Assembly (NCBI GenBank): GCA_048882485.1 | Contig: JBHLRP010000071.1 | Span: 1 to 12,782 of the forward strand | Reading direction: 5' to 3' | Length of the DNA: 12,782 bases | From: Candidatus Thorarchaeota archaeon | GTDB taxonomy: Archaea; Asgardarchaeota; Thorarchaeia; Thorarchaeales; Thorarchaeaceae | Shown here: piece by piece, positions 1 through 12,782 of the stretch | Layout: each line of letters begins with the position of its first letter | How positions within the stretch are numbered: the stretch's first letter is position 1 | Made by a program: the position numbers and the translations under genes | Notes under the pieces: model-generated | Database searches by the model: none | What the model saw: only the letters and a program-made list of their open reading frames with translations | Told to the model about the DNA's origin: nothing

Positions 1-942
1 GTCTATCGAACGTGGCCTCAGAACCCAAGAACCTTGATCACCCTGTTCCACTATCATTTCATTCGAACTAGTTGGAAACCACTCTGTGCCCCCAACTAGT
101 TGACTGTAGACGTTTAGATCCGATGGATAGGCTCTTGCCATTAATGAATAATCGCTGTTGTAGTTCTCGTGTGTGTGTTGCAGACCAAATGCATGCCCCA
201 TCTCATGTGCAGTACGTCCCCAGATTGTTGATTCTGACTCAATTGGATTTTCACCCACAAGGGACGCTCCCACGACTTTGAATGGGAAAAATGGAATTGG
301 GGAGTCATCCATGGTAATCAATACATTTGATCCAACTGAACTTACGCCTCTCCAGAATCCATTATCCGGAGCTCCAAGAGCTTGGTTTATCCAGACAAGT
401 ACATAATCAAAATTCCAGAAGTTGATATCATCGTCGGCTAAGTTAACTGCTTCTTGCACGATTCCTCTCCAATTGTCTTTGAGATTGTTCGGGTATGCTG
501 CCCGATTGTTGCCTAGGTCATACCACCCTTCCACTTGGTAGCTTATCGTTATTTTTCCATAACTGATGTTGTACCACAAGTCATTGATTGTACTCATGAT
601 ATCTTCAATCTCTGCACGAGTCCATCTTGTATTGGCTGGGGGAGGCAGGTCATGAAAATGAACACAAATGACAGCAAAGCTCTGCGCTCCAGTTCTTGCT
701 CTTGCCGTTTCAAATTCTCTCTCACTCTGATCCAGAACTTCTGTATCTGGTTTCCATCTGCTATTCGAGGTGTCAAGACAATTAGATTCGTCTGGAAGAA
801 GGAATTCGGTTCTTTCTCCGGACACATCAGTCGTTATGACTGAGATTGAGCTCAGTAAAAGTAGGAGAATGATGGAGATTGATAAGATTCTCAACCGAAT
901 ATGAGAACACTTCAATTTCGCGTATAGATTCTTTATTTCCAT
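1..942 (-). CDS. Secreted zinc metalloprotease, metzincin clan (M6/immune inhibitor A-like domain); partial, runs off the left edge
   Basis: Translated by hand (absent from the ORF track because no stop lies in the window). ATG at 942-940 with GGAG upstream, open to base 1. The N-terminus MEIKNLYAKLKCSHIRLRILSISIILLLLLSSISV is a signal/TM segment. Internal FAVICVHFHD, NISYGKITI, GWYDL and EAVNLADDDINFWNFD resemble M6 domains. Zinc motif HEMGHAFGLQH (HExxHxxGxxH) at ~207-175 is followed by a Met-turn-like YSLM. Confidence 0.85.
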   Translation of the reverse strand, partial: MEIKNLYAKLKCSHIRLRILSISIILLLLLSSISVITTDVSGERTEFLLPDESNCLDTSNSRWKPDTEVLDQSEREFETARARTGAQSFAVICVHFHDLPPPANTRWTRAEIEDIMSTINDLWYNISYGKITISYQVEGWYDLGNNRAAYPNNLKDNWRGIVQEAVNLADDDINFWNFDYVLVWINQALGAPDNGFWRGVSSVGSNVLITMDDSPIPFFPFKVVGASLVGENPIESESTIWGRTAHEMGHAFGLQHTHENYNSDYSLMARAYPSDLNVYSQLVGGTEWFPTSSNEMIVEQGDQGSWVLRPRSID

Positions 943-1192
943 TTTCTTCAACTCCTGATGCCGCAATCAATTGGATTGAGATGCAGCATCTCATCTGCAC
1001 CCCCATCTAGGGTTCAGAAAGAGTTGAGGCTACGCGTTCTCGAGTTCAATGACTCTCAATTAGTTCGTTTGAACCCGGCTGTTGCATTATTTGTATATCT
1101 TTGAATTTAATGTTTCGGATATTTGATTATTCTCTAACCTTTCATCAAGTCCAATTCTACAGGAATGGTTTCATGGTTTCACTCCACAATTC

Positions 1193-1198
1193 TTTTAA
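1193..1198 (+). promoter_or_regulatory. Putative archaeal TATA box for the tRNA gene
   Basis: TTTTAA lies 32-37 nt upstream of the mature tRNA 5' end (1230), compatible with a short leader. Confidence 0.4.
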
Positions 1199-1250
1199 CC
1201 GTTCAAGAACGAACAGCCAACCACGACATGGGCCGGTAGATCAGCCCGGT

Positions 1251-1280
1251 TGAAACCCTGGTATCCAGGGTTTCCGGGAG
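1251..1280 (+). other. tRNA intron 1 (30 nt, D-loop, position ~20/21)
   Basis: Central helix CCCG/CGGG, bulges GT^T and AG^A, inner 10-bp hairpin GAAACCCTGG/CCAGGGTTTC. An alternative register (1252-1279) is possible but gives a less canonical D-loop. Confidence 0.85.
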
Positions 1281-1297
1281 AGATCGCCTCCTTGGCA

Positions 1298-1326
1298 CTT
1301 GTGACGCACTTCGCGTGCATCCAAAG
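1298..1326 (+). other. tRNA intron 2 (29 nt, canonical 37/38)
   Basis: Central helix TTGG/CCAA, bulges CA^C and AG^T, outer helix is the anticodon stem CCTCC/GGAGG. Confidence 0.92.
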
Positions 1327-1342
1327 TGGAGGAGGTCGCGAG

Positions 1343-1372
1343 ACTCAGCGTGAATTCCACGCAGAGCGCGAA
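1343..1372 (+). other. tRNA intron 3 (30 nt, T-arm, position 53/54)
   Basis: Central helix CGCG/CGCG, bulges AG^A and AA^T, inner helices CTC/GAG and GCGTG/CACGC. Removal restores GCGAG-TTCGAAT-CTCGC. Confidence 0.9.
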
Positions 1373-1424
1373 TTCGAATCTCGCCCGGTCCACCATCCTT
1401 TTCGTGGTTCCACGTTTCTATTGA

Positions 1425-3428
1425 CTATTCTCGTATCATCCTCACGTTTTTCTTGAGCAGAACCGTGAATAGGATTATAGTTGCTCCTACTCCGATTGCA
1501 ACTCCCAAAATGAGTGCCATCACTGGGTCGAAACCATGAATGGTTGTGCTTGCTGTTGTTGATGTAGTAGTAGCAGCTATCACTTCAACAGTAATGGAAA
1601 CAAAGAGCGTATGTCCATAGATGTCACTGACATAGACTCGCAGTCCATAAGTCCCCAATTCAAGGATGCCAACTGTACGAATTTGTCCTAACCAATCAAT
1701 TACAAAATGAATTGTATCATCTACCCACCAGTCTCCAATTCCTGAAGGGTCAGTCGCATCAAGATCGCACACATAGGTGGTGCCATACTCGATTGTCTGA
1801 TTCTGCGGTTGCTCACCCCATGCGGGAGCCAAAGTATCGACTACTGTTATTGCGAAGAGCCCCGTGAGTGTATTCCCCCGCGTGTCATTGACCCAGACCT
1901 GTACTCCATAAACTCCAACCGCAACAATACCAATTGATGTGACTTGTCCATCATTATCGATTGCAAAGTAAAGCGTGTCATTCAGCCACCAGGTATCCAA
2001 TCCAGAAACGTCTGTCGCATTCAAATAGTATCTAAGACTTGCTCCGCATTCGACAAGCTGATTCACAGGGGCTTCAAGCCAAGTAGGGGGAGATCCATCT
2101 TCGACGATTACAGTGAAGGTTTTTGACAGAGCAGTGCCTTCTGAATTGCTAACAGATACATGGATGCCGTACCTCTCTGGGAGGAGGATTGTCATGTTTG
2201 TAAGTACTCCAGATTGGTCGATAGCGAAATTGTCAGTGTCATTAATCCACCAATTATCCCAACCTCCGTAGATTGAGGCATTCAAATCATATCTTAGAGG
2301 CTCTCCAAAAGAGATCACTTGATCAACTGGAAATTCCAACCAAAATGGTGGTGAATCTGGTGGAGCCATAAGAGGATGCAAATCCTGATTTCCTGGAAAG
2401 GAGTAAGGAGTATCACCTACACCATTCTCATCTGTGTCATATCCATCATAGCCCGACCAGAAATTGTAGTCAAAGACATCGCCACTTCCCCCATCAGAAG
2501 CATGAGCAGCGGCGTTCGTTACGAAGACGTTCCACAGTATGTCGTTGAGATGACAAAATCCATCGAGGGAGATGCCAATGTTGTTGTTGTTGTAGGTGTT
2601 GTTCATCACTTTGTTGGAATCAGAAACTTGGATGTAGATGCCGTATTGACTATTGTTGCTTAAGGTGTTGTTCATTATTGTGTTGGAATGTGAGATTTGC
2701 AGGTTGATGCCGCTTTGACTATTGCCATTGCAGGTGTTGTTCATCATTATATTGGAATTTGCAACTTCAAGTCTGATGCTGTAGATGTGGTCATTGAAGT
2801 GGTTGCGCGCTATTGAATTTAATGATGAATACTGTAAGAAAATACCAAGCTGACTGGTGTCAAAGATGTTGTCTGACAAAGTGTTGGAATCGGAGTTATC
2901 GAGGTAGATGCCCACACTGTCATTGGTGAAAGAGCTGTTAGCCACTTCTATAAGTGATGAGAATCCAAGGTATATACCAGCATAGCTGTTGTTGCAAGTG
3001 TTGTTGACTAGCTTGCCGTAGGTGACATTCTCTAGGTAAATCCCAGCTCCGTTACCCGGTACCGAGTAATTAGCACCAGTGAGATTGGAATTACTTATAG
3101 TGAAGTTAACTCGCGTGTTACTGATGCTTATGCAGTTACCGAATGCACCACCAAGGTCAATGTCCAATCCATCGATTATGAACGGGTTCTCAGGAGAACC
3201 ATCCCCAGGCCATCCCTCTAGCAGGACTGTGTCCGAGAAGTTGGCATCTCCATCTATGACAACGGGAACATGCGGTGTATCAGCAGGAAATCCCCTGAAT
3301 TCCGGATTTGATACAATGACAATTGACCTAGTACTGTTATCATATAGGTCAGCAACATTCACAACACATCCTAGAACCAGGATGATTCCCAGAGATACAA
3401 ACCAATAGGCGAAATACGCCTCACGCAT
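1425..3428 (-). CDS. Cell-surface protein: right-handed parallel beta-helix (NosD/CASH-type) plus three ~87-aa Ig/cadherin-like repeats and a C-terminal membrane anchor
   Basis: N-terminal hydrophobic segment; GWPGDGSPENPFII; many GIYL..S..N.I.NN repeats; NosD-like end NFWSGYDGYDTDENGVGDTPY..DLHPL; three repeats starting PPFWLEFPVDQ, PPTWLEAPVNQ and APAWGEQPQNQ; Thr-rich linker; TM helix and basic tail. Confidence 0.9.
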   Translation of the reverse strand: MREAYFAYWFVSLGIILVLGCVVNVADLYDNSTRSIVIVSNPEFRGFPADTPHVPVVIDGDANFSDTVLLEGWPGDGSPENPFIIDGLDIDLGGAFGNCISISNTRVNFTISNSNLTGANYSVPGNGAGIYLENVTYGKLVNNTCNNSYAGIYLGFSSLIEVANSSFTNDSVGIYLDNSDSNTLSDNIFDTSQLGIFLQYSSLNSIARNHFNDHIYSIRLEVANSNIMMNNTCNGNSQSGINLQISHSNTIMNNTLSNNSQYGIYIQVSDSNKVMNNTYNNNNIGISLDGFCHLNDILWNVFVTNAAAHASDGGSGDVFDYNFWSGYDGYDTDENGVGDTPYSFPGNQDLHPLMAPPDSPPFWLEFPVDQVISFGEPLRYDLNASIYGGWDNWWINDTDNFAIDQSGVLTNMTILLPERYGIHVSVSNSEGTALSKTFTVIVEDGSPPTWLEAPVNQLVECGASLRYYLNATDVSGLDTWWLNDTLYFAIDNDGQVTSIGIVAVGVYGVQVWVNDTRGNTLTGLFAITVVDTLAPAWGEQPQNQTIEYGTTYVCDLDATDPSGIGDWWVDDTIHFVIDWLGQIRTVGILELGTYGLRVYVSDIYGHTLFVSITVEVIAATTTSTTASTTIHGFDPVMALILGVAIGVGATIILFTVLLKKNVRMIRE

Positions 3429-3540
3429 GAACAGTTTCTCCTCCGTTGCGAAGAACGTGATGAGAGTCTTTTATGCATATCACAAATCCCGATAGCCAAG
3501 TGTTATCGTCTTCGATCTCTCTCGTGATATTCTCCGTACA

Positions 3541-3588
3541 ATGCCAAAGTTTACTTATTAATGCCTAAGTTTGCCTAATAGTGCCAAG
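3541..3588 (+). repeat. Imperfect 20-nt tandem repeat (~2.4 copies)
   Basis: ATGCCAAAGTTTACTTATTA and ATGCCTAAGTTTGCCTAATA (16/20 identical), then GTGCCAAG. Confidence 0.5.
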
Positions 3589-3610
3589 AGCCTATGGAGT
3601 ACCAACTAAA

Positions 3611-3631
3611 CAAATCTCGCCCGGTCCACCA
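3611..3631 (+). repeat. tRNA-Ala 3'-end repeat R1
   Basis: CAAATCTCGCCCGGTCCACCA; the last 19 nt are identical to 1377-1395. Confidence 0.95.
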
Positions 3632-3676
3632 CTCTCTTTCGCAAGCCCAAAGGGGCCACAAAATCTGCATATAGAC

Positions 3677-3967
3677 TCATTTGATTGCCCAAATCATCAG
3701 TAGGATGAGCAATCCAAATAGTAGGTTCAATACTATTTGAATATGGAGAAATGATAAGAACCACAAATCAAAAGGCTGGTGCAGGAGAAATCCAGAGACA
3801 CCACCATAGCCCCATACCAAGTAGTTAGCAAAGGCATAGATAAAGAGAAAGGCAGTGCCCAAGCAAATTCTGAATGTCCTGCGCTCATTCAGAATCTCAT
3901 CAACCAAGTGTTTTACTTGCTCTTCATTAATGGCATGGCTTCTTTCCCCGTCTGCCATCATACTCAC
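3677..3967 (-). CDS. Small hypothetical membrane protein (2 predicted TM helices)
   Basis: 96-aa ORF with a charged N-terminus and two hydrophobic stretches. It fills the R1-R2 interval. The start may be one of the downstream Met codons. Confidence 0.7.
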   Translation of the reverse strand: MSMMADGERSHAINEEQVKHLVDEILNERRTFRICLGTAFLFIYAFANYLVWGYGGVSGFLLHQPFDLWFLSFLHIQIVLNLLFGLLILLMIWAIK

Positions 3968-4057
3968 TGAGTTCCAGGATGCAACTAGCTGTTGATGAGT
4001 TTTCCGTAATCAAATGAAACTGGTATTTGGCTACCATAGTTCTTGGTTAAACTCCTT

Positions 4058-4080
4058 TTCAAATCTCGCCCGGTCCGCTA
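4058..4080 (+). repeat. tRNA-Ala 3'-end repeat R2
   Basis: TTCAAATCTCGCCCGGTCCGCTA; 20/23 identical to 1373-1395. Confidence 0.93.
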
Positions 4081-4081
4081 T

Positions 4082-4684
4082 TCATTTTCCAGAGAAAATA
4101 TCCTGAGCAGAATCCTCAATATCACGCTTTGAGAAGACTTCTTCATTAGTGCCACCCCATGGTGATGATAACAGATTTGGACGTAGGAGAGGTATTAACA
4201 AAACAGCTAGAATTGAAACCAGTGGCAATGGAATCACAGCAGAGAAGTAGACCATTCCACCACTTGAAGCCCGGGGAACTGTCATCATTGGCAATGTCAT
4301 CAGGATTGCCAGAATTGTGACGAAAGCAACTCCTGCTGAATACCGGCCAATACTGGAATATTTTCCCTGCGCAAATCTGTACGACTGATATCCTATGTAG
4401 ACGTATGGCAGCCAATAGAAGATCATGATTAAAGCCATTGGAGTTGGTCCAATGTAAGAGACCCAGTCACTTTGGAGTGCAACCCATGTTGGTGCATAAA
4501 TAGCCAGTTGCTGAAACTCAGCCTCATTCAACCAGTCAACTAGATATGGAAGGAATAGTGAAAGGCCAAAAATGATCTTCGAAATCTTGATTCCTCTGGA
4601 TGTCGGTTCGAAAGGTAGTGCCCCACTCAAATAATGAATCCTCGTTTTAGAGCAGGAAAGAAAGGATATTAACTTTGTACTCAA
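4082..4684 (-). CDS. Hypothetical multi-pass membrane protein (about 4 TM)
   Basis: Four hydrophobic segments and an acidic C-tail. The start is uncertain: the track uses a TTG, and the first hydrophobic segment begins near KISKIIFGL (~4590). Confidence 0.7.
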   Translation of the reverse strand: MSTKLISFLSCSKTRIHYLSGALPFEPTSRGIKISKIIFGLSLFLPYLVDWLNEAEFQQLAIYAPTWVALQSDWVSYIGPTPMALIMIFYWLPYVYIGYQSYRFAQGKYSSIGRYSAGVAFVTILAILMTLPMMTVPRASSGGMVYFSAVIPLPLVSILAVLLIPLLRPNLLSSPWGGTNEEVFSKRDIEDSAQDIFSGK

Positions 4685-4838
4685 CTAGATGGATGGGTGT
4701 ACCTTGTTCTGCTTCCACCATCATCTGGAGTATGCTATGAAGAAAGGAACTAACACGGTTGTGATGGTTGCCATTAGAAAGCGCACAAGCAAGAAGGTTG
4801 GATACCCAGCTTATGCTCCTTTCAGATATTTCTTGAAG

Positions 4839-4864
4839 GAATTCAAATCTCGCCCGGTCCACCA
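4839..4864 (+). repeat. tRNA-Ala 3'-end repeat R3
   Basis: GAATTCAAATCTCGCCCGGTCCACCA; 25/26 identical to 1370-1395. Confidence 0.96.
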
Positions 4865-4967
4865 CTTCATTCTGTATTGCCAATTCGTCAAAAGATCCCA
4901 CTTGCTACAATGGACCGGTTTATGAACGAGTTGAGCTTGACGTGAAGGGTGGGAGATGTAAAGAATC

Positions 4968-5792
4968 TTGAAGATTGGCGCTGTCATTCGACCGGTGAAT
5001 CAGAACTACAACTTAGAAGAGATCAAGAACTTTGTGAATGCAGTTGAAGAACTAGGATTCGATTATCTGCTGGCATACGACATTGTCACAAAGACTGAAC
5101 ATTCACCACCGCCAACCAGCGAACCACTTGTCTTAATCAGTTATCTAGCCGCACTGACGAGCAAATTGGAGTTTGCTACGGGAGTCATAATTCTACCATC
5201 TAGACAGACGGTGTTGGTGGCCAAACAGGCAGCTGAAGTTGATCATTTTACTGAGGGGCGATTAAGACTCGGTGTGGCAGTTGGTTGGAATGAAAGAGAG
5301 TATCAGGTAATGGATTCTGACTTCACCTTGCGAGGAGAGAGGATCGAGGAGCAAATCGCAGTGATGCGGGAGCTATGGACTAATCCGACTATCACTTTCA
5401 AGGGGAAGTTTCATGATCTGAAGGATATTGGAATTGAGCCGTTGCCAGTGCAACGCCCAATTCCCATTTGGCTGGGTGGCTACGCTGATGTTGTCCTTCA
5501 GCGGATCGCCAGAATCGGGGATGGCTGGCTTGCTCACATTACAACGCCTGAATCAGCAATCCCCATTGTGGAGAAATTACATAGCCATATGGAAGAAGAA
5601 GACCGGAAGAAGAGTGACTTTGGTATCGGGGTTTGCTTGGATATGCACTTCTCTCATGATTGGGGAGAGTACATTCAGGCATGGACTGATTTGGGTGCCA
5701 CTCATTTTGATATTGATACTACAAGGGCGGGATTAAAGACCCCTAAAAATCACATCGAGATGGTTCAGAACTTCAAAGACGAGTGGTTGTAA
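4968..5792 (+). CDS. LLM-class (luciferase-like) oxidoreductase, probably F420-dependent
   Basis: MKIG..., EELGFD, EPLVLISYLAALTSKLEFATGVIILPSRQTVLVAKQAAEVD, GRLRLGVAVGWNEREY, PVQRPIPIWLGG and RIARIGDGW are typical LLM motifs. TTG start with GGGAG upstream. Confidence 0.92.
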   Translation: MKIGAVIRPVNQNYNLEEIKNFVNAVEELGFDYLLAYDIVTKTEHSPPPTSEPLVLISYLAALTSKLEFATGVIILPSRQTVLVAKQAAEVDHFTEGRLRLGVAVGWNEREYQVMDSDFTLRGERIEEQIAVMRELWTNPTITFKGKFHDLKDIGIEPLPVQRPIPIWLGGYADVVLQRIARIGDGWLAHITTPESAIPIVEKLHSHMEEEDRKKSDFGIGVCLDMHFSHDWGEYIQAWTDLGATHFDIDTTRAGLKTPKNHIEMVQNFKDEWL

Positions 5793-5802
5793 TTTCGTTC
5801 AT

Positions 5803-5828
5803 GAATTCAAATCTCGCACGGTCCACCA
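5803..5828 (+). repeat. tRNA-Ala 3'-end repeat R4
   Basis: GAATTCAAATCTCGCACGGTCCACCA; 24/26 identical to 1370-1395. Confidence 0.95.
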
Positions 5829-5992
5829 AATCTATTGTTCAGTCCATCATCATTTAGTTCCCATTCCGCTTTCTCAATGGTATTTGCCTCAAACCCAATC
5901 GCATAGCCATTCAAAGCAGCAATTGAGGCGTCCTGAAATTCACAATCCTAATATCGGGGGGCAGTGCTCAGATTGGATAGGAGATTGGGCCC

Positions 5993-8617
5993 ATGAGGAT
6001 TAGAGTATTCGCTTTCATGATTTTACTATGTGCTTTGATTTCGTTTCCAATTACGGGGTATGCTGATGAGGTGCCTGCTGAATTGAGATTTGATGATGTT
6101 GCATCAGGACCTTATGTGGACAAGTTGGTCTATAGAACAATTTCATCAGAAAGCAGTCGTGTTCAGGCTCTACTGGATAACGAGATTGACATTCTGGATG
6201 GCCCAATTGATTTCTCCTATATCTCGACTTTGAATTCATCACCTGAGGTCGAGTTGTCTTCTATTCTCAGAAATGGGTATGGGGTATACACAATTAATTG
6301 CGCCAAATACCCGCTGAGTATCTCTTCACTTAGGAGAGCTTTTGCATTAGCGCTTGACAAAGAACGAATTTCTACGGAAGTCTTAGGCGGAAAATCCGTT
6401 CTTCATGACTCCTTAGTACCGCTCGTAAATCCCTTCTGTGCTGAGAATTCGTTGCCGGGCGATTACTATTCGAATTACACAAATGAAGCGAATCAACTCC
6501 TTGATGCTGCGGGATTCTTAGACATCAATGCTGATGGATTCCGAGAAGCACCAGACGGGACGACGTTCCAGATTACCATTGAATATGGTGTCACCCAGCC
6601 TCGGGCCGATTCAATTGCAGTACTTGCAGCAGATGCGTTATCAGCGATAAGCATCAATGTTGATATTTCGCCTGGAGATTCCTATGAGATCCTTTACCGA
6701 CTCTACAGTCATGGGGATTTTGATGTTATTTTCGGGGGTCGCAATTTCTATGACTTTGGCCTTCAGTGGTTGGAGCAGTACTACGATTCCTCCCATAACC
6801 ATCCAGGCGAGAATCCCTCTAACTATATCAACGCCACATTAGATGCCTACATGGATATTTTACTAACTAGCACCAACTATATGGAAATCTACGATGCTGC
6901 GGAAGAGATACAGAAGATACTCTTCGAAGATAGCCCTGAGATTGTCCTGTATGAGGAATTTTCCTACTCTGCCTATAGAAAAGACCGCTTTGAAGGTCAC
7001 GTGGTTGATGTTGTCAATAATGTCGAAAATGAATGGACAAATCTCAATGCACACCTCACGCCCATAGATGGTGGCCCGTTTACAGGAACTCTTAGAATCG
7101 GCATGAGTGTCTTTCCGAGTACACTCAACCCAATGTTGGCGACTCATTATAGCGACATGGTACTTGACAATCTATTCGCGCATCTTATCAAAATAGGTCC
7201 AGATGGAGAATTCAGGACGGATCTAGCTGGAACCTATCTGATGGAAACTCATGCAGAAAATGCTTCAATTCCAGCAGGCTATATGCGATTTACATTTGAT
7301 ATTCTGAGTAATGGATCCTGGAGTGATGGGACTTCTGTGACAGCTGACGATGTAGCATACTCGTTCAATTATTACATGAATGCTGGTGGAGGGCAATTGG
7401 CTGGGTATCTTGAAGATATGACACTTGCCACTGCTCCAAATTCAAGCCGAGTCATTGTTGAATTCAACATTGAGTCATACTGGTATCTCTACAGTTTCGC
7501 AAACTTGCCCATCCTTCCACGGTCTATTCTGGAGAGCCTCGGGCCAACAGGATGGAGTTCTTGGGACCCAGTTTTCACCGATTCCTTCCTAACATGCGGT
7601 CCTTTCATTCCAACATCTTATTCCTTAGACAACTATGTTGAGCTATCTCAAACTACACTCTATCATCATAGAGTCCGAGGCACTGGATCGGCATTACCTT
7701 TTGCGTCAGGGCCTACTGATATGACAATCATAAACGGGACCATGGGAAGTTCCATTGGCTGGAGCATTTCTGATGATAATGCATTGGCTTATCGTATTTT
7801 GAAAAATGGAACTGCAATTGTGGGTGAATATTATGACACTTCCACCGTTGAACTGGACATTGACACCTATCTCACTGAATATGGCGTCCACAATTTCACT
7901 ATTCAAGTTCAAGATTGGGATGCTCAGATTAGTATTGATACTATCCTTGTCGAGTTCCTACCGGACACATTTGCCCCTGATGTGGCTGGACCTGATGACT
8001 TCCTCACCTTCGATGTGTTCTCAAGCGGAACTCTGATTAGCTGGACTGTCTTCGATCATAATCCTGCGAGCTATAACATCCTAGTTGATGGTATAGTTGT
8101 CGCGTCTGAAGACTGGACAAGTGCGATGATTTCGATAAGTCATGATATCGGAGTACTCAGCGCTGGAGAATATAACTTCACAATCTATCTGGTTGATGAC
8201 AAAGGTTACAGCTCAACCGACACTGTGATTGTGACAGTGGTTTCAGATGAAGTTCCACCTGTGATTGACTCGCCAGATGACGTAGTCATGAATTTTGGTG
8301 AACTGGACCAAAAGATACAGTGGAATGCAACTGACTTGTACCCCTATACCTTCACAATATACCTGAACTCTATCGTAAATGTCACAGGTCCTTGGGAATC
8401 AGGCGTACCAATCATCTTCAGTCTTGATGGACTTGAGGCTGGTTCCAATAATGTGACCATTGAGATAAGAGATGTTGTCAACAATGCAGTCGTGGATACA
8501 GTGAATGTACTTGTACATCCTCCAGGGTATATACCTCCCGAGGTGCTGTTCTTGACGATTGCAGGGGCCTCAGCGGTTGTTGTAATTGTTGTGATAATAC
8601 TCAAGGTTCGGAAATGA
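5993..8617 (+). CDS. ABC transporter family-5 (OppA/DppA-like) substrate-binding protein, apparently circularly permuted, with three Ig-like repeats and a C-terminal TM anchor
   Basis: Signal peptide; LRRAFALALDK, ANQLLDAAGF.D...DGFR, TLNP, WSDGTSVTADDVAYSF and CGPF motifs; three ~95-aa repeats (GPTD, GPDD, SPDD ... W...D); TM helix then KVRK; AGGAG upstream. Confidence 0.9.
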   Translation: MRIRVFAFMILLCALISFPITGYADEVPAELRFDDVASGPYVDKLVYRTISSESSRVQALLDNEIDILDGPIDFSYISTLNSSPEVELSSILRNGYGVYTINCAKYPLSISSLRRAFALALDKERISTEVLGGKSVLHDSLVPLVNPFCAENSLPGDYYSNYTNEANQLLDAAGFLDINADGFREAPDGTTFQITIEYGVTQPRADSIAVLAADALSAISINVDISPGDSYEILYRLYSHGDFDVIFGGRNFYDFGLQWLEQYYDSSHNHPGENPSNYINATLDAYMDILLTSTNYMEIYDAAEEIQKILFEDSPEIVLYEEFSYSAYRKDRFEGHVVDVVNNVENEWTNLNAHLTPIDGGPFTGTLRIGMSVFPSTLNPMLATHYSDMVLDNLFAHLIKIGPDGEFRTDLAGTYLMETHAENASIPAGYMRFTFDILSNGSWSDGTSVTADDVAYSFNYYMNAGGGQLAGYLEDMTLATAPNSSRVIVEFNIESYWYLYSFANLPILPRSILESLGPTGWSSWDPVFTDSFLTCGPFIPTSYSLDNYVELSQTTLYHHRVRGTGSALPFASGPTDMTIINGTMGSSIGWSISDDNALAYRILKNGTAIVGEYYDTSTVELDIDTYLTEYGVHNFTIQVQDWDAQISIDTILVEFLPDTFAPDVAGPDDFLTFDVFSSGTLISWTVFDHNPASYNILVDGIVVASEDWTSAMISISHDIGVLSAGEYNFTIYLVDDKGYSSTDTVIVTVVSDEVPPVIDSPDDVVMNFGELDQKIQWNATDLYPYTFTIYLNSIVNVTGPWESGVPIIFSLDGLEAGSNNVTIEIRDVVNNAVVDTVNVLVHPPGYIPPEVLFLTIAGASAVVVIVVIILKVRK

Positions 8618-8627
8618 ACTAGCTAAA

Positions 8628-8646
8628 CGGGGGAATGCTTCCTCGT
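8628..8646 (+). terminator. Possible stem-loop after the SBP gene
   Basis: ACGGGGGA-ATGC-TTCCTCGT pairs with two G:U pairs, starting about 10 nt after the stop; no U-tract directly follows. Confidence 0.25.
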
Positions 8647-8657
8647 GGTCGTCCCCT

Positions 8658-8676
8658 ATTCTTGTCCAGTCCACCA
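8658..8676 (+). repeat. Degenerate tRNA-Ala 3'-end repeat R5
   Basis: ATTCTTGTCCAGTCCACCA versus AATCTCGCCCGGTCCACCA is 15/19 with no gaps, in the expected intergenic position. Confidence 0.7.
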
Positions 8677-8980
8677 TCTCAATTCATTCGAATGGATTTA
8701 ACATGCCATGACTCTTCATCAGAGCCTTGTGCTTGAATGCCATTAACCAAGAATATGACCAGATATCCCTTGCAAGCTGCATCCATGAAAGCAGTAACAG
8801 ATTCCGAATATGTGTTCAAGATACATCATTTCGGAGGTTAAATCTCAATTCCACACCAAGTTCTTCGGTTTTTGGCTCCATTTGTAGATTTACAGTTGAT
8901 TTCGGACCCAGTGAGTTTGCGCAAATAGATATTCTATCTGAGTGACTCATGCAATATTGAAGAGACCCAGAGGAAGATAG

Positions 8981-10486
8981 ATGATGAGAATCACGCGACA
9001 AACGAGAGCACTCTTGGTAATGAGTTTGGCCTTCCTCTTGCCGCTTACAGCAATCAGTATCTTCTATTATCGTCCGCTTTTTGCACCGGTATACTTGGAG
9101 CCATCCGACTCGATTGATGAGTTCGTTGAACAATTGGAAACAAAAATCTCTGCGTTACTGGAAACAAATACTGTCCCTGGAGCTGCCATTGCTGTCATTT
9201 CAAATAATCAGACCAATATCATTACAGCTGGTAGGTCAAACCTGTTTACAAGCGAGCCGCTGACACCGCACCATGTTTTTCAAATTGCATCCATGTCCAA
9301 GAGCCAGTGCGCACTTGCGATTATGAAATTGATGCAAGATGGATTGATTCTACTTGATGCGCCCGTAGAGTGGTATCTGACAAGGTGGTCATTTCCGGAT
9401 TCTCAATACAACACCTCAGGTGTGACAGTTCGACGAATACTATGCCATGCAGCCGGTATTTCTTTGGAGGGGGTCTCAGGAGGGTTCAGCCCGGATGATG
9501 TGCCTACAATTGAGGACGCATTGACTGATTCAGGAGTGAGTTTAATCTACGAGCCGGGGAGTGTCTTCTCATACTCCGGGGGCGGATATGGAATTCTGCA
9601 ATTGCTCATAGAAGAGGTCAGCGGGATGAGCTATGACGAGTATCTACAGTCAGAAGTATTTGAACCTCTGAATATGTCAGATACTGCGACTGGTTGGGAT
9701 TCATCTATTGAGGACCATCTTGCTGTGGGATACAGTAACATGCTTCTGCCTATTATTCGAACCTATCCTTCAATGAAGGCTGCAGCTGCGCACTACTCAA
9801 GTATCGAAGACATGGCAAAATGGGTGAACCATCTTCTTGTCGGCCAGCCAGTGGTTAATACAACAAATATGCTAGCGATGTACACACCGCAATGGGGTGA
9901 ATCATGGGGTTGGACTCTGGGCTTCAACTACAAGATGCTTAGCAATGGAATACTCACATTAGGTCATGGTGGTGATAATTGGGGCTATCATGGTGCATAT
10001 CGTTTCGCACCCTAAGATGGAGAGGCGATTATAGTTCTAACAAATGGTGATCGAGGGGCCGCATTTGTAACAGAGCTGTTGCATCATTGGGAAACTATTA
10101 TTGAAGGAGGAGATCTGGAAATCCTGTGGGAAGACCAGAATCAAGCCTACGGACAGACATTCCTCTATGAGATGATTACAATAGTCGGCTTTGTGACTCT
10201 GTTGCTGCTTGCCTGGAATCGAGGTTTCATTGTTTTCTCTCGAAGTGCAGAACAAAAGAGGTCTGGAGAAAAGAAATGGTTCAGAAGAATTTTATCAGTC
10301 ATGTGCGTTTTGGTGATTATTATATTCTTCATATATTGGGGATATACACCATTGAGCCCCATATCTTACGGACCCATTAGCTATGTCTGGACAGTCATTG
10401 CTACTCTCACATGGCTGACTTGGACATCAGTGACCTTTCAGCAATTCGATTTAGTTTCGGAAAAGACAACATTGAAGACATCGTAG
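8981..10486 (+). pseudogene. Membrane-anchored serine hydrolase (beta-lactamase class C/AmpC-like family) interrupted by one in-frame TAA at 10013-10015
   Basis: SxxK in FQIASMSK, TVRRILCHAAG, PGSVFSYSGGGY, GHGG. ORFs 8981-10015 and 10079-10486 are in the same frame, and read-through gives YRFAP*DGEAIIVLTNGDRG (the family's terminal IVLTN strand) followed by about three TM helices. Confidence 0.85.
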
Positions 10487-10491
10487 CAACA

Positions 10492-10506
10492 TCGAATCTC
10501 GCCCGG
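10492..10506 (+). repeat. Truncated tRNA-Ala 3'-end repeat R6
   Basis: TCGAATCTCGCCCGG is an exact 15-nt match to 1374-1388, 5 nt after the hydrolase stop. Confidence 0.88.
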
Positions 10507-10597
10507 ATAGTCACTTCTATTTCTTCGGATAGTACAATCATTTCATAGACTGTAGTCTTTTATCCATCGGTATTGTTCTGCATCTTGAGGTGTTCGG

Positions 10598-11089
10598 GTG
10601 GCAAGTGAAAGTGTGGGCACAAAGCCTACGAGGACTGGCAGAGATTATACCTATTTTGCCATTGTGATTCTCATAGGATCTCTCCTTTTGCTCAGCCCAG
10701 TAATTGCACAGTGGATGAATGCCAACGTGGTTCCTACCGAATATCAGGGCCTTATCCTATTAAGAGGAGAAGTTGCAAATTGGCACTCTGGAGCACTTCT
10801 ACTCACCTATGATGATGGAATCAAGGACCGATGGACGATTGATGGATACCAAGACTATACGGATTTAGATGAAACGCATCCACTATACGGGTGGATATCG
10901 TGGGGCCGACCTAGCCGGAACTTCACACGTACCGAAACTCTCACACTGGAGTATCACTGTTCTGGATTAGGCATGACAATCGGACCTGTCACCTTCGAAT
11001 CAGATTCGTCGCAGATACTCTATTCTAACCAAGACCTTCCTGAAGCTCCAGATGGGCTATGGATTACATGGATTACGTCACATCCATAG
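10598..11089 (+). CDS. Hypothetical protein with an N-terminal TM helix and a small extracellular domain
   Basis: 163-aa ORF, GTG start preceded by GAGGTG and an upstream TTTTAT; hydrophobic FAIVILIGSLLLLSPVIA. Confidence 0.75.
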   Translation: MASESVGTKPTRTGRDYTYFAIVILIGSLLLLSPVIAQWMNANVVPTEYQGLILLRGEVANWHSGALLLTYDDGIKDRWTIDGYQDYTDLDETHPLYGWISWGRPSRNFTRTETLTLEYHCSGLGMTIGPVTFESDSSQILYSNQDLPEAPDGLWITWITSHP

Positions 11090-12520
11090 CAGCTGTGTGA
11101 TCATCATTCTGAGGGGCTGGAGTTCAAATCTCGTCCGATCCGCCATCTCTATCCTGATCGGTTGATCTAATCTTGTCATTATTTGACTCCCGGCTTCCAC
11201 AGACTCCACAGATAGAAACTGCTGTCCGGGGGCTGCGTATTCCACAACTCCTCCAACCATTGTCATTAGTACCTTTATGTCAGCAAGGGTGTTCTCGGGA
11301 ACTGTCAGTGGATTATCTGAAAGGATTACTAGGTCTGCGAATTTGCCCACTTTAATGCTCCCCTTGATGTCTTCTTGAAACGTGCCGTAGGCTGCGTCAA
11401 TTGTAATGAGCCGCAGAGCTTGTTCCACGCTAAGAGTCTGGTTTAACATCCAATCTGTGGGTGTAAGCCCCAGTCCACCAACCCTTGTGACAGCACTAGA
11501 GACCGCATACATTGCTGACCTCTCCATTGTCCCCGGAAACCAAGGAAAGTCAGTACTGCCTTGTGATGGTATTCCAGCTTCAAGAATATCTCTCCATCTA
11601 CCTGCTAGGTGTGAGTAATTCTGCAGAGCTGGAGATGATTCTGCCTCATTCCAATCAGAGTTAATCCATGTGAATTGAAAAGTAGCAATAATTCCTAGAT
11701 CAGCCAGCCTCTGTATCTGGTCGTTTCTTAGTAGGACAAGGTGTTCGATACGGTGGCGATACTGTTGGTTCGATTGCCCGTCCAAAGCCGATTCCAGAGC
11801 ATTTAGAACAATGTCAGTCGCATTATCGACCAAACTGTGAATGGCAATCTGGAAACCTGATTCATGAGCCTCTTGCACTAATGAATCCAATTCAGTCTGA
11901 GAAAAGTAGGGAAGCCAAGTGGAATCATACCAACTGTCCATAAAGATCTTCACTCCTGCTATCCTCAACTTAGAGCTGTATTCCTGCCCGGGTTGATAGG
12001 CCTGATACCAATTGCCGAACCTATCAAACTGCCAGCTCAATGGAAGATAGGCATTAACGCGAATGCGAAGCTTGTCCTGTTGATCTAAAGTTATGAGCCC
12101 ATCCAATCGTTCCTGATTCACAAAGAGTTCGGAAATGCTGGTCCATCCAGAACTAAGTACCGAGTCAATCACTTCATCTGCCGTTGATTGGTTCACATAA
12201 CTCCGATCACCTATATGATGAGAATGAGCATCAATGAAACCAGGTAGAAGTGTCCTTCCTTCAAGATCAATGAATTGGGTATTTGGTCCTGCCGTCGCAA
12301 GGATGTCATTCTCATCACCTACAGCGATGATATTCTCACCTTGGATAGCGAGTGCCTCGACCTTTGCTGGGGATTGCTCCATAGTCAGAATTTCACCATT
12401 ATGTATGATTATATCTGGTGAATCATTCCAGAATCCTTGTGAAACAAGATACAAGAGAGACACTAGCAAAATCGCGAGCACAACAGACGTAATTACAAGC
12501 AATCCGCGTCGTTTCATCAA
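11078..12520 (-). CDS. Amidohydrolase (amidohydrolase_3, YtcJ-like) with an N-terminal membrane anchor
   Basis: DLEGRTLLPGFIDAHSH, GVKIFMD, FQIAIH, HRIEH, GSTDFP and KGSIKVGKFADLVILSDNPL; AGGAG upstream of the start. Confidence 0.92.
   Translation of the reverse strand: MMKRRGLLVITSVVLAILLVSLLYLVSQGFWNDSPDIIIHNGEILTMEQSPAKVEALAIQGENIIAVGDENDILATAGPNTQFIDLEGRTLLPGFIDAHSHHIGDRSYVNQSTADEVIDSVLSSGWTSISELFVNQERLDGLITLDQQDKLRIRVNAYLPLSWQFDRFGNWYQAYQPGQEYSSKLRIAGVKIFMDSWYDSTWLPYFSQTELDSLVQEAHESGFQIAIHSLVDNATDIVLNALESALDGQSNQQYRHRIEHLVLLRNDQIQRLADLGIIATFQFTWINSDWNEAESSPALQNYSHLAGRWRDILEAGIPSQGSTDFPWFPGTMERSAMYAVSSAVTRVGGLGLTPTDWMLNQTLSVEQALRLITIDAAYGTFQEDIKGSIKVGKFADLVILSDNPLTVPENTLADIKVLMTMVGGVVEYAAPGQQFLSVESVEAGSQIMTRLDQPIRIEMADRTRFELQPLRMMITQLLWM
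11120..11145 (+). repeat. tRNA-Ala 3'-end repeat R7
   Basis: GAGTTCAAATCTCGTCCGATCCGCCA; 19/23 identical over the 1373-1395 equivalent. Confidence 0.85.
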
Positions 12521-12610
12521 GATGTCTCCTTGTTTCTAACCAAGCGGATTACTGGTATCCGAAGTTGGCTAATAATCATCCGTTCGAGTGTCCCTTGATT
12601 TCTTCAGAAA

Positions 12611-12638
12611 GGAGGCGGCATGAGTTCAAATCTCATCC
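12611..12638 (+). repeat. Degenerate tRNA 3'-half remnant R8 (T-arm)
   Basis: GGAGGCGGCATGAG-TTCAAAT-CTCATCC aligns to spliced GGAGGAGGTCGCGAG-TTCGAAT-CTCGCCC. The acceptor end is lost. Confidence 0.65.
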
Positions 12639-12673
12639 TAGAATTAGGAGAATTTCAATTGCTTAGAAGAATG

Positions 12674-12703
12674 TGATACCCTGGCTAAATAGCCAGGGTA
12701 TCA
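12674..12703. repeat. Perfect 14-bp inverted repeat, possible terminator of the incoming minus-strand gene
   Basis: TGATACCCTGGCTA-AA-TAGCCAGGGTATCA followed by an A-run (a T-run on the minus strand), about 25 nt past the stop at 12729. Confidence 0.6.
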
Positions 12704-12728
12704 AAAAATGAACTATAGCGAGTCCGAT

Positions 12729-12782
12729 TCACATCATTTCAACATGTTCAGGATGTTTGTCTCGCATATGGCGCTCCCAGTC
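12729..12782 (-). CDS. C-terminal fragment of a gene entering from the right edge, possibly ending in a C2H2-type zinc finger
   Basis: The minus strand reads DWERHMRDKHPEHVEMM*. The H-x4-H ending resembles C2H2 fingers, but only 17 residues are visible. Confidence 0.35.
   Translation of the reverse strand, partial: DWERHMRDKHPEHVEMM

Follow-up and report, generated by a model that had tools for sequence, protein, structure and literature searches.

The window, a 12,782-nucleotide stretch of a Candidatus Thorarchaeota genome (G000), contains a tRNA gene followed by an array of eight gene-bearing units. At the head of the array is a tRNA-Ala(GGC) (1230–1395, plus strand; fold z-score -5.1) with three bulge-helix-bulge (BHB) introns at about 1251–1280, 1298–1326, and 1343–1372. 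Because of these introns, neither ARAGORN nor Rfam calls a tRNA on the unspliced window; the product spliced in silico is called by ARAGORN. A BRE/TATA-like element (1180–1200, plus strand) forms the left edge of the conserved anchor and, judging from its position and sequence, probably acts as the tRNA promoter. It is kept in 45 of 87 genomes, and loose ends of other strains fall at 1173–1183.

The T-loop-to-CCA end of this gene recurs behind it in eight direct copies, which were aligned in the register T54–A76 (23 nt). All are on the plus strand. Copy 1 (3609–3631) has a match beginning at C56, copy 2 (4058–4080) matches at 21 of 23 positions, copy 3 (4842–4864) at 23 of 23 if R57 is allowed, and copy 7 (11123–11145) at 20 of 23; copy 4 occupies 5806–5828. 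Copies 5 (8654–8676, 16 of 23) and 6 (10491–10513, 17 of 23) are decayed; chance alone would give about 0.1 and 0.01 such matches per window, respectively. In relatives, the orthologous place of each is likewise occupied by a copy, and the decayed form of copy 5 is shared with the related genome G005. At three or fewer mismatches, six matches including the tRNA itself are found, as compared with 0.00 expected (200 shuffles). The preliminary description of this DNA had given the same copy positions and spacings (2236, 449, 784, 964, 2848, 1837, 632, and 1502 bp), and all of its coordinates are confirmed. It had also taken every copy to be a tRNA-Ala 3′ end, which holds for the first seven. Copy 8 (12617–12639) is instead identical over all 23 nt to the T-arm region of this genome's tRNA-Ser(GGA); in the register 12625–12647, where relatives have an Ala copy, it matches tRNA-Ala at only 12 of 23 positions. 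A cryptic 6-bp T-loop match (GTTCRA; 12582–12587, plus strand) marks where units end in another amidohydrolase subfamily, at +62 rather than about +105 (loci L109, L115, L122, and L123). Independent public contigs bridge five of the array's junctions, including that at copy 1 (run X6) and that at copy 6 (runs X4 and X6), and the array is therefore not an assembly artifact.

Each unit in the window holds one gene, as described previously, with four genes on each strand and no integrase or phage gene among them. Unit 1 encodes a 667-amino acid NosD/β-helix protein (1425–3428, minus strand; PF05048, PF13229) that is probably surface-anchored, unit 2 a membrane protein of about 96 amino acids belonging to no family (3677–3967, minus), and unit 3 a 182–200-amino acid membrane protein (4082–4684, minus) whose family also occurs in the arrays of genomes G072 and G084. 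Unit 4 carries an F420-dependent, luciferase-like LLM oxidoreductase (4968–5792, plus), and unit 5 an 874-amino acid family 5 ABC substrate-binding protein (5993–8617, plus; PF00496) with no adjoining transporter genes. The gene of unit 6 encodes a β-lactamase-family serine hydrolase (8981–10486, plus; PF00144), which falls under every class C β-lactamase cut-off. It is broken by an in-frame stop at 10013–10015, and intact 515-amino acid alleles or homologues exist. Unit 7 encodes a 163-amino acid membrane-anchored protein of no family (10598–11089, plus). Unit 8 carries an amidohydrolase-3 (11078–12520, minus; PF07969) whose reading frame passes through copy 7; close homologues occur in 21 of 87 genomes, mostly with flanking Ala copies. 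A crude test counted 49 TATA-like words upstream of cassette genes, against 58 expected, and this lack of enrichment leaves the notion that each cassette gene has its own promoter unsupported.

The same units are found in other orders in a second allele within the same assembly, in public contigs, and in 40 Thorarchaeia genomes, and homology between alleles and relatives stops at the tRNA-end copies. The alternative allele C132 departs from the window at copy 4 on the left and copy 7 on the right and represents an internal replacement within the array. In run X1, a loose end at 4076 runs on into the sequence that follows copy 3, constituting an allele without unit 3; other loose ends fall at 1390/1397, 4842, 5828, and 11123. 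Unit 4 (4839–5828) aligns repeat-to-repeat at 92.9% with a unit that has other neighbors in other metagenomes. The block 5805–10506 (units 5 and 6) likewise aligns repeat-to-repeat, and these two units form a single block in G005. Identity is 0.87–0.89 inside homologous units and 0.38–0.45 outside them.

Across Thorarchaeia, our survey covered 169 units at 54 loci in 40 genomes, with a median unit of 983 bp and a median coding fraction of 0.84. Locus content varies among close relatives at a fixed site. Exactly one gene per unit, as described for the window, is the case in 117 of the 169 units across relatives, some of which have units with divergent gene pairs. Single-gene units are divided between the strands, 60 plus and 57 minus. 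The same right-hand neighbor was seen in 0 of 56 comparisons, a figure that misses the unit 5–6 adjacency shared with G005, whose inner copy is too decayed to call. Order was inverted in 6 of 26 cases, and orientation was fixed in 39 of 40 families. Units are thus gained, lost, and re-ordered whole, with their junctions on the copies and their orientation fixed. These breakpoints bear out the proposal that the units are minimal, non-autonomous, and mobile. None of the three findings that the preliminary description had named as refuting it was made: relatives differ in gene order, the breakpoints lie on the copies, and the motif is not dispersed throughout the genome, near matches falling in tRNA genes, in the array, or in the array's second allele. 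Strictly serial insertion at the tRNA is seen only weakly in the relation between decay and rank in the array (rho 0.17, not significant), and the internal replacement in C132 departs from it. A back-joint from 5828 to 4896 (depth 3.9, one run) reflects either a circle or a tandem pair, and no circular contigs occur among 80 metagenome loci.

The layout is not confined to tRNA-Ala. About ten tRNAs show it, as do the ends of protein genes, and upstream of the tRNA-Ala gene relatives carry mirror arrays built of its promoter and 5′ part. These anchors and 5′ mirror arrays are new, and they contradict the single tRNA-derived att site suggested before. Some genomes have the tRNA locus inverted, and gene families common to upstream and downstream arrays were for that reason excluded as evidence. 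Certain Thorarchaeia genera seldom carry arrays, and clustered copies were found neither in other Asgard families nor in a further archaeal group, sampled at about 45 metagenome loci, whose tRNA end is identical.

Copies range from 19 to 49 bp in G000 and can reach the length of a whole gene, with positions 39–48 retained in 15 of 28 as against 5 of 142 copies, a difference by genus. Conservation jumps at T54–T55 and is then flat to A76. Left of T54 it is below 0.4 bits at every position (86 copies), and no common cassette-side motif is evident. Leu, Phe, and Lys copies also start near the T-loop, without an intron there. In about ten units analyzed with single-base T-stem markers, reciprocal crossovers fall within positions 50–64 in three units, and apparently later crossovers occur in two to four; on excised circles these markers bear only indirectly. 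In the L079 and L338 arrays, every 3′ half is of the resident type and the left arms are foreign.

Searches for a recombinase yielded little. Like all the genomes used here, G000 is an incomplete metagenome-assembled genome (MAG); it yielded no Cas1, reverse transcriptase, IS110, or TnpA, and neither a tyrosine nor a serine recombinase in intact form. Six-frame searches of G000 with PF00589 and a custom profile gave weak matches to zinc ribbons and one broken integrase fragment on contig C13. PF00239, Cas1, reverse transcriptase, IS110, and Y1 transposase were absent from all five genomes searched, as was a Rad52/ERF-type annealing protein, and a DprA candidate was rejected as a short and borderline match. 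PF07508 (large serine recombinase) is present in 2 of 87 genomes. A tyrosine or Xer recombinase acting in trans and tracking the arrays had been anticipated, and the results do not support it. PF00589 does occur in 29 of the 87 genomes of the order; by hand tally, these are 14 of 40 array genomes and 15 of 47 others, and integrase presence does not track the arrays.

We tentatively favor, at somewhat less than even confidence, an account that treats the region as an additive island whose mobile cassettes, of one to two genes each, integrate as small circles by host homology-directed single crossover. Each cassette comprises a gene and the DNA upstream of it, a tail rich in pyrimidines that follows CCA, and a short tRNA-end copy. 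Recombination between two copies would release a unit as a small, non-replicating circle, which could get into another cell and there enter through a single crossover pairing its copy with the tRNA or with an older copy. Such a crossover would rebuild the tRNA gene and leave a spare end (Campbell-type insertion-duplication). Catalysis would be by host homology-directed recombination or annealing over about 20–100 bp, with no dedicated integrase, and new units may arise where a gene happens to have microhomology nearby through which it becomes joined to the T-loop. Host recombination would explain why any conserved essential end can serve as an anchor, be it a tRNA 3′ end, a tRNA promoter and 5′ part, or a protein-gene end, and why terminal fragments alone, which regenerate the gene, survive. 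The breakpoints on the copies, the re-ordering of units, the T-stem crossovers, the variable copy length, the unrelated anchors, the 5′ mirror arrays, the lack of a recombinase and of a cassette-side motif, and the cryptic 6-bp end all speak for it. Against it stand the absence of a Rad52/ERF-type protein and the length of the copies, which at about 20 bp are short substrates for RadA-type strand exchange. In addition, the one back-joint that could mark a circle is of low depth, incomplete MAGs often lose helper elements, and arrays are rare or absent in groups that should have the same general recombination machinery. The sharp T54–T55 boundary and the similar start of the Leu, Phe, and Lys copies also count against it, since known integrase sites have this geometry; DsiB, for example, targets the tmRNA T-loop, and its insertion gives rise to 20-bp repeats (PMC3146451).

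That geometry favors the next explanation, which takes up the earlier proposal of a recombinase in trans and which we judge unlikely but still a serious competitor: transient helpers (viruses, plasmids, or integrative elements) would bring anchor-specific tyrosine or large serine integrases that insert and excise the units in trans. A 20–23 bp T-loop-to-CCA copy fits known att sites (PMC3146451, PMC8371274), the reciprocal crossovers of three units lie in the T-loop region, and tyrosine recombinases do exist in the order. Helpers might also be scarce, as Prochlorococcus elements are far rarer than the islands left behind (10.1101/2020.12.28.424599). In L233, an archaeal contig unlike G000, a tyrosine integrase lies 70 bp behind an identical tRNA-Ala end. 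However, this enzyme has no close Thorarchaeia homologue, with distant matches alone in 3 of 87 genomes, and was rejected as the helper. Moreover, the tyrosine-integrase profile finds no integrase in any of the 169 units; 20 Thorarchaeia integrase loci, viewed about 10 kb to each side, lie beside neither tRNA ends nor non-tRNA repeats; and viral contigs hold no exact match to three tRNA ends. PF00589 does not follow the arrays, the copies lack a conserved arm motif, and more than 15 unrelated anchors would need equally many enzymes.

A host enzyme of unrecognized type is improbable by our assessment. A structure-specific nuclease or new-fold recombinase would cut or pair at single-stranded, folded loops of tRNAs or at gene ends exposed by transcription, after which repair would install the cassette; the array would then be a genuine counterpart of the integron, equipped with a new integrase. 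The sharp T-loop boundary across differing tRNA sequences, the limitation to some Thorarchaeia genera, which suggests a lineage-specific factor, and the exclusion of known families by our searches are in keeping with this. The anchors, however, have no common sequence or evident structure, and no candidate gene was found; topoisomerase IB is present alike in array-rich and array-poor genomes.

Quite improbable is the idea that the units are eroded, immobile leftovers of larger self-integrating islands, with alleles differing solely by deletion between repeats. It is well described that islands accrete in tandem at tRNA and tmRNA ends and then decay (PMC3146451, PMC6563490), and the array here has decayed distal copies and one broken gene. 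Yet the units are compact and lack integrase remnants. Units also recur next to other neighbors, 93–95% identical in DNA and ending exactly at the repeats, and in inverted orders; deletion alone is therefore insufficient, and the inversions largely refute this reading. Least probable are Cas1- or casposase-like target-site duplication and tRNA-primed reverse transcription: the copy core does resemble the 3′ 18–21 nt of a tRNA and the L079 and L338 3′ halves are all of resident type, but Cas1 and reverse transcriptase are missing from the five genomes, terminal inverted repeats are absent, copy length is not fixed, some units contain divergent gene pairs, and the copies are DNA-derived because they include intron ends and promoters.

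A literature search, mostly outside subscription journals, returned nothing relevant on this architecture in Thorarchaeia or in archaea. The closest known systems are additive flexible genomic islands at tRNA genes (Ca. Actinomarinales, PMC7771536; Methylophilaceae fGI-2, PMC10872708; Alteromonas, PMC5217437), whose fixed locus, variable content, and growth by cassette addition the array shares. Those islands are bacterial, with insertions of 330 bp to 42 kb (1–63 CDS) ascribed to mobile elements, whereas the Asgard array consists mostly of single-gene units that are shared and re-ordered across a family, at many anchors, promoter-side and protein-gene ends among them, and without a detected recombinase. 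Accretion behind an RNA gene with T-loop repeats of about 20 bp, in some cases lacking integration modules, is also seen in ssrA islands (PMC3146451) and tycheposons (10.1101/2020.12.28.424599). However, sixteen Dehalococcoides ssrA islands have a DsiB module, with a conserved 15-bp motif before the repeat (PMC3146451), and tycheposons carry integrases and multi-kb cargo; the array has neither integrases in its units nor an arm motif. Archaeal tRNA-targeting tyrosine integrases (SSV1/SSV2, SNJ2, pTN3, and pT26-2 types; PMC8371274) similarly duplicate the 3′ part of a tRNA and restore the gene, and pTN3 duplicates a tRNA 5′ half (PMC8371274). These integrases are element-encoded, intact or split across att sites, and the units here hold neither such a gene nor a fragment of one; unlike these elements, the array uses both ends of the same tRNA. 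Casposon features are absent, with no Cas1 in five genomes, a longest end match of 2–5 nt, and variable copy length.

Integrons and CALINs, including archaeal ones (PMC9668308), likewise consist of small mobile cassettes, unrelated to one another and mostly of a single gene, each with one recombination site; in function the array is integron-like, as the preliminary description held. It is not an integron: it has no attC hairpin sites, IntI, or attI, and its site is a host gene-end copy. A simple pattern test of the roughly 100 nt around each copy found no attC core-site pair, and fold z-scores are -0.95 to +1.66. The genes lie equally on both strands with their own upstream DNA, whereas integron cassettes are generally co-oriented.

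With less than even confidence, we suggest that several Thorarchaeia genera may have a genome-wide, anchor-agnostic system of one-gene cassettes that pass between lineages; it would lack a dedicated recombinase and use 20–100-bp copies of essential-gene ends (3′ ends of many tRNAs, promoter sides of tRNAs, and protein-gene ends), driven by host short-homology recombination or a host enzyme of unknown family. Such a system would show how accessory genes turn over in an Asgard lineage mostly without integrases, CRISPR adaptation genes, or IS110/TnpA transposases, by drawing on a common pool of single-gene modules that dock at the ends of essential genes. Integron-like behavior would be separable from IntI/attC chemistry. 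The old assumption that islands studded with tRNA fragments always need an integrase becomes testable; for several bacterial additive islands no integrase has been named. Should a new enzyme be responsible, it might offer a compact tool for insertion at tRNA ends; should host recombination be responsible, relatives of eukaryotes would possess unusually efficient short-homology recombination.

The array is anchored by a plus-strand tRNA-Ala(GGC) gene (1230–1395) containing three bulge-helix-bulge introns, located in the D-loop and at positions 37/38 and 53/54. ARAGORN missed this gene in situ but called it once the introns were spliced in silico. Intron number at this gene ranges from none to three among relatives, and some array copies retain donor-type intron ends; introns may move along with cassettes (compare PMC3293823). 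The eight direct copies of the tRNA end (T54–A76) reported in the preliminary description were all located downstream of the tRNA, from 3609–3631 through 12625–12647. At three or fewer mismatches to the tRNA end, the window has six matches, as compared with none in 200 shuffles. Both decayed copies (8654–8676 and 10491–10513) have counterparts at the equivalent place in a related genome, G005. The last copy is present but is not derived from tRNA-Ala, as had been supposed. It is a 23-nt exact match (12617–12639) to tRNA-Ser(GGA) of G000, the genome holding the window, with compensated T-stem changes, and relatives have an Ala copy at that place. Its Ser origin hints that units may pass from one anchor to another. 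Contigs from independent public metagenomes span each of the junctions at 3631, 5828, 8676, 10513, and 11145. The array is a real feature. A near-perfect 30-bp palindrome (12674–12703) lies immediately beyond the last copy.

The units encode, in order, a NosD/beta-helix protein, two small membrane proteins (units 2 and 3), an F420-dependent LLM oxidoreductase, a substrate-binding protein, a serine hydrolase whose reading frame contains a stop codon, a 163-amino acid protein, and an amidohydrolase. The amidohydrolase has no stop within its own unit, and its frame continues across the repeat (region 11078–11145), so that its C-terminus is set by the adjoining unit; its length in relatives is 472–562 amino acids. 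Upstream of the tRNA is a gene for an M6-like metalloprotease (1–966; weak TIGR03296 match). Because other strains part from the window directly left of the tRNA promoter, at 1173–1183, this gene may represent the opening unit of a mirror array lying upstream; a second copy of the tRNA-Ala promoter was looked for in G000 and not found. The window spans the whole of contig C71, and its last 77 bases overlap contig C63, a continuation borne out by another assembly. In G000 this continuation retains only one copy (16/23, at C63:4388), and the array probably runs on toward tRNA-Phe in a decayed state. The aminotransferase and flavin oxidoreductase genes of C63:1–9400 occur as repeat-bounded units in other genomes (loci L374 and L063).

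The units are mobile, and their ends fall on the copies. A second allele of the array from the same assembly (C132) matches the window as far as the CCA at 5828, continues with other genes, and returns to the window sequence at the T-loop at 11122. Public contigs depart from the window at 1390/1397, 4076, 4842, 5828, and 11123. The LLM oxidoreductase unit aligned over 4839–5828 (92.9%) to a unit with different neighbors, and units 5 and 6 aligned over 5805–10506 (95.2%). At the edges of aligned units, identity is 0.87–0.89 just inside and 0.38–0.45 just outside. Surveyed across 54 loci in 40 genomes, the arrays comprise 169 units with a median size of 983 bp. The rule of one gene per unit, which holds in the window, extends only in part to relatives, in which 117 of the 169 units have one gene and 37 have two. 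Single-gene units are divided between the strands (60 plus, 57 minus), and gene orientation is constant in 39 of 40 families. As for content and order among relatives, both vary, with breakpoints on the copies: the right neighbor was shared within a family in 0 of 56 comparisons (a count that misses one real shared adjacency), and order is inverted in 6 of 26 informative pairs. We conclude with high confidence that the units are mobile cassettes that recombine through the copies.

About 45 metagenome loci from another archaeal group have the identical tRNA end in single copy, and no clustered copies were seen in a search of other Asgard families. The arrays are thus characteristic of a lineage and are most pronounced in four to six genera of Thorarchaeia; genera g1, g3, g5, and g7 are array-rich, and g2, g4, g9, and g28 array-poor. 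The layout is not bound to one site. In G000, copies of 19–49 bp occur, on the downstream side only, at tRNAs for Leu(GAG), Tyr, Asp, Arg(TCG), Phe, Val(GAC), and His, and at one more, and contig C82 is filled by 12 copies of the Lys end. Similar G000 units are bounded by 45–140-bp repeats that form the ends of protein-coding frames or span a promoter (C4, C6:68762–72278, C15:20270–50296 with at least 11 copies, C34, C46:18725–22536, C85:385–8609, C92, and C141); selenoprotein genes bearing SECIS elements may be among the anchors. In six relatives (G085, G053, G064, G066, G072, and G099), the tRNA-Ala promoter, leader, and 5' part (~100 bp) are duplicated upstream with genes between, and at L356, a locus in one genome, the repeat consists of whole tRNA-Ala(TGC) genes. 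Copies of the tail or promoter of tRNA-Ala(GGC) in both orientations lie close together in G081:C110, G075:C38, G078:C86, G057:C166, and G074:C206, and in some genomes the tRNA-Ala(GGC) locus is flipped with respect to its surroundings.

Among 86 copies, identity to the tRNA is ~0.9 over T55–A76, 0.7 at position 54, ~0.55 at 52–53, and ~0.4 farther left; a pyrimidine tail follows the CCA, and no cassette-side motif was found beside these copies. Long copies, reaching the anticodon stem and in some cases an intron end, make up 15 of 28 in one genus and 5 of 142 in two others, in which the 53/54 intron is common. Natural T-stem variants served as crossover markers. In three units (L331, L340, and L344), the inner halves form a matched foreign pair and the outer halves are resident, as predicted for one reciprocal crossover within positions 50–64. 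Two to four first copies are entirely foreign, as predicted for a later crossover, and in two arrays the 3' halves are all of resident type. The right end of the amidohydrolase unit exists in two forms; in the shorter, a cryptic 6-bp match to the T-loop within the unit is joined to the tRNA end, suggesting how new ends could originate. At L334 (G055:C9:713–8159), four of five long copies carry an A to C change at T-loop position 58 that is absent from the resident tRNA, which suggests either that the copies have undergone gene conversion or that an internal copy was duplicated.

As catalyst we favor, tentatively and at slightly under even confidence, host homology-directed single crossover of small circles. 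A unit would be excised as a small circle, pass between cells, and enter by such a crossover. Host single crossover accounts for the many unrelated anchors, the use of both tRNA ends, the varying copy lengths and crossover points, and the absence of an enzyme and an arm motif; that only terminal fragments persist would follow from selection to keep the gene intact. Weaknesses of this reading are the sharp edge at the T-loop, the short homology, the lineage restriction, and the circle itself, for which there is one ambiguous back-joint.

Helper integrases acting in trans, as the preliminary description proposed, are a less probable catalyst. Integrase presence did not track with arrays: PF00589 is present in 29 of the 87 genomes of the order, by hand tally in 14 of 40 with arrays and 15 of 47 others. 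None of the 169 units encodes an integrase, and 20 integrase loci viewed with wider surroundings are located away from tRNA ends. The sole integrase found adjoining an identical tRNA-Ala end (421 amino acids, L233:1933–3195) lies 70 bp behind an intron-containing tRNA-Ala(TGC), on an archaeal contig dissimilar to G000, and has no close homolog in Thorarchaeia. In G000 itself (an Asgard, Thorarchaeia MAG of 3.96 Mb, 90.5% complete), PF00589 had no match, and a custom profile gave just one broken fragment. Large serine recombinases occur in 2 of 87 genomes, and no resolvase, Cas1, RT, IS110, or Y1 transposase was found in five array-bearing genomes. Within the limits of MAGs, which apply to all these negatives, no known recombinase fits. 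A host enzyme of an undescribed kind is an unlikely catalyst. Order-wide, two thirds of Thorarchaeia genomes have no tyrosine-recombinase (XerA-like) match; topoisomerase IB is encoded in all five genomes tested, including G000 (C40:21021–21749). G000, which has no Y1 transposase match, carries a 404-amino acid ORF (C58:8241–9455) with a putatively TnpB-like N-terminus.

The array descriptively matches an additive flexible genomic island (PMC7771536, PMC10872708, PMC5217437) and resembles the accretion of ssrA islands and tycheposons, some members of which, unlike the array units, bear an integrase (PMC3146451; 10.1101/2020.12.28.424599). Eroded islands fit poorly and are very unlikely as an explanation; duplication or retro mechanisms also fit poorly and are highly improbable. 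The proposed analogy to integrons stands as a likeness in the way of working but not as membership, as the array lacks attC and IntI and has mixed gene orientation (PMC9668308). Our search of the accessible literature found no description of this architecture for Thorarchaeia or other archaea, and the parts consulted of a paper on Asgard mobile elements (PMC11529989) do not mention it. Several Thorarchaeia genera may possess, as a possibility we hold with some reserve, an anchor-agnostic cassette system without a dedicated recombinase, run by host short-homology recombination or by a host enzyme of a new family. The mechanism of the array is amenable to testing.

Follow-up and report, generated by a model that had tools for sequence, protein, structure and literature searches.

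A row of single-gene cassettes stacked behind a tRNA gene raises the question of whether their order records the order in which they arrived. Such a row lies downstream of a tRNA-Ala(GGC) gene in the metagenome-assembled genome (MAG) of an uncultured Asgard (Thor-) archaeon, within the 12,782-nt stretch of DNA analysed here in full (the window). A preliminary description of this DNA reported that copies of the tRNA end grow poorer with distance from the tRNA, and proposed that new units enter at the tRNA and push older ones outward, leaving a chronological record like that behind a CRISPR leader. The analysis described below supports polar entry as a tendency: copies and genes tend to be youngest beside the tRNA, but their order is no strict timeline.

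The tRNA anchor and its displaced tails

The array (1230-12647) comprises eight one-gene modules between displaced copies of the last 23 nt of the tRNA, from the T-loop to the CCA. The tRNA gene itself (1230-1395, + strand) has a G3:U70 pair, an encoded CCA and three introns, one in the D-loop (about 1246-1275), one following position 37 (about 1298-1327) and one between T-stem and T-loop (about 1343-1372). Neither ARAGORN nor Rfam called the unspliced gene; its spliced forms were called as tRNA-Ala(ggc) and have a canonical cloverleaf sequence. The 5' and 3' exons are kept across relatives.

An ungapped scan of both strands of the window with the final 23 nt of the tRNA (1373-1395) reproduced exactly the eight identities given in the preliminary description. 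All displaced copies lie on the + strand, 3' of the tRNA: R1 (3609-3631; 20/23, with a perfect right half and AAC replacing TTC in the left half), R2 (4058-4080; 20/23), R3 (4842-4864; 22/23), R4 (5806-5828; 21/23), the degenerate R5 (8654-8676; 16/23), R6 (10491-10513; 17/23, a hybrid scar discussed below) and R7 (11123-11145; 19/23). With scores of 16-22/23 these seven are genuine copies, the best chance match on either strand being 14/23. The truncated terminal copy, R8 (12625-12647; 11/23), of which only TTCAAATCTCATCC is left, is at chance level as a 23-mer, its score being reached at more than 100 positions. Its credibility comes solely from its position, which corresponds to that of the terminal repeat in the related genome G005 (L029:1681, 16/23); of this repeat the window retains only the left 14 nt. 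Core DNA follows R8, with a 77-nt overlap to contig C63. Across 78 displaced copies, positions 2-23 are conserved at 83-96%, and the edges are sharp and followed by a G-poor trailer.

Cassettes and their genes

The cassettes are single accessory genes of 0.4-2.8 kb, on strands - - - + + + + - along the array. The first, a1 (1396-3608), encodes a NosD-like parallel beta-helix protein according to Pfam and NCBIfam (ORF 1425-3428, - strand). Its composition is the most atypical of the cassettes (96th percentile), and 16 genomes of the genus gave no match to the whole cassette, only domain-level matches to paralogues. Cassette a2 (3632-4057) holds a 96-aa ORF without a family match (3677-3967, -), and a3 (4081-4841) a 200-aa ORF of a small Asgard-only family (4082-4684, -). 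Both are shared with MAG GCA_048882765.1 (L063) at 89% identity, where a3 precedes a2, the reverse of the window order. Cassette a4 (4865-5805) encodes a luciferase-like monooxygenase (4968-5792, +) with relatives at 68-75% in arrays of G004, G009 and G007.

Further out, S5 (5829-8653) carries an 874-aa family-5 solute-binding protein (5993-8617, +) and is 96% identical to its counterpart in G005, which has an ORF of equal length. S6 (8677-10490; 94% identical to G005 and 90% to G002) contains a beta-lactamase-family gene with a membrane tail (8981-10486, +), split into ORFs 8981-10015 and 10079-10486. The interruption reported earlier is genuine: the gene is broken by a TAA at 10013-10015, a codon that specifies Glu in the intact ORF (515 aa) of G005. 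S7 (10514-11122), with a 163-aa ORF lacking a family match (10598-11089, +), is shared with G005 (93%) and L063 (89%).

The last cassette, S8 (11146-12624), encodes an amidohydrolase (11078-12520, -) that reads through R7, the antisense strand of the repeat coding for part of its C-terminal tail. In G000, G005 and L063 no further cassette separates it from core DNA. An amidohydrolase cassette also ends the array of G004, where a giant ORF comes next, but stands first in G007 and at an internal position in G014. This overrunning gene had been offered as a sign of age. It does cross R7, but its relatives, at rank 1 in G005 and in the leading position on an unanchored contig of G016, also run through the tRNA tail, and the same frame is maintained in two subfamilies, so that the overrun is a family trait and not an age mark.

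Hybrid repeats and exchange points

Each repeat is made up of parts from the two cassettes beside it. R6 matches one G005 copy (L010:12890) in its left part and another (L010:15299) in its right part and trailer, and two G005 cassettes are absent from the window at this point; R6 is the scar of a precise deletion or insertion. The right half and trailer of R6 are identical in the window and L063, whereas the left halves differ along with the upstream cassette. An ACC variant similarly moves with a cassette common to L015 and L016. Because the two halves of a repeat travel with different cassettes, some mismatches come in with the cassette. R4 is an exception in that S5 homology begins 14 nt 3' of the CCA, placing the exchange point there outside the core of the repeat. 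Internal cassette loss occurs precisely at repeats.

Decay of displaced copies with rank

Within the window by itself, the trend in repeat identity is no greater than chance would give (Spearman rho -0.56, p=0.19, n=7 with R8 excluded; rho -0.71, p=0.05 with R8 included). Mismatches were also tested against rank from the tRNA by within-array permutation, pooled over 16 arrays and 93 copies; these arrays come from related genomes, so that the statistics do not rest on fully independent units. Mismatches increase with distance from the tRNA (p=2e-4), and S is positive in 12 of the 16 arrays. The relation persists when the last copy of each array is removed (p=0.01), when anchored arrays alone are considered (p=0.04) and when the window, C132 and G005 are excluded (p=0.004). 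The gradient is stronger in the right, acceptor-side half of the repeat than in the left (p=1e-4 vs 0.009). The mismatch series of L063, which runs 0, 1, 2, 7, 3, is also in favor of polarity. The reported polar decay is significant in the pooled arrays, but neither in the window alone nor in the arrays of other tRNAs or other genera (G018, C82, C40 and G020) taken alone (p=0.22). The cassettes of the window spread more widely within the genus with increasing rank (rho 0.79), and their compositional foreignness decreases with rank (rho -0.62, not significant).

A gradient of this kind could also arise if cassettes entered at any copy that is still good. The tRNA would then be the sole copy that selection keeps perfect, while far copies decay, fall silent and stay, with cassette-borne variants and deletion scars adding noise. 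Perfect 23/23 copies do lie deep in arrays, distal to degenerate 16/23 copies (G004, G020, G005, C82), mobile cassette families occur at ranks 1 to 6, and the gradient is absent in G018 and C40. Against such non-polar entry, 8 of 9 anchored arrays have a rank-1 copy whose right half is perfect, unlike the left halves, and a tRNA-like pyrimidine trailer follows every displaced copy. The comparisons below bear on the same point, and on balance we regard non-polar entry as improbable, though it is the strongest competitor of entry at the tRNA.

Comparison with related genomes

The preliminary description had proposed that distal cassettes should be shared among related genomes and proximal ones not. 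G000, G005 and L063, with adjacent core DNA 91-93% identical, have S7-S8 and the flanking core DNA in common at about core-level identity, and their differences increase toward the tRNA, where the proximal cassettes differ. The G-to-A change in R7 (CCGATCC) is common to G000, G005, C132 and L063 and is therefore older than their split. Distal copies that are orthologous between genomes show 1-4 differences over their 23 positions and are thus unconstrained; the G005 orthologue of R5, also degenerate (15/23), has 3 differences from R5. At the other end, the 60 nt that follow the CCA in tRNA-Ala(GGC) are replaced in 36 of 36 genome pairs, whereas those after tRNA-Ala(CGC) are conserved, at up to 97%.

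Homology between genomes begins and ends at repeats and is always co-oriented. The same modules recur at other ranks, at other loci and in other genera, and are often 10-20 points more similar between genomes than core DNA is. Internal positions also vary among close genomes: the next cassette after S6 is b8 in G005, x in G002 and S7 in the window, and contig C132, which carries the end of a4 and R4 (99% match to the window), departs from the window between a4 and S8, joining a4 to other cassettes before reaching S8. Statistical gradient and proximal turnover are thus accompanied by internal differences, which non-polar entry would explain. Yet the window, C132, G005 and G002 are all collinear subsets of a single cassette order, so that deletion alone suffices for the differences within this close group, and the cassettes confined to a single lineage (a1 and b1-b5) adjoin the tRNA. 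Since deletions can explain almost any collinear pattern, internal insertion is compatible with these data as well.

Addition in constant unit order, as in a CRISPR array, is not what these genomes display: a2 and a3 are swapped in L063, a 91%-identical relative, and cassettes are shuffled in G009, G014 and G007, collinearity being confined to the window, C132, G005 and G002. Homologous recombination with related strains might account for the proximal variability by replacing, in one event, the block from the conserved tRNA gene to any shared cassette or repeat, in which case the proximal cassettes would differ as a block and their order would hold no information on arrival. Consistent with this, the phylogeny of G000, G005 and L063 is nearly a star and cassettes are shared in conflicting ways (a2/a3 with L063, S5/S6 with G005, and b6/b9 between G005 and C132), S5-S6 identity (95-96%) exceeds that of adjacent core DNA (93%), exchange points do not fall at a single position, and arrays occur only where one already exists (GGC, not the same-tailed CGC). 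Block replacement nonetheless leaves the origin of the 23-nt tail flanking each unit, and the sharp repeat edges, unexplained; nor does it predict the decay gradient inside proximal blocks and across unanchored arrays, and the a2/a3 swap may be better described by a two-cassette circle that was excised and re-entered via its other site. We consider it an unlikely account of the arrays, somewhat more so than non-polar entry.

The contig might, finally, be a chimera of strains from a mixed population joined at repeats, with a chance trend among eight copies (contamination of the MAG is 5.8% and its contigs number 157, C132 offers a second route through this array, the end of C71 overlaps C63 by 77 nt, and the window-only trend is not significant), but this is very improbable, given that the 23-nt repeats are shorter than the 77-nt overlap (probably the assembly k-mer), so that assembled sequence should span each junction, that the junctions S5/S6, R6 right half/S7, S7/S8 and S8/core recur in independently assembled genomes, that the single-contig genome G004 has the same array type, and that the pooled gradient persists without the window.

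A model for growth of the array

The explanation we favor, and think probable, is that the array is built by entry mostly at the tRNA, free decay of old copies, repeat-to-repeat loss and fixation of old cassettes beside the core genome. A cassette would be a unit that, if circularised, bears one complete site, and exchange would take place within the conserved core ATCTCGCCCGG. The incoming cassette would provide the new acceptor end of the tRNA, while the old end is moved outward. In each displaced copy the left part would then belong to the upstream cassette, and the right part with its pyrimidine-rich trailer to the downstream one. New or re-inserted cassettes would enter mainly, or perhaps only, at the tRNA itself, possibly by way of circular intermediates and a site-specific recombinase acting in trans. 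Displaced copies would from then on evolve free of constraint, cassettes would be lost by repeat-to-repeat deletion, and the oldest would become fixed beside the core genome.

Of the earlier interpretation, entry at the tRNA with outward displacement is thus backed by the pooled gradient, the sharing of S7-S8 and the replacement of sequence after the CCA, both comparisons it had proposed (regression of identity on rank, and distal against proximal sharing) having come out in its favor. Strict order does not follow, and likening the array to the chronological record of a CRISPR leader overstates the case in view of the R6 scar, the C132 joins, the a2/a3 swap, the perfect copies deep in arrays and the mismatches carried by cassettes.

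The missing recombinase and the two alanine tRNAs

No recombinase or integrase domain was found among the ORFs of the window, and the 25 Pfam families that occur most often in 106 array ORFs from 13 related arrays include no recombinase family. PF00589 had no match in four of the six genomes searched (G000, which is 90.5% complete, G005, G009 and G020), and none of its matches in G004 and G012 lies close to a tRNA tail. Arrays are also absent from 14 tRNA-Ala(CGC) loci, although the last 23 nt of this tRNA are the same, the identity extending to 33 nt in intron-less forms. The 23-nt site alone is therefore insufficient, and a simple site-specific model does not account for this contrast between the two alanine tRNA genes, the sharpest new constraint to emerge here. 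If entry is at the tRNA end, the enzyme would have to read beyond the repeated 23 nt. We tentatively suggest, as a possibility well short of an even chance, that Thorarchaeota possess a gene-capture platform without an element-borne integrase that stacks single accessory genes at tRNA-Ala(GGC), not CGC, by entry at the tRNA end.

Asgard archaea are the closest prokaryotic relatives of eukaryotes. If such a platform exists, the array would record, in partial order, genes that this group gained horizontally. Were entry at the tRNA end true, the builder would recognise the living tRNA gene itself, as opposed to just any copy of the tail, which would narrow the search for the missing enzyme. Array order could then also serve, if used cautiously, for dating the arrival of genes in Asgard archaea.

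Comparison with known systems

In hyperthermophilic archaea, SSV-type "suicidal" integrases use the 3' end of a tRNA as att site, the integrase gene is broken on integration, its pieces lying on either side of the element, and the trapped DNA decays in place. The array resembles this form of gene capture in its archaeal tRNA 3' end and decaying DNA; among cassette ORFs, no integrase-related Pfam match that would represent split fragments was found.

With integrons, including archaeal ones (Ghaly et al. 2022, PMC9668308), the array shares one-gene accessory cassettes, a presumed single site per circular cassette, boundary sites that are hybrids of two cassettes, and reordering; preferential entry at one proximal site, with excision or loss anywhere, is a further probable likeness, supported by the gradient and the proximal turnover. 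It differs in that distal sites decay, whereas integron sites are maintained, and in that genes point in both directions and so have no common promoter. No IntI was found beside the array (neither PF00589 in G000 nor a recombinase domain among the window ORFs), and the boundaries, judged from their sequence, are sharp-edged 23-nt tRNA tails and not attC. The archaeal integron paper makes no mention of tRNA (Ghaly et al. 2022, PMC9668308).

The array also resembles the tandem accretion, with cis-mobilisable elements (CIMEs), seen at att sites of ICEs and IMEs (PMC5704250), and the additive flexible genomic islands that Alteromonas carries at tRNA genes (PMC4898812): units without integrase lie between att copies, and cassettes are common to different species at high identity. 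Unlike here, the integrases of those systems can be identified, either in cis or on an element that is resident, and the passages describing them report no gradient of identity with rank. The present arrays are longer, reaching 13 units in G005 and 12 copies on C82, and their units are single genes.

The array thus has the general plan of a tRNA-anchored island, with an intact tRNA gene at one end once introns are removed (1230-1395), co-oriented partial copies of its 3' end at unit boundaries (R1-R7), greatest variability beside the tRNA and a conserved distal end; what the window and the 25 leading Pfam families lack is units with their own integrase. A polar model has already been published for tycheposon islands at Prochlorococcus tRNA genes (Hackl et al., bioRxiv 10.1101/2020.12.28.424599), which likewise have a proximal intact tRNA and partial tRNA copies between stacked units, and whose targets include tRNA-Ala(GGC), the anchor here. 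Tycheposons are several kb long and carry their own tyrosine recombinase and replication genes, in contrast to the short single-gene units of the Thorarchaeota arrays, where neither the arrays nor most of the genomes yielded an integrase and the host is an Asgard archaeon. The principle of polarity is accordingly known from bacterial tRNA islands, and the contribution of the present work is a test and refinement of it and not a new kind of system.

An alanine tRNA gene and its displaced repeats

The window is the entire contig C71 of a metagenome-assembled genome (G000; 3.96 Mb, 90.5% complete). The naming of homologous proteins assigns it to Thorarchaeota. The tRNA gene at 1230-1395 was missed by ARAGORN and by Rfam (gathering and E-value modes) and was recovered solely through enumeration of splice forms. 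This identified it as tRNA-Ala(GGC), with a G3:U70 pair, an encoded CCA and a canonical length of 76-77 nt once three introns are removed; these lie in the D-loop, 3' of position 37, and at the boundary of T-stem and T-loop. The last of these, the T-arm intron (1343-1372), terminates in GCGCGAA, which resembles the 5' strand of the T-stem (GCGAG), and its GAA also occurs to the left of R3 and R4; an old insertion at this site might have left the intron behind as a remnant.

The unit repeated downstream of the tRNA is its 23-nt final exon (1373-1395), and the eight identities reported in the preliminary description proved exact when rescored against it. Copies R1-R7, numbered outward from the tRNA, match at 16-22 of 23 positions, all on the plus strand; the chance maximum on either strand is 14. 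R8 matches at 11/23, which is chance-level for a 23-mer, and position alone supports it; it is truncated and aligns with the terminal repeat of a relative, G005. As a data point of its own, R8 was treated as weak. Among 78 displaced copies, conservation at positions 2-23 is 83-96% and the edges are sharp; a weak CGAG, corresponding to the 5' strand of the T-stem, precedes the repeat, and a G-poor pyrimidine trailer follows it. The array ends near 12647, since the DNA beyond it continues into contig C63, whose start is the final 77 nt of C71, and is syntenic with G005 over 16 kb at 90-93% identity. Directly beyond R8, at 12677-12704, lies a hairpin with a perfect 10-bp stem (GATACCCTGG...CCAGGGTATC) followed by an A/T-rich run. 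It accounts for weak Rfam matches to SmY and ncr952, which were rejected as spurious along with a match to sR14; these matches fall on the hairpin and a coding region.

Other tRNA tails are multiplied in G000 too (contigs C82, C40, C63, C20, C26, C58 and C103). On C82 alone, a tRNA-Gly-type tail occurs 12 times in one orientation across 9 kb; as a replicate this type offered few arrays outside G000 among the 26 family genomes sampled.

Cassettes and their cargo

Eight modules lie between the copies in the window, each with one gene. Outward from the tRNA these encode a NosD-like beta-helix protein, two small ORFs without family match, a luciferase-like oxidoreductase, a family-5 solute-binding protein (SBP), a beta-lactamase-family protein, an ORF without known function and an amidohydrolase; no recombinase is found among the eight. 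Arrays of the same tail are present in relatives of the same genus and family; genera g1, g3 and g5 have arrays, and others, such as g4, g6 and g9, lack them. An all-against-all comparison found homologous cassettes across ranks, loci and genera, with homology bounded by repeats at both ends and always co-oriented, and cassette pairs often exceed the core DNA in similarity by 10-20 points. The array units are discrete, mobile cassettes. Their cargo, 106 ORFs in 13 arrays, is ordinary accessory enzymology, including amidohydrolases, flavodoxins, luciferase-like enzymes, GNATs and MarR.

The NosD-like gene contains three tandem 69-nt units (2584-2790), 65-78% alike, that correspond to beta-helix repeats; the domain itself is represented by many paralogues in the genus. 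In the 874-aa SBP (5993-8617), residues 32-232 match a family-5 SBP in its C-terminal half, and residues from about 417 to 478 match an N-terminal SBP region; judged from these matches, the protein resembles a fusion of a truncated copy with a second copy. G005 has an ORF of equal length.

Repeat identity and rank

It had been proposed that repeat identity falls with distance from the tRNA, that new units enter at the tRNA, and that the array is therefore a chronological record. Within the window alone the trend is weak (rho -0.71, p=0.05 with R8; rho -0.56, p=0.19 without). For a pooled test, Kendall's S was summed across arrays, with permutation within arrays and the tRNA itself left out. 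The relation between rank and identity is present over all 16 arrays examined (93 copies; p=2e-4), with S > 0 in 12 of them. For the 13 tRNA-Ala arrays (71 copies) p=1.5e-4, with p=1e-4 for the right (acceptor-side) half of the repeat alone and p=0.009 for the left half alone. Within the set of 16, removal of the last copy per array gave p=0.01, removal of the window, C132 (another contig of G000) and G005 gave p=0.004, and anchored arrays alone gave p=0.04; the four arrays that belong to other tRNAs or genera gave p=0.22. In anchored arrays the rank-1 copy has a perfect right half in 8 of 9 cases, as expected if that half had formed the end of the tRNA itself up to the last insertion, and left halves are often imperfect. 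There are exceptions: in G004, G020, G005 and C82, perfect copies are found farther out than 16/23 copies.

Compositional foreignness in the window varies with rank in the predicted direction, not significantly. Sorting cassettes as transferred or inherited against core identity was abandoned, as it gave no clean rank pattern; pairs above core similarity occur at ranks 1-6.

Array orders across lineages

The upstream flank of the tRNA shows no conservation between genomes, so locus orthology is shown through the distal core flank only. In the adjacent core, G000, G005 and L063 (a locus of GCA_048882765.1) are about equidistant at 91-93%; in a second core stretch G000 and G005 are about 94% identical. 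Outward from the tRNA, the cassette order is a1 a2 a3 a4, S5 S6, S7 S8, core in the window; b1-b6, S5 S6, b8 b9, S7 S8, core in G005; and z a3 a2 y, S7 S8, core in L063. C132 carries the a4 end, b6, x with part of b9, and S8, and G002 carries S6, x and b9. Distal cassettes are indeed the shared ones: S7 and S8 adjoin the core in G000, G005 and L063, and sharing becomes patchier toward the tRNA, where a1 and b1-b5 each occur in one lineage only. Each of the arrays in the window, C132, G005 and G002 is a collinear subset of a single order, which is what polar addition with internal deletion predicts. C132 (3869 nt) consists of the a4 end with R4 (99%), cassettes 95% and 88% identical to G005 b6 and b9, respectively, and the beginning of the amidohydrolase cassette (95%). 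This contig, another route through the array, stems either from a strain variant or from a second locus.

The order of a2 and a3 is reversed in L063 (reverse strand, 244-2060) relative to the window; cassette y, next to them, has no match in any locus examined or in G000. This swap needs excision and re-entry; for example, a two-cassette circle might have been excised and have re-entered through its other site. Cassettes a2 and a3 date back to the three-way split, so a proximal position is no mark of recency in absolute terms. At greater divergence the order is shuffled, the amidohydrolase cassette being last in G000, G005, L063 and G004, first in G007 and internal in G014.

Three independent lines of evidence thus support polar entry at the tRNA as a tendency, but the a2/a3 swap, the shuffled orders and the deep perfect copies argue against a strict chronology.

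Hybrid repeats and gene decay

Each displaced repeat is a hybrid. R6 of the window joins the left part of the G005 repeat at L010:12890 to the right part and trailer of that at L010:15299, with the exchange within ATCTCGCCCGG, and the two G005 cassettes between these repeats are absent from the window. R6 has the same derived right half (GGATAGTCA) in the window and in L063, and the same trailer before S7; the left halves differ between the two, in step with the upstream cassette. Left-end variants such as ACC and ATCG likewise move together with the upstream cassette. Decay in place of displaced copies is also real, and orthologous distal copies differ between lineages at 1-4 of 23 positions within flanks that are 87-96% identical. 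Given the hybrid repeats, identity to the tRNA tail is a mix of cassette-borne variation, deletion scars and decay in place.

Two distal genes, one interrupted and one overrunning a repeat, had also been read as signs of age. The interruption is real, a TAA replacing a Glu codon in a gene intact in G005. The amidohydrolase overrun of R7 is real as well but is ruled out as a decay mark: in G005 a relative next to the tRNA overruns the tail, as does one that comes first on an unanchored contig of G016, and two subfamilies keep one reading frame, so that the overrun is a property of the cassette. The C-terminal tail of the protein is encoded antisense through the tail copy (window 11078-11145; L010:56-157; L020:79-107), with a conserved frame ...EM(A/V)D..RFE in the two subfamilies; the att site overlaps the gene end.

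Target specificity and search for a recombinase

The 60 nt past the CCA of tRNA-Ala(GGC) are unrelated in 36 of 36 genome pairs, G000-G005 included, whereas those past tRNA-Ala(CGC) are 88-97% identical among G005, G002 and G011. The CGC gene has an identical 23-nt tail (identity extends to 33 nt in intron-less forms), yet no cassette array was found behind it in 14 loci of relatives, among them L023-L028, L054, L055 and L058-L062. Alanine tRNA arrays occur only behind GGC, with or without the T-arm intron, and, in small form, behind TGC. Something beyond the repeated site must therefore help to define the target. Searches of G000, G005, G009 and G020 detected no tyrosine recombinase. Three PF00589 matches in G004 and G012 were rejected as array integrases, their neighbourhoods containing neither tRNA genes nor tRNA-tail repeats.

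Comparison with known systems

No description of such arrays was found in the Asgard papers searched. Archaeal integrons rely on IntI and attC, and tRNA is unmentioned in their description (PMC9668308). The polarity principle is already published for bacteria: the same polar model is stated for tRNA islands of Prochlorococcus in the tycheposon paper (bioRxiv 10.1101/2020.12.28.424599), and Alteromonas additive islands have repeats of part of a tRNA after added cassettes (PMC4898812). What is new here is the demonstration of polarity in these integrase-less Asgard arrays, together with the anatomy of the hybrid repeats and the specificity for GGC versus CGC.
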